A DNA stretch of 62,970 nucleotides, the filler included, from Chrysochromulina tobinii (Eukaryota), in NCBI GenBank assembly GCA_001275005.1. It is 7 parts of 7 records of this genome, joined end to end, with 100 filler letters (N's around TTAATTAATTAA, not from the genome) between each part and the next. Parts side by side here need not be neighbours in the genome. Positions count along the whole stretch, not along the records: positions 33,647 to 40,269 come from JWZX01000724.1; 6 more parts are not named here. One strand, given 5' to 3'. Shown piece after piece: positions 1 to 62,970 of the stretch. Position 1 is the stretch's first letter; each line of letters starts with the position of its first letter. The notes beneath the pieces were generated by a model. It was not told the origin of the DNA. It did not search any database and saw nothing but the letters and a program-made list of their open reading frames with translations. Both the position numbers and the translations under genes were made by a program.

Positions 1-2
1 TG

Positions 3-137
3 TCGCTCATCATGCACGGCGTTCGATGGGGCGTCCAAGCGCCGATGCAGATTCGCATCGCCGCCAACCTCGAGCGGCTCGACGAGCGAGCCCGCGGCGT
101 CGGCGAGGCGTTCGCGAAGCTACTCAAAAAGGGCTAG
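3..137 (+). CDS. 3' end of an unidentified ORF running in from the window edge (possibly retroelement-derived)
   Basis: Open frame SLIMHGVRWGVQAPMQIRIAANLERLDERARGVGEAFAKLLKKG* ending at TAG 135-137; too short to assign. Confidence 0.3.
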   Translation, partial: SLIMHGVRWGVQAPMQIRIAANLERLDERARGVGEAFAKLLKKG

Positions 138-525
138 CCCACCGTCATCAGGAGGTATTCATGCTAATCAAGAACTATGAACAACGACTCTGACCTCCAT
201 AAACCGTGTAGGAGTTGGAGTACGGCGTAGAGCTATCGCGTTGTATCGCTATCGCCTATCGGTAGATCGAGCGTACGAGATAATTGATATGATAATCATC
301 TTCTTTCACTAAAATTCTCACACGCAGCGAGCCTACACGACACCCTACACCGCAGCCAAAACTAATTTCTTCTCACTGCCTGATGGGGTGGTAACAAACG
401 AACAGTACGGACACCTCGGGTATCGATGGCAAGTGCTGTGCCGGTCGGGCCGGGCCGAGATTGTCATCGCATTTCGCATCGAAACCGAACGTATGCGATA
501 TCGAGGTCTGCCGTTACCTGCGTCT

Positions 526-1563
526 TCAAGGCTCCTTCACAGGCTCTTTGACAGGCTCATCCTCCTGCACGCCAGCCAGCCTGTCGAGAGAGGATCGCAC
601 GATCTCGTACGTAAAGAAGGTGATCGCCGACGCGGGCGCCACCTTACACGCATTCACAAAGTAGCCACGGAACAGTCCAGGCAAGCCGTCCGTACGCAGG
701 AGCAACGGCACGGCAATCAGAGGGTTGGGATCGCCCACGCCCGACATGGCGCGTCGCCGGATCACCTCCATCGGGAACGTGATCGCCGAGGCGCAGAAGC
801 CAGCGGTGAATCCATACGCGGCATTGAATGTCTTCGGGATGAATTCGCCATTAGCAAGCGTGATGTGCCAGCGCTTGAGGATGTCGTACACGCCGAAGCG
901 GATGGCAAAGTAGGGCATGACCGAGACGAGCGACATGGGCATGCCGCGGTACAGCGCAGGCACGCCACCCTTTTGTACGAGCTTGTTTGCGAACGAGAAC
1001 ACCGAAAGGTCCGTCGCGCCCTGGGTCGCCATCTGCGTGCGTACCGTCTCGAGCGGGAAGAGGAGCGCCATCGCGGTCATGCCGGCAAAGCCACCAGCGA
1101 GCAGCGAGACCACCGCCAGATTGGCCGTCTGCACGCCCGCGCTTTGGAAGAGCGCCGGCAGGCCCGCCTTGTACACGGCGAACGAGTAGAAGCGCACGGC
1201 TGACGAAGGGATCGTACGAAGAACGTCAGCCATGTTGCCACGCCAAAAGGCGCGCAAACCACCCTGCGAGTAAATGGAGCGCGCGACCTCGAGCGCATTT
1301 GTGCGCGTATTGGAGCATATAAGGTTGAGCCTCAATATGTCCAGCGGTGCCACCACTGTGTTGGAGACCACGCCGGCAGCGGCGCCTGCTATCAGATGGC
1401 GCGCCGCGCCGGAACGCAAGAACGGGACCCCGGCCCGCTCCTGCTGCTGCTGCTTATGATGTTGCTTTGAGAGCTCGGTCGCACGCGCGGAGCCGGCCAG
1501 CGCAGGCCCGGCCAGAAGAAGGAGGGCGATGGAACGGACAGTCAATGAACGACGCGTCGCCAT
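526..1563 (-). CDS. Mitochondrial carrier family (SLC25) solute carrier with N-terminal hydrophobic leader
   Basis: Three carrier repeats with Px[DE]xx[KR] signatures (PLDILRLN, PLETVRTQM, PMEVIRRR) and G..a[FL][WYF]RG motifs. The N-terminal hydrophobic stretch suggests signal or plastid targeting. Confidence 0.93.
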   Translation of the reverse strand: MATRRSLTVRSIALLLLAGPALAGSARATELSKQHHKQQQQERAGVPFLRSGAARHLIAGAAAGVVSNTVVAPLDILRLNLICSNTRTNALEVARSIYSQGGLRAFWRGNMADVLRTIPSSAVRFYSFAVYKAGLPALFQSAGVQTANLAVVSLLAGGFAGMTAMALLFPLETVRTQMATQGATDLSVFSFANKLVQKGGVPALYRGMPMSLVSVMPYFAIRFGVYDILKRWHITLANGEFIPKTFNAAYGFTAGFCASAITFPMEVIRRRAMSGVGDPNPLIAVPLLLRTDGLPGLFRGYFVNACKVAPASAITFFTYEIVRSSLDRLAGVQEDEPVKEPVKEP

Positions 1564-1896
1564 GGTTTACCGTCCGGCCCTTTCGCTCGCGATCTCTGGC
1601 TCAAGAGATGATGACAAGTCGAGTCGAAAAGACGTTTCATGTTCGCGCTCTAGGGAACCCCGAAGCTTTCACCCACGTTCGCGCAATTGGCTCTCGTTCA
1701 GCGTTGGAGAATAGTGCCCAATGCATGCGGGTGACATGTATTTCCAAGCCCGTTTCGCCAATTTGCTCACCCTAAACCCTATTGGGCACTCTAAGCGCGC
1801 TCGCGCTCGCGCTCGCTCGCTCGCTCGCCGCTTGCTTGCTGGACGGCAGATTGGAGGAATTAGGGGTGGGATCGCGGTCGTTGGTCGGCGTCGGCC

Positions 1897-4800
1897 ATGG
1901 CACCGGACGGCTCGACCAGCGACAGAAAAGTAAGGCCAGTCAGCGCGAGCCTATTGCGCAGCACCAAAGCACGCACCGCGAGCACGACGGTGCTACATAT
2001 TCCAGTGGAATTCCCGTCGGCAAACGAGCAGCTGCTGCACTCGCCAGGCTTTGCACCGCCGCCACAAGCACAGCCGCGTAACAAATGGCAGGATCGGGTG
2101 GACAAGGTGCTGCAGCTCCAGCGTCGAGGTCCATCGGAGCCTGGACACCAGCGCGCAGCATCCTCGAGTCCAGCGCTGCCGTCGTCCGATCAACAGCAGC
2201 GGTTACAACAGCGGCAGCGTCCTCGCAGCCCCGCGTGCGAGCACCAGCGTGACCTTCCCTCCGCGTTGGCACAGGACCTGCTTTCGGACGCGATGCGCAC
2301 CGAGTTGATCGAGTACGCGCGCCACTCGCCGGCCGAGCTCGTCCTGCTCGTCGACCTGCAGCCCGCAGAGGCGCCCACTCGAGAGCCGTTCCTATGCATG
2401 CATCGAGGAGGCGGCGCTCGGCTGGCGGGTCGCGTCGGCTCCCTGCAGCATTCGGAAGACCAGTACGAGTACCATCTGGAGCGGCTTCGGCACGTCGTCG
2501 ACGGCGCGCTCCGCTCACGACAGTTCCCACAGGCGTGCTACATCGAGGCCGCCGTCGAGCGCCTCCCGCATTACTGGGCCACAGAGTGGGGCGGCACCCA
2601 GACCAAATCTGGGCCGGCCTTGCGTGACTGGAAGCTGCGCTCGTCTGTCACTGCCGCAGAAGCTGCGTCGGCGCGGCTCGCGTCCAATGTGCATCGGCTG
2701 GGCGTGTGCGCGTCACGGCTCGGCGCTTTTGAGATCTATCTTGTGTGGCAGCCAAGGCAGCAGACGGTGCCGACGACGCCGACGGCTGCAGCGCGTGCGA
2801 GCGTCGAGCAGTGCTTCTCAAAGCTCTTCTCGCGCTGCTGGCCGCGCGCGGAGGCGGTGCTTGAGCGTGTGCGTGCGAACGCGGGCGTTGCCGAGGAGAT
2901 GAGACTTCGAGAAGCTCGGCATGTCCTACGGGAGAGGCGGCGAGCTACGGGGGGTGGGACCGCCATCCTCAACATTCGAGCGACGCTCGACGAGTACCGG
3001 GCGTCTGTCGATTGGCCAGCGTTGCAGAGGAGCGACGAGGTACGCGAGCTCACGGCATGGCTCGCGGAGCTCGAAGTTTGCGAGGCGCTCGAGGCGGCGC
3101 TCGTCGCGGCGAAGGCGGCAGGCGGCGGCGAGGAGCCGCTCGGTGCACTCGAGGCGGTGGCAGCGGTGTATCTGGAGCGCGCGCCGCCCGAGGTCGCACA
3201 GCGCGTGAGGGCAGAGCTCCACGACAGATGTGATGAGGTGCTGCGCATGCTGCTGGCACAGGGCGATCGCGCCACATACGAGCGGATGCGCCCTCGACTG
3301 AAGATGTGCAGCGATGAGTTGGCACGCCTTGTGGCTGTCAAGCTCGAGGAGGTCGGGAGGGCCGAGGCCCAGCTTCGGATCGCGATGCAGGCGGATGAAA
3401 CGACGACGCTCGCGACGGCGCTCGAGGGTCTGGAGCCAGGATGGAGCCCCGAACTGCATGCATCGGCTCGCACGGCTTTCCAAATCCGGATGCGAGCCGA
3501 CATCGCCCTCCAGGCCGCCATCAGCACGCGTCGGAAGCCCGAGCTCGAGGCAGCCATTGCCTCACACGGCCCCACCGGCAGCCGCTCCGTCGTCGAATGT
3601 GCGCGCTGTGCACTCCTCGACTGCTCTGACGCGGCACTCGGTGCCGTGCTTGAGGCCGGCGACAGGGAGACGCTCGAGCGCGTGGGCATACGCGAAGGCC
3701 ACCTGAGCTCGTGTCGGCCGCCCATCGCGGACGCAGTGGCGCGTCGGCGTTTGGAGTTGGAGACGTCGGCCCAAGCCCTCGAGCGTGCCCTCAAGGGCGG
3801 CGAGGCGGCAGAGATCATCGCCACGCTGAAGGCAATTGATCGGCGCTCCATTCCACGCGAAGTCGCGACAGCGCACGATGCCCTACGCGCCCTCTTGCTC
3901 GCCGACGCAGCGCTCAAGCAAGCCATCGGTGCAGCAGCCGCAGTCGTCGGGCGTGTAGAGAGCGCCGACGTGGAGGCGAACAAAGCACGTCCGCTGCTCG
4001 AGGCGGCGCTAGCGGCGGAGGATGCGGCCACCACGCAGCTGCAGCTGGCCGAGGCAGAGGCCGGGGCTGCTGAGGGCATGCACACGCTTGGCGATCAGCT
4101 CGACGAGGCCTGCAACGAAGCCCGTGGGCAGGTACTGGATCTCGAGAGGGAGCTGCAAGCTGCCAAGGCGCAGCAGGAGGAGCTGAAAGGGATCCTCGAG
4201 CAGAATGAGCTCGCGCTCGACGAGGCGAGCAAGCAGGACCGCATGGCGAGCTTCGACCTCATGACGCGTTCGAATAGCGTGACGGCGGCGCAGAAGCAGA
4301 AGGCACTGGACACGCTCGCGGCCGAGACGGCTAAATTGGCTGCCACCAAGGCGCAATTGGCGGCAGCCAGTCAGCGGGTCGCCAGCCTTGTCGGGTCGCT
4401 CCAGAAGCAGACTCTCAAGGCTGAGGAGATTGCGGACGAGCTCCGGCGTGAGCTGGAGCGATATACCACCGAGATGAGGCTTCTTCGGGCGCGCATGCTT
4501 CAGGCGCGCGAGGCACGAACACAAGCGGAAGACGATCGTCGTGCTGCCGAGCGCGCCGCAACCCTTGCCGCTTCTCATGTGAAGGAAGCGATTAGCGAGC
4601 TTTTCAGCGCCGTCTCCGCTCTAGGCGATCTGCTCGCCAAGTGTAGCCCGAGCGTCGCACAAGAGGCCGAGGCCAAGCGCCAGCTGCTTGCCAACACGGC
4701 GCTCAAGTCGTCCCTGCACGCGGGCGACGGTGCGGCGCTCGCCGCTGCGGCACAGACGTATCTGCCGTACTGCAGTCGCGAGGTCGCGCTCATGGTGCAA

Positions 4801-5634
4801 CAGGCGCTCGACAAGGCGCTCCACGAGCTGCTGAGCACGGGTGATGGCGCTGCTCTCTCGGCGGCGGCGCCAGTGTCTGTGCACTGCAGCCCGGATGTGG
4901 CGCAGGCGGTGCATGAGCTCCTGGCGGCGGTTGGCGAGATGGAGGAGGGGCTCCAGCGTGCGATGGGGAGTGGCGACGTCAATGCAATGATAGCGGCGCT
5001 TCAGCAGCATGGGGAAGCGATCCGATGGTGTCCGCGGCGGGTAGGCGAGTGCGAGGCGAAGGTACTTGAGCATGCCCTGGCGAGCCGCGACGCTCTGCGA
5101 ATCGGCAGCTGGCTGCAGCGCATCGAGCGCCGTCTGAGCCCCGCCGTGGTAGCGAGCGCGCACGATGCTCTACGTACCATTTTGACTGCTGACGCCGCAC
5201 TGAAGCGATCCATCGGGAGCGGTGAGCTCTTCACCTCCGCTCTAGGCGATCTGCTCACCAAGTGTAGCCCGAGCGTCGCACAAGAGGCCGAGGCCAAGCG
5301 CCAGCTGCTTGCCAACACGGCGCTCAAGTCGTCCCTGCACGCGGGCGACGGTGCGGCGCTCGCCGCTGCGGCACAGACGTATCTGCCGTACTGCAGTCGT
5401 GAGGTCGCGCTCGTGGTGCAACAGACGCTCGGCGCGGTGGGTGCAGTCGAAAAGATGCTTCAGGCGGCACTGCTGAGCGACCATGTGCCCGGGCTCGAGC
5501 AGGCGTTGCAGTACGCGGACCCCAAGTGGAACCCGTCGGGTGTGGCTGCGTGCAAGGCTCGGCTCGAGGCACGCTTGTGGGAAGCGCGACGAGATGACGG
5601 TGCGGTGAGGCTACAAAGCGACCCTCCGGGGTAA
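1897..5634 (+). CDS. Large alpha-helical/coiled-coil protein with an N-terminal Rdx (SelW/SelT/SelH)-like segment; start uncertain
   Basis: 1245-aa open frame; RLGAFEIY...FSKLFSRCWP motif pair; long Ala/Leu/Glu-rich helical region with internal repeats. Confidence 0.7.
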   Translation: MAPDGSTSDRKVRPVSASLLRSTKARTASTTVLHIPVEFPSANEQLLHSPGFAPPPQAQPRNKWQDRVDKVLQLQRRGPSEPGHQRAASSSPALPSSDQQQRLQQRQRPRSPACEHQRDLPSALAQDLLSDAMRTELIEYARHSPAELVLLVDLQPAEAPTREPFLCMHRGGGARLAGRVGSLQHSEDQYEYHLERLRHVVDGALRSRQFPQACYIEAAVERLPHYWATEWGGTQTKSGPALRDWKLRSSVTAAEAASARLASNVHRLGVCASRLGAFEIYLVWQPRQQTVPTTPTAAARASVEQCFSKLFSRCWPRAEAVLERVRANAGVAEEMRLREARHVLRERRRATGGGTAILNIRATLDEYRASVDWPALQRSDEVRELTAWLAELEVCEALEAALVAAKAAGGGEEPLGALEAVAAVYLERAPPEVAQRVRAELHDRCDEVLRMLLAQGDRATYERMRPRLKMCSDELARLVAVKLEEVGRAEAQLRIAMQADETTTLATALEGLEPGWSPELHASARTAFQIRMRADIALQAAISTRRKPELEAAIASHGPTGSRSVVECARCALLDCSDAALGAVLEAGDRETLERVGIREGHLSSCRPPIADAVARRRLELETSAQALERALKGGEAAEIIATLKAIDRRSIPREVATAHDALRALLLADAALKQAIGAAAAVVGRVESADVEANKARPLLEAALAAEDAATTQLQLAEAEAGAAEGMHTLGDQLDEACNEARGQVLDLERELQAAKAQQEELKGILEQNELALDEASKQDRMASFDLMTRSNSVTAAQKQKALDTLAAETAKLAATKAQLAAASQRVASLVGSLQKQTLKAEEIADELRRELERYTTEMRLLRARMLQAREARTQAEDDRRAAERAATLAASHVKEAISELFSAVSALGDLLAKCSPSVAQEAEAKRQLLANTALKSSLHAGDGAALAAAAQTYLPYCSREVALMVQQALDKALHELLSTGDGAALSAAAPVSVHCSPDVAQAVHELLAAVGEMEEGLQRAMGSGDVNAMIAALQQHGEAIRWCPRRVGECEAKVLEHALASRDALRIGSWLQRIERRLSPAVVASAHDALRTILTADAALKRSIGSGELFTSALGDLLTKCSPSVAQEAEAKRQLLANTALKSSLHAGDGAALAAAAQTYLPYCSREVALVVQQTLGAVGAVEKMLQAALLSDHVPGLEQALQYADPKWNPSGVAACKARLEARLWEARRDDGAVRLQSDPPG
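4614..5424 (+). repeat. In-frame internal duplication of about 190 nt (4614-4803 and 5235-5424)
   Basis: Near-identical copies both encoding GDLL.KCSPSVAQEAEAKRQLLANTALKSSLHAGDGAALAAAAQTYLPYCSREVAL.VQQ. Confidence 0.92.
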
Positions 5635-5675
5635 GCGCGTCAGAAGCCAGTTGGAACTCCAAGCAGTCTTTTGCG

Positions 5676-6563
5676 TTGCGCGCCTACGACGACAGGACGT
5701 CGGCACGTGTGAAGGAACTGTACGCCACGATGCGGCGCTTACAGTCGAGCACGTACGCCGCATGCGCGCCAAGAACGTGGGCCCAGGGCAGATGGACAGG
5801 GTGCGCAAGTCGATCTGGTATACGCTCGATCAGCTCGCGGCCTTCGTGGACGTGAGCGCCCCGGACGTGAGTCTGCCAAATCACATCCATGCTTTCCAGA
5901 CGGCGGAGGGGCTACGCGCGCAAGGTATGCACGACTGGCTGCACCTCACCGGGCTGATCCACGACTGTGGCAAGATGATCATCATGCGCGGATGCGACGA
6001 GGATGGCACCTCGATGGCTTCGCAGTGTATTCGCAGTGGTCCATTGTGGGCGACACGTGGGTGGTCGGCTGAGCAATGCCCGACGCGCTCGTGTTCCCCG
6101 AGCGCAGCGGCACGAGCCCAGACGCGCGCCGTACCGAGCGCCGTACCGAGCTGGGCATCTTCGAGGAAGGCTGCGGTCTCGACAACGTGCTGTGCGCCTT
6201 CGGCCATGACGAATACATGTATGAGGTGTTGCGGCAGACGGAGGACGTGTCACTCCCAAAGGAGGCTCTTCACATCATCACGTGAGCGCAAACCCTCACT
6301 GGGGATGCCGATGGCGCCCACGCATCTCCTCTGGCCCGTCCTCGTCGTCGGTCCTCGTCGCCGGTGGCAGTTACCACTCACTCTACCCTTGGCACGTTGC
6401 GGGCTGCTACGCGCGCCTCGAGAGCGAGTACGACCGCGTGATGAAAGGCTGGATGAAGCATGACCAAACGCGACGTGCTCTACTGGGCAGCGGAGCTCGC
6501 ACAACTCCGTGCCTACTACCAGACTTGACTGACAAGTATCTGCCGCCCAAGCTGGCGTGGTGA
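5676..6563 (+). pseudogene. MIOX: Myo-inositol oxygenase pseudogene
   Basis: Motifs HAFQTAEGLR, DWLHLTGLIHDCGK, QWSIVGDTWVVG, FGHDEYMY, YHSLYPWH and YYQ..DKYLP..LAW are spread over several frames. Lesions: frameshifts near 5740, 6026-6036 and 6525, in-frame TGA at 6070-6072, and loss of the FN.yDLY.K motif. GT-AG intron at about 6282-6370. Confidence 0.85.
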
Positions 6564-7117
6564 GGAGTGCCCGGAGCGCGCGTGGTGAGGGGTGCCGAGC
6601 GACGGGCGGCTGTTCCGCGATGATGCGGCAGTAGGCCGAGGAAGGGAGGGACAAGGCGTGGCTGCACATCATGAAGAACGAGTGCGCACCTTTTTGTGTT
6701 TGCGCTGTTTGCGGACGCGTCTCGACTCTCGTGCTCTCGATGAAGCTCGCTCATAGAACGAGTCTCACCCGGCCGACGGCCAGGCCGCCAGCTACCCGGG
6801 ACGCGACCATCATGTATGGTACGGTATGGTAGAGTCTAAAGTGCTCTACCAACAGAGAGAGCACCCGACCGCACTCTACCTCTACCAAAAATTATAGGAA
6901 AGTAATAGTATTACACTGTTGCCCCCACGCCGGTCCGCGGTGAACGCTCACGAACGCGCTTGGGTCGCGCATTGTGGCTCGTGTGTTAGAAACCACTCGT
7001 GTGGATGACGCCTGAAAGATGAGATCTGAGTTCCGAATCAAGGCCGGGTCGACACGAGGATCTCGGGATGGTTGGTTATCATCAACACGATGCGCTCCGG
7101 AGTGTTCACAACGCCAT

Positions 7118-8422
7118 CTAGCACGATAAGCAGCAGCAGCAGCCCAGCGAGGTTGAGCCTATTCGAGCTGGAGCGTACCATTGGCCCCACGGCCCCGCAT
7201 GGGACGTCCCCTCCCACCTGTCTCGAGGCTCCTTCTTCACAGCCTTCGCCCTGGCACGTAACGCCTTTGCTTGGGCTGCCGCAGCTTTGCGCTCCTGATC
7301 TCGCATGTTCTCGACCACGGCCTTTGCAGCCTCTTCATCGAGCTGGGGGTTGGGCAAAATACTGGCAGCAGGATTGCTGGGCTGGTGCTTCCTGGGAATG
7401 GCCGGGACGTAACGAGAGAAGTAGTCCCACACCTTGACTTGGCTCTGCATCACGTCATCTCCATCAAAGACATACGGAGACAGCTCCATCTCGTCGCGAT
7501 CCGGGCAGCCGTACGATCTGCTACCGCAGAACGCGTCGAGCTCAACGATCGCAAGGGCTCCAGGCTCGATCTCAATCCAATAATCACGAATGGTGACGAG
7601 TGGCTGATGGAATGGCGTCCTGTTGTGAAACCAGGTGCCCCGGGGCACGACTACTCTTAGAGGACAATATGCAAGACTCTTGACTGTGAGCTCCAGCGAC
7701 CGGAAGCCAAACGATGAACCTCGAGCTTCGATCTCGATGTGGCCAGCTGCTGCAAAGGCGTACAAGCTTTGCTTGTGGTACTGCAGGACAAACTGCAGGT
7801 TGAACCACTTCTCGGTGAAGATCCATAGCTTGTCATCCGCCGCCTTTGCCTCGGCTGCTGCCTTTCCTACAGGGACGTAACGAGATAAGTAGTCCCACAC
7901 CTTGACTTGGCTCTGCATCAGGTCATCTCCGTCAAAGACATACGGAGACAGCTCCATCTCGTCGCGAAGTGGGCAACCGTACGTTCTGATGCCACAGAAC
8001 GCGTCGAGCTCAACGGTCACAAGGGCTCCAGGCTCGATCTCAATCCAACGATCACAAATGTTGACGAGTGGCTGATGGAATGGCGTCCTGTTGTGAAACC
8101 AGGTGCCCCGGGGCACGAGCACCTTTAGAGGACAATATGCAAGATTCTTGACCGTCAGCACCAGCAGCCGGAAGCAACCTCGAGCTCTGATCTCGACGAG
8201 GCCAGCTGCTGCAAAGGCGTACAAGCTTTGCTTGTGGTACTGCAGGACAAACTGCAGGTTGAACCACTTCTCGGTGAAGATCCATAGCTTGTCATCCGCC
8301 GCCTTTGCCTCGGCTGCTGCCTTCCCTTCAGTCGCCGCCTTCTTCTCTGCTCTCTCGGCAGCATTTTTCTCAGCAGCGGCATTCTCGGCAGGTGCAGGGA
8401 ATCCATCCGAGCGCTTGGCGGT
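7118..8422 (-). CDS. 5'-truncated protein with two tandem copies of an unassigned ~155-aa domain
   Basis: Frame open from the contig edge; duplicated unit LWIFTEKWFNL...VPRGTWFHNRTPFHQPLV...VELDAFCG...GCP...MQSQVKVWDY, with a nucleotide period of about 460-470. Confidence 0.75.
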   Translation of the reverse strand, partial: TAKRSDGFPAPAENAAAEKNAAERAEKKAATEGKAAAEAKAADDKLWIFTEKWFNLQFVLQYHKQSLYAFAAAGLVEIRARGCFRLLVLTVKNLAYCPLKVLVPRGTWFHNRTPFHQPLVNICDRWIEIEPGALVTVELDAFCGIRTYGCPLRDEMELSPYVFDGDDLMQSQVKVWDYLSRYVPVGKAAAEAKAADDKLWIFTEKWFNLQFVLQYHKQSLYAFAAAGHIEIEARGSSFGFRSLELTVKSLAYCPLRVVVPRGTWFHNRTPFHQPLVTIRDYWIEIEPGALAIVELDAFCGSRSYGCPDRDEMELSPYVFDGDDVMQSQVKVWDYFSRYVPAIPRKHQPSNPAASILPNPQLDEEAAKAVVENMRDQERKAAAAQAKALRARAKAVKKEPRDRWEGTSHAGPWGQWYAPARIGSTSLGCCCCLSC

Positions 8423-8522
8423 NNNNNNNNNNNNNNNNNNNNNNNNNNNNNNNNNNNNNNNNNNNNTTAATTAATTAANNNNNNNNNNNNNNNNNNNNNN
8501 NNNNNNNNNNNNNNNNNNNNNN
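8423..8522. other. Artificial contig spacer
   Basis: N-run + TTAATTAATTAA (stops in six frames) + N-run, 100 nt. Confidence 0.99.
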
Positions 8523-10400
8523 CCGTCGCGAGAGTGTGCGAGAGTGACGGACAAATTCCGGTGGCGGCGTTCCACGCCGTCGACCCCGACGGCCGCATCT
8601 GGAGCCCCCTTCAAACCGGTCCGGTTGAGCCATCGCGTGCCTCGAGCCTTCCATGAAACGCGGGGGGTCTCGTTCCGGTGGCGGCTTCACTTTCCGACGA
8701 AACGAGGAGACCCTGCGTCTTTATAATGTGACTTGCACCCGCACCCGGACAGCGGAAACCGCGGACGCCACCAACGGACGCCTCCCATGCAGCCGGGCGG
8801 ATCGGCGGCGGGCGCAGGCCTGCGGCGCACGCCGCAGCCGCGCCGGCATCGGTGCGAGGCAGCAGCGTCTGTGGGTTACGCACACGCACCAGGCGGGGAG
8901 GCAACGATGGCGGGGCGCGGCGCGTGGAGACACGAAATGGCGGGGCGCGGCGCGTGGAGACAATCGCGCCATCGTCGCCTCCCCCGGTTCTGCTCGTACG
9001 CCGTCACCCACATCGCCTTGCAATGCGCCGACGCTTCCTGTTGCTACCGTGCTCGTCGGGGCGGCGTTGGAGACGCCGGCGACATCGAACCTGCGTGCGC
9101 CGACGCGCCCGATGGCGCGCGTCCCCCGTGGGGAACGCAAAGACGCACTCGACACCGTCGCATGACGACGGTGTCGAGCACAAGTGGTGGCTTCCATCGC
9201 CGCCGCCGCCGCCGCCGCCGCCTCTTCCGTGGGCGTCACGCCGCAGGCCGAGGCACCATCTTCGGCGCCGGTTGCGCCGCGCAACGCGCTGCGTCGGCGC
9301 CTTCGCCGCCGCACCTGCACAGCACGCGCGCGCACTCAGCGCCATCGATTCGTGCTGCGGGCACGAGCTGGCCAGAGCTTGAGAGTCCGAGCGCAGCTCC
9401 TCCGTAGAGCGCGCGCGTCAAAACGCACGGCGAAAGGCGCGGGCAGGTCGATGGCGAATGGAGAGATGGTTGGGAGCAGCGCCGTCCGCCGACGCGCCTG
9501 GAGCCGGCCGCAGCGGGGCGCGGAGGCGCGCATCGCGCAAAAGCAAAAAGGTTGGAGGACGGAGCACGAATTAAAGGGGGTCCGAGCCAGTACCCTGAAA
9601 GGCTGCTGCGCTCGCCTTTTTCAGGGTCCCCAGGATAAACGCTTTTCCTATCGCGGAAGAAGAGAGGCAAAACTTGTGAATATTGATGACAATCACAATT
9701 CGGCCAAAGGAACATGTCTGCACTATGGCTCGTGCCTCTGTCTGATTGCCTCTCTGACTGCCCACGTCAAGGTGCGCGATCACAGAGCTATACAAAGGGT
9801 AAATCCACGCGGCGTACTTCGTCCCATCGCCCATCGATCGGACACGCGGCTCGCGGGACGAAGTGTACGGCGCGTCCCATCCATTGGTCCCATCGCCCAT
9901 CGATGTCGCATGTCCGATGTCGCGTGTGTGTAATTATAAATCGCGGACAATACCGCGGACAACTTGGATCGCGGAGTGACTCGCGCGGTCGACCATGCAC
10001 AGAAAGCACGCTCCAGCGTGGTCAGCTCCAGCAAGAGCACAGACCACGCGACCATCAGGTACAGGGCGAGGATTCCGAAGAGCCGATGGGCGAACCATAC
10101 GCCCCACGCCCACTCTGCTTGCGTCACCGGTGCGAGTACACAGCAATCCGCGGCAGCGCAAGCCACCATCGTGCCATTCTCCATGTTTGGGCTCTCTTGT
10201 TAATTAACAGTGAAACAGGACACAGTGAAGACCAGCTACCAAATCTCAGATACGCGCTGGGGAGCGTTAAGCGGGTAAAGGTTAGAGCAACCGGTGATCT
10301 GCGAGCCCACCCGCTCCATGTTTCGTCTTACAAGCAAAGTCTGTGAAATGTCGCATGCGCGGGCGGTCGCGAATCAAAACGATTGTGTGCTTGCTTTTTG

Positions 10401-10923
10401 TCAACCACTGAGTTCAAAATCAGGTGGTGGGGATAGTGTGTGAATCCAGAAAGACTCCCCTACCCCTTTGCGCTTTGGTCAACCACTGAGTTCAAACAAG
10501 GGAGTTCAAAATCAGGTGGTGGGGATAGTGTGTGAATCCAGAAAGAATACCCTCCCCTCCCCTATACCCCTTTGGGTCAACCACTGAGTTCAAAATCAGG
10601 TGGTGGGGATAGTGTGTGAATCCAGAAAGAATACCCTCCCCTACCCCTTTGGGTCAAGTGGACCACATACTAGAACCGAAATCCCGGGCCAATTAGAGGC
10701 TCAGCCAATAGGTACTAACGTTGGCTCGCCCGGGCGACTCTCACCCCGGGACCATAGTTTTACCCAAGGGGGTAGGGGAGGGATTAATATCTGGATTTGC
10801 ACCCCTTCCTCATACCCTGATTACAAACTGAGTGATTTACCCAAGGGGTAGGGGTAAGGGGAGGGATTAATATCTGGATGTGCACCTCCCACTTCCTCAT
10901 ACCCTGATTACAAACTGAGTGAT
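10401..10923. repeat. Three direct ~80-bp units facing two diverged inverted units across a ~100-bp spacer
   Basis: Unit TCAACCACTGAGTTCAAAATCAGGTGGTGGGGATAGTGTGTGAATCCAGAAAG...CCCCTACCCCTTTG at about 10401, 10479 and 10577; reverse-complement-like units at about 10759 and 10836. Confidence 0.88.
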
Positions 10924-11084
10924 ACACGGGCCCCGCTGTGAAGACATGCCCAAGACGACGCACCCCCCCCGCCCGGGCCCACGGGACCGCTTACGGGTCC
11001 CGCAGGGGGGAAACGCCTCAGCCCCCGCTTACGCATACCCGTCATCACACGCAGCATCGCATGTGCATGCTCTTGACTTCCCCA

Positions 11085-11191
11085 CCTGCATGCAAGTGCT
11101 CATCACGACGCCAACGCGATGCTGGACATGCCCTCGACTCCCCCTGCATGCAAGTGCTCACCACGACGCCAATGCGATGCTGGGCATGCCC
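11085..11191 (+). repeat. Two tandem 58-nt-period copies containing the intron cassette core GCATGCAAGTGCTCA(C/T)CACG
   Basis: 11085-11133 and 11143-11191 are near-identical; the core matches the 3' cassettes of the introns at 11611-11700 and 35750-35812. Confidence 0.85.
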
Positions 11192-11342
11192 GATGTAGCC
11201 GCGCCCCGTACGCCACACAGTGCGCGAAAACAGGTCCCAGCCGCAGCTGACCGTCAATCGGGCTACAGGTACAGCTGGACAGCTGTACCGCTACGCAGAC
11301 CCTCAGTCCGTCAGCACCACGGCGCGAGCGGCAGGTAGCCCG

Positions 11343-12828
11343 TCAGCACCACGGCGCGAGCGGCAGGTCGAGCGGCGGCCGCAGGTTGTCGCTGGCGACG
11401 TTGACGTCGATATAGTGCGGCCGCAAGGTGTACGCGTTGACGCTAGGCTGCGGACTCCACTCGAAGGCGCGCACGGTGAAGGTTGAGTACGGCGCGAAGA
11501 GAAACTCGTCCTCGCCGTGCACGGTGCCCATCAGTGCGGTCGATGAAGTTGACGTGGACGCAGCGGCGGTTCGGGGGCAGCGCGCCATCGAGATGGAAGC
11601 GCCAGAGCACCTGTGGGGAGAGGAAGGGGAGGACGCCGTGGTTAGCACTTGCATGCTCGATCTAGGTGGAAGCGCCATCAAGGTGGAAGCGCCATCGCAC
11701 CGGCTCCTGAAAGGGCGGCGACTGCGAGGCGGTCGCGGGCGGCAGCCGCATCAGGAATGTGTGGATCGAGACGTCCTGCTCCACGCTCGTCGCGATGAAC
11801 ATCGGGGCGCGGTACGCCTTGCCCACGGCGAAGAAGCTCTGGAAGCAGCGTGGCATGGCGCCGCCGCGGTACAGGACGTGCTCGCTCGGCCACGGGACGG
11901 GGATGCCGCCCCGGCGCGCGACGCAAAAGGTGTTGATGGCGTGGGTGCAGGTGGCGGCGTGGTCGATGGTGTCCGCGCCGTCTTCGCGTAATGCCTGGTT
12001 GAGCAGCGAGCAGAACTCGCGCCCGCGCAACGTCTCCGCCGACGTCCACAGCCGCACCGCGATGTACATGATCTGATCGGGTCGGAGGATCTCATCGACG
12101 CCGCCCTCGCCGGCCTGCAGGGCCGCCCTGAGGGCGTTGGTGCGCAGCGTCTGGAAGAATCCGACGGCCTCGGAGCGGTCGATGCCCGCGCGCTGGGCGT
12201 GTGCGAGGATGAGGCTGTGCACGGCCGCCTCGAGCTGGAAGCTGCGGGGGGATGCCGAAGGCAAGCGCACGGGCGCACGAGCAGACACACGCGCGCACGA
12301 ATAAGTTACATAGCGCCGCGATCCTAATTAGGGAGCAGGCACGCACGAGCACGAGCATTCTTCTTCTGCGCTCGGGCAATCAGTAGCAATCAGTGGCGCT
12401 CAGTGGCGCTCAGTGGTCATCGGTGCGTACAGCTGGTCGGGTCTGCGCTCGGGCTTGTTGTAGCTCTCCATGAAGCGGGACGTTGCCAGTGACGTTGGTG
12501 GGGGCGTTGGTGTGAACGGGGAAGGTGGTGGGACAGGGCAGGAGATGGCGAGGCTCGCAGCGATAGCTGCAGCAAGCTGAGCGTCTTCTGCCTCATGCTG
12601 CGCATCTGCCGCCGCCTTTGCCGCCGCCGCCTTGTCGGCCGCCACCTTCGTGGCCGCCGCCTTGTCGGCCACCGCCTTGTCGGCCGCCGCCTTGTCGGCC
12701 GCCGCCTTGTCGGCCGCCGCCTTGTCGGCCGCCACCTTCGCGGCCCCGGTCTTGTCCCACCTGTTTCGAAGCGCACGGGGAACGCACGCTGTTGGCGCTG
12801 AGCAGTGGCGCCCATCACGGCGCGTCAT
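11343..12828 (-). CDS. Mono-ADP-ribosyltransferase (R-S-E/ARTC clade) with an upstream ubiquitin-interacting motif; 5' end unresolved, one +1 frameshift near 11528
   Basis: Motifs [43 protein letters not shown]-like [13 protein letters not shown] after (KAAAD)n; introns 12242-12430 and 11611-11700 join the frames. Confidence 0.8.
11611..11700 (-). other. Spliceosomal intron, exon-duplication plus cassette B type
   Basis: GTGCGA...CCCCACAG; its first 29 nt match the downstream exon start at 25/29; removal gives [28 protein letters not shown]. Confidence 0.85.
12242..12430 (-). other. Spliceosomal intron with internal (CCACTGAGCG/CTGATTGC) repeats
   Basis: GTACGC...CCCCCCGCAG; removal gives [12 protein letters not shown] in frame. 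Confidence 0.75.
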
Positions 12829-12964
12829 CGCATGCCATCAGGAAGCGCGAGGGCTTGCGAAGGGTGGTCGTGAAGATGGCAAGGCAGTCACAGAGGCAGT
12901 GGAGGCAGCAGCGCCCTCTCCGAGGACGACGGCGTGGGGCGACGGCGTGGGGCGACCGAGTGCT

Positions 12965-13064
12965 NNNNNNNNNNNNNNNNNNNNNNNNNNNNNNNNNNNN
13001 NNNNNNNNTTAATTAATTAANNNNNNNNNNNNNNNNNNNNNNNNNNNNNNNNNNNNNNNNNNNN
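12965..13064. other. Artificial contig spacer
   Basis: N-run + TTAATTAATTAA + N-run. Confidence 0.99.
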
Positions 13065-13263
13065 GCCGCCGCCGACGCCCGCGAGGAATGAGCCCGCGCG
13101 GAGCGTCGTACCTGTGAGTTATAGAATGCTTGAGATATGAAGCAGCACAACAGTATATTGTGCCATTTCTTCTACAGACTCCCTCTTCTCTCCTTCTCCT
13201 TCCTTTCCCTTCTCCTTTTTTTCTTTTAAATTTCTCCAACCGTTAGTAAAACACCGCCATATA

Positions 13264-13392
13264 AATGGAGTGACCCGAGAGAGCGAGTACTCAGTACTTG
13301 TGTTGACCGAGGGGTGCGGAGCCGTCCGTTGACCGGCTCGCTCACCTAGTTCACACCGACGTGCCGCAGAAACATTCACACCCCTGGGTGCG
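13264..13392 (+). repeat. Dispersed non-coding repeat, copy 1 (upstream of the VOC gene)
   Basis: Shares ordered blocks AATGGAGT, GAGAGAGCG, GTACTCAGTA.TTGT, AGGGGTGCGGAGC, TTCACACCGAC.TGCC and ATTCACACCC with 14472-14636; partial match at 33979-34018. Confidence 0.8.
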
Positions 13393-13489
13393 AACCCCCA
13401 AACCCGGCCATCCGTGTAAAAAGCGCCTGGGCCCTGTCGACGCGCTCGGGAGCGGCCAGGTTTCTGCACACGGTGTTTCAACCCTGCCG

Positions 13490-13861
13490 ATGAGACCGGC
13501 CATGACCTATTTCGAAATTCCCGTCACCGACATGGACAGGGCCGTCCGGTTCTACACTTCGGTATTCGGCGTGTCGCTGACCCGGGAAATCGTGGACGGC
13601 TACGATATGGCACTCTTTCCGCCGGCAGAAGACGGAGCGGGCGCGAGTGGCGCGCTGGCCAAGGGCGATGTCTATGTTCCGTCGAAGACCGGAGCGATCC
13701 TCTATTTCCGCGTCGCTTCGATAGACGACATCCTTACCCGGGCGACCGCGGCCGGCGCGGGAATACTCTATCCCAAGAAAGACATCGGCGATCTCGGCTT
13801 CGTCGCCGAGATCGAAGACAGCGAAGGCAACCGGATCGCCCTGACGCAGCAGAAGACGTGA
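13490..13861 (+). CDS. VOC/glyoxalase-bleomycin resistance family protein of bacterial type
   Basis: Intronless 123 aa: YFEIPVTDMDRAVRFYTSVFG...GAILYFRVASIDDIL...GFVAEIEDSEGNRIAL, the classic single-domain VOC pattern. Confidence 0.92.
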   Translation: MRPAMTYFEIPVTDMDRAVRFYTSVFGVSLTREIVDGYDMALFPPAEDGAGASGALAKGDVYVPSKTGAILYFRVASIDDILTRATAAGAGILYPKKDIGDLGFVAEIEDSEGNRIALTQQKT

Positions 13862-14471
13862 CGCGGCGCGCCTGAAAAGCAAAGCGCGCGGTGGTTTCCC
13901 CCCGCGCGCCTTCCAATCTCAATCCGTTCCCGGACTTACTTGCGGAAGATGGCGGCGAGCGCTGGATCTTCGACGCCGCCTTCATTCTTGCGCAGCTCGT
14001 GACGGCCGACGACCAAAGCTTGGATGCGGTAACTCTCGTTAGGAACCTACTTGACAACCTCGCTCGGTTTCTTTGCGAGGCACGAAGTGGCTTCCCTCTG
14101 CTTGCTCGCAGCAGAATGGATTGCCCGAAGAAGTCGTCATGTCGAGATTTCGACTGCGTCTTGCTTCATCCCAAGAATAGGACATGGAAGAGCAGGGATG
14201 GAGGTGGATGCAAGAAGGGTGCTGCCTGCACGCTCCTGCATCCAGATCTTCGCTGAGTTCCGATGCCGCCGAATCCCGCACTGTGGACTATATCTTACAT
14301 TGGACCTGTAACGCTCGCGCACTCTGGAGTTTCAGTCATGCATGCCAGCATCGGTTGTCGTCAGACGAAACTGTTTTTGTCTCAGTGCGCGAAACGAAGT
14401 TTCGGCAACGCCCCGGTGACATACCGTAGTCATAGAGACCAACCTCTACCTCACTATACACAAGTTGGCAT

Positions 14472-14636
14472 AATGGAGTTATCTGAGACCTGAGAGAGCG
14501 GAGCGAGTACCGGGTACTCAGTATTTGTTTTTATACCTAGGGGTGCGGAGCTGTGCGTTGAGACGGTGTGGTAAGCGCGGGGGGACCGCGACCTTATTTC
14601 ACACCGACTTGCCCGAAGATTCACACCCTCGTGCGC
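14472..14636 (+). repeat. Dispersed non-coding repeat, copy 2 (upstream of the MPP6-like gene)
   Basis: Colinear conserved blocks with 13264-13392. Confidence 0.8.
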
Positions 14637-14694
14637 GCCGCGTTCGCTCCGGTGTGTACGGTAACCCAGCTCGTGTGCTGTGCGGCCGCCCATC

Positions 14695-15420
14695 ATGAAT
14701 GCAAAACAGCCAAGCACCAACGAAAAAGGCGGCACCAGCAGTGTATCAGGCAGCGGAGAGGGCAGCGGCCCAGGAAGCGGTGGCATGCTGGGCGCGCGAA
14801 TCATGGGCCTCAAGTTCATGCAGCGGCGAGCACAGCAGCAGCAGCAACCTGGCGATGCGGTCCCGCAACCAGCCGCGGACATAAATGGTGCTGCTGCGCT
14901 GGCCCAGACCACGGCGGCACGGTCGGAGTTTGAGTGGACGGTGGAACCGGCTGCTGCCGCCGTACGGGCCGCAGCGCCAGTTCGCGTCCTGCATGAGACT
15001 GAGGCCGAGCAGCCAAATTCACGCGAGGTGCTGCTCCACTTTCGGGCCGGGCGACGCTCCTTCGGCGCCTTCAACCCACGGCTCGAGAAGCGGCTCGCTG
15101 AGATCGGCAGCAACCAGCGGACGGCTGCGGAGGAGCTCGTGAATGGGGCGCGCATCGCAGCGGAGCAGAGGCAGAAGCAGGCCGAGCGCGACGCACTCGT
15201 CAAGGCAGACGACGAGTTCGCCGCACAGAATGCCCTCTCTGATGCTTTTCTTGCCGGTCACTTTGCCGCTCGGTACGGCAAGTACGTGCCTCCACCGCCG
15301 CCTCTGCCTCGGCCTGCGCATGACGAGGCCGCGGCTGTCGAGCTACCAGTCGTGGAGAATCCGGTCCGTGTGCGCGATACGCCATTCAAACCGCCTGCGT
15401 CGAAGAAGGCGAAGCGATAA
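14695..15420 (+). CDS. MPP6: M-phase phosphoprotein 6-like nuclear exosome cofactor
   Basis: LGARIMGLKFMQR and GRRSFGAFNPRLEK motifs; C-terminal basic NLS KKAKR. Confidence 0.78.
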   Translation: MNAKQPSTNEKGGTSSVSGSGEGSGPGSGGMLGARIMGLKFMQRRAQQQQQPGDAVPQPAADINGAAALAQTTAARSEFEWTVEPAAAAVRAAAPVRVLHETEAEQPNSREVLLHFRAGRRSFGAFNPRLEKRLAEIGSNQRTAAEELVNGARIAAEQRQKQAERDALVKADDEFAAQNALSDAFLAGHFAARYGKYVPPPPPLPRPAHDEAAAVELPVVENPVRVRDTPFKPPASKKAKR

Positions 15421-15982
15421 GGGAGGCGCGCCATGGGGCCACTTCAGTGGCCCACTACGGGGGGCCACCTTGAGGAATTGTACGTTCGTTGACGTTGTCG
15501 CCCCGCGCCCGGGTGCCGCGGGCCGGATGGTGATGTGTGCGCTGCTTATGCTGGGGCGGCCTGGTCCTGGAGGCTGAGGCACACAGTTTTGCCGACCGAC
15601 CGTGGCTCCGCCTCTGTTCGTGTGAAGATCGATCGTCAAATCGCCGGCCCTTCTTGTGCCCGCACATCAGTGGTGCGGTGCGCCGGTGGTGCCGGAGGGT
15701 GCCGGACAGCCGGAGGTGGGAGGTGCATGTGTCGTGCGGCCGATGCGGGACGACGAGACAGAACGGTGACGCCCCGGTCACAGTGGCTGCGCAAGACATT
15801 TGCAAGTATATCGTTATACTTCGGCATGTATTAAAACCATGGATGAAACCGCGCTCAAGAAAGGTCGAAGCCCTGTGCGGGTCGAAGCCCGCTCAGCCTG
15901 ATGCTAGTTTGCCGTACATCCTGGGCGGGCCCGTCAGCGGGCCCCGGAGGACGACGTGAATTCTCTCTTCTTTCCTCCTCTT

Positions 15983-16864
15983 CTAATCGGCCTTGGCAGC
16001 GAAGTCGGCCTCGGCGAACTTGCCCGTCGCCTTGGCAGTTTCTGTGAGCGCGTCCACGTCCGCCGCGTCAAACTTGCCAGCCTTGGCCGCCATGTACGCG
16101 ATCGCGATGCCAAGGCCCGCTGCGAGGGCCGCCTGGCCCGCCGCCTTCTGCTCGTCCTTGCCGTGGAGGAACTCGTGCTCACCGGGCTTCTTGTTACCGG
16201 AGACATGCTCGGGGTAGGCGAATGGGCGCGTTCCCTGGGCGCCGTGCGTGATCGGGATCTGCACTACGAGGCGGTCGCCTGTCGCGTCCTTGGGCACCGC
16301 GCTCACGAGGTGCCTGCCGTTCGGGTGGCGCTCGCCGCTCTCGTCGACGTTTTGGAAGGAGAGGACCGAGCCCGGCTTTGGCGAGACGGCCACGTTCGCC
16401 TCGGGGAAGACGGTCTGGCCGGGCTTGCCCGAACCCGAGGAGCCGGTGAGGTACATGACCAGAGTTGCGTTGGGCACGACACCGTGGCGATCCTCGTCGC
16501 CATGCTTGCCAACTGCCGGCGCACCCGGAAGGTAGCGGATGATGGGCAGGCCGCCCTCGCGCAGCTTTGCGACGTCGACGTTCCACGTGTGCTCGACCTT
16601 GGCGAGTGCAGCCTCGAGGATCTCATCACCCGCAACCGCCACGTGCGTGCAGCGCTTCGAGTCGAACTCCTCAACCTGCCCAATGCACGGGAAGTATGCC
16701 GCCTCGTCCTTGGGCACCTTGGAGATGAGGTGCTCAACCGCAGCGGGCGAGAGGAAGTCGTGCGTCAGCCAGATGTTGGGCGAGGCGGACAGGCGCGAAC
16801 CGGCACCCGTAACAGGGGCGGCGAGGTCGGGCGCAGCCAGCGCTGCAAGCGCGGCCATGATCAT
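15983..16864 (-). CDS. Prolyl-4-hydroxylase-like 2OG-Fe(II) dioxygenase with signal peptide
   Basis: HDFLSP, IIRYLPG..KHGD (HxD), TLVMYL, GQTVFP, PKPGSVLSF.N and a distal His in GRHLVSAV. Confidence 0.85.
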   Translation of the reverse strand: MIMAALAALAAPDLAAPVTGAGSRLSASPNIWLTHDFLSPAAVEHLISKVPKDEAAYFPCIGQVEEFDSKRCTHVAVAGDEILEAALAKVEHTWNVDVAKLREGGLPIIRYLPGAPAVGKHGDEDRHGVVPNATLVMYLTGSSGSGKPGQTVFPEANVAVSPKPGSVLSFQNVDESGERHPNGRHLVSAVPKDATGDRLVVQIPITHGAQGTRPFAYPEHVSGNKKPGEHEFLHGKDEQKAAGQAALAAGLGIAIAYMAAKAGKFDAADVDALTETAKATGKFAEADFAAKAD

Positions 16865-17020
16865 CGCTCGCTCGGACGAGCGCAAGCGCCGCGAAGCCGA
16901 GTGTGAACATTCATCATTTACGCTTCATTCACACATTCACACTTCACAACTATGGTTCAGTGGTCGACTGACCGCAGGTTAAACCATATCTCGAAACCTC
17001 GAGACAAACCACGGCCAGCA

Positions 17021-17902
17021 CTAAGAAAAGTATCGAAGTACATGTTTCTCAATGGCGTCTGCAGCGCCGTCATCGACGTTGGTCGCGGTCACGTGCTGCG
17101 CGATGGCTTTGACTGCGTCCGCCGCGTTGCCCATGGCGACGCTGAGGCCCGCCAGCTCTAGCATGCCGATGTCATTCTCCGCGTCACCCATCGCCATCAT
17201 GTCGGCCGCCGCAATTCCCGTCCGCTCCAGCAACGCGCGCACGCCGGTGCCCTTGCTGCCGCCGCGTGGCAGTACCTCTAGCATCTCGGGCACTGCCTGC
17301 GTGATGGATGCACTGTCACCCAAGCGCGCGGCCAGCAACGGGCGGAGCTCCAGCACCCTCTCGCGTGGGGCCAAGATGATGAGCTTATTGACAGGCTCGT
17401 CGGCCGCAATCCTCTGCCAAGGGCCGGCGGCAATCGGCGTCGGATCGCGATATGCTACGAGAATGTCCGTATACTGATCGCGCTTATTGCACAGGATGCG
17501 GTCGCCACTAAACGCCGTGAGCGACCCTTTTTGCTCGGCCGCGAAATCGGCCACGTCGAGGACCACCTCCGGCGGCAGCCGCTGCTCAAAGATGAGCTCC
17601 TCGCCGCCAGGTCCGTAGACCAGCAGACCGTTCAGAAAGACGCCGGCCGCGCCCTCGCGCATGAGGCGATCGCCGATCGGCCCGAGCGCCCTATACGCGC
17701 CAGCGCGGCCGCGGCCTGTGCAGGCGCAAAATGGCACACGGTCCATGGCGCGTAGCACGGTGGAGACGGTTCGCTCACTGACTGTGTGCGCGGGCGTGAG
17801 TAGTGTGCCGTCGACGTCTGAACATATTAGCTTTGGAACGAAACCGAAGACTGGCTCGACGAGGCTCACTAGAAGAAGCATGATGGTCCCCGACGCACCC
17901 AT
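17021..17902 (-). CDS. Cof-type HAD-superfamily (IIB) hydrolase, probably organelle-targeted
   Basis: SDVDGTLL, CTGR, LEVLP.GGSKG and AMGDAENDIGML motifs; N-terminal hydrophobic leader. Confidence 0.95.
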   Translation of the reverse strand: MGASGTIMLLLVSLVEPVFGFVPKLICSDVDGTLLTPAHTVSERTVSTVLRAMDRVPFCACTGRGRAGAYRALGPIGDRLMREGAAGVFLNGLLVYGPGGEELIFEQRLPPEVVLDVADFAAEQKGSLTAFSGDRILCNKRDQYTDILVAYRDPTPIAAGPWQRIAADEPVNKLIILAPRERVLELRPLLAARLGDSASITQAVPEMLEVLPRGGSKGTGVRALLERTGIAAADMMAMGDAENDIGMLELAGLSVAMGNAADAVKAIAQHVTATNVDDGAADAIEKHVLRYFS

Positions 17903-18043
17903 TTCCCCCTCGTGAAGTCTTCGATGGCGTGAACACGTGCTGGATTGAACCTGATGCTTTCACCGAAGGGTCACGAATTCGAAACAGCACCTTTCGCAGC
18001 TGTAAGCAACTTTACGAATTTCCCGCGGGCGTGTGCGAGCAAC

Positions 18044-18715
18044 ATGATATCCGAAGCAAACAAGAAGGTGGAAGATGAGGCTGCGTTGAAGTGGGCAATG
18101 GAGGCCGCCGAGATCGCCGCTGCTGCGAGGCAAAGGGCCCTTCTCGAGGGTTTGGACCCGTATGAGGAGGCAGCGGCGGCAAGAGAGGCCATGGACGCCG
18201 GAGCATCAAAAGCAGAGGAAGAGGCGGTAGAGGCAAAAGGAGCCGGCGCTGCGGCTGCTGCGGCGGCGGAGAGAGCAGCGGCGGCGGAAACCACGGCCAA
18301 CCGCATATACGCGGAGTCGCAGGCCGCAGCGACCGCGGCGGAATCGCAGGCCAACCGCATGTACGCGGAGCGTGCGGCAGCTGCAGCAAGAGCAGTCAAG
18401 GCGGCAGACGAAGCTGCCAGGGCTGCCAAAGTGGCCGAGATGGCGGCGGCTAAAGTGACGGAGGAGGTGGCAGCGCGCAGCGCAAGAGCTGAGGCGGCAG
18501 CAAAGGAGGCAGCAGAGGCTGCCAAAGCGGCCGAGAGGGCGGCGGCTAAAGTGGCGGAGGAGTACGCAGTCAAGGCGGCAAGGGCGAGGGCGGCTGCTGC
18601 GACCAGGTCGCAATTTCCTTCAACACCCAACAAGGCCTCGGAGCATACCCGTTGGCCGGAGCATGCCTTGGAGGGTACTACGCCCGCGGCCGAATCATGG
18701 TGCACCATCGCATGA
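18044..18715 (+). CDS. Ala/Glu/Lys-rich coiled-coil protein ending in a CaaX box (CTIA)
   Basis: Open frame with AEK-rich helical repeats; C-terminus ESWCTIA*. Confidence 0.62.
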   Translation: MISEANKKVEDEAALKWAMEAAEIAAAARQRALLEGLDPYEEAAAAREAMDAGASKAEEEAVEAKGAGAAAAAAAERAAAAETTANRIYAESQAAATAAESQANRMYAERAAAAARAVKAADEAARAAKVAEMAAAKVTEEVAARSARAEAAAKEAAEAAKAAERAAAKVAEEYAVKAARARAAAATRSQFPSTPNKASEHTRWPEHALEGTTPAAESWCTIA

Positions 18716-19184
18716 ACGGCGCGGACGAATCTGCGGCTGGGGGCGCGACGAAATGCCAAAACGGGCGCGAACGTAGCTCGTCCCCGGCCGACCGTTCGGG
18801 ATTTGGCGATACCATGTGACCCGGGGGAGGAGTGGCAAGGAGCTAGACCCGAAGACGGACCTTGATGCTTGAAGTGTGTTGTGTGTCCTCTGCCGTTAGG
18901 AAAAGCTGTCTAAAAATGGTTACGCTACGCACGTTCGCGCGCACTCGCCCGATAACGGATTAAACGCGAAACATGACCCGTCGGCGCGCGACGTCGTCCG
19001 TCCGCCCCCCGGTCGAACAAGACCATAATGCGGAATCCGGAACGCAAACATCTTGTGTTACTAGCCGTCGAACTAGCCGTCACCTGCTGACGGCGGGGCC
19101 GTGATATCTGCCCACGGCCAAGTCCCCTTCGTGGTTCGAGAGGCATGGCGGAAGGAACATACTTTGTCTGTGGCCCTGCCTCGC

Positions 19185-22100
19185 TCACGCGCTCCAGTGT
19201 TGCTCGGGCAGCTCGCACGGGACGACCTCGTGCAGGCGACGCTGCGAGAGCTGTGGCACAGTCGCCTTGACACGGCCTGGGTTGCCCGCAAGCGCGCCGA
19301 CGAGGTCGTGCGATGCGAGGCGCTGCACGAAATCCTGTGCGTTCGCGGCGCCCTTGATCTCGTCGAGCTGGAGTGGGCGCGGTGAGAGGCGGCAGATGAG
19401 TCGCGCCGTGTTGTGCTTCGAGAGCGGTTTCATCTCGAGAACTTTCTCGGCGCCGCCCTGCAGCGGCCGATTGACTGGATCGACGGCCGTGAGTAGCGTG
19501 CGCACGCGCGGGAAGCTGAGAAGCAGCTCAAGCAACTCGGCAAAGCCCGCTGCCTCCGCGAGGTCGGCGCTCACGCCGTCGAGCACGAGGAGGCAGTGCA
19601 GCCCGTGCAGCGGTAAGACGGCCGCCCGCGGCAGCGCGAGGTCCTCGTCGGCAAAGTGCGGGTCGGTCGAGCCCGCAGCGCCGGTGCTGCTGGCTGTGGC
19701 GGTTACGGCGCGCGCGGGTGGCTCCTCCCTCGGGGCGATGGTGGCGACGGCGGCGGCGACGACCGATCGCCCAACTTGCACCCGCAGCCGGCCAGCGAGC
19801 TCGGGGGCGTCCCGCGTGCCCGCACAGTCGACATACACGACGCCATCGGAGAAGTGATGGCGCTGCGCCAGGTAGTTGAGCGCCGCGACGGCGACGGCCG
19901 TCTTACCCACCCCAGCGGGCCCGGTGACGGAGACGAGGCGACGGTCGAGCACACCGGTGATCACGCGGTACGTCTCGACGTTTCTGCCGATGAAGGCCTC
20001 CGCAGTCGCGGGCAGCGGCTGCTGGTGTTGCGAGCCCTTAGGATACGGCGGATCCCACTTTTCGACGGGCAGGAGGTTGGGGAAGGGCACGGCGTTGTGG
20101 TCACCGGCGCCAAAGAGCAGGAACTTATCCCCCTCGATGTGTGCAGACGGTACGTTGGGCGCGTTGACCACGGCCTGCACGCCGATCTCGAAGGCCGCGC
20201 GGATGGACTGGCCGACAGCGAGAGCAAGATAAAAGGCGCGCGTGAACGCGTGTGCAGCGAGGTCCGAGACGCGCGTCGTCAGGCGCACGGCGATGACATG
20301 CGGCACGCCTGCCTCTACAAAGGCCTGTGCAGCAGCCTCCGAGAAGCACGCCGAGACGAAGACGAAGCGGAGCGAGGCGATGCCGCCCGCCTGCAGCAGC
20401 TTCTTGAGCGCGGGCACACGCACGAAGTGCGCATTCCCTCGCCCATCCTCCATCGAGAGGTAGTGTGGATCGCCGTGGCCCGAGTAGTGCAGTCCGCAAC
20501 ACTGGCCGAGCGTCACGAGGGTACGCAGCCGATCGGTCGTCGCGTACTCGAAGCGCACCTTGAGATTGCGCCGCGCCTCGCGCATGGAGTCGCAGATGAG
20601 CTCGCGCTCCTTGTCGAGATCGAGCATGTCCATCGGCACCACCTGCCCGCTTGGGTCTTGGCATACGAGTGACGCCGAGAAGAGCACTCCGAGCACAGGC
20701 ACCTGGCCGCCGCCGGAGCCACCGGCACCGCTTGCGGGGGCGCCCAGACGCATTTCGCCCCCCCACGAGTGCCCCTCGCCCACCCCGCCAGTGGGCCTTG
20801 CGCGCCCGCCGCCACCGCCGCTCGCCGAGCTCGTGGGTGGCGCGTCGGCGCCCAGATGTGAGTGGTCAAGACTCGAGAGGCGCAGCTCGCGGTTCTTGGC
20901 GAGGCGCTCCTGCAGGCGCGCCGCGTCCTGTGCAGCGAAGAAGCCGCCGTCTACCTGAAGCTCACACAGCGAGGTGGTCGAGAGCACGGCGATCAGCAGG
21001 TCTTTCGACTTGGAGCCCGCATGCATCGCGGCCGGTAGGTTGCTGAAAAGCCCAGGCAGAGCGCGGATAGCCTCGACGGGCGGCAGCGCGCCACGCAGCC
21101 CGTTGACGACCGTGAGGCCTGCGACGAAGGCATTATCGAGTAGGGAGAGCTCGAACAAACTAGTCAGGGATGAGACGAGCTTGCTCACGTGATCGATGAC
21201 GCCGACGGTCAGCTGGTTGCCCGCGAGGTCGAGCGAGCGCAGCACGCACCCTCCCGACTTGCCGCCAAGGCAGAGGCTCTCGAGCAGCTGCTGCGCGCCC
21301 GCGTCCGCGAGCCGATTGTATCGCAAGTTGAGCGCCAGCAGCCCACAGCGAGGCGAGCCCGAGGGGCCGCCCTGTAGCCACTCGCAGAGGGGGGCGAGGT
21401 CGGGGCCGCGCAGCGTACTGCGCGCGAGCGAGAGGGTGTGCAGTGCGGCCGGCCGCGCCTTGGCAAGCAGGCGCACGCCGTGGCGCGAGACGGCGTCCGC
21501 TTCGAGATGGAGGGAGTGGATCGAGCGCGGGAGTTCCTTTGGCAAGAAAGCGAGTGGAGGGCCCACCTCCTCGGGGCCGAGGTGCATGCTCTGCGCGTGA
21601 GGTGCATGCTCTGCCCGCCCCAGGGGCGAGGCTCCGGCGGCGGAAAGGATGCCCGCCACCGGGACGGCTATCGGCGGACGGCCGGCGCCGGCGCTACCGC
21701 CGCCGAGGCCGCCACCACCGCTCGTGCCGCCCCGTGCCAGCTCCAGCTCCAGCACCCCCCACGTCTCCAGCACCCCCCTTCACAGCTCCAGCACCCCCCT
21801 TCACAGCTCCAGCAACCCCCACGCCGCCGCCAGCAGCGCCAGCAGCGGCCGCATCCACAGCGCCGCCCAGGCCGCCGCCGGTGGATGCGTCGTGATTGCC
21901 GACGAATGTGAGCGTGTGGATCTGCTCGAAGCGGCCCAGGGCTGTCACCAGTTGGGCACAAAAGGCCTCCGAGAACTCGCAGCTCTCGAACCGGAGGCTC
22001 ACGAGCTGCGGGTGGTCGTTCGTGAGCCGGCGGAGGGCCGCGCTCAGCTTGAATGCATGCAGCTGCCGGTCACGCAGCACGATCGTGTGTGCCGTCGGCG

Positions 22101-22785
22101 GCGGGCGGCATGAGGAGAGCCGCGCTGGCCACTCTGCCTCCCATGTCGCATCCTCGCTTCTCGGGCGCAATGGGTTGAAGCTCGAGCGCGCGTAGCCGCC
22201 CACGTCGGCATCGGCCGCCGCCGAGGAATTGCCAGCCAGCGGCGAGGAGGGCGCGGCGGCGGGGGCGTCCGCGGGAGGCGCGGCGGAGGGCGTAGCAGAG
22301 AGCGTGGCAGAGGGCGTGGCAGAGTCAGCAGGTGATGGGGCCGTCTCTCGCGATTCGCGACGGGCACGACGGCCTTCGGCGACTGCAGCCGCCGCCGCAT
22401 CGCTCGCAGCGGTGGCGGCGGCCCCTGGCGCACCGTTGCGTCGGCGCAGCTGGTCGTCCAGCAGCCACCAAGCGACAAGGGTATCCACACCCTCGGATGC
22501 GAGCTCACGCAGCTCGAGCTCATTGTCGGGGAAGCCGAGCCGCGTGAGCACGCGGAACGCGAGGTGTGCAAGCGGCTCAGGGCTGTGCTCATGCAGCAAG
22601 TACAACGGCTCCGCACCGGCGCGCACGAGCGACTCACGAAGCGCCTGCGCGAGCTGCGCCTGCGCGAGCTGCGCTTGCGTGAGCATCGCCACCGCAAGGC
22701 CTACGCTGCGGCAGAGCGGCTGGCAGATCTGGACGAGCTCATCCTGCTCCGACTCAACCGCACCCGCCACACCTGCCATAGGCTC
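19185..22785 (-). CDS. LRR + CHAT (caspase-like protease) + STAND-type P-loop NTPase protein; 5'-truncated, one probable homopolymer frameshift near 21731
   Basis: RI-like LRRs (LHTLSLARS, LLALNLRYNRL, LRSLDLAGNQL); CHAT dyad LHYSGHG and FVSACFS; FIGRN, Walker A GPAGVGKT, Walker B LLVLDG, C-terminal LAGNP. Confidence 0.88.
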
Positions 22786-22885
22786 NNNNNNNNNNNNNNN
22801 NNNNNNNNNNNNNNNNNNNNNNNNNNNNNTTAATTAATTAANNNNNNNNNNNNNNNNNNNNNNNNNNNNNNNNNNNNNNNNNNNN
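22786..22885. other. Artificial contig spacer
   Basis: N-run + TTAATTAATTAA + N-run. Confidence 0.99.
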
Positions 22886-23873
22886 GATCTGATCATGCAT
22901 GTCTCCGCACTCCAGAGCGCGAATTCCATCTACTCGGCAACCCTATGTTGGCGCGAGCGAGCGACTGGAGCGTACGTAGTCTGACAGCCAGCAACGCGGG
23001 AGAAGTGTATCTCAGGCGTGTGAAAGGGCGGCTGATACCGAGGCCGGGTGTGCACGCTTGCGGCGCCCCGGTTCATTGTCATTGGCTGATGAGATGTTGC
23101 ATTGCCATTCAGCCATTGCATGCCATCTCTGTACATTTCCGTCGGTCTGGCGTGTGTACTGCGTGTACCCTTCCGTGTTAACCATCCGTGTTCAGGGTCG
23201 CTGCGTGACGGACAGCTGGGAGGGACGACAGCTGGGAGGATCCTGATGACTGTACTCTTCAATTGTGTATGTCCCAATTGGTATGTCCTTAGTATGTCCA
23301 CATCGATGTCCACAACATGCGCATGACAACATGGCGTTGCGATGTGTGTTGGAAGTCACACAGGCACACATTCACATTCACACACACACATTCACACCAT
23401 GGCGGGTACCGCGCGGGGGCGGTTTAGAAGGGCGACATGCCCATGGTGAGCTTGAAGCTCATGGCGGGGGCGGCGAGGAGTATGGTAGTTGCGTCCGCGA
23501 GAACGACGGCTGCCGAGATAGCCGCGCGATGGTGTGCAAGGAAGGTGTGGGGGGAGGACCGCGAGAGGCCATACCGGGTGGAATCATGGGTGGTCGGCGC
23601 GCGTGCGTGCTTACCAAGTGCTCGCAGCGCGCGGTCGAAGGTGTGTGTGACTGTCTCCGTCTCCGTGTGTCGGTTAGGTTCGCTTTCAGGAAAACTCTCT
23701 TCACGATCGCGCTCTTCTCTCTCTCTCTCTCCGCGCCTCAGCAGTCCGAAGGGAGGCCAGTAAACATAGGGTCAACCATGAGTAAACCAAACTGTCTAAT
23801 CTATTCACACCGGCTACAATCAAGTAACGAGAGGCAGCAGACTTGTGCTTCCTAAATTGCGCTTGACGAGGCG

Positions 23874-24811
23874 ATGTCAGGCAGGTGCGACGACTGGAGA
23901 ACCGGTGGTTGGGCGTCCCCGTGTCCCTCTGAGCAAACCATAGCGTACGCATTCGTAACCCCCGAACCGTGCCGAAGCTGCGGCGTCGGGTCAGTGCCTC
24001 GGCTCGCCCGTATCATCTTTCTCGTCATGATGGTGAGCATCGCCGACGCACAGGACACCTCCTTTACCGTCTCCTCCGCCTCTTGCGCCGTCGATCCTAG
24101 CTCGCCGAATTGCATTCTGTCGGGGGGCTGGCCGTCGAATTACTGGAATGGCCAGGCGTGCACCATCACGCCGACTGCGCTCGCCATTGGAGCGCCCCTG
24201 ACAGCGACCTCCTTTTGTTCGGAGTCTTGTTGCCCTTGTTACAACATGATGCCGCCGCCGCCGCCGCCGCCGCTCCCGCCATTCTCGCCGTTCGCGCAAT
24301 CGCCGATGATTTCGATGCTTGCTGCTTCGCGCATGCCTCCGCTTTCGCCTCAGGCTCCGCCTCCCCCCCCCCTCCCACTCCGCCTGTGCCTCCGTCGCCG
24401 CTGCTGTCGCCGCTGTCGCCGCCCTCGCCCCCCGGGAGGCACATCATTCGGTGCGCGCTCTTTGCGACATGGGGCAGCGAAGGTTCGTGCGACGACGGTG
24501 GCCCTTGCGCCGAGTCTGGAAACTGCGCGTTAGGTGATGATTGCTCCGACTGCGGCCCCCGTTACGTGATCGCGCCGCCGCCATCGCCGCAACCGCCCTC
24601 GCCGCCACTCAGCTCCACGTTGACCGCTGGCTCGTGCCTAAGTTCCAATGGAAGCCCCCATTGGAATGGAGGCCCCCAAACAATTCAAAGCACCGACCAA
24701 AGGTTTAATGCCAGCATGCAGGAAGATGGAAATTTTGCCGTGTACTCGACCACCGGCCCAATATGGAGCACGGGCACATCCTACGGATCAGGCTACTACC
24801 ATTCTTGCCCC
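23874..24811 (+). pseudogene. Frameshifted fragment of a paralogous surface-protein gene (signal peptide, CUB-like start, CDDGGP Cys repeat, bulb-lectin fragment)
   Basis: ARIIFLVMMV leader (paralogous to ARIIFLAMMV near 25000); CILSGGWPSNYWNGQACTI; CDDGGP..C.LG.DC.DCG; MQEDGNFAVY...PIWSTGT; these lie in different frames. Confidence 0.55.
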
Positions 24812-27544
24812 ATGATGGCGCTGTTCGCTGTACTCTGCGTGGCACCCTATGGTGCCATCCACGTCTTCGCAGCGCTCGCCGCCTCGGCCCTCGCCTCGAT
24901 TCCGGGGTCGCCACCTCAAGGTACTCGTGCCGTCTCTCTATCGTGCCGTCTCTCGGCTCGGCGCGACCCGCCGAGCCGCTTTGGGTCCGAGCCTCGACAC
25001 GCCCGTATCATCTTCCTCGCCATGATGGTGGGCTTTACCAGCGCACAGCACTGCACAGACACGTGCTCCCACGCCTACGACGGCGACTGCCACGATGGCG
25101 GCCCCGGATCCGAGCTCCCGCTTTGCCCCTTGGGTACGGACTGCGCCGACTGCGGACCACGTGGTGGACAGCAGCGAGCGCCGACGCCGCCCGCAGCGGC
25201 GACGACGCCTGCTGCGCCGACGGCGCTCGTTGGCACGCTGAGAGCGGCTGGCGCAAGACTGGCCGCTTCGCCGGCAGCAGCTCGGGTGCCATCCCCCCCG
25301 CCTCCATGGTCGCCACTGATGGCGCTGCCGTGCACCGTGCTGCCCTGCACTGAGCCCAGCCACGTTCCCGAATTTTACCGAGGTGTGCAGCTTGCGGTGC
25401 CCAGCCACCGCCGTGAGCTGCAGACCGCGGTGAGCACCGTCGCCGGCCTGACCAGTGCACTCGCCAACACAGCCGTCGGCCGCATTGTTCTTGCCTCCGG
25501 TACCTACTACCTCACTGCCGAGCTCAGCGTCACCAGGAGCGTCACCCTCGAGGCGGCGGCGGGAGCCACGGTCATCCTGAACGCACAAGCGAGCTCCTCG
25601 AGTCCGCGCCGTGTGCTGCACATCAACCTGGGCTCATCGGGCGTCGTGCAGCTGATCGGGCTCAGGATCACGGGAGGCTACACCACCTCCCATGGCGGTG
25701 GTGTCTTCGTCCAGGGTGGCACAGTGACCTTCTCATCGTGCACCATCAATGGGAACTCACTTAACGCTTATGGAAGTTTTGGAGTAGGCGGCGGTGTCTT
25801 CGTCCAGGGTGGCACAGTGACCTTGTCATCGTGCACCATCAATGGGAACACAGCTTACTCAGCAACTGGGGGCGGTGGTATTGCCGTCCTGGGAGGCACA
25901 GTGACCATCTCATCGTGCACCATCAGTGGGAACACAGTTACATATGCTTGGTGGGGTGGCGGTGTCTACGTTTATGGAGGCACAGTCTCAATCGTCAACT
26001 CTCAGATCTACTCCAACTTTGCTCCGACGGCCGGCGGTGTCTATGCCCAGGGTGGCACAGTGGCCATCTCATCGTGCACCATCAGTGGGAACACAGATGA
26101 AGGCTCGTCGGGGCCCAATGTCTATGTCAACACTGGCGGCACGGTCTGCTCCTGGGCAACGACCCTCACCGGTGTCTCTGGCACTATCTCAACTTGCCCG
26201 GCACCCCCCTCTCTGCAGCTGCCACCGCCCTCGCACTCGCCGCCGCCGCCGCAGCACAGCCACCATCCGCACCATCCGCACCATCCGCATCATCCGCACA
26301 CGCCGCACAGCCACCAGCCGCATAGCCACCATCCGCACACGCCGCACAGCCACCATCCGCATCACCCGCACCATCCGCATCATCCGCATCATCCACATAT
26401 TCCTCATACTCACTATCCGCCACCGCCGCCACCGCCGCCGCTTCCACCCTCGCCGCCGCCGCCCTCGCCGCCGCCGCCCTCGCCCTCGCCGCCGCCGCCG
26501 CCGCCCTCGCCGCCTCCGCCCTCGCCACCTCCGCCCTCGCCCTCACCACCGCCGCCCTCGCCTCATCCGCCACCATCTCCGCCATCACAGCCGCCGACGC
26601 CTCCTGCACCTCCACCCTCGCTGCCGCCACCCTCACCACCGCTCTCGCCGCCGCCGCCCTTTACGCCCTCGCCGCCACCCTCGCCGCCGCCCGCGCCGCC
26701 GGCGATGAGCGTCGTCGGATTCACCCTCGAGCTCGCCGGCGACGTCTCCTCATTCACCCCAAGCGTGCGGACGGAGATGAAGGGCGCGATCGCGGCGAGG
26801 GCGGGCGTCGACCCATCGGCGGTGGAGTTGACGATATCGCCGGGCAGCGTCCTCGTCGACGTGAGCATCCAGACGTCCGCGGTGACGGCGGCCTTGGCGC
26901 AGGCAACGATGGCCAGCGCGGCAAGCAGCCCGAGCAGTGCGACCGCCATGCTCGCGAGCGTCACCGGCGTCTCGATCGCCGTGCTCGCGGTCGTGACGCC
27001 ACCCACCGTCGCAGACGTTCCACCGCCACCTCCGCCTTCACCATCGCCTCCTCCACCCATGTCACCCATGCCAACCGGTGCATCGGCACTCGAGACCGGT
27101 TTGTCAACCGATGCATCGGCAGTCGAGACCAGCGGCTCAAAGGACATCATCATCGGCGTGATCGCTGGTGTGAACATCGTTCTTGTCCTCGCTCTGATCT
27201 TGATCATGCGCCGTCGTAGCAAGGTCGAGCCTGACCACGAGCCGGACGCACCGAGAGGGCAGAGGGCTAGGGTTAGCGCAGGCGGACTTGATGATGATGA
27301 TGATGATGATGATGACGCTCTGATCTTCATGCGCCGTCGTAGCAAGGTCGAGCCTGACCACGAGCTGGACGCACCGAGAGCGCAGAGGGCTAGGGTTAGC
27401 GCAAGCGGACTTGATGATGTCGGGACGAGAATTCCAGGGGAGATTCCCCAGGCCGCGTCCACGGTCGTTAGCATGCTAATCGACCAGCGAGGTGAGACGG
27501 ACGGACAAAACATGCAATTGGAAACATTTGTTGAGGAATTCTAG
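24812..27544 (+). CDS. Type I membrane/surface glycoprotein: Cys repeat, GGG[VI] beta-helix repeats, His-Pro tract, extensin-like Pro tract, SEA-like domain, TM helix
   Basis: CHDGGPGSE..CPLGTDCADCG; five GGG[VI].V.GGTV...SC.I.GN repeats; (HHP)n; (SPPPP)n; TM IIIGVIAGVNIVLVLALILI followed by RRR. Confidence 0.8.
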   Translation: MMALFAVLCVAPYGAIHVFAALAASALASIPGSPPQGTRAVSLSCRLSARRDPPSRFGSEPRHARIIFLAMMVGFTSAQHCTDTCSHAYDGDCHDGGPGSELPLCPLGTDCADCGPRGGQQRAPTPPAAATTPAAPTALVGTLRAAGARLAASPAAARVPSPPPPWSPLMALPCTVLPCTEPSHVPEFYRGVQLAVPSHRRELQTAVSTVAGLTSALANTAVGRIVLASGTYYLTAELSVTRSVTLEAAAGATVILNAQASSSSPRRVLHINLGSSGVVQLIGLRITGGYTTSHGGGVFVQGGTVTFSSCTINGNSLNAYGSFGVGGGVFVQGGTVTLSSCTINGNTAYSATGGGGIAVLGGTVTISSCTISGNTVTYAWWGGGVYVYGGTVSIVNSQIYSNFAPTAGGVYAQGGTVAISSCTISGNTDEGSSGPNVYVNTGGTVCSWATTLTGVSGTISTCPAPPSLQLPPPSHSPPPPQHSHHPHHPHHPHHPHTPHSHQPHSHHPHTPHSHHPHHPHHPHHPHHPHIPHTHYPPPPPPPPLPPSPPPPSPPPPSPSPPPPPPSPPPPSPPPPSPSPPPPSPHPPPSPPSQPPTPPAPPPSLPPPSPPLSPPPPFTPSPPPSPPPAPPAMSVVGFTLELAGDVSSFTPSVRTEMKGAIAARAGVDPSAVELTISPGSVLVDVSIQTSAVTAALAQATMASAASSPSSATAMLASVTGVSIAVLAVVTPPTVADVPPPPPPSPSPPPPMSPMPTGASALETGLSTDASAVETSGSKDIIIGVIAGVNIVLVLALILIMRRRSKVEPDHEPDAPRGQRARVSAGGLDDDDDDDDDALIFMRRRSKVEPDHELDAPRAQRARVSASGLDDVGTRIPGEIPQAASTVVSMLIDQRGETDGQNMQLETFVEEF

Positions 27545-27755
27545 AATACTTAGAGTGACCGGTAAGTATGCTATCGATTACACTTCCTTCCACACGGTTC
27601 CAGTGACGATGCAGGCGTGGAGGCACGCTTCATGCTGCAGCACTCGTCTTTTTGCCTATGCGATGCGCTTCCTATGGGCTATGGCTCGGTCCGCTACCGT
27701 GGCGGTGGAAATAGAGAGCGAGGGTCGAGGGCTTCGCCGCTTTGCCAGCCCTCCG

Positions 27756-30578
27756 TCAGGCATTGTAAGCGTTGGGCGAGCCACGCTCCTCGTCGGCGTA
27801 GGGTTCGGGCGAGGCCGCACGCATCTTCGCCTCGAGTGCCTTCATCGTGGCCTGGGCGGCCGCGTTTGAGCGCTGGCGCTCCTTCGAGGGCGAAAGTTTG
27901 AACCCGCCCTCCACTCCCGCCTGGCGCTGTGCAGCCTGAATCTCCTGGAGGCTCAACTCGTCCCAATCGGTCGACTCGCCCTCGCCTACGGCAGGAGAGG
28001 CTGCTGCGTCCGCCTTGCGCCTCGCTGCCTGCTGCCGCCTCCACTGGCGGAACAGTCGCAGCAGCCTCCACGGCTGCTGCACGCCCAGTGAGAAGGCCGC
28101 CATGCCGAGCAGCAGCAGCGAAGGCACATCGTACGGGATCCCGGTGCATCGGTGGTACAGCAGGTTGAGCGCGAGCAGTGGCAGATCGAGGGTCAGCGGC
28201 GTGATCAGCGCCGCCGCGTACCCGAGTGCCGCGTCGCACTGCGCGGACAGCTGCACGCCACGCGCATGCAATGAGAGACCCCCGAGGAGCAGCACCGTGT
28301 CGGGCCCCATGGGGGCCATGAGCGCTAGCTGCGTCGCCTCGCCCGCCTTCCGCCCGAGCACCTCGCGCAGCGGCTCGTTGAGATGGAACTCGGCAGAGAG
28401 CGCCGAGTACGCGCTGTGAGCGTGCAGCAGCAGCGACAGCAGCGGCAACGGAGCGCCGTAAATGAACGGAGAGGGCGCGACCGATTTCCACAACGTGAAG
28501 TAGCAAAAGAGCCCTGCGGCGATCAAGTTGAGCCACGAAGCGAGCACCATGAGGAGCTGCACGCCACCTACGACCGGCACGCCGCTCACGCGCACGCGCA
28601 TCATCCGAGGCTGGTCCGCGCGCGGAGGCTGCCTGCTCTCCCGTGGCGGGATCTCCGTTGAGATTCGAATCGACGGCTCACGTAGCACGAGGAGCCGCGC
28701 GAGCCGGCGGCGCAGCAGCGGCAGGCTGCCCGGGTGGCGCAGCAGCAGCGGCGCGCGGCTGCCGCTGAAGACCTGCACCATCACGTGCTTCTGCTGCCCG
28801 GGCTCCCGAGCATCGGGCTGGCCGGTGGCCTCCGCGCTCAGCACAGCGCCTGGGCCCTTGGGGTGGAAGAGAGACTTGGCCCTCGGATGCGCCTCCACCA
28901 GCTCGCCGTCGGAAGCATGCATGCATTCCTCGTTTGCCGACTCGTCCGTGGAGACGGAGCGCGCGATGCGCGCCGTGATGAGCGTCTCGTACTCGTACGC
29001 TGCACCGACCCAGTCGCCCGCGTCTTCGCGCGGTGCTCGACCTGGAGTCGGTGGGCGCCAGCGGCCACTGCATGCATGGCCTGCCCAGCCGCCAAAGCCT
29101 GCCGGCTCCCAGTTGCGAGCGGCGGCGAATGCATCCATGTGCGCCTGCTCCTGCGCCGCGTGCTCCTTGGCCTCCTCGACGACCATGTACATCTTGGGCG
29201 AGTCGTGATCCCGGGGGGTGTCGTCGAGCAGATCGTCCTCCCCAAGGTACTGCTCGGGGTCGATCGGCATGCCGAGCGCATCCACCGGCATGCCCCAAAT
29301 CGTTCGAGGCGGCGAGCGCGGCGGCGGCGGGCGGAGCGCGGCTGGCGCGTGGACCGCGACTCCGTCGGTGGCGCTTCGTACGGCGCTCGACGCGGCAGCG
29401 GCCGCCGCCTTGGCTGCTTTGGCTGCGGTCGCCTTGGCGGGCGGCGCGTCGGCCACCGCCCCGTCCAAGCCGCTGCTACTCCTGCTGCTGCTGCCGCCCC
29501 TGAACCCCTTGGTGGCCGCCGGGGCCAGCGTCGGCTTCGCGCTCACGACGGGTGGCACCGCGGTGCTCGCCTTCGAAGACGAGGACAGCGCTGGCAGCAT
29601 GGGCGCCGTGATGGGCACCGTCTTGGGGGGCGGCGGCTTGTGGGGCGCAATTCCGGCGGCGATGGCGTCGACGTCGATGGATGCGCTGGCGATCAGCGGC
29701 TGCGGTCTCGTTTTCGGCAGCGGTCTGGGAGCGTCCATGGGCAGATCGGGGCGCCTCGGCTTCTCCGACAAGAACGTTGAGCTCATCGGGCGTCCCGACG
29801 GCGACACGTGCGCCGACGACAAGCGCGATGTATCGAGAGCGCCGAAGTCGCAGCCTGGGAGCATGCCGAGCGGCAGGTGCGCGTTGTTCGAGGCCCAGAT
29901 GCCAGCAGGCGCCACCTTGGCGGCACGCACGGCGATCGGCCGCGCTGCTGAGGCTGGTGTGGGTATGCTGGACGGCGGCGGCGGCGGCCTGGCGGGCACT
30001 GGCATGTAGTGTGAGCTGCGCGCGGCCCGCCGAGCATCGTCGTCCTCAGCACGCTCCGTCGCCGACCGGTGTGAGCTTGGTTCCTCGCACCTATGGCGCG
30101 GCGAAAACGCGCCCTTTTCGCGGAATTTCTTGCGCGGCGACTGCCGCCTGACCGGCCTGGCACTGCCGTCAAACGCGCTGTGGGTGTGCCGTGCATCGAG
30201 CGCGGCGGCCTGCTTTGGCGAGCGCGCGAGCAGCAGCTCAAAGGCCGCCTCGCGTGCTAGCCGGCGTTTCTCTGTCAGCTCATCAACCATGCCCCTGCCT
30301 GCCGGTGCACGGAACAGTGGCTCCTTGAGAGGCGGCGAAGCTCGGCCTTCTCTGTGCCTCGGCGGCGAGCTGCCGTCGCTCGAGGGCGACGATGGCCGGC
30401 TGAACGGCGAGCCAGGCGGTGCATTAAAGGCATCGAGGATGGGCACGCCGACGTTCATAACTGCACCACCCTTGACTATGAAGAGTAGCCGAAAGTCGAC
30501 AGGAGCGGGCTCGGAGGCGGCGTTTGACCCAAAAGCGAAGCCAAAGGGTCTGAGGAATTTTGTAGTCCTCGCGCCCAC
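27756..30578 (-). CDS. Unknown protein with long disordered N-terminus and C-terminal multi-TM region; start uncertain
   Basis: 940-aa open frame with about 4-5 hydrophobic helices in the last third. Confidence 0.68.
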   Translation of the reverse strand: MGARTTKFLRPFGFAFGSNAASEPAPVDFRLLFIVKGGAVMNVGVPILDAFNAPPGSPFSRPSSPSSDGSSPPRHREGRASPPLKEPLFRAPAGRGMVDELTEKRRLAREAAFELLLARSPKQAAALDARHTHSAFDGSARPVRRQSPRKKFREKGAFSPRHRCEEPSSHRSATERAEDDDARRAARSSHYMPVPARPPPPPSSIPTPASAARPIAVRAAKVAPAGIWASNNAHLPLGMLPGCDFGALDTSRLSSAHVSPSGRPMSSTFLSEKPRRPDLPMDAPRPLPKTRPQPLIASASIDVDAIAAGIAPHKPPPPKTVPITAPMLPALSSSSKASTAVPPVVSAKPTLAPAATKGFRGGSSSRSSSGLDGAVADAPPAKATAAKAAKAAAAAASSAVRSATDGVAVHAPAALRPPPPRSPPRTIWGMPVDALGMPIDPEQYLGEDDLLDDTPRDHDSPKMYMVVEEAKEHAAQEQAHMDAFAAARNWEPAGFGGWAGHACSGRWRPPTPGRAPREDAGDWVGAAYEYETLITARIARSVSTDESANEECMHASDGELVEAHPRAKSLFHPKGPGAVLSAEATGQPDAREPGQQKHVMVQVFSGSRAPLLLRHPGSLPLLRRRLARLLVLREPSIRISTEIPPRESRQPPRADQPRMMRVRVSGVPVVGGVQLLMVLASWLNLIAAGLFCYFTLWKSVAPSPFIYGAPLPLLSLLLHAHSAYSALSAEFHLNEPLREVLGRKAGEATQLALMAPMGPDTVLLLGGLSLHARGVQLSAQCDAALGYAAALITPLTLDLPLLALNLLYHRCTGIPYDVPSLLLLGMAAFSLGVQQPWRLLRLFRQWRRQQAARRKADAAASPAVGEGESTDWDELSLQEIQAAQRQAGVEGGFKLSPSKERQRSNAAAQATMKALEAKMRAASPEPYADEERGSPNAYNA

Positions 30579-31204
30579 GACAACGCGTTACATCGCAGCC
30601 TCTCGGCACGGGGGCACGATCGTGCCCCCGCCCAGGACAACGCACAATCCCGTAAGAGCTATGGCATTTCGATAATTTACAATACGAAACCGGCGCGGCA
30701 TTTTCACACTCGACACTCAGTGATTCTGATTGTGTATAAGCCCGGCTGTGCGCGCCGTGTGCGGACCCAGGGGGGGGGAGGGGGGAGAGGGCCGCGATCC
30801 AGACGATCGGATAACACACACACACACGACATAGGGTCACTGACAGCACTCCTGAGAGATCCCAAGAAACGTGGAACTTTTCTGCTTCTACTCCACCTTG
30901 CGCTGTGGCCGTGCCGTGCGCATGGGCATGCGTCGCCGCGCCCGCCCACCTTGTACAAGTAAGCACACCCCTCATTGCTCCAAATATATCTTTGACATCC
31001 TGTTGACATCCCGATTCGTCATTATGAAAGTTGATTCAGATTGCCAGATTGAAGATCGCGCGTGGCCGCACGCGCTTGCGTGCTATTGCGTGCCCCTATA
31101 AAGCTCTGTGGTCATGCCCGTCGCCATCGAGGCACCAACGAGGCACCAACGAGACACCATCCGCCACGTCTTCCTAATTTGGCATCGCCTAGCGTGCTCG
31201 CCTC

Positions 31205-33319
31205 CTACTGCCCCTCGCTGACCGTGTCGCCGCCCTCACCAGCCGAAGAGCCGCCCGTGGCCACCTTCGTTTCCCACAGAGGCGGCTGCAGCTCTGAGCT
31301 CATGACGAATCTCCCCTGCGCCATGAGCTGCTTTGCCATCGGCGGAGCCAGGAAGAGGAGGAGCAACACGCCGAGAACGAAGAGTCGGAGCATCCTCATC
31401 TCGAGCTTGGCAGATGCGATCTCGAGCTTGGCAGATCTGGTACTGAGACCACGCCCGTCCTTCGCCACTTGGGAAGCCGCCTCCGCCGCATCGGCCTGGA
31501 AAAGAGCTTCCCCTGCCCAAACCGCACGGGCAGCGTTTTCGGCCGCCGCAGCAGCAGTGGCTTCCGCCTCAATCGCCGCAGCCGCCGCTTGGGCAGCAGA
31601 AGCAGCCACACCCTCCGCCATCATAGCCCTGGACATCTCCTCCGCCACCCTTGCAGCTGCAGCCTCGAAGGACGGGCTATAGCACACGTGCAGGACTTCC
31701 GCTGCCTCGGCAGCGGCCGCCCCGGCCTCCACCGCTGCCTTGAATGCCGCCTCCTGCTCCGACTGGGCGGCGGCGGCCTCCACCACCGCCAATGAAGCAT
31801 CAGCCTCCTCCGCCGCCGTAACCATCGCTACCGTCTCCACTACGGTCTCCGCCACCTTTGCAGCAGCTGCCCCGGCGGCATCCAACGCGGTAGAGCACAC
31901 TGCCGCTACAAAGGCCGCGGAGAAGGCAGCGAGGTTCAAGGCAACTTCTGCCGCCTTGGTAGGAGTATCCGCCTCGATGAATCGAGGCGCCGCCTTCGCA
32001 GTTGGAGACACCGCCTTCGCCGGTGGAGACACCATCTTCGCGGTTGGAGACACCGCCTTCGCCGGTGAAGAATCAACCTCAGATTCAATCTCAGATTCAA
32101 TCTCAGATTCAACCGCATCGCGCGCTGCACCCTTATCGGCTCCATCCGCCACAGCCTTGGCCTGGGCAGCCCTCGCCTTGAGAACCCACGCTTGTCGGTC
32201 GGCCTCCGCCTTGGCCGCTCGCGCTTCCGATTCGACTTGGGCTGCGCGCGCCTCGGCCTCCGCCTGGGCATGAGCTGCCGCCTTTTCGGCCTCCTGCGCG
32301 GCCTGCGCGGCGGCGGCCTCCGCGGCCGCTTCCGCCACTGCCGCCCGCGCCAACTGCTCCTCGTGAGTGGCGGCGGCCGCCGCTCGCGCCGCACGCACAA
32401 CCTCGGCTGCCTCCGCAGCGGCGCCCGTCATGGCGCCCGCCACGGCGCCTCCAGGCGTGTCGACTTCGCTCACGCTCGCCTTCTGCTCCATGGCCGCCAC
32501 CGCCGCCTCCTGCGCCTCCATCTCTTGCTTGCGCCGCGCCCACGACTCGGTCGTCGCCGCCGCCGCCTCAAGCTGCTCGGCATGGCGCTGCTCCAGCTGC
32601 CGCAGCTCCTCGGGGCACGTGTAACTGCCTGCCGTCATCGGCTTGACGTCTCGGGCACTCAGGCTCGTGAGACCTTGCTTACTGATCTCGAGGGCTTGCA
32701 GAAGCTCGGCCGGCACTTGCTCACCAGTGTGCCGTTCGCGCTGAAGGGCGAGCTTCTCCACAAGCTTCGGGTCCACGAAGTGCATCTCCTTCCTCACGGG
32801 CGGCGAGACGATGTTCTCCACGCTCGACTCGCCCGTGACGACCTTCAAAGCCTGCACAGATAAGCGCTTGCGCAGCCGTTCATCGACCACGTTGCTCACC
32901 GAAGAAAAGGCGGACTCCTCTACGGCCTCCGAGGACGGCCTCCGAGATGACTTCGCCGAGGTGGCCTCCGCAATGATGTTCTCCTGTCCCGCCGTGCGCT
33001 CGGCCGGCTCGGGCACACCCAGAAACTTGAGGAGCGCGGACGGAGGCTTTTCGCCCGAGAGCCGCACCGCGTTCCGGAGGTACGCTTGCAGCGTGTCCAC
33101 GCGCTCGCGCTTCAGCGCCTCGCTGACAAACACGCTCTTCGCCACGGGGAACAGCACGGGCAGCTCGGCGATCTTGGACGTGAGCCCCATGTGAAGCTCA
33201 ACAAAGTTGTTGAAGCGATGCTGCGCGGCAAACTGCTGGTCGCCGAGAGTAGTCTTGATGATGTACTCGGTGTGATCCGTCACGTCGGTGTAGCCGGTGA
33301 TGACGATCGCGAGATTCAT
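31205..33319 (-). CDS. PX (phox homology) domain protein with coiled coil and C-terminal TM anchor
   Basis: HTEYIIKT...HRFNNFVELH...FP.AK...ERVDTLQAYL...LLKFLG; Ala-rich helix; TM LFVLGVLLLLFLAP. Confidence 0.85.
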   Translation of the reverse strand: MNLAIVITGYTDVTDHTEYIIKTTLGDQQFAAQHRFNNFVELHMGLTSKIAELPVLFPVAKSVFVSEALKRERVDTLQAYLRNAVRLSGEKPPSALLKFLGVPEPAERTAGQENIIAEATSAKSSRRPSSEAVEESAFSSVSNVVDERLRKRLSVQALKVVTGESSVENIVSPPVRKEMHFVDPKLVEKLALQRERHTGEQVPAELLQALEISKQGLTSLSARDVKPMTAGSYTCPEELRQLEQRHAEQLEAAAATTESWARRKQEMEAQEAAVAAMEQKASVSEVDTPGGAVAGAMTGAAAEAAEVVRAARAAAAATHEEQLARAAVAEAAAEAAAAQAAQEAEKAAAHAQAEAEARAAQVESEARAAKAEADRQAWVLKARAAQAKAVADGADKGAARDAVESEIESEIESEVDSSPAKAVSPTAKMVSPPAKAVSPTAKAAPRFIEADTPTKAAEVALNLAAFSAAFVAAVCSTALDAAGAAAAKVAETVVETVAMVTAAEEADASLAVVEAAAAQSEQEAAFKAAVEAGAAAAEAAEVLHVCYSPSFEAAAARVAEEMSRAMMAEGVAASAAQAAAAAIEAEATAAAAAENAARAVWAGEALFQADAAEAASQVAKDGRGLSTRSAKLEIASAKLEMRMLRLFVLGVLLLLFLAPPMAKQLMAQGRFVMSSELQPPLWETKVATGGSSAGEGGDTVSEGQ

Positions 33320-33546
33320 GGGAACTCGTGAAAGATGCGCGCGGTCTCTTCGTGCGAGACTAACGAGCGCCGAAGGGCACCAGGGCCGCGCCGACAGTCG
33401 GCCGCGATTCTTTCCAAGGAGAATCTTACCGGTAAAAAGACACCGGGGGGAGCCGGGACGTACCGGTAAAAAGACACCGGGGGGAGCCGGGACACACACG
33501 GGACACACGGGACACGCGGACGCACAAAGGCACACAGACCAATCTC

Positions 33547-33646
33547 NNNNNNNNNNNNNNNNNNNNNNNNNNNNNNNNNNNNNNNNNNNNTTAATTAATT
33601 AANNNNNNNNNNNNNNNNNNNNNNNNNNNNNNNNNNNNNNNNNNNN
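33547..33646. other. Artificial contig spacer
   Basis: N-run + TTAATTAATTAA + N-run. Confidence 0.99.
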
Positions 33647-34086
33647 GTGCGTCGCCCTCCTTCCCCTCTGGTCGCGCCGTGGGGGACTGCGCGAGGATGC
33701 CGATCCCTCTAGGTGAGGAGAGCACGTTAGTGCTGACGATGTGTTGTGTGAACGCCCACGGGGGCGCGCGTAGCGCGGTGTGACTGAATCCTGGCGTGGC
33801 TTGCAAGTAAAGTCAAGTGGAAACTCCCCGGATCTGGAAACTCCCCGGCTGTGCCACTGGATGGGGGCATTGAGCCAGCACATCCAGTGGCAGGACCTCT
33901 GAAGCCCAGCCACGTACGAGCTGTGGACCACAAGACCACACCGTTCCGAATTATTCCACACAATTCCTAACTAAACATGAGAGCGAGCACTCATCAGTAC
34001 TCGTGTTGCCCGAGGGGTCCCGGTACAGCCTGAGTGCGCGGGGGTACGCGACGAAACTGTCCGTAACCAGAGTCACTTCGTGCCGG

Positions 34087-35960
34087 ATGGCACACGACCC
34101 GAGCCGGGCGCGTCCGACGACGAGGTGTTCAAGGATGATGGTGGGCATGTCCCTCGTGTTTGCGATCTCGGCATCGGAGGCGCCGTGCGTGGCGGTCACC
34201 TTCAACCGCTCCACGGAGAGCGTCGATAGCCTGGCGGCGATCGAGCCACAGCACGTGCGAGCGCTCGACGGCACGGCCGCTGCGGGGGCGTGCGCTGCCG
34301 ACACGTCGGCCGGCCACTACGCCGCGGGCGGCGATTGCTTCGACCTAGGCATCGGCGACGCATCGAGCCGCTGGAGGCCGTTGGCATTCATGCCACGCGA
34401 TCTGCGCGCGCCGCATCCGGATGCGCTCAGCCGTGGGCTGCGCCTTCAGGCGGCGCTCGACGAGCTCCAGCATCGCGGCCCGTGTGCAGCTCGGCCCACG
34501 TACACGGTCGCCGAGCTGCCGATGATTGGCACCTGCGCGACCATCGAGTATGCGATGCTCGCCCTGGCGACCGCGGCGAGCAGCGGCTCGCGGCTCATTC
34601 TCGGCCGCCAGTCCACGCCGGTCTGGACGTCCCACTGGCTCTGCGGGGCGGAGCGCTCGTTGGGATGTTACTTCAACGTCTCGGCCGCGTGCTGTCCAGA
34701 TGATGCGAGCTTCAGCGCGTCTTCGAGGGTGGAGGGGGCGGGCGACGCGGCCATGGCCAAGATGCTTCAGCTCAAGGCCGCCGCGCGCGGGCGCAAGCTC
34801 AACCTCAAGGAGAAGATGATGCTGACCAAGCTGAGCAAGGCGGGGCGCGCCGACGCGATGACGTCCAGCCGTGTCGACGAGAAGATGAAACGGCGCCTTC
34901 TCAAGGAGAAGACGGTGCGTGAGAGCGGGCGTGGCAAGCTCGGGCGGCAAGGGGTGCCGCCACGTAGTCGCGAGTGTCTCTGATTGCATGCTGATTGCCT
35001 CCCTCATCAGGTTCGACCGCCACGTAGTCGCGAGCTCGGCACGCTCGAGGGGCACAAGGCTGTCGTGGGCAGCTCGCGCGCGCTTACGCTGGGGGGCTCG
35101 CTCGCCGAGCACAATGAGTATGGAACCCTGTGGGTGAGTGGGCAGCTGGTGCATGGGCTCTTTGAGCAGATGCGGCCTGTCTCTGATTGCATGCTAATTG
35201 CCTCCCTCATCAGGTGAGTGGGCAGCTGGTGCATTGGCTCTTTGAGCAGATGCGGCCTGGCACGCGCGCCCAACTCGACGCCCGACGCGCCGACGTCTTC
35301 CCGCGCGCCGTCGAGTCGGCTGGGTACCGGCACTACCCCGGCACGGCGGGCGGCGCACGCGGCCTCACAATCGGGATGCATGTGCGCCGCGGCGACTCGT
35401 GCGCGCTCGGATCGCGCTTCTGCCCGCGCAACAAGACGGCGGCCTACTTTGAGATGGCGGCGAGATTGCGAGCGCAGTACCCCGCGATGCAACGGCTCGT
35501 GGTCGCGACGGACGATGAGGAGGCGGCCGCGCTCTGTGCGTCACGCGTGCTTGGGTTTGAGTGCATCACGCGAACGATGGATCGGACCCGATTCCAATCG
35601 CAGACCTCGATTGAACGGCGGGTGGTCAAGCACGCTAATGGGCTCCTCTCGGGCGCCACAGTCACGCTCGACGCCCTCGCCGACCTCGAGATGCTCGCCG
35701 ACTGCGACGCGCACGTGCTCGTGTTTCGCTCGGCTCTCTCCCGTCTTGCGTACGCTCTGCAGCATGCCCGCAGCATGCAAGTGCTCACCACGGCGCCCTC
35801 CCCTCCCCACAGGTACGCTCTGTCCACGGCTCGCAAGGGGCGCTTCACGCCGCTCATCTCGGTGCAGTGGCCGTGGGGAGGGATGCCCGGGCCGTCGAGC
35901 TTGGGAGCGGCGCGACCAGCGGCGGCGAAGGTGTATCAAACCTTGAAAGTGGCGATGTGA
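34087..35960 (+). CDS. Alpha-1,6-fucosyltransferase-like (GT23, FUT8/NodZ-related), 4 exons
   Basis: GMHVRRGDSC, LVVATDD and LADLEMLADCD...S..SRLAY motifs; introns 34954-35010, 35134-35213 and 35750-35812 give one continuous frame. Confidence 0.85.
34954..35010 (+). other. Spliceosomal intron, exon-duplication plus cassette A type
   Basis: GTG + an exact 18-nt copy of downstream exon sequence (34957-34974 = 35017-35034) + 36-nt TGTCTCTGATTGCATGCTGATTGCCTCCCTCATCAG; contains an in-frame stop. Confidence 0.88.
35134..35213 (+). other. Spliceosomal intron, exon-duplication plus cassette A type
   Basis: First 46 nt match the downstream exon start at 45/46, then cassette A (35/36 identical to the previous copy); removal restores the frame. 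Confidence 0.9.
35750..35812 (+). other. Spliceosomal intron, exon-duplication plus cassette B type
   Basis: GTACGCTCTG (identical to 35813-35822) ... GCATGCAAGTGCTCACCACGGCGCCCTCCCCTCCCCACAG; removal gives RLAYALST. Confidence 0.82.
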
Positions 35961-36199
35961 CCCAGAGAGAGAGACGCCGTCCTCGGAAGAGACCGGCTTG
36001 CACCGCAGCGGATGCGGGACGGAATCAATTCTCGAAGGCTGCGTCAGGAGAACAAACCCCTTTGAAAGAACACAGGACGCTTGTCTCTGTCCGGGGTCAG
36101 CTACCGTTACGACAAACTTGGAAATCAAACTTGAAACTGTGTTCAAGTTCCGCGCGGACCCCTCTCAAGTCGCGGTCGAACCGCGCGCGAGAGGGCGTG

Positions 36200-37880
36200 A
36201 TGAAGTTCATGTATCGTACGTGCGCGCAAAGACTCCTCCTCCTCTACCTCTTGCCCATGCTGGCAAGCGCTTGCACGACGCTCGTTGCGGGGCGCGGGGC
36301 CACCGTAGACGGCAGCGTGCTCACCTCGCATTCAAACGATGGCGATGGCACCACGATCGGAAACTTGCAGATCGTCGAGGCGGCGAACTGGTCGCTCCCC
36401 CAAACGCGGCCAGTCTCCGGCGGCAGCGTGCCGCAGGTTGCGCACACATACGCGTACTTCACCAAGGTGGGCGGTTACGCCTCCATCAACGAGCACCAGG
36501 TCGGCCTCGCCGAGTCAACATGCAACGCAGTGTTCTTTGGCCAGAGGGAGAAGGCCGTGCTCAACATCGTCGATCTGAGTGAACTCGGCTTGGAGCGCGC
36601 GAACACGTCGCGCGCCGCCGTGGCAATAATGGGCGCGCTGGCCGAAGCTCACGGCTACTACGACGCGGGCGAATCCCTATTTGTAGTCGACCCGGCGGAG
36701 GCCTTCATCTTCCACGTGCTGCCCGATCCATCGGGCACCTCGGCAGTTTGGGTTGCGCAGCGCGTGCCCGATTCGCACGTGGGTGTCGTGGCGAACGCGT
36801 TCACGGTGCGCGTGGTCGACCTGAACGACTCCCACGCCTTCCTGTACAGCAAAACGATGGTCGACGTGGCGCTTGCGACCGGCCGTTGGAGGCGCGATCT
36901 GCCCTTCGACTTCACACGAATCTTCTCTGGACCGGAGCTTGGGCACAAGTACGCGTCTGGTCGACGTATGTGGGCCGCCTTTCGCGCTCTCGCGCCCGCA
37001 GCGTCGGTGAGCCTCTCACCCACATACACCGAGTACGTCTCAGCCTCGCACTACCCAGCCACGCTGCCCGCGACGAACGTGAGCGCCGGCATGCTGCGCG
37101 CTACTATGCGGAACTATTACGCGGGGACGCCGTACGACATGAGCGTGGGCATGGCAGCCGGTGCGGCCGGCTCCCCGATCCGCGCATTGCCTCTGAGTGC
37201 CTCTCCTAGGCACTGATCGACGCTGATGGCCTCGGAGCGCAGGTGCGTTTGGCTCCCCCATCCGCTGGAGTACCGGTACCGGTACGACGGGCCACTCTGA
37301 GATCACGGGCAACTTTGAGCGCTCGATCGCTACTCCGCGCACCATTGTATCGTACGTGCTCGTCGTGCGCAGCTGGCTGCCCGCGCCCGTTGGGGGCGTC
37401 GCTTGGTACTCGTTCCACGGGGCCCTCACCTCGGTGTATGTGCCGCTGCTCACGCTGATGCTGGGCGCAAAGGTCGCTCTGGCGCCCAGTCTGACACAAA
37501 ATGGCGGCGCAGTGGATCGTGGGGTGGGCGCGTGGCAGGCGGCTCATTTCGTCTTCGCCGCCTCGCAGATCGACTTTGGCGGTGCGTTGCCGCTCGTGCA
37601 GCAGGCGCAGCAGCAGTGGGAAGATGCCGCCGGCGAGGCGCTCGTAGCCAATGCCGTTGCCGACTTCCAGGCGGGTGCAGAGACAGAAAATGTGCTCGCC
37701 AAGCGCTGCAACGAGCATGCCACTGCCGCAGTGGCGGCGTGGTGGGACCTTTCAGATGCCTTGCTCAGCCGCATCTCGCCGCCCGCACTCCACTACCCGA
37801 CATGGTGGCTCCAGGCACCGTCGGTCAACTACACCAACGGCCCGCCAGTCGCACCAGATGTGCCGCCACCGCCACACTGA
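36200..37880 (+). CDS. Secreted peptidase family C69 (dipeptidase A/secernin-like, Ntn hydrolase), 2 exons
   Basis: Signal peptide then nucleophile CTTLVAGRGATVDGS; INEHQVGLAEST, LERANTSR, WVAQRVPD, ANAF; spliced AAGAFGSPIR...ERSI. Confidence 0.92.
37161..37242 (+). other. Spliceosomal intron, exon-duplication plus a third cassette type
   Basis: GTGCGG...GAGCGCAG; first 23 nt match the downstream exon start at 19/23; removal restores the C69 frame. Confidence 0.85.
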
Positions 37881-39007
37881 TAGACCGGTGCCATATGTGT
37901 GTGTCCTGGTTCCTAGTGAGTTACTGGGGGGTTATACTAGGTGTGAGGGCTCAGGGGGTGGCTCTGAGTCCTAACCAGCCCCTCAACTATCGTGCTCAGG
38001 GGTTCTGGCCTGTGACCTTTGGGGTGGATTATACTGTCAACTACCCAGATTTCAGGGTCAGGGGGGCCATGGGGGCCCTCTGAGACGCACCCCTCTGACA
38101 CAGTCCAAGCCGCACAACTACCAGACTGTGACCTCACAGGGTCCTCTGCGCTGCGCCCACGCGCACGCACCATGGGTGGGGCGTGGGGGTTGGGTATAAG
38201 TGAGGGCATTTTGGTAAATTGTCCATTCTTTGGACAAGATTCGCGTAACACGGTAAAAGTCATCGTGCCTCCGTATCCAGGGAAAAAGCCACTTTCGCCG
38301 AATGTACCACAGTACTTCGCTTAAACTGAGCGTGATATTGTTTGTCATTCATGAAAAAACTTGGGGAGTGTCAGAAACAAACTCTCGAAAACTGACCGGT
38401 ACTGTTCTGTAATCTTGCGTTGCGTTAGCGTTGCGTGCCGTAACCGACGCTCCGAGCACGCACTCCATCGGTTCCGACGCATCCTGAAGGCCCAATTGTG
38501 ATGGCCACTGAGTGCATCCCGCGATGACCACTGAGTGCATCCCGCTGCATGCCCCGTTGGCCAGTGAGCGCATCCCGATGATCTATCTGTGTATCTGAGT
38601 GCTCCTCACTGTGAGCTGGTGACCGGATACGTGTACATCACTTGAAACTGGAGCTCTGTGGGCTGGTGACCGGAGGATTTTTGGTGGTAAGCGTGTAACT
38701 GGGTTGAGCAGATCGCATAACTCGCATGAATACACGTGCACAAAAGGGGTATTGATTAAGGACCATTTCAGGATCTAGTCCAAAAAAGGTTCGGGAACAA
38801 ACGATGCTATAGACCTCGAGAGTTCCCCCAAAAAGATCGGCATTGCGCCGCTCCCTGCGGCCGCTGCTAAACGCGTAGATGCGTCTAGCACAAGCCCTGC
38901 GTCTATGTATAGCTGCTCAACGTGACAGATCCGCGTAAGGCTCGCAATTAGGCTCGCAAGGTCAGCTTCCTTGCTTGACCAAGCATTGTTGTCGCCGTCT
39001 TGGACTC

Positions 39008-40181
39008 CAGAGGGGTGGGTTTAACATTGAGACACTTTTTTGCGTTAAGTATCAAGTGTTGAGACACCAAAACAGGTGTTGAGACACCAAGTGTTGAGAC
39101 AGGAAAACAGGTGTTGAGACAGGGTTTGAGACAGGTGTAGATGTTGCCGCCGTCAACATCTACAGTTCAAACGCCGAATCGGCGTCAAAAATAACGGTCG
39201 TCAAGTGCGGATATTCTTCGAATTCATATCCCCTCAACAATCTCGGACAATTTTTCAATTACGCTTTATTTGGGTCCCACGAAGGTCGAAGCGCGGTCTT
39301 GGATGGACTGCCGGCCTCTCTCTGAAGTTGCATCGTCGCGGCTCGTGTGGGACCTACAAGATCTTCTATGCAGAAGAGGAGACGGAGGAGATGGTGCTCG
39401 AGCAGTGGGAGGACCTGAAGGCGGAGATCAAAGTGCCGACGCTGCGCACGCTCAGCTTTCATCAGCTGTGGGCGAACATGCTCGTACAGTACGCGGACGA
39501 GTATGCGCTGGTGCTGCGCCTCGTTGTCATTTCGCTGCTCATCCCCGCTGACACATCGGAGTGCGAGCGCATCTTCTCGCTCATGAACGACCTCAAGACT
39601 GCCGAGCGGAACTCGATGGGCCAGCAGAACCTCAAGAACCTGATGCTGTGGCACATCATGGGCTACAAGACGGACATGGAGGGCAAAAAGGTCAAGATGC
39701 CGTGTTGTGACGTGCCGGTGATGGCCATCCTCAAGGAGTTCCGCTCGATGGCATTTGAGAATGGCGGCATGCTCGGCCGCAAGGCCCACCCCGGTCGGCG
39801 GCAGTGCCAAAGTACGAGTATGAGAAGCACCGGGCACCAGTGAAGGCGGCCACCTCGGCCGCCTCCTCTGCCGCAGAAGAATGAGGAATGAGGTTCTGGT
39901 AGAGGAACGTGACATGGAGAGTGCGGGCAGGCATGACATGGAGGGCGGCGGGCGGGCGCGTCGCGACTCACGAGTCGGCAACGCATGGCGAGTCGAGACT
40001 CGAGAGTCGCTGTAGAGCCGTACCGGGCGTGTTTTCGAGGTGTTGAGACGGGCTGAAGAGGTGTTGAGACAGGCTGTCTCAACAGCTCCTCAAACAGGTG
40101 TTGAGACAGGCTAACACTTCCTGAGCTTAAGTGTTAATACAAACGTCTCAACAGCGTCTCAACGTTAAACCCACCCCTCTG
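39008..40181 (+). mobile_element. Internally deleted (non-autonomous) hAT DNA transposon
   Basis: TIR CAGAGGGGTGGGTTTAAC(A/G)TTGAGAC at both ends; perfect 8-bp TSD TTGGACTC (39000-39007, 40182-40189); subterminal GTGTTGAGACA repeats. Confidence 0.95.
39365..39843 (+). pseudogene. hAT transposase C-terminal dimerisation-domain remnant
   Basis: LLIPADTSECERIFSLMNDLKTAERNSM...LKNLM matches the hAT P.sS..cER.FS...R..l pattern. Confidence 0.88.
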
Positions 40182-40269
40182 TTGGACTCAAGTGCACTGT
40201 CGTCGACGCAATGCATGTGCGGATAGATCAGGCAGCTTCCTGCGGCTGCTGCGACACGCGTAGATGCGT

Positions 40270-40369
40270 NNNNNNNNNNNNNNNNNNNNNNNNNNNNNNN
40301 NNNNNNNNNNNNNTTAATTAATTAANNNNNNNNNNNNNNNNNNNNNNNNNNNNNNNNNNNNNNNNNNNN
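40270..40369. other. Artificial contig spacer
   Basis: N-run + TTAATTAATTAA + N-run. Confidence 0.99.
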
Positions 40370-41442
40370 CTGAGAAAGCCGAGACGGCTGCGGCGGGGGC
40401 AGCGGATTTGGCCAGCAAGCTCAAAGCTGCCAAGCTCGAGCTCAGCCTTGCAGATAAGGTTGAGGAGCGGCGGACGCTGAAAAACAAGGTGGCGGAGCTC
40501 GAGGCGTCGCTAGCCATCATGACCACCGCCTCCATGGCCTCCGCGCCACAGCCGTCTTCGCCAGCCCCGAGCAACCGCTGGCGAAAGGCGGCGGCTGACA
40601 AGGAGAAGGCGCTAGTCGAGGCGGCCGAAGGGGCCATCAAGGTCGAAATGACCGAAAGGGGCGACGATCTCAAGGCTGCAGCGGCAGTGGCCGAGGCGGC
40701 CCAGGCCGCGGCAGCACGTGCAGCTCCCGAGGCAGCGCAGTGGCAGCAGGGGCTTGCGGCCGAGGCGGCCGAGAGGGCGGCGGCGGTCGCGGCGGCCGAC
40801 GAGGAGAAGGCGCTGGTCGAGGCGGCGGCCGAGAAGGCCATCAAGGTCGAACTGACCGAAAGGTGCAACACAGCTGACGATCTCAAGGCTGCAGCGGCAG
40901 CGGCCGAGTCGGCCTCGGCCGTGGAGGGGGCAGCAGCATCGGCGATGGCTGAGGCAGCAGCGACCGAAATGCTAGCAGTGGCCGAGAAGGCTTCTGCTGC
41001 TGTTGAGGCACTTGCTGATGAGTTGGTGGCTGAGAAAGCCGAGACGGCTGCGGCGGGGGCAGCGGATTTGGCCAGCAAGCTCAAAGCTGCCAAGCTCGAG
41101 CTCAGCCTTGCAGATAATGCGGAGGAGCGGCGGACGCTGAAAAACAAGGTGGCGGAGCTGGAAGCAGTGGCCGATGAGTCAGTGGCTAAGAAAGCCGAGA
41201 CTTCTGCGGCGGGGGCGGATTTGGCCAGCAAGCTCAAAGCTGCCAAGCTCGAGCTCAGCCTTGCAGATAATGCGGAGGAGCGGCGGCCGCTGAAAAACAA
41301 GGTGGCGGAGCTGGAGGCAGCGCTAGCCATCGTGACAACCGCCTCCATGGCCGCCGCGCCACAGTCGCCGCCGCTCCCGCCTTCGCCAGTCCCAAGCAAC
41401 CGCTGGCGAAAGGCGGCGTCTGGCGCAACAAGGAGAAGCTGA
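40370..41442 (+). CDS. 3' part of a repetitive Ala/Glu/Lys coiled-coil protein
   Basis: Three near-identical copies of KAET.AAGA.DLASKLKAAKLELSLAD..EERR.LKNKVAELEA; frame open from the contig edge. Confidence 0.7.
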
Positions 41443-41556
41443 ATGGCCGTTCCACGTTCCACGTTCGCCTCGTGCTCGTACCAACACCTAAGAATAGAAT
41501 TAACCGCCAATTCACACCATAAGCTCCGGTGTTCACAACACGACTTCGGGCCTGCG

Positions 41557-42627
41557 ATGCAGAGCGAGGCCTTTCTCCGCGACGTTCACGAAACGCTGCT
41601 GCGCTTCTGCGGTTGCGCAACAGCGTCCGCCGATAGACGCCCTCCAGTCGCCTACAGTCGCCCGAAAAAAGCAGGTTGCCCGACGCGTGGCGTCATGTAC
41701 TACTACTGCGGCACCTCGAAGACGCCAATGGAAGATAACATCTTGTTGGCGCCGTTTGATGACCCCACAAACCTTGCGAAGAATGTGGAGACAGGAGTGG
41801 TCAAAGGCGTGGCTGTTACTGTGCATGATGGGCGTGTGGACAATGAGCTCATGGGTCGCGGCACCCAGCCTATGCGCGTGCTTGACACGAGAGGTCTGCT
41901 ACTGCAGCAGCATGTCTCTAAAGTGAGCGACTTCTGGGACGAGGCTCTGGTCTTGTCCCTTCACTACCCTGAGATGCAACGTCTTTCCCAGGAGCTCACC
42001 AAGTGCGACCGCACGGCGGTGGCCGCGCATGCACTTCGAGGCAACAAGACCGAAATGGGACGTCCTGCGGCCTATTTTGTGCATAACGATTTCAGCGACC
42101 GCCTCAAGGCTCTCTACGAAGACCTGATTGCCTCAGGTGACAGGAATATCATCACCGACGCCGTGTCCGCAGGGGGTCTTGGAGTCACCTCCGAGCAGTT
42201 CAAGGCAGGCAGGCTCGTGGTGTTAAATTACTGGAGGCCCATGCAAAAGGAACCAATCCAGCGCAACCCGCTCGCAGTCATCGATTCTACTACCATGCAA
42301 CGAAGTGAAGTCGTGCAGTTCCCCCACTACATGCGGCAGGCCTATGGCAGCTTTGTCAAATTCTTCCGCATCCCGACGAACCCACACGTGAATGTGGGCA
42401 TCAGGCCGAGCGACGAGCACCGGTGGTACTACTTTCCGGGGATGACACGTGATGAAGTCCTCGCGTTCAAGAATTACGATTCCTCCGCGCCGCAGCCAGG
42501 CAACGGGATCGGCATGCACACGTCCTTCGATGACCCGAACACTCCGGCCTCCGCTCCCTCGCCGCGCGAGTCCATCGAAATTCGCGTCCTCTGCTTCTGG
42601 TTTGGAGCGGGCGACGGGGGCCGTTGA
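41557..42627 (+). CDS. CmcJ/NvfI/AsaB-like oxidoreductase (2OG-Fe hydroxylase/desaturase)
   Basis: VHND (HxD), LNYWRP...PLAVID, HRWYYFPGMTRDEVLAFK.YDS, HTSFDDP, RESIEIR. Confidence 0.9.
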   Translation: MQSEAFLRDVHETLLRFCGCATASADRRPPVAYSRPKKAGCPTRGVMYYYCGTSKTPMEDNILLAPFDDPTNLAKNVETGVVKGVAVTVHDGRVDNELMGRGTQPMRVLDTRGLLLQQHVSKVSDFWDEALVLSLHYPEMQRLSQELTKCDRTAVAAHALRGNKTEMGRPAAYFVHNDFSDRLKALYEDLIASGDRNIITDAVSAGGLGVTSEQFKAGRLVVLNYWRPMQKEPIQRNPLAVIDSTTMQRSEVVQFPHYMRQAYGSFVKFFRIPTNPHVNVGIRPSDEHRWYYFPGMTRDEVLAFKNYDSSAPQPGNGIGMHTSFDDPNTPASAPSPRESIEIRVLCFWFGAGDGGR

Positions 42628-43026
42628 GACCGGACCCTGGGTCCCTGAGCGTCCTGAGACTCGCGTAGCGGAGGCGCGGAGTGCGGAGGCAGCGCAGCAC
42701 GGAGAGAGGGGTTGGGGCCGGGTCAGGGTACTGTAGGGTTCCGCTACACCGTCAGTGGGGGCCCGAACGCGAGACGGCTGCGCTTCTTCGGTCGGTCAGG
42801 GTTTCGTCGTGCGCGTGGTCCCGCGATCGGGCTCCAACCCACCAACCATGCCACCATCCGACCCGACCGTGGGTCCGGGGAGCGGGGTGCGTCATGGGGT
42901 GCGTGGGACCGTCCACGTGCGACGTGGACGCGCGAAAACGGTTAACGCGGCTTGAGCTCCACTACACCGCACCGCACGCCCGTAACTTGTAAAGACACGC
43001 GATGCTCAGCAACGGCGTATCACCTA

Positions 43027-44376
43027 TCATCTTGGCGGCGGCAGATCCGGCGCCGTGGCGAGCGGCCAGGCTGCACGCGTGCTCGCGGGCACGTCGCCGA
43101 GCGAGAACTCGAGTGCGGCGTCGAAGACGAGGCCGTTGAGGGGCTGGGGCACGAAGCGCATCGCGTTGCGGACGGCCTCGGCCGGCGGCGACGTGGGCCG
43201 CGCGAGCGCCGCCGTAAAGGCCGTCGCGAGGCGGCACTGACGCACGCGCGCCTCATGAGACCCCTGGTAGCTTGCAAACGCACGCTGCCACGCGCCGTCG
43301 TTCAAGGGCGGCTTGCCGGCGCGGCCGTCGGCGCCGGCGCCGAGCGCGGCGCAGAGGGCCTCGCCCAGCAGGTACGCGCCCTCGATGCTCGCTGCCGCGC
43401 CCTGTGCCAGGTTGATCGGCAGCGCGTGTGCTGCATCACCCACGAGCACACAACGACCCGTCCACCAGCGGCCGCCCGCTGGTAAGGGTGGCGCCATCAG
43501 AACACGCTCCGCACGGAACGCGTCCATCGAGTGTGCGGGAGCGGCGGCCTGCTCTTGCGCCATGGACGCCTCGGCGGCGGCGCACGCAGCTGCGTGCAGC
43601 ACCGTCGGGATCGGATCGTGCCAGCCCTCGTACGCCGCGCGCAGTGAGGCCATGCCGCGAGCGTCGGCGCGCTCATCGACGCTTCCGACGGCGAGAGGTC
43701 GCGTCGCAAACCAGAAGCCGCCCCCGCCGGCGAGCGGCACGACGGCGAAGCGGCGGCCGGCCGAGAGGGTCTCGAAGGCGAGCGACGGCGTTGCCGACGC
43801 CCGCTGTGCGAAGATGCTCTTGAGCGCGCCGGGCGATGAAGGCAGCAACAAGCCACCATGCGACACGAAGCCCGTGTCAATGGCCGCGGCGCTGTCGCCT
43901 CCGAACGCGAGGCGACGAATGGCCGAGTTGGCGCCGTCGGCACCGACGACGATTTCGCCCTCAACGGTGACCCCGGTTGCCAACTTCAGCGTCACGCCCT
44001 CCGCCGACTGGTGCAACTCGACCACCTCACCACTCTCACTCTCCAGAGGAAGGCCGTCCACCAGGGCTCGCAATAGCGCCGACTCGCGCAGAGCGACGAC
44101 GCGCGAGTTATTGGCGTGTGTGTCCGTGCTGCGAGAGAGCCAGCGGCCATCCACCGACCTGTAGGCCGCCGCCGGGATGCGCAACTCTGTGTCCAGTGTG
44201 CTTCCGAGGCCGAGCTTCCGCAGGGCAACCTGAGCGCGGCCCCAGATGCCGAGGCCGCGATCGACGCGCCGCGTCCTCGAGGCCTCGAGGACGCGAGTTG
44301 GCACGCCACTCAGCGCGAGCGACCGGGCTAACGTCAGGCCTGCGACGCCGCCGCCGACTATGATCACTGAGCGCAT
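43027..44376 (-). CDS. FAD-dependent monooxygenase (aromatic-ring hydroxylase class)
   Basis: IVGGGVAGL, VVGADGANSAIR, LVGDAAHA.P.NLAQGA..SIE. Confidence 0.95.
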   Translation of the reverse strand: MRSVIIVGGGVAGLTLARSLALSGVPTRVLEASRTRRVDRGLGIWGRAQVALRKLGLGSTLDTELRIPAAAYRSVDGRWLSRSTDTHANNSRVVALRESALLRALVDGLPLESESGEVVELHQSAEGVTLKLATGVTVEGEIVVGADGANSAIRRLAFGGDSAAAIDTGFVSHGGLLLPSSPGALKSIFAQRASATPSLAFETLSAGRRFAVVPLAGGGGFWFATRPLAVGSVDERADARGMASLRAAYEGWHDPIPTVLHAAACAAAEASMAQEQAAAPAHSMDAFRAERVLMAPPLPAGGRWWTGRCVLVGDAAHALPINLAQGAAASIEGAYLLGEALCAALGAGADGRAGKPPLNDGAWQRAFASYQGSHEARVRQCRLATAFTAALARPTSPPAEAVRNAMRFVPQPLNGLVFDAALEFSLGDVPASTRAAWPLATAPDLPPPR

Positions 44377-44582
44377 TGACTAGACCTGGTGGGCGCATTC
44401 TTTTCACAAGGTCGCGCGAAATTTATTTCGGCGGCGCTTCCACGAGGCGGAATACTTACACGTGTTGGAGCTCAAGAACCGGGGAAACTTACTGTCGATG
44501 TTGAATTTTCTGAAACGTGCGACTTTTCCACACGAGGCGCCTAAACGACCTGCGAATCGCTCCCTGATCGCTCCCTTCGGCA

Positions 44583-46228
44583 ATGGCGCGGTCAGTGAGC
44601 CTCTTCCACGACGAGAGGATCTCCGTGCACGCCTCCATCGAGGGCAGCCTGCTCAAACCGCACATATTGAAGTGCGTGCGCCGCGCGCGCGCGCTGCGAG
44701 TGCCAGTGGGAGAGCGCTCAGCGCGTTCCCAGGCACCCACAGATTCTCAGAGGCCCTCCCGCTGACGCACGCGCGCCGATCGTACGCTCGCAGGCTCACC
44801 TACGAGCTCATCAAGGCATACGGCCTGCTGAATCACGTCAGCCTGCGCCTGACACCAACGCAGTGGCAGCCGGCGTCTGTGGCCGAGGTGACGCGCTTCC
44901 ACACTGATGCATACGTGCACTTCCTAGAGCAGCTTGAGAGCAACGCCGCCGAGGTGCGCGACGAGGCGGGCAACTACGTGCTCAACCCGAGCGTCGTCTT
45001 TACCGAGACGGCGTGGCTATACTCGCAGGCCTACACGGGCGGCTCGCTGGCTGCGGCGCGCATGCTGCGGAGCAGCGAGACCGACATCGCCATCTGCTGG
45101 ATGGGCGGGCAGACGCACGCGCGGCGCGACTGTGCGTCGGGCTTCTCGTTCGTGAACGACGTGGTGCTCGCGATCCTGGCGCTGCTACAGCCGTCCGTCG
45201 AGGAGCCGAACGAGGAGCGTCGCGTGCTCTTCCTCAACCTGGACGCCTGGCATTGCTCGGGCGTCGAGGAGGCCTTCTACACCACAGACCGCGTGCTGTG
45301 CCTCTCGCTGCACCACCGCGCCGACGGGGTGTACCCGGGCTCGGGCGGGAGCGCCGACTGTGGCGAGGAGCGCGGCAAGCACCACACGATCAACCTGCCC
45401 GTCTCCGACGGCCTCACCGACGAGAACCTCGATGCGCTACTGCTGCCTGTGCTTGCGGCGGCGGCGGAGCGATTCTGCCCGCACGTGATTGTGTGCTGCG
45501 CGGGCGCGGGCTTGATCGCGGGCGACCGGCTCGGATGCCTGAACGTGTCGCTCGACGGCCACAGCAGAGTCCTCAAGGCCCTCATGTCTCTTGAGCTCCC
45601 TCTGCTCGTTCTGGGCGGCTGCGGCTTCACGCAGCTCAATGCGGCCAAGGTCTGGTGCCACGCCACCGCGACGCTCTGCGGCGTCGAGCTACCGATGGCG
45701 CTGCCCGAGCACAGTTACATGGACTACTACTTGCATGAGCCTACGCTCTCCGTGCCGACCTGCACCCTCGACAACCGCAACAGCGCCCTCGCCCTCGAGG
45801 CACTGAAGGAGACAGCCTTATACTCTGTGGAGCAGATGCCTCAGCGTGTGAAGCCGCAGCTCAAGCCCGTGCGAGCGGCGGCGCCACCGGCGGACGCGCC
45901 GCCGCCGCTTGCTCGCACGTCGACGTCTGTCATCGGCGGCGCCTCCGCCTGCATCGGCCTCGCCGCGACCGGCGCGCCGCCAACAGACGTCGAGATGCGA
46001 TCTGCGCGTACTCGATGTGAGTCAACAGCGGACGCGTCGGCGGCGGCGAGCGGCATGGAGCCCGCAGCGGTGCCTCCGGCTAGCGCCGACGAAGGGGGGG
46101 GGGCGCCTGCGCCCGTGCCCGCGGGCGAGAACGGTGCCGTGGTGGGCATGGACGTGGACGGCGGCGAGGGCGATGCAGGTCGCGAGCGGATAGACGACGA
46201 CATGGTCGCCGAGGAGCACCGGCGGTGA
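44583..46228 (+). CDS. Class I (RPD3-like) histone deacetylase homolog with degenerate active site; intron 44672-44793
   Basis: KPH, RFHTDAYV.FL, ASGFSFVNDVVLAI, GVEEAFYTTDRV, INLPV.DG, GDRLGCLN; a GT-AG intron joins ILK|LTYELIKAYGL. Confidence 0.9.
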
Positions 46229-46880
46229 GCGCCGTAACGGGCGGATGAGCACCGGCACCAGCGAGCACCGGCAGCGAGCACCGGCAGTGGCCTCTGGCAG
46301 GTAGCATCGGCAGGTCGGTGAGAGCTGCACGGCCACCTGCTGGAGCAGCTGCAGGTGCACGCGGTCGAGAAGCCGGCAACGGCAGGTCGACGCCCTCTCG
46401 TGCGCGGGGCGCCCGCGGCGGCGGCCGGGCATCCCCCATTCACACAGGCCTGGAAGCGGCGGCGCTCGCGGCAGCGGCAGCGCTCAGGCCGATTTTGCTC
46501 AGTTCGTATTGGCGCGCGTGCGACGGTCACGCCGGCGCGCTACGCCGGGGCACTCGAGAGAAGAGGCGGCCACAAACACGGTGTGGAGCCTCGTGTCGGC
46601 AGGCCGCGGTGGCTGCATGGCGTCTTGACGTGTGCCTCCTCTGTCCACTGTGTCGCGCTCTCGTGTTCATCCACTTCTGGCTTCGCCCCCCCGGCGCTTT
46701 GACTTTCCTCCTGACGATTCACGATAGCGAGAAGCCTCGCCCCAAAAAGCATAATTCCTTTACCGCCCTACGTCCCCTAACAAGACGCCACTCACGTCAA
46801 GGGTGCGCCGCGTCCAGGACCAGCGCCCACCCCAGGGCATCATCTGGGGCTGCGGGGGGTTCCGCAGATGATCAGTTGCC

Positions 46881-46944
46881 CTTGACTTGACTTGACTTGA
46901 CTTGACTTGACTTGACTTGACTTGACTTGTCTTGACTTGACTTG
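46881..46944. repeat. (CTTGA)n pentanucleotide microsatellite about 40 nt upstream of the MYB start codon
   Basis: About 12 units, one of them variant. Confidence 0.95.
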
Positions 46945-46985
46945 ATTGACAGGTTGTAGTGCCCTTCACACCGCACGAAGAGAAA

Positions 46986-48845
46986 ATGGCTGAACGACCC
47001 AAAAGGCAGGCCTCACAGGAGTTGGAGCGCTCCGATAGTCAACACGAAGTGCTCGAGGCTGATTCCAACGCGCCCGCAAAGCCACGCCGACCATCACGAA
47101 TAAGGACGATTTCGAACAAGATGTTCAGACTCTTTCGCCGGAGCTCCAAAGATCTTGGTGGGACGAGCTCCGAAGGGGCGGCAACGCCTCCGGCTCTGGC
47201 CGTATCCAGCTCCACATCCATGAAAGATGCCGAGCCGGATGCTGATCAAGAACCCGATGCAGTGGCGATGCACTCGCACCCATCGTCTCCGGGCCACGAA
47301 GGGATCACAGATGAGCGCTCCGAGTTCGCAGAGCTCTCGCGCCTGACGGAGGTCTCTGTTGAAGAGTCTACGAGTGAGCCGCTCTCGCTGCACGGCAGGT
47401 CGCTCCACCAGCGGCAAGGGGACGCGAGCTTCTGCACATCCGCTGCCGGCCCTGCCGTGCCGCTGTCGGTTGCGTGCCCGCCGATGCTAAAAGGGAGGGC
47501 GTCAAGCAAGTTGTCAGTCAGCAGTCTCGTGAACATGCTGAGCGGCTCCATGTCGAGCCTCTTCACGCCGCGTTCGCCTCGCGGAGGGCAGAGCGGTGCC
47601 AGCGCGGGCGGCATTGAGGGCGGCGGTGGTGAGGGTGGCAGCGAGGTTGGTGCAGGGGAGGGCGGCGGTAAGGGTGGCGGCGAGGGTGGTGGATGGGAGG
47701 GCGGGGATGGCAATGGCGATGGTGCGAGTGGCGGTGGCAAGGTAGAGAGTGAGAGTGGCGGTGGCGGTGGCGGTGGCGGTGGCGGTGGCGTCATCCATGG
47801 CGTCGGCGTCGGCGAGGGTGGCTCAGCGGCCGACATGCCCTTAGTGGCGGAGGACGAGGGCGCATTCCTGGGCGCTAAGCGGCCGAGGACCCCTCCGTGG
47901 GAGTACTCCTGCGAGATTGAGGAGATGGTGGAGATTGCGGACCAGTATGGGAGCGACGCCCCTCTTGAGCACATGATCGACCTTCACCAGCTCGAGATGA
48001 TCGTGCGCGAGCAGGCAGCCGCAGCCGGCGATCTCGAGGAGGAGATGGTTTCGCCTGGGCAGGTTGCTCTGCGGGAGCTCGCCGAGATGCTCGACCCGGC
48101 AGATTTGCATCGCATCGGTGCCACGTTTGGTATGATCGCCTCGCCATTCTCCTTGCCGCCGCCGCCAATGGCCGGCGGCGAGGGGCTGCCCAGCGCGTTG
48201 CGCACCTCAGAAGACCAAGGACACCTACACGCCTCACACCTACAAGCCATGCCTGTGCACCTGCCCGGCGGCAGTATCGGCAGTTGCAGCACCGCCAGCA
48301 GCAGCGGCAACAGCGGCGGCAACAGCAGTGGCCGCGTCGGCGGCGGAGGCGGCGGCGGAGGCGCGGGCGCGACCGACGGTCGTGTGCGAAACACAATGGG
48401 CCGCAAGGAATGGTCGGCCGAGGAAGACCAAGCAATCATGGAGGGTGTCGCTCTACACGGCCAAAAGTGGCGCGTGATCGCGCAGCTATTCCCCGGGCGC
48501 ACCGACGATGCCGTGCGTAACCGTTGGAAGCGACTCTCTGCGGAGATGGCAGAGGGGCTCACCGAGGGACTTATCGAGGGTCTCGACGGCTCAGCGGCGG
48601 TGGAACCCAGGGCTGCGGCCGGGGCAGCGGCCAAGGGGGAGGCGAAGCAGGCGGCGAACAAGGAACGGCTCGCGTGGAGCAGAGCGGAGGACGCCAAGAT
48701 TGTCGAGTGCGTACAATCCTTTGGCCTCAAATGGAGTCGCATCGCCGAGCAGCTCCCCGGCCGCACCGTCCACGCGATCCGCAACCGCTTCCATCGACTG
48801 CAGACGCTCCAGGCGGAGCAGGCGGCGTTGGCGGCCGCCTCATAG
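46986..48845 (+). CDS. MYB transcription factor with two separated Myb/SANT repeats
   Basis: WSAEEDQAI...KWRVIA..FPGRTDDAVRNRW and WSRAEDAKI...KWSRIA..LPGRT.HAIRNRF. Confidence 0.92.
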   Translation: MAERPKRQASQELERSDSQHEVLEADSNAPAKPRRPSRIRTISNKMFRLFRRSSKDLGGTSSEGAATPPALAVSSSTSMKDAEPDADQEPDAVAMHSHPSSPGHEGITDERSEFAELSRLTEVSVEESTSEPLSLHGRSLHQRQGDASFCTSAAGPAVPLSVACPPMLKGRASSKLSVSSLVNMLSGSMSSLFTPRSPRGGQSGASAGGIEGGGGEGGSEVGAGEGGGKGGGEGGGWEGGDGNGDGASGGGKVESESGGGGGGGGGGGVIHGVGVGEGGSAADMPLVAEDEGAFLGAKRPRTPPWEYSCEIEEMVEIADQYGSDAPLEHMIDLHQLEMIVREQAAAAGDLEEEMVSPGQVALRELAEMLDPADLHRIGATFGMIASPFSLPPPPMAGGEGLPSALRTSEDQGHLHASHLQAMPVHLPGGSIGSCSTASSSGNSGGNSSGRVGGGGGGGGAGATDGRVRNTMGRKEWSAEEDQAIMEGVALHGQKWRVIAQLFPGRTDDAVRNRWKRLSAEMAEGLTEGLIEGLDGSAAVEPRAAAGAAAKGEAKQAANKERLAWSRAEDAKIVECVQSFGLKWSRIAEQLPGRTVHAIRNRFHRLQTLQAEQAALAAAS

Positions 48846-49426
48846 TCTGCGGCTGGCGCAGTCTCATAGGACTAGAGGGAGGAGGCCAGACTGAGGCTCT
48901 TTGGAGAGCGCGAATCGCACAGACAACCCACGCCACGGCCCGATTGAAAAGTCACTCAGTGCCCGTTCAGTGCAACTGCTACTGGGGCTTCCCACAGCCC
49001 GCCTCCGTTCCCCTTACAATCCCCACCACCTGATTCAAAACCAGTGAGAAAAATCAAAGTTTCTAGGGATTTCCAGATCCAGATAGGTCGACTCAACGAT
49101 AGACGTGAAACTGCGCCGATTGGGACGAACCCCTCGAAATTTTGTTTCCGATCTATGTAGGCACCAGACCAACGACGAGCGTGAAGCGCAACCATCCTGC
49201 TTTTGGCTCGCCGCGGTGCTGGAGAAGGAGCATGTTCAGTTGGCGTGCCAAGGATCATGCTCAGCTGGCGATGGTGCCGGCGCCGGTGAGCGGAATGCCT
49301 CCATCTGCACAGCGCCAATGGGCTTCCAGTCCCAGCGCCGCACCAGCATCGCCTCGTGCTCAGGAACTGGAGAATAGTAGCAAAACCAGCGTGCCAGCGT
49401 CGTCGGTTCGGATCTCGGACCAGACC

Positions 49427-50623
49427 ATGTCGACCTTGAGTGCGATTGATGAGGCGGCGATCATCACTGCCTTTGCGACGGCTGACAAGGACGGCAGTGG
49501 CGGGCTCGACTTTACCGAGCTCAACGATGTGCTGTTGTCGCTCAACAATAATCTGACAGACGACGAGCTACGCGCAATCTACAGAGTATGCGACCCGAAC
49601 GGAGATGGCCACGTGACGATGATGGAATTTCTTAAGGTAAGGACCGGCGGTAGGACGATGCCGAGGCGGCCGAGCCCACACAGGACGCCTGGGTTAGGGT
49701 TAGGATTGGACAGGCCTGTCAGCCCGTCTGTCGAGCGCATACTGCGGGCCTCCCCGGACGACATGACCAGCTTTGGGGAGCGGCTCGAAGAGCATCGTCT
49801 GTATGGTGGGAGTGGCTCGAAGGCGAGCTCCGCCGCCCCCATCCCGCCACGCACTCCGCTAAGCCCAGTGCCGGAAGCGGAGCCGTTGTCACCCATGCTC
49901 GAGGCGGCGCTGGAGGCCAGTGCTGCCCTAGGTGCCGCTGAGGCGCGCGCTGCGGCCGCGGAGGCGGCAGCTAGGAGGCTCGAGCACGAGCGAAGAGACG
50001 CGCACGATTGTGCAGCTTTGCTGTGCGCTGTGCTGATCGGCATGGCTCTCGTCCTGCTGGCCGTGGGCGGCGGAGGCTTGTACTACCTCGACACGATTCT
50101 GCCCGACCCACCTCCTTCAATGCCGCCGCCCTTGCCGCCGCCCTCGTCGCCGCCGCCGCCGCCCATGCCGCTCTCGCCGCCGCCGCCCTCGCCCTCGCCG
50201 CCGCCACCGCCCTCACCGCCGCCATCATCGACGCCCGTGTCACCGCCGCGGAAACCGCCGCCACCCTCGCCACCGCCCCCACCACGGCCACCGCCCTCGC
50301 CGCCGCCCCCACCACGGCCACCACCCTCGCCACCACCCCCATCACCGCCGCCACCCACGGTCAGTGCGATGCAGATCTGGGTGGGCCGCCTATTTGGGGT
50401 TCAGCCCGATCATCCTCCCACTCGCTCCGAGGCAATCATCCTCCTCGCTCTCGTCACCACGGCTCTGCTTGCGTGGTACGACGTCTGCCGGCGCTTAGCA
50501 GTACTACGCCTGCTTAGGAAGTCGCAGCTCATTCACGATACCTTGGACCTTCACGCTGAGGTGACACAGACCTCCGCCGGATTCGCGGTTTCGGTCGGCA
50601 GCAACTTAAAGAGCTTGCACTGA
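49427..50623 (+). CDS. EF-hand pair plus TM helices and Pro-rich tract; start and exon structure uncertain
   Basis: DKDGSGGLDFTEL and DPNGDGHVTMMEF loops; two hydrophobic helices flanking (SPPPP)n; possible donor AAG|GTAAGG at 49637. Confidence 0.65.
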   Translation: MSTLSAIDEAAIITAFATADKDGSGGLDFTELNDVLLSLNNNLTDDELRAIYRVCDPNGDGHVTMMEFLKVRTGGRTMPRRPSPHRTPGLGLGLDRPVSPSVERILRASPDDMTSFGERLEEHRLYGGSGSKASSAAPIPPRTPLSPVPEAEPLSPMLEAALEASAALGAAEARAAAAEAAARRLEHERRDAHDCAALLCAVLIGMALVLLAVGGGGLYYLDTILPDPPPSMPPPLPPPSSPPPPPMPLSPPPPSPSPPPPPSPPPSSTPVSPPRKPPPPSPPPPPRPPPSPPPPPRPPPSPPPPSPPPPTVSAMQIWVGRLFGVQPDHPPTRSEAIILLALVTTALLAWYDVCRRLAVLRLLRKSQLIHDTLDLHAEVTQTSAGFAVSVGSNLKSLH

Positions 50624-50976
50624 AGAGCCATTTGAATCTCTTCGTTTCGCGTTGCCGGCGTTTGACGATGTAATACAAGTGTACAATGTGCACCTCTAAA
50701 CGCGGTTCTGGTGGGATACTTTTCGAACTCGGACACAGTTTATGAGCGCAATATGAGCGCAAAGGTGCAGAGCGGAGAGTGCAATCGGAAGGGCGGCGGC
50801 GCTCTTCGCGGGCCGGTCCACCCCAAGCTCTATTCTCACCTCAAGAGCGTTGCAAGATGCAGACGTTCACAGTCTCAATCAAATTCAGAGGCTCCAGCGC
50901 CCTCTCGGCGCCGCCGGCGGCCTCACGCTCGGCTCACGGCGGCGACGGACGAACTGACGGTGTGCTTTGGATTGTG

Positions 50977-53625
50977 ATGTCCACCGCTCTCATCATCGCG
51001 ACGCTCGCGGCCGGCCACTCACATGCACAAGTGAATCCCACAGCTGCCGCACGCGCGCTCATTCAGCGCACGGCGCCCGCACTTGCGGATGCCTTCTCGC
51101 TCGAAGTGTTACCACAGCCGAACGGGGCGATGCAGCTGGATTCTGACGGCAAATCAATCATCCTGCGTGGATCCGGCGCGGTCGAATTGGCATCTGCCTT
51201 CAACTGGTATCTCAACGACTATCTGAACGTCACCATCGATTGGAGCACCTACGGCGACAAGCAATTGCCCACATCTGGGCCTCTGCCACTGCCTGAGAAG
51301 AGCCCAGTGGTATCCCGACGTGTCGCGTGGACCTACTACATGAATGTTTGCACCTATGGCTACAGCCTCGCGTTTGTGCCGTGGAGCTACTGGGAGCAGC
51401 ACATCGACTGGATGGCCATGCAGGGCATCAACCTGCCGCTCGCCTTCCTTGGACAAGAATGGGTCTGGGCGCGCGTCTTCGAGAGCTTCAACATCAGCCT
51501 CGCCGAGCAGCAGTCCTTCTACTCGGGCGCAGCCTTCCTGCCGTGGTTCCGCATGGGCAACATGCAGGGCTTTGGAGGGCCGCTGTCGGACAGCTGGATG
51601 ACCGCCCGTCGCGACCTGGCCATCAAGGTCTTCGCGCGCATGCGAGAGCTTGGGATGACGCCCGCGCTGAGCGCTTTTGCTGGCCACGTGCCTGCAGCGT
51701 TCGCGACACATTTCCCGTCGGCCAAAATCTCACGCTCGCCCGACTGGGCCGGCTTCGACTTGGCCGACCCGGTGACTGCGCCGTACGCTGATGTTTGGTT
51801 GCTCGATCCCGCGGAGCCTCTGTTCGTTGAAGTAGGCAAACGATTCATCGAGCTGCAGACGGCGACGTACGGTACGGACCACATTTATCAGGCCGACACG
51901 TTCAACGAGATCGCGCCGCCCACGCACGACCCGGACTATCTACGCGCCTCGAGCGCCGCCGTGTACGCGGCCATGGCCGCGGCCGACCCGTCGGCCATCT
52001 GGCTCATGCAAGGCTGGCTCTTCCAGAGCAGCTGGTGGACAAATCGTGACATTCAGGCGTATTTGGGCGGTGTGCCGCGCGGCTCGATGTGGCTGCTTGA
52101 CCTGTTTGGCGACTCCAACCCGATCTGGTCGAAGACGGCCTCATACTACGGCCATCCCTTCATCTTCTGCACGCTCCTCAACTTTGGCGGCCAGCAGGGC
52201 ATTGTGGGCAACACGCCTCGCGTCGTGACGGGGTTCGAGGCCGCATTGGCCAACAGCACTGTCAACGGGGTAGGCATCACGATGGAGGGTATCTGGACGA
52301 ATTACAACATGTTCGAGCTGCAGCTGCTGCTTACGTGGGAGGGGGCGCGCTTCACCCCAGGCACGGTCGCACCCAAGTACGACCCGGTCGCGTACCATGC
52401 CGCTTATGGGCATCGTAAATATGGCGGGGTCGCGCACCCATCGGCCGTCGCCGCATGGGCACTGCTTGGATCGACCATCTACAGCGGCAACGGCGGCGGT
52501 TTCGGCTCGATCATCTCGGGTGTGCCCTCACTGGCGGGCATCAACTGCCCGCACCCACCGATTGGCGAGCAGCCGCCCTCTCCCGAGGCTCCGCCCGGCT
52601 ACGAGCGACGGCATCCCCTCGATGGGTACTGGGATCCACCCCCTGGCGCACGGCTCAACAGGTCGGTCACTGAGTGCGCCGATCTGTGCGATGCTGCGGG
52701 AGACCAGTGCGACGCCTTTGAGGTGTACATTCACTACCCGCCCGATCGCGGCGATTGCTACCCGATGCTCAGCGCCAATAAGCCATTTGTGCCGATGGGC
52801 GCGGAGTCGCGCACGTACCTCAAGAAGAAGCCCATGCAGCCTCAGGCTGTCCGAGAGGCCGATGGAGTGGTCGTTGGCGCCGCCGCCGCTGCTGTCTCAA
52901 GGGAGCAGCGCGTCTCGCAGGCAAGTGGAGCCGCGGCTCGGGATGCAGCCTGCGCCCTCGACAGCGCTTCAGCTTCACGGCGCCGGGCCGAGGCTAGCAC
53001 CTTCCAATCGGTGTGGAAGCTCCTCCTCGAAGCAAAAGACTCCCACGGACACGTACCAAGCTTCCGCTTTGACGTCGTAGACGTGGGCCGCGAGGTGATT
53101 GCAGCCAACTTCACGGCCATGTTTGCCGTCTACAACGCCAACTTCGTGGCGAAGAACGCAGCGGCGACCGCCGTGCTCGCGCGACAACTGCTCCAGACGA
53201 TCGACGACTATGAGAGACTGCTCTCGACGGACGTCAACTTTTTGCTCGGACGATGGATTGCGTGGGCGCGCGATTGGGGCGAGGATGCGGAGGCCAAGGC
53301 CCTCCTTGAATACGGCGCGCGCAACCAGCTGACGCTCTGGGGACCCACCGGCCAGATCAACGACTACGCCAAAAAGGAATGGTCGGGGATCGTAGCGACC
53401 TATTATAAGCCACGATGGGCAAAGATGCTCAACGCGGCACAGGCCTACCTCGAAGGCGGTGCCACTGGCTCGTGGGCGGACGCGAGCGTCGAGTACTGCC
53501 GCGACACCTGGGCCACCCTAGAGAAGCCATGGCAGACCGACTACACGACAACCTTCCCGACCACGCCGACGGCCGACACCATCGACGTGGCGTTGTCTCT
53601 GATGAGTGTGTATGGCGCGCAGTAG
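50977..53625 (+). CDS. NAGLU: Alpha-N-acetylglucosaminidase (GH89)
   Basis: YYMNVCTYGYS, IDWMAMQGIN, DTFNE, WLMQGW, LLNFGG, GITMEG, ARNQLTLWGP...DYA.KEWSG; signal peptide. Confidence 0.96.
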   Translation: MSTALIIATLAAGHSHAQVNPTAAARALIQRTAPALADAFSLEVLPQPNGAMQLDSDGKSIILRGSGAVELASAFNWYLNDYLNVTIDWSTYGDKQLPTSGPLPLPEKSPVVSRRVAWTYYMNVCTYGYSLAFVPWSYWEQHIDWMAMQGINLPLAFLGQEWVWARVFESFNISLAEQQSFYSGAAFLPWFRMGNMQGFGGPLSDSWMTARRDLAIKVFARMRELGMTPALSAFAGHVPAAFATHFPSAKISRSPDWAGFDLADPVTAPYADVWLLDPAEPLFVEVGKRFIELQTATYGTDHIYQADTFNEIAPPTHDPDYLRASSAAVYAAMAAADPSAIWLMQGWLFQSSWWTNRDIQAYLGGVPRGSMWLLDLFGDSNPIWSKTASYYGHPFIFCTLLNFGGQQGIVGNTPRVVTGFEAALANSTVNGVGITMEGIWTNYNMFELQLLLTWEGARFTPGTVAPKYDPVAYHAAYGHRKYGGVAHPSAVAAWALLGSTIYSGNGGGFGSIISGVPSLAGINCPHPPIGEQPPSPEAPPGYERRHPLDGYWDPPPGARLNRSVTECADLCDAAGDQCDAFEVYIHYPPDRGDCYPMLSANKPFVPMGAESRTYLKKKPMQPQAVREADGVVVGAAAAAVSREQRVSQASGAAARDAACALDSASASRRRAEASTFQSVWKLLLEAKDSHGHVPSFRFDVVDVGREVIAANFTAMFAVYNANFVAKNAAATAVLARQLLQTIDDYERLLSTDVNFLLGRWIAWARDWGEDAEAKALLEYGARNQLTLWGPTGQINDYAKKEWSGIVATYYKPRWAKMLNAAQAYLEGGATGSWADASVEYCRDTWATLEKPWQTDYTTTFPTTPTADTIDVALSLMSVYGAQ

Positions 53626-54241
53626 GGCTGTGCGCGTACAGAGGCAAACGTGTTTAAGAGTAGAGCGATGTCCGAAGAGCCGGGTTGGGCGAGAACTACC
53701 AACTAGCAAGTGGGAGTGAGGCCATTCGTGATACGTGTGGGTGTGCGTGGGAAATATTAAAAGATGTGCTAAAAGTGGTGGCTGGTGGTGGTGCGGTTTT
53801 TTTAGTATATTAAAGCTTGGTATGTAACAAAGTACATAATACCGTACTCGGGAGAAACACGAGCAAAAGCGCTCAGGCCTCAGCGCGGGCCTTTGGGGCT
53901 CCCCGCTACATGATGTCGTGCTTTGGTGCTCGTCCTGGTCCACACTAGTGATTCACATTCAGTGCTCGCACGCACAGGCTCTTCGCTGTAAGCTGTATCG
54001 CTGTACGCTGATGAGTGATGAGTGTTCACGCAGTCACACTGTGCTGAAGTTTCCCTGGTTGGTCCTGTTGCCATGGCTATTGCTCCTGTTTCTCCAGTTC
54101 CTCAGGCTGTCCCTTGTGTTTCTTGTGCGTTCCTTGTGTCCTGACGTGCTCGTGCCCGGTCGGAGCCCTGAAATACATTGAGTTCCAGATCTGCAGCTGC
54201 GCCTAAATGACTGCAGTAGTGTTGTGTGAGGTTTCCTCCTC

Positions 54242-57200
54242 CTAGCCGAGGATCTCCTCGCAATCGCTTCGGTTCCAGCTCGTGTAGTTGAAGGCGGTCT
54301 CGTCGAACAAGATGTCAAACTCGGGTTCTGTCCAACCTGCTAATAGTTGTGTCTCCAAGCATACGTCCGCTTGGGTGTTGTTTGCCCACTCATCCTGGCA
54401 GACGTTGAGTTTGATGGCCTCGACCAGGTCGCAATCGACTGATGCAATGATGGAGGGCGGCACGTACAGCCACACGGACGAGAGCGGCAAAGCGGAGAAG
54501 CCGTTGTCTTCATGGCAGTCGCTGAAGGTGTATGCCACGCCCTCCTCGTACGGGTTGGCCGGACCCTCAATGCGCACCTGGAAGGCCGAGAAGAGCGTCA
54601 GAATGATCACGGTCAGGTAGAAATTCCACTTTTTCATCGCACGCATGCGCGTGACAGCAAATTTGAGGCCCGAGAGCGAGAGTTCTTCCTCAACGGCGGC
54701 GAGCTCCTCGTCCACGTACACGGAGGCAAAGGCCTTGCGCACCTGCTCGTCGCCATCCGCGCCACGCTTGATCTTGCGCTCGGCCATGATCTTGGCCGCG
54801 AGCTGCGACTTGCCGTGCATCGTCTCCTTGCCAAGGAGGGTCTTACGCATCTTGGTGCGCAGCAGGTTGCGCGCGAACGTCGAGGCGGCGGGCTTGATCA
54901 AGAGGAGCACGGCGAAGCGACTCCAAAGGTTGGTCAAATCGCACGGGCGCACATAGATCGAGGTGCCCTGCAACGTATAGTACGAGTCGCGCCACACGAA
55001 GAAACTGACGATCGTGGGTGTCGCGATGAGCGCTGCCAGGTCGGCCAGGTCGAACTGCCAGCCGACACGCGCCAGATACTGCAGTCGGAGCAGCGGATCT
55101 TTCGAGTAGTCGATGCCCTTGAGACTCTCATCTGCCACTTTGCCCGACAAGCAGCGCACACATTGCGCCAAATAACTATTGTGGCCCTTTGTGAGCTTGG
55201 CGATGAGCGCATCAGTGGTGCCGGAGTTGCGCAAGACCACCGAGATCTGGAGGATGACTTGCTGAGTAATCCATCCGGGCGTGACGAAGGTCTCCACCCC
55301 GCGCAGCGAGAAGAAGGAGTAGAGGAAGACGAAGTCGAAGAATTGGAAGGGGAAGAGTAGGTGCGGGCACGCGTTCGTGGTGGCCACGACGTTGAGGGAC
55401 ATCTTGCCGACCGACGTGACCAAGATGAAGAGGCACAGGTGAATGACCATCGTCACCGTCGGCACCCAATCTGATGGCATGCCGCCGTCCTCGAGCCTCT
55501 TCCAAATGAAGGAGTCGAGGCGGGATGCTTTGAAGGCGGCGTGGTAGAGCACCGATACTAAGAAGATGCCGTGCGCGAGGGAGAAGCGTGGCCGTATGGA
55601 CGCTGGCTTTCTCACGTCCTTCAAGCACACGCCGATCGCGACCAGGGTACTGATGAACGAGAGTAGGATGAACCAGTCGGGACCGCCGCGGTCAAGGAAC
55701 TCGAGGACCACCAGGTTGGCGACGATATCGACAATCGAGGCGATCAGGATCGGTTTAGCGAGGTAGCGCATCCGCGCCTGTCGGTCTCTCAGCTTCTTGA
55801 GGAAGATCTGTCGCGCCTTTCGACCGCGCGCGCGCGCCTGCAGCTTCGTGGCCGCACGCACTTCGATCGGGGGCTTCGCTTTCGCCCCACTGGACGACTT
55901 CGGCTTCGGCGCCACGCGCGCCGAGTGTCTATTTGCTGTCTTCACCAGTTTCTTCGGCGTGGGCTCGTCTGGTGATGAACGCCCGGGGGGCAGCGGCGCG
56001 ACGGGGGGCTTCGGCGGGGCGGCGGGTGGCTTCGGCGGGGCGGGGGGGGGCTTCGACGGGGCGGGGCCGGGGTTGTTAAGCTCAAGGACGCCCGTCCGGA
56101 TGCATTGGATAAACTCGTCGCGGTTGATGAGCCCATCGCCATCGGCGTCGAGTTCAGCAAGGACCTGGGGCAAGCGCGAGAGATCGACCGCGAGATGGCG
56201 CACGAGGTAGTCCGACAAGTCACTGATGGTGCGCTTGTCCTTGGCCCCCGAGGCACTCGGGATCGCGTCGAAGATCGTGCTCGCGGAGGACGCGTCGACA
56301 GCCCTTGTTGGCTGGATTTCGATGACTCGCGTCATCGTCGTCGTCGTCAAAGTTCTCGAGTGAATTCCACCGGAAGCGTCCGCAAGCGGTCTGTCCATGG
56401 CGATGGTCTTCTGCGCCTGTTTCTCGAGGTCGTCAGCGACCTTCGTGCGCAAGTAGAAGAGCAGAAGCGGCATGCCGAGGTAGATCATGAACTTTCCCAC
56501 CACGACCACGAGTGAATTCGAGTCTTCGCGCGACATGCTTCCTTCCGAGGCGCCCAGCGACGAGAGCGCCGCGAGGAAAACGGGCGTCGCGTACTGCAAC
56601 GTGCTAAAGAGCATCGCTCGCTTCGGGGAAGAGCGCATGATCACCGCTGCGGCCGTGTCGCGGAAGGGCACCCAGCTGACAAAGAGGAAGGCGCTATTCC
56701 ACACGAAGCTGGCTAGCAGCTCGAAGGCGAGCGAGTTGCCGTAGGCAATCGACCCGAGGATGAGGACCACGGGCGGCCCGCCGAGCCACACGATGGCGAT
56801 GCGCGCCCAGGTATTGACGAAACGCCAGAAGGCTTTCGATCTGGAGAGCGCGATCTCGCCCGTGATCTCGCTCATCTCGCGCTCCTCCTTCTGAACGAGC
56901 GTTTTGGCCGTCGTCTTCTGCCGATTCGAACCAAACCTCCTATTCAAATCGCCCCTCCGGGCCGGCCGCCGGCCCTGGCTCTCTTCAAACTCGGCGAGTT
57001 GCTCGTCGTCGTGTGGCTCGAGCGCGAAGAATGTGGGCGGTGCGCCCTTCATGATGTACACGAACGCGCCATGCTCGTACCCCTCGGACGTCGAGAGTGC
57101 GTGCCCGTCGGGCTTCTCGTTGGCGTGCGCCCAGCCAAAGGCCTTGAAGCCAGCCTCCTGGAGCGTCTCGAGAGTGACGTTGATCATGCGCCCGGACGTC

Positions 57201-57724
57201 TGCAGCCCCTGCAGGCATTCCACGCCTGGCGTCTTCGGCCCATCGAAGTTCATCATGAAGTCGGTCGGCACCAGGGTGAGCGCGTTATTCTGGAGGATCT
57301 GTTTGTTTTCGTCCATGTAGATGAAACCGCCAACGAGCAGAAAGAAGCCCCACATCTCTTCGACCAGGTTGAGCTTTAAGAGCTGCTTGTCCATGGGCTG
57401 CAGGTTGTCCGTTTTCAATATCTCACCTTTCTTGTAAAACCCAATGTACGCAGGGTAGGCGAATGCAAAGTACTTGGCCTTGGCCGGGATGCCAGCCGCC
57501 TCCCACACCGACTTCGGGAGCGTGATGGGTGCGATTGGCGAGAGCGGTCCACGTACCGTGCGCACCGTATCATCGCCATCACCGGGGAAAAGCTTGGCGA
57601 TCATCTCCACCTCGCGCGTCGGGCCGACCACCTCGTAGTGCTGAATTTGCGCATCGGCCTCTTCAACGTCGTTCTCGATGATCTTGGTGGTCAACGAGAC
57701 GTTGGGCTGCAACGTGAGTTGCAT
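54242..57724 (-). CDS. Multi-pass membrane protein with a central EF-hand and IQ motif
   Basis: Two clusters of hydrophobic helices flanking DADGDGLINRDEF and AATKLQARARGRKAR; open frame of about 1160 aa. Confidence 0.85.
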   Translation of the reverse strand: MQLTLQPNVSLTTKIIENDVEEADAQIQHYEVVGPTREVEMIAKLFPGDGDDTVRTVRGPLSPIAPITLPKSVWEAAGIPAKAKYFAFAYPAYIGFYKKGEILKTDNLQPMDKQLLKLNLVEEMWGFFLLVGGFIYMDENKQILQNNALTLVPTDFMMNFDGPKTPGVECLQGLQTSGRMINVTLETLQEAGFKAFGWAHANEKPDGHALSTSEGYEHGAFVYIMKGAPPTFFALEPHDDEQLAEFEESQGRRPARRGDLNRRFGSNRQKTTAKTLVQKEEREMSEITGEIALSRSKAFWRFVNTWARIAIVWLGGPPVVLILGSIAYGNSLAFELLASFVWNSAFLFVSWVPFRDTAAAVIMRSSPKRAMLFSTLQYATPVFLAALSSLGASEGSMSREDSNSLVVVVGKFMIYLGMPLLLFYLRTKVADDLEKQAQKTIAMDRPLADASGGIHSRTLTTTTMTRVIEIQPTRAVDASSASTIFDAIPSASGAKDKRTISDLSDYLVRHLAVDLSRLPQVLAELDADGDGLINRDEFIQCIRTGVLELNNPGPAPSKPPPAPPKPPAAPPKPPVAPLPPGRSSPDEPTPKKLVKTANRHSARVAPKPKSSSGAKAKPPIEVRAATKLQARARGRKARQIFLKKLRDRQARMRYLAKPILIASIVDIVANLVVLEFLDRGGPDWFILLSFISTLVAIGVCLKDVRKPASIRPRFSLAHGIFLVSVLYHAAFKASRLDSFIWKRLEDGGMPSDWVPTVTMVIHLCLFILVTSVGKMSLNVVATTNACPHLLFPFQFFDFVFLYSFFSLRGVETFVTPGWITQQVILQISVVLRNSGTTDALIAKLTKGHNSYLAQCVRCLSGKVADESLKGIDYSKDPLLRLQYLARVGWQFDLADLAALIATPTIVSFFVWRDSYYTLQGTSIYVRPCDLTNLWSRFAVLLLIKPAASTFARNLLRTKMRKTLLGKETMHGKSQLAAKIMAERKIKRGADGDEQVRKAFASVYVDEELAAVEEELSLSGLKFAVTRMRAMKKWNFYLTVIILTLFSAFQVRIEGPANPYEEGVAYTFSDCHEDNGFSALPLSSVWLYVPPSIIASVDCDLVEAIKLNVCQDEWANNTQADVCLETQLLAGWTEPEFDILFDETAFNYTSWNRSDCEEILG

Positions 57725-57851
57725 TGAACCCTGAACTAATCGAGACTCCCGGCAGTTACGGGTTCGTAAACTTGGTCGCGTGTTTGACTTGAATTGCTGT
57801 TCATCAGAGCTACACAAGCAGCCTGGTGAGCGCGACAACCCGGTCCCTGCT

Positions 57852-57951
57852 NNNNNNNNNNNNNNNNNNNNNNNNNNNNNNNNNNNNNNNNNNNNTTAAT
57901 TAATTAANNNNNNNNNNNNNNNNNNNNNNNNNNNNNNNNNNNNNNNNNNNN
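57852..57951. other. Artificial contig spacer
   Basis: N-run + TTAATTAATTAA + N-run. Confidence 0.99.
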
Positions 57952-59230
57952 CGGCCGCGGCGGCGCGCGCGGCGCCCGTAACGGCGCTCGTGGTGGAGGG
58001 CGGATGGCGTCGTCGGCGGGCGCGGCGCCCTCCACCGCGGGCGCCGTGATGGGCGCGGCGCCCTCCACCGCGGGCGCCGTGATGGGCGCGGCGCCGGTCC
58101 TCGCCACCGACTAATCAGGGACCTCGTGACGAAATCGTCATCTCCCGAGGGAGCTGGCGGTTACACGGGAGCGGCTCCTCACCGCGCAGGGGGCGGCAAG
58201 CTGACGCTCCTAAGCCCTTCATCGGGCGTACATTAGGGCGCATGAGCGCGAGGGACGGCGACGTGCTGCGGAGGCCGCGGGAGATGACGATCTCGTCGCG
58301 ATCTCCCTTACACGTAACGAGGGACGGAAGTGCTGCGGAGGCCGCGGAGCACCGCGGGCGTACACGCTTACAGTACGGGGAGAGAGCCGCCGGGACGCGG
58401 CCGCCGATGCACACGCGAGAAGTTGCCTGCATGGTTGGTGCTACTGGTGCAGTGGCATGCTACACGCTGCGGCATGGTCAATATTGCACATCTTGGCGGA
58501 GCACGCGCGCTACTGCATGTACCGATCTGGTGAGTCGTGCTGATTTTGGGAGCAGTAGTAGTAGTAGTAGTAGTACAGTTGCTACGGTACGATACGCATG
58601 TAGTGTGGTGGAGCAATGCAAACGGTACGGACTCAAAGAACTCATGTGTGAGCGCGGGATCCTCTCGCGATCCTGAGCAGCCGAAGGCCGAGAGCCTCGT
58701 CATTGCTTGCCTGCGATTGGTGCATGCGGTGCATGGGCAGACGTCAGCGGTGCGCAGCAGTGCGCAGCGATGGGCGATGCAGCGCATGGTCTCCACGCTG
58801 CGGCGCGTACCGAATGCAAACAGGCAGAGGAACATGACCATGATGCAGCCGACGATGAAGTCGTCTGATATCATCGGCGTCTGGTGCTGCACGCCGCGGC
58901 TGGAGCGGATGGCGGCGTGCGCGTCCGCGGCGAACGCGCCTGCCACGCCACTGAGCGCGAGCGCCCATGAGGTCGCGCGGCGCGTCGCAATCGCAGCTGT
59001 GGCCATCCCGTCAAGGCCCCTCGCCAGCCACGGGCCGCCGTGAACGCGACAGTGGCGAAAAGTTGAAAATGAAACGTCGACGCCCAGGGGATGACTTCCG
59101 TCCGTGTCTATCTGTGCATAGGTCGCTTTTTCTGAACCGCTTTCGAGAAGTTTACCGAGCGCTCAAGGGCTGCTGCGCGCGCGTGGCGTGCGTCTGCGCT
59201 AGCACGGCGCAGGGGCACACGGGCCGAGTA

Positions 59231-60794
59231 GGGATTGGGGTTTTTTTCTATACAAGAAAAGGCTCTTTTCTATACAAGATATCATTATATATCATTACAT
59301 ATCACGTTTCTATCATTGTGTATCATTATGTATCATTGTCGATATCATAATATATCATGTCCCTCGGCGACACATGATATAACGGTATATCATCTTTTTT
59401 TCTTCTGCTTTTAATATCATGTGCTATCATGTGCCATCTCATCTCACGTTCTTGATGATATAGCATATAGGGACCTGATAGTGATACCGACACATGATAT
59501 AATAATGATATATTATGATATAACGCCCAATTCGAGCCTCGACCTCCACGTCCCCGACCCTACATGATATCACATGATATCACATGATATCATGTCCCCC
59601 GACCACAGCCCAAGCCCCCACAACACAAACTTCGATATCACGAGATATCATGGCATATCATGAATCATGATACATCATGATATATGACATGATACACGAA
59701 TACGAAAACACAGATATGAGCACAAGATATCGATGATATGGAGATGATATATTGATGCTATGGAAATGGCGTGGGCCTTGCCTCATGGCAGCCTGGCTTC
59801 GTCGCATGCTCTGCGGCAGGCATGGGATATCAGTAGAATCTCATCTTACTTCTTCGGCGCATGGCGGACGCGCTTGGCAGCGGGGAGCGCCTCCGGAAGA
59901 GGCTCAGTCAGGCCCCGGTCAGCCACAAGAGGAAGAGGCTTTGTCTGCGTCAAGAGGATCCAGCTTGAGGAGGAATCCTCCGTGATCCGCTGCAAGGCGA
60001 ATCCATTCGACCTCGTATGTGAGTGCAAGGGCAGCCGAAAGATTGGCATTTGCGCTCACATCCTTGCAGTCACGCACTGCTGGGTCAAGGAAGGGAACCT
60101 AGACGAGCAGAGGCGGCTTGCCTTTTGCAATTTACGGCTCATGACCCAAGCCCTGACGACGAAGACGAAGAAGGGTGCGAAGTGGATGAAAGGCAAAGGC
60201 GCGACAAAAATACTCCACTATCTGTACAAGGAGGTTCCCAAGGAGGTTGACAGCTCAGACGATGAGGAAGATGTGAGCTTCATCCCTCCCCTCAAGTGGT
60301 GAGAGATGTCTCTACGGGATTAGTGAACCACTCACGTTGACTGACATTACATGATAGAACTGATATGATATGATACTGATAGATATATAACGATATCATG
60401 ATATCATAGTCAAGGTAAAGATTGTTTGTCATCTCATATCCCAGGTCATGCCACTCCGGTATCATGTCCATATATCATTGATACCAAAACATGATACTGA
60501 CGCGGCATGATACGGGACATGATATTTTTTGGCGGTGTATCATAATTTTATTTTTTGTGATATCATGTTGGTATCATGTGTTCAAAACGAGCATCATATA
60601 TCATGGTATATCATGTCGTGCATTATGTATCATCGATATCATTGATATCATGTGTCGCCGAGGGACATGATATATTGTGATATCGACAATGATACACAAT
60701 GATACACAATGATAGAAACGTGATATGTAATGATATATAATGATATCTTGTATAGAAAAGAGCCTTTTCTTGTATAGAAAAAAAACCCAATCCC
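59231..60794 (+). mobile_element. Internally deleted Mutator-like (MULE) element with 150-bp TIRs
   Basis: 59231-59380 is the reverse complement of 60645-60794 with about 3 mismatches; G-rich termini; AT-rich subterminal GATATC/ATCATGAT motifs; internal SWIM finger; no TSD found. Confidence 0.88.
59760..60302 (+). pseudogene. MULE transposase C-terminal remnant with SWIM zinc finger
   Basis: CECKGSRKIGICAH fits CxC-x7-CxH; basic/acidic tail; no DDE core. Confidence 0.78.
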
Positions 60795-61007
60795 TCTCCT
60801 CCCTCTCCTTGTAACCATCACCTCCGCCGCCGCCCTCGCTGCCCTCACCCTCATCTCCACTGCAACAACCACCCTCACCATCCATGCCCTCGCCATTCTC
60901 AACCCCACCCTCACCGCCATTGCCCTTGCCACCACCACCTTCGCCATCACCGCCTTTTCTAAAAGCGGTGCTAACCAACCTGTCACCCCAGATCGTGTGC
61001 CTGCTCT

Positions 61008-61120
61008 TTGCCGACTATGCCGTCTTTGCCGACTATGCCGACTATGCCGACTTTGCCGACTTTGCCGACTTTGCCAACTTTGCCGACTATGTCGCCCATC
61101 TCGCCCATCTCGCCTATCTC
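61008..61120 (+). repeat. 9-nt minisatellite (TGCCGACT[A/T]) grading into (TCGCCCATC)
   Basis: About 9 tandem units encoding PTM/PTL, followed by SPI units. Confidence 0.9.
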
Positions 61121-62384
61121 GCCGCCCTCTTCTCCGCCACCCTCGCCACCATCCTCACGGTCATCGTCGCCGCCACGCTCTCTGCCTGCCTCTCCAAATC
61201 CAACTCCGCCACCACCAAACCCGTTTGACGTCCTGGTTGGCTTCTTTCAAAAGCTGTACCACCAGGCTCCTCCCATCCCCGTTGCCACCTCTCCTACTCT
61301 TCTTCCTACCGTCTCAGTCTCACGAGAAGTGAGAGAAGAGATCATTCTCGACGGTGGCCCAATGGTCACTGTCATCAAGGTCTACACCATCTCAGGAGAA
61401 CTTGGCTTCGTGGCGTGGCTTCTCCACGAGGCCGTGCCCACCGCACCACCTTTTACCGTGGTTTCGAACTTCGAAGCCATGGTAGACGACATGACGGGTG
61501 GTAAGCGCTGCGAGACTGGAAGTAAAGATGAGACTAGCTTCAGAAGGGGACGGAAGAACTCATGGGAGAACTCGTAGCTTCAATGGATGTGAAGGTACAT
61601 GAGCAAACCAGGCTGCGGCAGGGGATCCTCAGCAACAGCTTGCTGGAGGACGGGGCCACCGTCCGACGGGTACTGGTGTACTCTGCGGGGGCCCGAATGA
61701 CGATGCATCATGACTGCGGTCGTCCCACGGCACCACCGCCACCATCTCCACAGCCTATGCCCACCATGCCACCACCACCGCCATCAGACGATGATTCAGA
61801 CGCGGAACATCAGACGGATGACTCAGACTATGAGTTTGAGTTTGAGTTTGAGGATGTGCTTACTAAAAGAGAGCCTGGGCACAGCGAGAGCCTGGGCAGC
61901 TCGCGCGAGGACATCGAGCTCGCGCGGGCGATCAGCTACGCTATCTCGGCGCGACGTCGCGGCCAAGCACGGGGGGCTCGGTGACGGACAGCTGGGAGGA
62001 ACGTACAGCTGGGAGGAACTGTGCGTGTACTGAACTTACATGCAATTATGTGTATCGTTAATGTCATTTCCATACGGAGGCGGACCGCCTCTTCAGCGGC
62101 CTCGGTGCTCGGTCGCCTTGGCCGCCTCGCCTGCATGCGAAGTACCACACGACCATCCCCCCCCTCCCCCCTCCCACCCTTGCATGCAATCAGGCGCTGC
62201 ACAGCGGGAGTGAACCCTTTTTTTCTCGTACACACAGACGTCCGCATTTCCTTCGTGCCGTCCACCGACGCTGCGGAAGGCGCCCCGACGGCCACCGAGG
62301 ACGAGACGTCCGTGACGCACCATCGCACGCGTCACGCTTTGGCTACAAAAGCGCCACGAGCTCGGGCGCGATCTGCAGTCGCAG

Positions 62385-62605
62385 ACGGCCTTTGGGCTGT
62401 GGCCGCTCGTCAATGCAGACTGTCCTCGGGCCGCGCGCTCGCCTCCATCGAGGACTATTTGCGCGAGGCGATCCTGCCCACGTACGGCAATTCGCACACG
62501 CCGACAGCCAAGACGGGCCGCCAGTCGAGCGACTTTGTCGCCGAGGCGCGCATCATGGAAAAAAAACCCCTGCGGTGCAACGACCGCGGCAAGAATGCGA
62601 AAAGG
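62385..62605 (+). pseudogene. N-terminal fragment of a class V aminotransferase (cysteine desulfurase-like)
   Basis: TAFGLWPLVNAD / frameshift / SGRALASIEDYLREAILPTYGNSHT...TGRQSS.FVAEAR matches the PFG...YaD.tASGR...IE...P.YgNtHT pattern. Confidence 0.7.
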
Positions 62606-62970
62606 GTGCGAGCATCCTGATGGCGCTCGCAATCTCCTCCTTGGCATGCGCTGTGGACGCGTCTTGGGCTCTCTCCGGCTTGCATGCAGATGGCGGATGG
62701 CGCTCGCAATCTCCTCCTTGGCATGCAAGTCTACGACGAGGAGCGCGAGGAGGGGGTGGTACTCCGAGCATCGCGGGCGCCATCTGCGCCATCTGCAGCT
62801 TCCGAAGGCGTAGGCGCGCCAGCGATCGCACGTGCCGATGGCGCGCTCCTGGGCGCGTGCCGGTGCCGCGTGGGGTCGCCATCCGCGCATCGCCATCTTC
62901 GGCCAACCGACGGCAAAGCGGGCGCCGCCAACGCGTGCTCCCAGACGGCGAGGGCACGCCATGCGCGTGC

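Follow-up and report, generated by a model that had tools for sequence, protein, structure and literature searches.

A branch-point cassette shared by introns of unrelated Chrysochromulina genes and its association with exon duplications of variable length

Two cassette copies in a window of Chrysochromulina tobinii DNA

The window analyzed here, a 62,970-nt stretch of the assembly GCA_001275005.1 of the freshwater haptophyte alga Chrysochromulina tobinii in which seven parts of seven records are joined end to end with N spacers, contains two copies of a cassette that we refer to as family B (Table 1). Both comprise a 23-nt core, GCATGCAAGTGCT(A/C)ACCACGGCG, at positions 11656-11634 on the minus strand and 35773-35795 on the plus strand, which is followed by a pyrimidine tract and CCCCACAG. 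Judging from its motif (CTCAC in most core copies, as opposed to CTAAC at 11634-11656) and its distance of 22-34 nt to the AG, the core is predicted to hold the branch point. Shuffled loci yielded no approximate matches to the core, which excludes chance as its origin. In neither window copy do the ends pair with each other or a stable hairpin form (z -0.98 to +1.16). By eye, the two ends (GCATGC.. and ..CACAG) are different, so that terminal direct repeats are lacking as well. The cassette ends in CAG, with no poly(A) or simple-repeat tail, and an Rfam search of the window returned no match.

Table 1. Positions of cassette copies and associated features in the window
Feature	Position	Strand	Basis
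Core-only class: two degenerate cores flanked by diverged direct repeats, tract and AG absent	11088-11110, 11146-11168	+	core match
Family B intron, 90 nt, GT-AG, in ADP-ribosyltransferase-like gene	11611..11700	-	RNA contig, in-frame stop
Exon copy X', 29 nt, gives 5' splice site GTGCGA	11672..11700	-	25/29 identical to 11582-11610
Filler, 15 nt, second partial re-copy of exon copy, ends AGATCGA	11657..11671	-	sequence
23-nt core with predicted branch point CTAAC, A at 11642	11634..11656	-	motif
Pyrimidine tract (23 nt) and 3' splice site ending TCCCCACAG	11611..11633	-	sequence, family logo
Downstream exon start X, original of the copy, begins GT	11582..11610	-	homologs without insert here
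Second family B copy, 63 nt, GT..AG, in frame, stop-free	35750..35812	+	core match
10-nt perfect exon copy of second family B copy	35750-35759	+	sequence
Filler of second family B copy	35760-35772	+	sequence
Core of second family B copy	35773-35795	+	core match
Tract of second family B copy	35796-35812	+	sequence
Family A intron, 96 nt, internal 18-nt exon copy	34915..35010	+	skipped in RNA contig X2 record 11
Family A intron, 80 nt, starts with 46-nt exon copy	35134..35213	+	skipped in RNA contig X2 record 11

The minus-strand copy forms the end of an intron in an ADP-ribosyltransferase (ART)-like gene. An RNA contig (run X2, record 18) skips exactly the 90 nt of this intron, with CT..AC ends, and the stretch is retained in the DNA runs X6 and X13; given the in-frame stop that it contains, it must be spliced. 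The 7-nt suffix of its filler, AGATCGA, is shared with the unrelated site L006. Homologous proteins align without interruption across the intron position, and in a relative with 73% protein identity the insert is absent from all ten aligned members that cover the site, one of which lies on a 16-kb contig. In view of this insert-free relative, the intron position looks to have been gained in this lineage, the alternative being a loss in the relative. The intron is also found in other strains or assemblies (L113, at 96% identity, P0001, P0141 and P0142). At position 11527, all four runs are one base shorter than the window, whose exon is off-frame by one, which is probably due to a single-base assembly error.

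The assignment of the host gene to the ARTs, made by a previous, sequence-only reading of this DNA, is supported only through a homolog, which has feature look-alikes at 0.96, in clusters with 42-46% Pfam ART; the gene itself has no match to Pfam ART or in the PDB. In one protein with a homologous ART-like domain (P0005), this domain is fused to a SidE-type phosphodiesterase (Pfam PF12252, E 1.7e-36). The ART-like gene (window 10900-12300) has a depth of ~110x in X6, compared with ~42x for single-copy sequence, which suggests two to three paralogs or alleles. Downstream of it, at 10394-10900, lie repeated ~72-nt units rich in AGGG/CCCT tracts.

The plus-strand copy is a candidate intron. RNA contigs from runs X2 and X3 continue through its 3' part without splicing, and none of the 15 joints listed out of 33 is a spliced join at 35750-35812, rare forms being lost from contigs in general. 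Its exon copy falls below the significance cut-off of 12 used for the family as a whole. The earlier statement that both window copies end introns thus holds for 11611-11700, the one family B copy seen in its spliced state, and extends only tentatively to 35750-35812, seen unspliced. Unspliced in-frame copies add a spurious MQVLTTAP-type peptide to predicted proteins. The motifs of the surrounding ORF presumably recall alpha-1,6-fucosyltransferases. Nevertheless, Pfam, two homolog searches, a representative library and the PDB returned no match for this ORF, leaving its previous designation as a fucosyltransferase unsupported.

Both cassette-bearing contigs belong to one Chrysochromulina-type genome, as the comparison between them had presupposed: DNA run X6 contains the two of them at matching depth (41.6 for the contig with the intron vs 40.6-43.2), with 0-1 differences from the run contigs over 153-2167 nt. 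A single-exon gene on the sixth contig of the window falls into a 90%-identity cluster with a Chrysochromulina parva protein. Exact matches to the core were absent from prokaryote genomes. Viral contigs gave two matches: a complete cassette at the extreme end of a phage-like contig (L137:3001-3060), likely a chimeric end or mis-join, and a partial match in a coding region, which we read as a chance match.

The exon-copy footprint of family B and related inserts

A scan of metagenome contigs that required an exact 23-mer, and whose sample therefore leans to young copies, returned at least 135 loci; together with the window and one viral locus, these amount to at least 157 copies, nine of which were dropped for short flanks. 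The cassette thus occupies at least 134 distinct sites in unrelated genes, in line with its proposed sharing between unrelated introns on different contigs. Extrapolation from two acceptor-type copies per 62 kb, a sample of n=2 only, gives ~2,000 copies in a genome of 59-66 Mb. An assembly or read artefact, to which the probable single-base error at 11527 and the breaking of contigs at repeats might point, is refuted and has a negligible probability: the same intron is present in independent assemblies (L113 at 96%, X6 and X13) and is spliced out in RNA, and at least 13 sites (13 among the matches listed) recur in more than one record.

Among the matches listed, 100 of the 134 distinct sites are of the acceptor type (tract plus YAG). 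An upstream copy of the downstream exon, scored as significant at 12 or above, was detected in 76 of these 100 listed sites, compared with 0.9% of 1486 shuffled pairings and with 8/98 in a far-upstream control; in the other 24/100 listed sites, a significant exon copy is absent. The sense orientation of the cassette behind an exon copy, first seen in the two window copies, is thereby confirmed. The following values again refer to the matches listed. In 66 of the 76 cases, the first base of the exon copy corresponds to exon base 1. The copy usually supplies the donor GT, and its length, tabulated per copy as had been suggested, spreads continuously from 13 to 67 nt (median 30), with no fixed value. 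Anchored introns (n=69) measure 55-95 nt. Intron length modulo 3 is flat (27/30/23) and uninformative. The exon after the AG of the acceptor-type sites starts with GT in 81/100 and with GC in 8/100, and positions -3 to -1 read C51/A48/G77%.

In a wider set that allows up to three core mismatches (186 sites, 130 acceptor-type and 56 non-acceptor, among the matches listed), the copies have a median identity of 97% to their exons, with 27/80 being perfect, and 61 of the 103 GT starts conform to GTRNG, compared with 16% of background GTs. The logos of exon copy and original are nearly the same, indicating that the target was donor-like beforehand. The sequence shared between sites stops short of the 5' boundary, the 5' 20-50 nt of each intron consisting of a site-specific exon copy. 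A clean empty allele of an exonic family B copy was not found within the species.

A similar footprint, an exon copy in 7 of 16 introns vs a null of 9%, is present in family A, whose introns end in CCCTCATCAG-like motifs, consistent with the claim that both families follow the same insertion logic. The hexamer GCATGC, by contrast, proposed as a signal common to both, cannot serve as such, as it occurs 58 times in the window and in 4 of the 16 family A introns listed (counted by eye). In many family A introns (for example L041, L048 and L084), the interior is taken up by 10-nt CTGATTGCCT-like units arrayed in tandem on the sense strand. L118:170-400 holds a family A intron whose exon copy is 18 nt long and, immediately after it, a family B insert whose copy measures 32 nt; this exon site has been used twice.

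Copies that lack an acceptor end also lie within duplications, in 37 of 56 cases vs a null of 13% (wider set, among the matches listed). In a mirror form (L111, L136 and L107), the GT lies in a recurrent 5' arm, and the AG is taken from a copy of the end of the upstream exon. Core-only copies occur at L037:480-600 and L073:470-580, as tandem units of 48 and 54 nt, an in-frame length, in GC-rich coding-like sequence. L043 contains, on its minus strand at about 1140-1240, an 18-nt minisatellite amplified from the 13 nt at the 3' end of the core. In the window itself, at 11049-11193, one or both core-only copies are bridged by contigs of X13 and X6, whose joints at 11051-11172 and 11051-11116 have sides of 20-44 nt; this hints at alleles or paralogs with zero, one and two cores.

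The footprint could in principle have arisen on old introns, with the core as an extended splicing signal homogenized by gene conversion and the exon copies generated by tandem duplication across acceptors, after which the original 5' half was lost. The branch-point motif in the core, tandem units over acceptors (L013, L023 and L074), the family A and family B inserts at the single site in L118 and the 5/69 exon copies that follow a pyrimidine-rich AG (among the matches listed) would suit such a history, and introns are known to arise where AGGT is duplicated in tandem (PMC3443670). We nevertheless consider it very unlikely, given that an AG precedes just 29 of the 69 exon copies among the matches listed, that the copies are near-identical to their exons, that cores are also found in non-acceptor contexts and that the relative with 73% identity has no intron at the window site.

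Flanks, joints and a proposed origin of the copies

Some copies share sequence beyond the cassette. L012 and L079, as well as L018 and L132, have identical tracts of 19-20 nt plus 8 nt upstream of the core; the copies in L015, where four lie within about 800 nt, share about 18 nt; and 16 of 130 copies among the matches listed have at least 4 nt in common with the recurrent 5' arm, vs 0.4% in the control. These short flanks were likely taken along from a donor intron. At the 5' joints, microhomology adds up to 25 nt over 12 abutting joints vs 6 expected (p=0.00025), with one tandem joint excluded and 9 nt contributed by a single joint.

L012 and L079 adjoin within one gene. More generally, identical tracts were seen in 2 of 42 same-gene pairs vs 5 of 8339 between-locus pairs (among the matches listed, one tandem pair having been dropped by eye), and further clusters are ~13 times denser near copies, with 40 in 64.5 kb of flank vs 3 in 62.4 kb of window, a difference that intron-rich genes and an intron-poor window could also produce. 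On average, tracts of one gene resemble each other no more than tracts of different genes do (mean similarity 0.286 vs 0.275, p=0.61, among the matches listed), indicating that most neighbouring copies are not siblings. The view that the cassette is dispersed rather than locally duplicated is therefore correct as to dispersal, whereas the identical same-gene tracts and the raised density near copies speak against its second half.

The copies are strongly oriented: among the matches listed, 72 vs 6 lie on the same strand as the seed copy, 16 vs 3 non-acceptor copies are in the sense direction, and orientation agrees within loci in 35/36 cases. The 5' edge of the core is sharp, 62 of 80 non-exact copies among the matches listed starting at the first core base, and the last nine bases likewise show high conservation. 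Tract-similar copies show weak evidence for extra shared exon bases (p 0.02-0.12; 0.08-0.09 for GT starts only); copying beyond the AG into the donor's exon is thus borderline, and we do not count it as support.

The layout common to these sites is an exon, an exon copy plus cassette and again exon, with duplications of variable length, a single orientation and sibling flanks. We see an even chance that they represent young spliceosomal introns, each produced by copying a section of an existing intron into the joint between the two units of a short tandem exon duplication. The process would be initiated by a strand that breaks or stalls within an exon, 13-67 nt from its start. By means of 2-9 nt of microhomology, this strand could prime on another intron, often of the same gene, at or just before its core, and copy the branch point, tract and CAG of this donor, before rejoining the target further upstream, at a (C)AG|GTRCG-like site similar to the intron-exon joint of the donor. 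The GT of the duplicate would then become the 5' splice site, so that the original mRNA is recovered upon splicing, and every new intron could serve as the next donor. Earlier or shifted returns may yield the core-only copies and the mirror form, with selection keeping those copies that return at a donor-like GT. Since a GT of this kind would stand behind every intron, the joints of donor and target would be alike and the pattern would perpetuate itself. Copy-in at the joint of a tandem duplication offers the simplest account of the varying ends, the flanks, the microhomology, the local donors, the orientation and the lack of a hairpin. The sharp 5' edge of the core and the conserved last nine bases, however, look like ends recognized by an enzyme, and random microhomology does not explain them.

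Such ends might instead belong to a tiny non-autonomous copy-and-paste element of the HUH (Replitron or Helitron) type, with CAG as its precise end, the core as its leaky end and target-site duplications of variable length. The sharp core edge, the conserved TCCCCACAG and the donor-derived flanks agree with this proposal. The cassette shows the combination of a precise end, a fuzzy end of parental flank, variable duplications and a single orientation described for Replitron-1 of Chlamydomonas in the accessible text of PMC10288648, which also reports one Replitron protein recovered from C. tobinii. We still regard an HUH element as unlikely, because neither a hairpin nor terminal direct repeats are present, because 56 of 186 copies (among the matches listed) have no acceptor end, yet mostly lie in duplications, and because of the microhomology at the 5' joints.

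The strong sense bias (72 vs 6 and 16 vs 3, among the matches listed) would also fit the retroposition of excised or unspliced intron RNA by target-primed reverse transcription, in which a non-LTR or Penelope-like reverse transcriptase joins the AG at a nick and stops just past the core, with a second nick 13-67 nt away. Non-LTR insertions combine a fixed 3' end with variable duplications and 5' microhomology. The geometry of the cassette matches this pattern, its acceptor-type copies sharing the variable duplication and fixed 3' end of SINE and non-LTR insertions. Variable duplications at non-LTR insertions are reported in the available part of a Chlamydomonas mutation study (PMC9977147), and a haptophyte introner that co-opts its 5' site and carries its 3' site, Pavlovales fam1, is classed as non-LTR in the accessible text of Gozashti (2025). 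On the other hand, the cassette has no poly(A) or repeat tail and no structural-RNA head (Rfam), and its 5' truncation is sharp instead of graded along the core. Moreover, the copies extend ~14 nt beyond the predicted branch point, where reverse transcriptase would be expected to stall on a lariat, the core-only and mirror forms require other RNA ends, and the donor-like target calls for an extra assumption. Taken together, we judge retroposition to be improbable.

Extending the copy-in reading, it is tempting to speculate that introns are born in a self-propagating chain that needs no transposase. The back half of any existing intron, from branch point to AG, would be copied into a staggered exon break, by preference within a single gene and perhaps with the nascent transcript as template, and each copy placed before a donor-like GT would become both a working intron and the next donor. 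This chain is a tentative possibility; if real, it could account for a large share of the introns of this alga. Introner screens based on similarity would miss such back-half copies because half of every intron is unique.

Comparison with known routes of intron gain

How new spliceosomal introns originate has been asked for a long time, and for most gained introns the source cannot be traced (PMC3443670). The events described here are numerous and likely young, and from each of them the target site, the length of the duplication and in many cases a probable donor can be read off. With Chrysochromulina in culture and assemblies publicly available, empty sites, donors and de novo events are directly testable. 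From the flanking direct repeats, one would further expect introns to be lost precisely and tandem arrays to grow through unequal exchange, and tandem units are indeed seen.

Our search of the openly accessible literature returned no description of family B. Long variable duplications combined with a shared half-intron do not appear in the available parts of Gozashti 2022 and 2025, Roy et al., Craig 2023, Yenerall and Zhou 2012, the Daphnia and Chlamydomonas studies, Mikina 2024 or Fekete 2021. In the accessible portions of the respective texts, C. tobinii and C. parva are named in the list of surveyed genomes only (Gozashti 2022, supplement), and C. tobinii is given zero introner families (Gozashti 2025, PMC12130899). 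The screen behind the latter figure demands similarity up to both intron boundaries, and the similarity among family B introns does not extend that far. This rule would exclude family B, and intron gain by half-copies may therefore be undercounted elsewhere.

In its action, the cassette is comparable to an introner with a borrowed 5' splice site. Assignment to MITEs or other DNA transposons with terminal inverted repeats failed: the two window copies have no such repeats, and the duplication, at 13-67 nt, is not fixed. As far as the accessible descriptions go, the introners of Symbiodinium, Polarella (classes 4/5/6/8/10) and Aureococcus similarly combine an AG from the element with a GT from the duplication, leaving the mRNA unchanged, and their exon starts likewise mirror the donor. 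However, their duplications are fixed at 4 or 8 nt instead of varying between 13 and 67 nt, the Symbiodinium type has terminal inverted repeats that are lacking here, and in family B just the back half of the intron is common to the copies. Classes that take their donor from fixed duplications of 3-8 nt are also described in the available text of Roy et al. (bioRxiv 10.1101/2020.10.14.339549). Introners from a TARA MAG of Chrysochromulina sp. (Gozashti 2022, Fig. 2C, in the part accessible) resemble family B in having no inverted repeats and, by carrying the 5' site and co-opting the 3' site, resemble its mirror form; a 4-bp duplication is reported for them, the comparison being by description only.

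Replitron-1, despite the likeness noted above, differs from the cassette in its length of 0.9-3.6 kb and in its terminal direct repeats and hairpin; it is under-represented in coding sequence (PMC9977147), and the accessible text of neither this study nor PMC10288648 describes the making of introns. Intron gain in Daphnia by tandem genomic duplication or staggered double-strand-break repair, as far as the available text describes it, leaves direct repeats at the intron ends and recruits its donor from duplicated exon sequence, as here. The Daphnia repeats, however, measure 4-12 bp and come with no common cassette in that description, whereas in Chrysochromulina one branch-point cassette recurs at more than 100 sites.

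Follow-up and report, generated by a model that had tools for sequence, protein, structure and literature searches.

Introns and host genes of the window

The window is the whole joined stretch of 62,970 nucleotides from Chrysochromulina tobinii, a freshwater haptophyte alga of the C. parva/tobinii group, that was analysed, and all positions are counted along it. It holds the host genes of four introns on the plus strand and a fifth, predicted intron on the minus strand:

34087..35960, plus strand: host gene of introns 1 to 3, with uninterrupted relatives 95-97% identical
34915..35010, plus strand: intron 1, 96 nt, RNA-supported donor at 34915
34975-35010, plus strand: cassette A of intron 1, following an 18-nt perfect exon copy at 34957-34974
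35017..35034, plus strand: exon partner of that 18-nt copy, from sequence comparison
35134..35213, plus strand: intron 2, 80 nt, with a 46-nt exon copy (35134-35179) and then cassette A (35180-35213)
35214..35259, plus strand: exon start duplicated in intron 2, from sequence comparison
35750..35812, plus strand: intron 3, 63 nt, with a 10-nt exon copy and then cassette B (35773-35812); weak RNA joint
36200..37880, plus strand: host gene of intron 4, peptidase C69 (PF03577)
37161..37242, plus strand: intron 4, 82 nt, with a 23-nt exon copy, a degenerate A-type array and an acceptor end of its own
11611..11700, minus strand: intron 5, 90 nt, predicted, with a 29-nt exon copy (11700-11672) and cassette B (11611-11656)
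11088..11170, plus strand: tandem 5' halves of cassette B, two units without acceptor end, outside any predicted intron

The gene carrying introns 1 to 3, for which Pfam gave no match over exons 1 and 3, may be fucosyltransferase-like, a label taken from a motif. An earlier note on this DNA had attributed one design to all five introns, namely a copy of the start of the downstream exon, whose GT serves as donor, followed by one shared acceptor cassette, with splicing restoring the coding sequence. The exon copies were recovered in introns 2 to 5 with few mismatches (45/46, 10/10, 19/23 and 25/29 nt, respectively), and in intron 1 the perfect 18-nt copy exists but is not in register with the first bases. 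The donor proposed for intron 1, at 34954, had to be abandoned, as RNA contigs from two studies, in 3 of 4 runs, splice this intron from 34915. The 5' 60 nt of the intron look like what was once coding sequence. The single cassette resolved into two families, A and B, the array of intron 4 being a degenerate A; the A cassette of intron 2 differs from that of intron 1 by 1 mismatch in 36 nt. A 6-bp palindrome lies near the 5' part of both cassettes.

RNA and DNA support was drawn from assembled contigs, not raw reads. GT..AG excision from mRNA was found for intron 1 in its corrected form, for intron 2 (2 of 4 RNA runs, one study) and for intron 4 (1 of 4 runs, the shorter flank measuring 86 nt), and weakly for intron 3, joined in 1 of 4 runs with a shorter flank of only 20 nt. 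The predicted intron 5 leaves a continuous reading frame across its junction. The unspliced form, with SNPs, is present in four DNA-like runs, where individual contigs span introns 2 and 4, and the summed contig depth of the very many cassette copies is hundreds of times that of the gene; no empty allele was found in the contigs of these four runs. An independent assembly (locus L024) also carries introns 1 and 2; at the intron 2 site its exon copy is shorter and its junction differs. Cassettes do break short-read contigs, and one allele pair (L049/L110) differs by unit number only, yet the exon copies are 4.3% off their exons in the listed loci, are found again with SNPs in independent runs and are removed from RNA by splicing, so that we give practically no credit to an assembly artefact at repeats. 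The L049/L110 pair was itself considered as an empty site and rejected, being unit-number variation or assembly collapse.

Uninterrupted sites in relatives, which the earlier note had proposed to look for, were found among close homologues, the genomic origin of these proteins being deduced from their long contigs. The gene of introns 1 to 3 has uninterrupted forms of 541-542 aa (95-97% identical, contigs up to 28,326 bp), and the cluster of the gene of intron 4 includes a Chrysochromulina parva protein that reads through the junction as spliced. At locus L068, 10 alignable intron sites are read through by an uninterrupted homologue of 623 aa (on contigs reaching 38,865 bp; 85% identical, with orthology versus paralogy judged by pairwise identity only); a second paralogue, read by eye, lacks at least 7 of these introns and has 3 private ones, and over that L068 exon the C. 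tobinii protein belongs to the intron-free type. Gain at such sites is therefore likely, and the window introns were likely gained recently; in the few genes tested, many recent gains at new positions share sequence, as introners do. Splicing is scarless for introns 2 to 4 against homologues, but not for intron 1, where 12 residues of an intron-free relative are absent. These 12 extra residues were weighed as proof of gain and dismissed, because a 60-nt duplication with later loss of 36 nt from the exon copy would undo the argument; the gain of intron 1 thus rests on homologue parsimony.

Exon copies and cassette families in sampled loci

Loci were picked by a cassette-A pattern, giving at least 127 loci with 244 distinct cassette acceptors among the matches listed; the counts below hold for the loci listed. 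An anchored upstream copy of the next exon start (score at least 8) accompanies 146 of the 244 listed acceptors, against a mean of 8.9 in 20 swapped control sets, bearing out the enrichment of exon copies among cassette-bearing introns that had been anticipated. The length of these 146 copies ranges from 8 to 60 nt (median 25), so the variable-length duplication proposed for the window extends to the sample. The branch-like motif occurs in 218/244 listed intron ends (45-nt scan) vs 28/244 exon stretches (39 nt). Divergence of copies and cassettes was not correlated (rho 0.21, p 0.24, n=34).

Exons start with GT or GC after 220/244 listed acceptors, including 83 of the 98 without a copy, and GTR follows 60 of those 98. 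The donor consensus is kept at exon starts (+3 purine 98%, +5 G 57% in 91 simple cases), and intron phases are 52:19:17 of 88. The origin of the donor in an exonic GT, with a 3' module common to other introns, is upheld. It could be argued that these are old introns whose ends were rewritten from spliced cDNA during abortive intron loss, with no new positions: cDNA-primed repair would presumably also put a next-exon copy at the 5' end, and junctions do change at one site (intron 2 vs L024). The donor-like exon starts, even where no copy exists, and sites empty in close and distant homologues and in paralogous domains make this account very improbable, and it is largely refuted for the tested genes.

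The 5' parts of the introns are site-specific exon copies, and the commonest 9-mer occurs in only 7 of 167 listed array-led donors, revealing no common 5' module. First copies lie directly after the exon in 91 of 125 listed cases, 42 of these 91 being perfect, and after another cassette in 33 of 125; cis re-duplication is therefore common and could make some copies without new insertion. Arrays reach 7 units, with alleles differing in unit number, and at L049 two units share one cassette variant with different copy lengths. These last observations, together with the 4-bp-TSD introners described for a Chrysochromulina MAG in the consulted part of PMC9860276, would fit a short-TSD introner that first inserted at GT sites, the long copies arising afterwards, when cassette and exon start were tandemly duplicated in cis and the first unit was then lost. 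We regard this as quite unlikely, given that there is no common 5' module, that the many copies adjoining their exons would demand many precise losses, and that duplication-plus-array inserts at new sites (L070, L072) are left unexplained.

Flanked inserts, junctions and searches for an element

Exon direct repeats flank 140 of 338 listed array islands, vs 6-8 in 3 controls, and the single design first proposed turned out to be one of several. The 140 listed islands comprise 63 of the reported design, 13 mirror, 22 straddling (some of them the reported design plus a chance CAG), 8 with another acceptor and 34 without precise splice, several of which are gapped copies; by eye, about 30 of 44 listed mirror or straddle candidates look real. 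In the mirror candidates a same-sense array lies between the donor and a duplicated upstream exon end, which would supply the acceptor. Some inserts end within the array, short of the acceptor, and some lie antisense. Alleles illustrate several of these outcomes: compared with L065, L070 differs by an antisense in-frame duplication plus array inside the exon of one allele; the 98%-identical alleles L072 and L048 differ by the presence or absence of an intron made of array plus target copy; and in L036 vs L078, one of the two alleles has gained A units at a B acceptor. Among the alleles compared, no clean empty/filled pair of the reported design was found at the DNA level.

Microhomology at the 5' junction between copy and array averages 1.56 vs 0.71 nt (39 scorable of 91 listed junctions), reaching at least 2 nt in 18/39 against 6.9 expected and being nil in 12/39. 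At the 3' junction, microhomology is indistinguishable from splice-site selection. Ectopic copying is seen at locus L009, where a whole intron was copied 2.9 kb along with the exon copy of the other site, in a 65-nt intron end that is nearly the same in diverged paralogues, and in the A units gained by one allele of L036 vs L078. For 20 of 160 listed A introns the most similar cassette is found in their own locus, vs 6.9 expected and a maximum of 15 in 300 permutations; at k=14, or for family B, local sharing did not exceed the permutation maximum, and mean cassette distance between neighbours was not significant. Later gene conversion would also give local sharing. Nearest neighbours on the same record are on the same strand in 25/25 cases, yet opposite-strand pairs are few (172/940). 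For 22 of 26 longer fillers a local source was absent.

In agreement with the earlier note, no TIRs and no fixed short TSD were found: cassette A contains only a 5-bp inversion, no better than in shuffles, the duplications span 8-60 nt, and the 5' ends of the shared part are ragged. Hairpin folding was not significant for cassette A (z 0.93, 0.11) and weak for cassette B (z -1.95, -1.13), whose shared 5' extension reaches only about 10 nt, in 3 copies. The autonomous element expected to end in the cassette did not appear: about 0.85 Mb of overlapping loci contained no long cassette-ended element, the search yielding one marginal 11-nt far copy among 98 no-copy acceptors, and Pfam (E<=1e-8) detected no reverse transcriptase, transposase or endonuclease in 121 ORFs (102 locus ORFs of at least 480 aa, among 211 of at least 300 aa listed, plus 19 window frames), a test of low power covering about 1% of a genome. 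Rfam had no match over 33650-38000, and the cassettes none in the viral contigs scanned.

A fixed 3' end with a variable 5' end, a variable duplication and microhomology fit LINE-type insertion. The reported design, taken by itself, shows these features, with fixed 3' ends in two families, 5'-truncated arrays and 8-60-nt duplications that could stem from a nick, and a non-autonomous retro-type element moving by TPRT would account for it; non-LTR-derived introners do exist (PMC12130899, in the text available). Such an element would give a single polarity, against which stand the same-sense mirror and straddling designs and the inserts that end within the array; it is also opposed by the absence of an A-rich tail, the short 5' extension of cassette B, the lack of a reverse transcriptase in the ORFs searched, at low power, and the local sharing of cassette variants. 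We consider it unlikely, and the target-primed insertion of a pre-made module put forward by the earlier note, while fitting the reported design, is weakened likewise by mirror, antisense and acceptor-less inserts. A dedicated element or nuclease of another, unknown kind, making long staggered cuts filled from a short DNA master, could draw on the very many cassette copies and the palindrome present in each of the two cassettes; the poor hairpins, the ragged 5' ends and the lack of matches in Rfam or viral contigs render it improbable.

Proposed origin and relation to known systems

Flanking exon direct repeats and 5' junction microhomology are the marks of staggered-break repair with templated insertion, and the fill-in of a staggered break with capture, already suggested in the earlier note, comes close to our best reading. 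We lean slightly towards an origin in microhomology-mediated repair that makes a duplication and uses another intron as template for the insert, selection keeping the spliceable outcomes. A staggered break or stalled nascent strand would copy an exon stretch X of 10-60 bases; its end would then switch, as the junction microhomology suggests, onto the branch-point-like array of an existing intron, sometimes a neighbour in the same gene, and after a variable piece had been copied it would return to the start of X, giving X-insert-X. An insert running through the acceptor with an X starting in a donor-like GT would yield the reported design, an X ending in AG the mirror design, and an X spanning AG|GT an intron drawing both sites from X and its branch point from the array, three classes that are seen among the sequences; any other combination would give no intron. 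Selection would retain spliceable or in-frame outcomes, each new intron becoming a new template, and local re-duplication would build the unit arrays, with no dedicated element needed. Polymerase-theta-type end joining, aborted homologous repair or fork switching are candidate enzymologies, and the template may be DNA or pre-mRNA. Against the templated-copying reading, no event was caught together with its template, a master element would be expected to leave just such fixed and abundant 3' ends as the two families have, and local cassette sharing is a minority signal.

As in known introner classes (including Symbiodinium), the donor comes from the duplicated target and the acceptor from shared sequence, with donor-like exon starts, a phase-0 bias and many related introns. 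Known classes have a fixed TSD of 3-8 nt each, and TIRs in the Symbiodinium elements, in contrast to the 8-60 nt found here, where moreover only part of the intron is shared, that part has ragged ends and there are same-sense mirror designs. Introns similar to each other up to both ends, the introner criterion given in the accessible text of PMC9860276, were not found. The Chrysochromulina sp. introner of Gozashti et al. 2022 (PMC9860276, same portion), from the same genus, likewise lacks a TIR and takes one splice site from the target; it differs, as compared with A and B by description, in its 4-bp TSD, in carrying the 5' site and in coming from a Tara MAG. The staggered-break gains of Daphnia, as presented in the parts consulted of PMC4202315 and PMC3443670, are also recent, show exon direct repeats and repeated events in young introns, and imply no transposon, but their repeats measure 4-12 bp with a mostly unidentified source, whereas here repeats are longer and the insert, from two intron families, brings ready splice signals. 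AG|GT tandem duplication and intron transfer between paralogues, in the same part of PMC3443670, fit the straddling class and the intron ends that paralogues share, with the difference that here a foreign array separates the duplicates and most introns draw one site from the duplicate. Polymerase-theta or SD-MMEJ templated insertions (PMC7407515, in the text available) combine duplication and insert with 1-4-nt microhomology and iterative rounds, as here, and that text includes rice tandem duplications with ectopic donors; there they are mutation scars with mostly near-break templates, not presented as a recurring intron source. Our literature search found no description of this exon-copy plus cassette intron class.

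The origin of most recently gained introns cannot be traced, and transposons are at present seen as the main cause of mass gain (PMC12130899, in the part consulted). If repair copying is true, it would mean that introns are gained in a way that has been little described. More tentatively, we can envisage a transposon-free chain reaction, without element, master or terminal structure, in which introns with branch-point repeats serve as repair templates and new introns seed their neighbours; if so, single genes would have gained about ten introns in this way while close paralogues gained none. Introner pipelines requiring similarity at both ends likely miss this class, which may thus be under-counted elsewhere. 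In a cultured group of algae, the duplicated target, the captured piece and the failed by-products can all still be made out, and therefore repair-driven gain and the proto-splice-site idea would become testable with population genomes.

Exon copies and splicing of the window introns

The window consists of seven contigs with N spacers between them. The introns compared are the following, the first three lying in one gene:
34915-35010, plus strand: intron 1
35134-35213, plus strand: intron 2
35750-35812, plus strand: intron 3
37161-37242, plus strand: intron 4, in a C69 peptidase gene
11611-11700, minus strand: intron 5

The earlier note ascribed to all five a copy of the next exon's start at the 5' end and an acceptor-bearing cassette at the 3' end. 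Four of the copies do lie in register (matching at 45/46, 10/10, 19/23 and 25/29 positions), whereas that of intron 1, 18 nt long and without mismatch, is shifted relative to the exon start. Three of four runs have RNA contigs that link 34914 to 35011; therefore, intron 1 is 96 nt long and its donor is at 34915, not at 34954 as first proposed. The junctions of introns 2 (35133 to 35214, two of four runs) and 4 (37160 to 37243, one of four) are likewise confirmed, and that of intron 3 (35749 to 35813) appears in one of four runs with one side short, splicing being established for three to four introns. DNA-like runs carry the window introns unspliced, with SNPs, and no empty alleles were found among them. 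In these runs the contig depth summed over the two cassettes exceeds that of the genes by a factor of hundreds, and the flanks of the copies differ; both cassettes are hence high-copy.

Splicing had also been held to leave no scar. Removal of intron 4 creates no indel relative to 21 homologues, and removal of introns 2 and 3 none relative to 6; intron 1 departs from this rule because 12 residues of uninterrupted relatives fall inside it here. Its duplication may have started at 34954, with splicing then shifting to a stronger donor further upstream; alternatively, the start was 34915 and a 36-nt stretch of the exon copy was later lost. The intron 4 copy (37166-37185) is nearer to the exon in other strains than in the window, and its drift is therefore neutral.

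The intron 5 gene (11340-12330, minus strand) has a disrupted frame downstream of the intron; its first exon has no Pfam match, and its motifs presumably recall an ADP-ribosyltransferase-like fold. Just upstream of it, at about 12355-12450 (minus strand), an A-type array of branch-point-like units is flanked by an 11-nt duplication, for which the classifier gives no precise splice outcome, and 11088-11170 (plus strand) holds the 5' half of cassette B in two tandem units outside any predicted intron. The stretches 10394-10641 and 39053-40112 appear not to code for protein and contain short repeats in tandem or direct arrangement, with units of 72 nt and repeats of 11-15 nt.

Uninterrupted homologues

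The gene of introns 1-3 has uninterrupted relatives of 541-542 aa, 95-97% identical and on contigs as long as 28 kb, as well as 282-aa forms ending in intron 1; sites 2 and 3 are also continuous in five homologues at 41-59%. A 546-aa homologue of the C69 peptidase sits on a 42.5-kb contig, the best named match of this gene being from Prymnesium parvum (73%) and its 90% cluster including a Chrysochromulina parva protein. Among loci fetched by a cassette-A pattern scan, the L068 gene has 12 array-bearing introns as read by eye, and 10 of these sites are spanned in alignment by an uninterrupted 623-aa homologue, whose contigs reach 38.9 kb. Such long contigs would be genomic. Empty homologues are established and, as far as sequence comparison goes, probably represent the empty sites in relatives that the earlier note called for, intron gain being the parsimonious reading.

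A 60% identical paralogue of the L068 gene has, also by eye, only 2 introns in common with it and 3 of its own; one common intron ends in 65 nt near-identical in both, which points to transfer. Among the loci listed, a paralogous domain is continuous across the junction in 5 of 91 cases and broken at the same place in 1 of 91. A gene from these loci shares 85% identity with a C. tobinii protein across one exon; with the C69 matches, this makes the host a haptophyte of the C. parva/tobinii group.

Intron density is strongly clumped: the L068 gene (L068 2975-6301 and L057/L063), whose C-terminal domain is HSP20, bears 12 array introns, predominantly a single variant, while a close homologue is free of them. 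At L021 (minus strand, near 10025) and L020 (plus strand, 1717-1800) the intron occupies only one of the gene's repeated protein domains. The genome paper gives C. tobin 59 Mb and about one intron per gene (PMC4580454).

Intron designs among the fetched loci

The single scan retrieved at least 127 loci (847 kb including overlaps), a selected sample and not a genome-wide census. Among the loci listed, 244 terminal acceptors remained after duplicate removal (193 of family A and 51 of family B, including a few chance matches), and 146 of them have an anchored upstream copy versus about 9 in swapped controls, the enrichment of exon-copy 5' ends that the earlier note had anticipated. Copies measure 8-60 nt (median 25), and the exons begin with GT in 193 cases and GC in 27; GC donors serve the same design (L019+6219, L065+7083, L068 ~5665 and others). 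For the 91 simple cases of this list, copy and exon diverge by 4.3%, 42 copies are perfect, and the donor consensus is kept at the exon start itself, from which background GT sites differ; the consensus also marks most listed acceptors that have no copy. Intron phases among the same loci are 52:19:17.

Two further designs are predicted from sequence: mirror introns, in which a donor and a same-sense array would be followed by a copy of the upstream exon's end providing the AG, and straddling introns, in which both splice sites would come from the duplicate. On inspection, about 30 of 44 such candidates among the loci listed look real. The sequence classes themselves are established: when 338 array islands of the listed loci were sorted independently, the reported design accounted for 63, the mirror design for 13 and the straddling design for 22, with 8 other and 34 imprecise cases; 198 islands had no repeat, and controls yielded 6-8 flanking repeats. 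As a by-product, L070 has an in-frame 28-nt duplication around an antisense array, missing from L065, and a 114-nt intron of L072, missing from the 98%-identical L048, consists of an array plus an imperfect target copy.

Proposed repair-templated capture and its alternatives

Arrays in the listed loci reach 7 units, differ between alleles and combine both families. They would be explained if a short-TSD introner came first and cis duplication later, but the introns have no 5' module in common. Insertion of the cassettes by a retro-type element, weighed against the insertion features of LINEs, explains the reported design well, yet it leaves over the mirror, acceptor-less and local features. 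Moreover, the autonomous element ending in the cassette for which the earlier note proposed a search did not emerge, no master being found in about 1% of a genome. No mobile-element gene occurs among 19 window frames; long frames have NAGLU (50746-53622), histone deacetylase (44384-46225), Myb (46950-48842) and mitochondrial carrier (529-1566) family matches.

Repair-templated capture is the best fit, a reading that we favour by a little over even chances: an exon stretch would be duplicated while template switching captures a templated piece, and selection would then act on the products. Junction microhomology is established (1.56 versus 0.71 nt, 39 of 91 listed cases being scorable), as is some ectopic copying. 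One L009 intron duplicates in full an intron 2.9 kb away, that site's exon copy included, and private cassette variants reappear in neighbouring introns of the listed loci. There, the nearest-neighbour test gave 20/160 versus 6.9 for family A at k=12, was borderline at k=14 and was not significant for family B; spectrum similarity within 1 kb gave p=0.006 with seed matches taken out. The readings above do not account for most of the fillers that separate copy from cassette in this list (22 of 26), for the dominance of two fixed acceptor ends or for the missing correlation with age.

No account of this design was found in the literature searched, which left out most subscription papers, and the portions consulted of PMC9860276, PMC12130899, PMC3443670, PMC11282704, PMC4580454, PMC8469720, PMC7407515, PMC4202315 and 10.1101/2020.10.14.339549 do not describe it. 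The introner family tables of two PNAS papers could contain cassettes A/B, and PMC11782384 describes 213 introns with direct repeats of 4-30 bp close to their borders. At the splice level these introns behave like acceptor-carrying introners but fall outside the definition of introners, and the intron-gain process is real and recent.

Follow-up and report, generated by a model that had tools for sequence, protein, structure and literature searches.

The introns described here are recent gains at sites that are empty in related sequences. We tentatively propose that such new introns are built from a duplicate of the host exon and a copied piece of intron, and that an existing intron, probably as RNA, was copied with its 3' end leading into an exon opened by a staggered cut.

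The host gene and its three introns

The window (the whole 62,970-nt stretch of Chrysochromulina tobinii DNA that was analysed) contains six 100-nt gaps (N44, a 12-nt spacer and N44; positions 8423, 12965, 22786, 33547, 40270 and 57852), which mark it as a scaffold or as joined contigs, so that neighbours across gaps may not adjoin. The features of the main locus are listed below.

34135..35961, +, host gene, resembling a fucosyltransferase (GT23/FUT8-like, weak), with 4 exons and an uncertain start codon
34915..35010, +, intron 1, 96 nt, GT..AG (RNA joint in X1, X2 and X3)
34915..34956, +, former exon, intronised, inside intron 1 (comparison with sister proteins)
34957..34974, +, 18-nt duplicate of exon 35017-35034 (sequence match)
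34975..35010, +, cassette A copy 1, 34-nt family-wide core plus TG (36-mer match)
35011..35133, +, exon, 123 nt, between introns 1 and 2 (RNA joints)
35134..35213, +, intron 2, 80 nt, GT..AG (RNA joint in X2 and X3)
35134..35179, +, exon duplicate of 46 nt, matching 35214-35259 at the start of the downstream exon and supplying the GT donor
35178..35213, +, cassette A copy 2, CTAAT variant (36-mer match)
35750..35812, +, intron 3, 63 nt, 10-nt exon duplicate plus cassette B at 35773-35812 (sister-protein colinearity)

The only Pfam match of the host gene was FUT8_N_cat (E=0.053). Its Atlas clusters carry PF19745, and the top cluster is mostly of Haptophyta (phylum known for just 5 members). The organism, a GC-rich eukaryote, was accordingly treated as a haptophyte. 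The spliced product showed 95% amino-acid identity to continuous ORFs of 541-542 aa.

RNA-library contigs join 34914 to 35011 in 3/3 RNA runs and 35133 to 35214 in 2/3; neither joint was present in a contig set of unrecorded type that was compared alongside. At intron 3, RNA contigs end at 35749 and begin at 35813, the joint itself being absent among the matches listed, and removal of the intron restores colinearity with the sister proteins. An assembly artefact was ruled out by the RNA joints and because 6 other assemblies, which differ in their alleles, show this anatomy as well.

A sequence-only reading had described a 36-mer, at 34975-35010 and 35178-35213 and 35/36 identical, as the end of two consecutive introns and the trace of two insertions 123 nt apart. 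All of this was borne out: the 36-mer gave 2 matches in the window vs 0 in 100 shuffles, the segments spliced out (34915-35010 and 35134-35213) both end with it, and the intervening exon measures 123 nt. The further claim that the 5' half of each intron copies its own downstream exon stood for intron 2, in which 35134-35179 has 1 mismatch in 46 to 35214-35259 and overlaps cassette A copy 2 by 2 nt (TG). In intron 1 the copy spans just 18 nt (34957-34974 = 35017-35034); the first 42 nt once belonged to the coding sequence, and the sister proteins without the intron still show 12 extra residues there; most of this intron is intronised former exon. In allele L011, intron 2 consists of two tandem units. 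Cassettes A (34975-35010) and B (35773-35812) both contain a palindrome, TGCATGC or GCATGC, and are otherwise unrelated.

Four sister proteins (541-542 aa) are encoded by an ORF that is continuous across all three intron positions, on contigs that are presumably genomic, given their length (up to 28 kb). These long forms keep the 12 residues that the window places inside intron 1; since a retrocopy of spliced mRNA would be without them, intron 1 is a gain, and its loss or retrocopy in the sister was rejected. Among the 15 cluster members listed (of 58), 11 are 282 aa long and end within the cassette of intron 1. This cassette may have entered with a short duplicate (57-nt unit), the donor used lying 39 nt upstream; alternatively, a 60-nt duplicate was formed whose exon copy lost 36 nt. 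At the DNA level, presence and absence were seen between L015 and L021/L009 (77 nt, flanks 83-89% alike) and between L019 and L014/L010 (89 nt, about 96% alike).

Elsewhere in the window, clustered 60-90-nt direct repeats lie in intergenic sequence (10396-10640 and 10767-10925), and an ORF at 19188-21587 (-) matches CHAT and NACHT/AAA weakly. In the region of 39.0-40.1 kb, short repeats (39050-39110 and 40037-40110) show high depth and many differences, and an AT-rich region (59240-60760) has related repeats at both ends; both sets of repeats are possible transposon termini.

A dispersed intron end and its exon duplicates

Metagenome contigs were scanned for the cassette A core by exact 25-nt match. 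The 33 matches obtained, at 22 loci, fall in 8 genes of a haptophyte-like alga, one of them the window's gene, and the cassette is thus not restricted to one locus. Nor is its orientation random with respect to transcripts: 30 A and B cores lie on the anchor strand and 0 on the opposite strand in 11 loci, 11 of the cores being the anchors themselves and several loci sharing a gene. Orientation by ORF content gave no discrimination, both strands being open. The idea of a dispersed, co-oriented, non-coding sequence that makes introns with the other half taken from host exon is supported.

The mobile unit of about 36 nt that had been proposed was not upheld. When the 12 copies that lack an extra repeat unit are compared, they agree in just 3 letters 5' of the core, which leaves a family-wide core of 34 nt; the copied pieces are 34 to 82 nt long and can include flank specific to their donor. 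The anatomy is the same for cassette B and for plain repeat tracts. Introns of Emiliania are rich in 10-11-nt repeats. At the 3' side, 24/24 distinct A-core contexts continue as far as the same CAG/TAG, although the scan pattern had stopped 9 nt short of it; in 14 of them GT comes next. Loose contig ends pile up at AG+GT (47 contigs in X15 and 33 in X16). Read depth over A and B (2062 and 1920, vs about 8, in X15) shows many copies, not copy numbers. Local copying, also suggested from the sequence, is weak for the window pair, which shares 5 letters 5' of the core compared with at most 4 with other copies, and is better supported in other genes. The CTAAT copy was seen also with other flanks in one row of loose ends, and the variant may therefore have been inherited from a donor. 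Candidate branch points are CTGAT at -31 and CTRAT at -20, or CTCAT in the Scc3-type intron.

Cassette A was found at 0 loci and cassette B at 1 locus in the viral contigs scanned, and 0 A and 0 B in the prokaryote genomes scanned. Rfam gave 0 matches and no ribozyme domains on the window, no RT or transposase was found among its 19 long ORFs, and poly(A) was found at none of the sites seen. Folds of cassettes and introns were no better than those of shuffles (z 0.07-0.93); the ends of the A core show 5-bp complementarity only (z 0.93), and its 5' end is variable.

Independent sites were curated (21; 12 A and 9 B) after alleles, inner array units, locus L023 (truncated), two A-like copies that had diverged and the two B-like cores without an acceptor (11088 and 11146) had been set aside. 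The usual anatomy is X-insert-X, X being host exon of 10-46 nt that is duplicated at the site. The duplicate supplies the donor, sometimes the acceptor, and the insert is the 3' piece, or the whole, of another intron, ending at its AG. The flank duplication score was at least 12 at 14/21 curated sites, vs 3/300 permuted pairs and 113/1949 random window positions, and below 12 at 7/21. Single-unit introns (14) measure 63-96 nt (mean 80; lengths entered by hand), and the lengths of duplicate and insert are negatively correlated (rho -0.62, n=14), a relation that is partly built in. Duplicates diverge more than cassettes, a comparison that carries no weight since the scan required an exact core. 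Units of 49-56 nt form arrays of 2-3, whose copy number varies between alleles. Two further introns of the window were predicted.

11611..11700, -, putative cassette-B intron, 90 nt, with a 29-nt exon duplicate, in another gene (sequence only)
37161..37242, +, putative intron, 82 nt, in a peptidase C69 gene, with an exon duplicate of 23 nt and an interior that is neither A nor B (removal restores the frame)

Among named proteins, the peptidase has its nearest homologue in Prymnesium parvum (73%). The gene with the B intron (about 11340-12300, -), as read by eye, has LYRG, FIATS and EDEFL motifs, which we take to resemble an ADP-ribosyltransferase fold. Just downstream of a minus-strand gene and opposite to it, two B-like cores lie in tandem with no acceptor (11088-11200, +); these two, at 11088 and 11146, are possibly unselected copies.

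Some loci are more complex. L014:1792-1988, which is spliced as one piece, and L002:1070-1220 are introns with a second duplicate-plus-insert event, including an intronic copy of a spliced exon junction. L021:1170-1250 and L015:1488-1569 are of a mirror type, in which a duplicate of the upstream exon end appears to give the acceptor. L019:17-220 is a mosaic array of A units; the copies that flank them derive from three sources, namely the upstream exon, a site 500 nt downstream and the Scc3 exon.

Donor tracing and known systems

A cohesin Scc3 gene (identified by Pfam HEAT_SCC3-SA, E 4e-8) carries cassette A between two 36-nt exon copies. From the frame and an RNA-spliced copy, the donor of its intron would lie where the insert begins, and the acceptor where the second exon copy ends. 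In a gene unrelated to Scc3, L014:987-1068 (82 nt) is identical to the Scc3 intron at 78/82 positions; removal of exactly this segment was predicted from the frame, and then shown by one RNA contig (1/3 RNA runs, depth 4). Since its last 35 nt match the upstream exon of Scc3 at 33/35 positions, and its own at 14/35, Scc3 is the source, and an 82-nt spliced intron moved whole into an unrelated gene, together with Scc3 exon sequence. Longer 5' runs in common with these copies were found at a second site in the L014 gene (13 letters) and at locus L005 (20 letters).

At five 5' junctions, duplicate and donor overlap by 2, 6, 8, 0 and 3 nt (sum 19 vs 3.7 expected; P ~1e-5, or 0.002 without the dependent L005 case), the donors having been picked after inspection from a set that may be incompletely sampled. 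The Scc3-to-L014 junction was scored 0 by the script owing to an allele variant, and 4 nt by eye; the value of 0 was kept.

The intron-gain literature was compared through the sources cited here, which also include PMC4815162 and PMC4580454. Introners occur in many haptophyte genomes, with TSDs of 3-9 bp, and 4 bp in a Chrysochromulina family (Gozashti et al. 2022; PMC9860276); the TSD entries for the Prymnesium, Haptolina and Emiliania families are Y, N or ?, with no lengths, and the two A/B motifs were not found among the rows listed of Supplementary Tables 5 and 6 of that paper. Like introners, especially those of the Symbiodinium type (own 3' site, 5' site from the TSD; PMC9860276; 10.1101/2024.06.04.597373), the present introns are multi-copy and spliced; one splice site comes from the duplicated target, and haptophytes are among the hosts (PMC9860276). 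Unlike introners, they have a duplicate of variable length (10-46 nt, up to half the intron), no TIR and no fixed length, and their copies are alike over part of the intron only. Introner features in the broad sense are present (introns of unrelated genes, 8 in all, spliced out and recently gained). Similarity over the whole intron is absent, 34 of about 80 nt being common family-wide, with the exception of the one whole-intron copy. The cassette introns are introner-like, yet not of the short-TSD or TIR classes. About 72% of introner families are without an assigned mechanism, and these elements may therefore be among them (10.1101/2024.06.04.597373).

Intron transposition and fungal introner-like elements (PMC3443670; PMC8469720) resemble the present case in that introns are copied from introns, sense-only and without transposon hallmarks, with an RNA route proposed; those introns and elements insert seamlessly with no duplication, whereas the copies here are often 5'-truncated and completed by the exon duplicate. 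When introns are gained through DSB repair or tandem genomic duplication (PMC3443670; PMC11782384; PMC4974935), too, an exon duplicate supplies a splice site and direct repeats (4-30 bp reported) border the intron, but here the other site is given, repeatedly across genes, by a traceable shared insert from another intron. Retrohoming of linear group II introns (PMC3280974) shares a precise 3' junction, a truncated 5' junction with microhomology and a staggered cut in the 3' exon; it loses the overhang that is duplicated here, and neither a ribozyme nor an intron-encoded protein was found here (no Rfam match in the window). Replitron-1 and N1 of Chlamydomonas (PMC10288648) share a fixed dinucleotide end, a fuzzy flank-carrying end, a variable TSD and one orientation, but the present inserts are far shorter, make introns and show no terminal direct repeats, hairpin or transposase. 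No description of introns that are half long exon duplicate and half shared intron end was found in a literature search that had most subscription journals outside its reach.

Proposed copying into a staggered cut and its rivals

Insertion of non-LTR (TPRT) elements is defined by a fixed 3' end, variable 5' truncation and a variable TSD, and these traits were found here. All cases fit the X-insert-X arrangement, with the 3' end of the insert at or near an intron 3' end and a ragged 5' end with microhomology, which is the geometry of target-primed copying at a staggered cut. In the route we propose, the exon would be nicked or cut at x|GT, and the 3' end of an intron joined or primed there. Copying would halt at a variable point, and microhomology of 2-8 nt would join the copy to the overhang, whose presumed fill-in would give the duplicate. 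Selection would retain duplicates that start with GT/GC (or end with AG) in an intron of about 60-95 nt; units that are too short would survive through tandem expansion or, as in intron 1, through use of a cryptic donor further upstream. Every new intron would be a new template, and abundant 3' ends (A and B) would spread without a transposase of their own. Later unequal recombination and conversion between units would form the arrays.

RNA is slightly favoured over DNA template switching as the template because the AG end is invariant, the whole-intron move is exact, copies are sense-only and donors are of the same gene, and because of the apparent rate of gain. Sense orientation and the AG end are also expected from selection for splicing, and an AG that is kept but unused was found only in the Scc3 event and L018. 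In addition, inserts without terminal AG lie inside introns (L002 and L014:1792-1988), the L014b units end at an AG that lies internally in the donor of Scc3 type, and L019 includes mosaic units drawn from several sites; recombination at the DNA level therefore certainly acts. Further points against the proposal are the 7/21 sites with a duplicate score below 12, the two B-like cores (11088 and 11146) that run opposite to their nearest gene and lack an acceptor, the absence of an RT or transposase among the 19 long ORFs of the window, and the loss of the overhang in group II retrohoming (PMC3280974). The stronger form of the proposal, in which ordinary spliceosomal introns retro-copy without an element of their own, excised RNA being inserted 3' end first in transcribed DNA and the exon duplicate giving the missing splice site, is possible and rather more doubtful.

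Repair templated by DNA alone is a less likely explanation, yet it deserves serious weight. A staggered break or stalled fork would be filled in, and synthesis would switch by microhomology to nearby or abundant intron DNA, copy through the acceptor and switch back, orientation and AG end arising from selection alone. Such repair accounts for the 5'-junction microhomology, the varied templates (plain repeat tracts included), inserts like the neighbouring intron of the same gene (the L014 sites, the new intron of L019, and L004), the mosaic arrays with variants common to neighbouring units across alleles, and the inserts without AG; DSB repair with flanking direct repeats is, moreover, a proposed route of intron gain (PMC3443670, PMC11782384). 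It is weakened by the Scc3 insert, which ends at a seemingly unused AG, by the scarcity of such flanking repeats (113/1949 random positions, as above) and by the fact that a 1.6-kb CDS gained 3 introns while the proteins diverged by no more than 5% in amino acids; with random templates and ends, this would on a rough estimate require a very high raw rate. Movement of A and B as minimal non-autonomous elements, by an HUH (Replitron-like) transposase on single-stranded DNA, is improbable. The geometry of Replitron-1 is alike, even to the parental flank at the fuzzy end, and putative Replitron proteins are known from two haptophytes (PMC10288648). Against it, A, B and the repeat-tract inserts share no termini beyond the splice AG and show no terminal direct repeat and no hairpin above shuffles, Replitron-N1 requires about 52 bp at each end (PMC10288648), and no autonomous element was found among the 19 long ORFs of the window.

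The cassette might instead be no more than a long 3' splice consensus that selection or conversion maintains, in introns from plain tandem exon duplication. The core is indeed built of CTGAT-type units, common in these introns, and tandem duplication is a proven route of gain (PMC3443670); the cassette is missing from empty sites, however, and was therefore inserted, and it travels with donor-specific flanks, so that this account is very improbable. Hardly any likelihood is left for a classical DNA-transposon introner (MITE-like, moved by a DDE transposase): haptophyte genomes commonly contain introners, of which some have TSDs (PMC9860276), and the core has its 5-bp complementary ends, but duplications of 10-46 nt contrast with TSDs of 3-9 bp (PMC9860276), the 5' end is not fixed, the fold is not significant and no TIR of at least 6 nt was found.

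The origin of new spliceosomal introns is an open question, and gain by an exon duplicate and a copied intron piece would be a little-described route. It reshapes proteins too, 12 residues having been lost at intron 1. Each event records itself, since both cut positions can be read from the duplicate and the donor from captured flanks, and since alleles that have the intron coexist with alleles that lack it; RNA and DNA templating can therefore be tested directly in one genome. Screens that require end-to-end similarity of introns would undercount this route. If introns are indeed retro-copied from RNA, this haptophyte would harbour an ongoing, traceable and transposase-free intron factory that screens for whole-intron similarity would miss.
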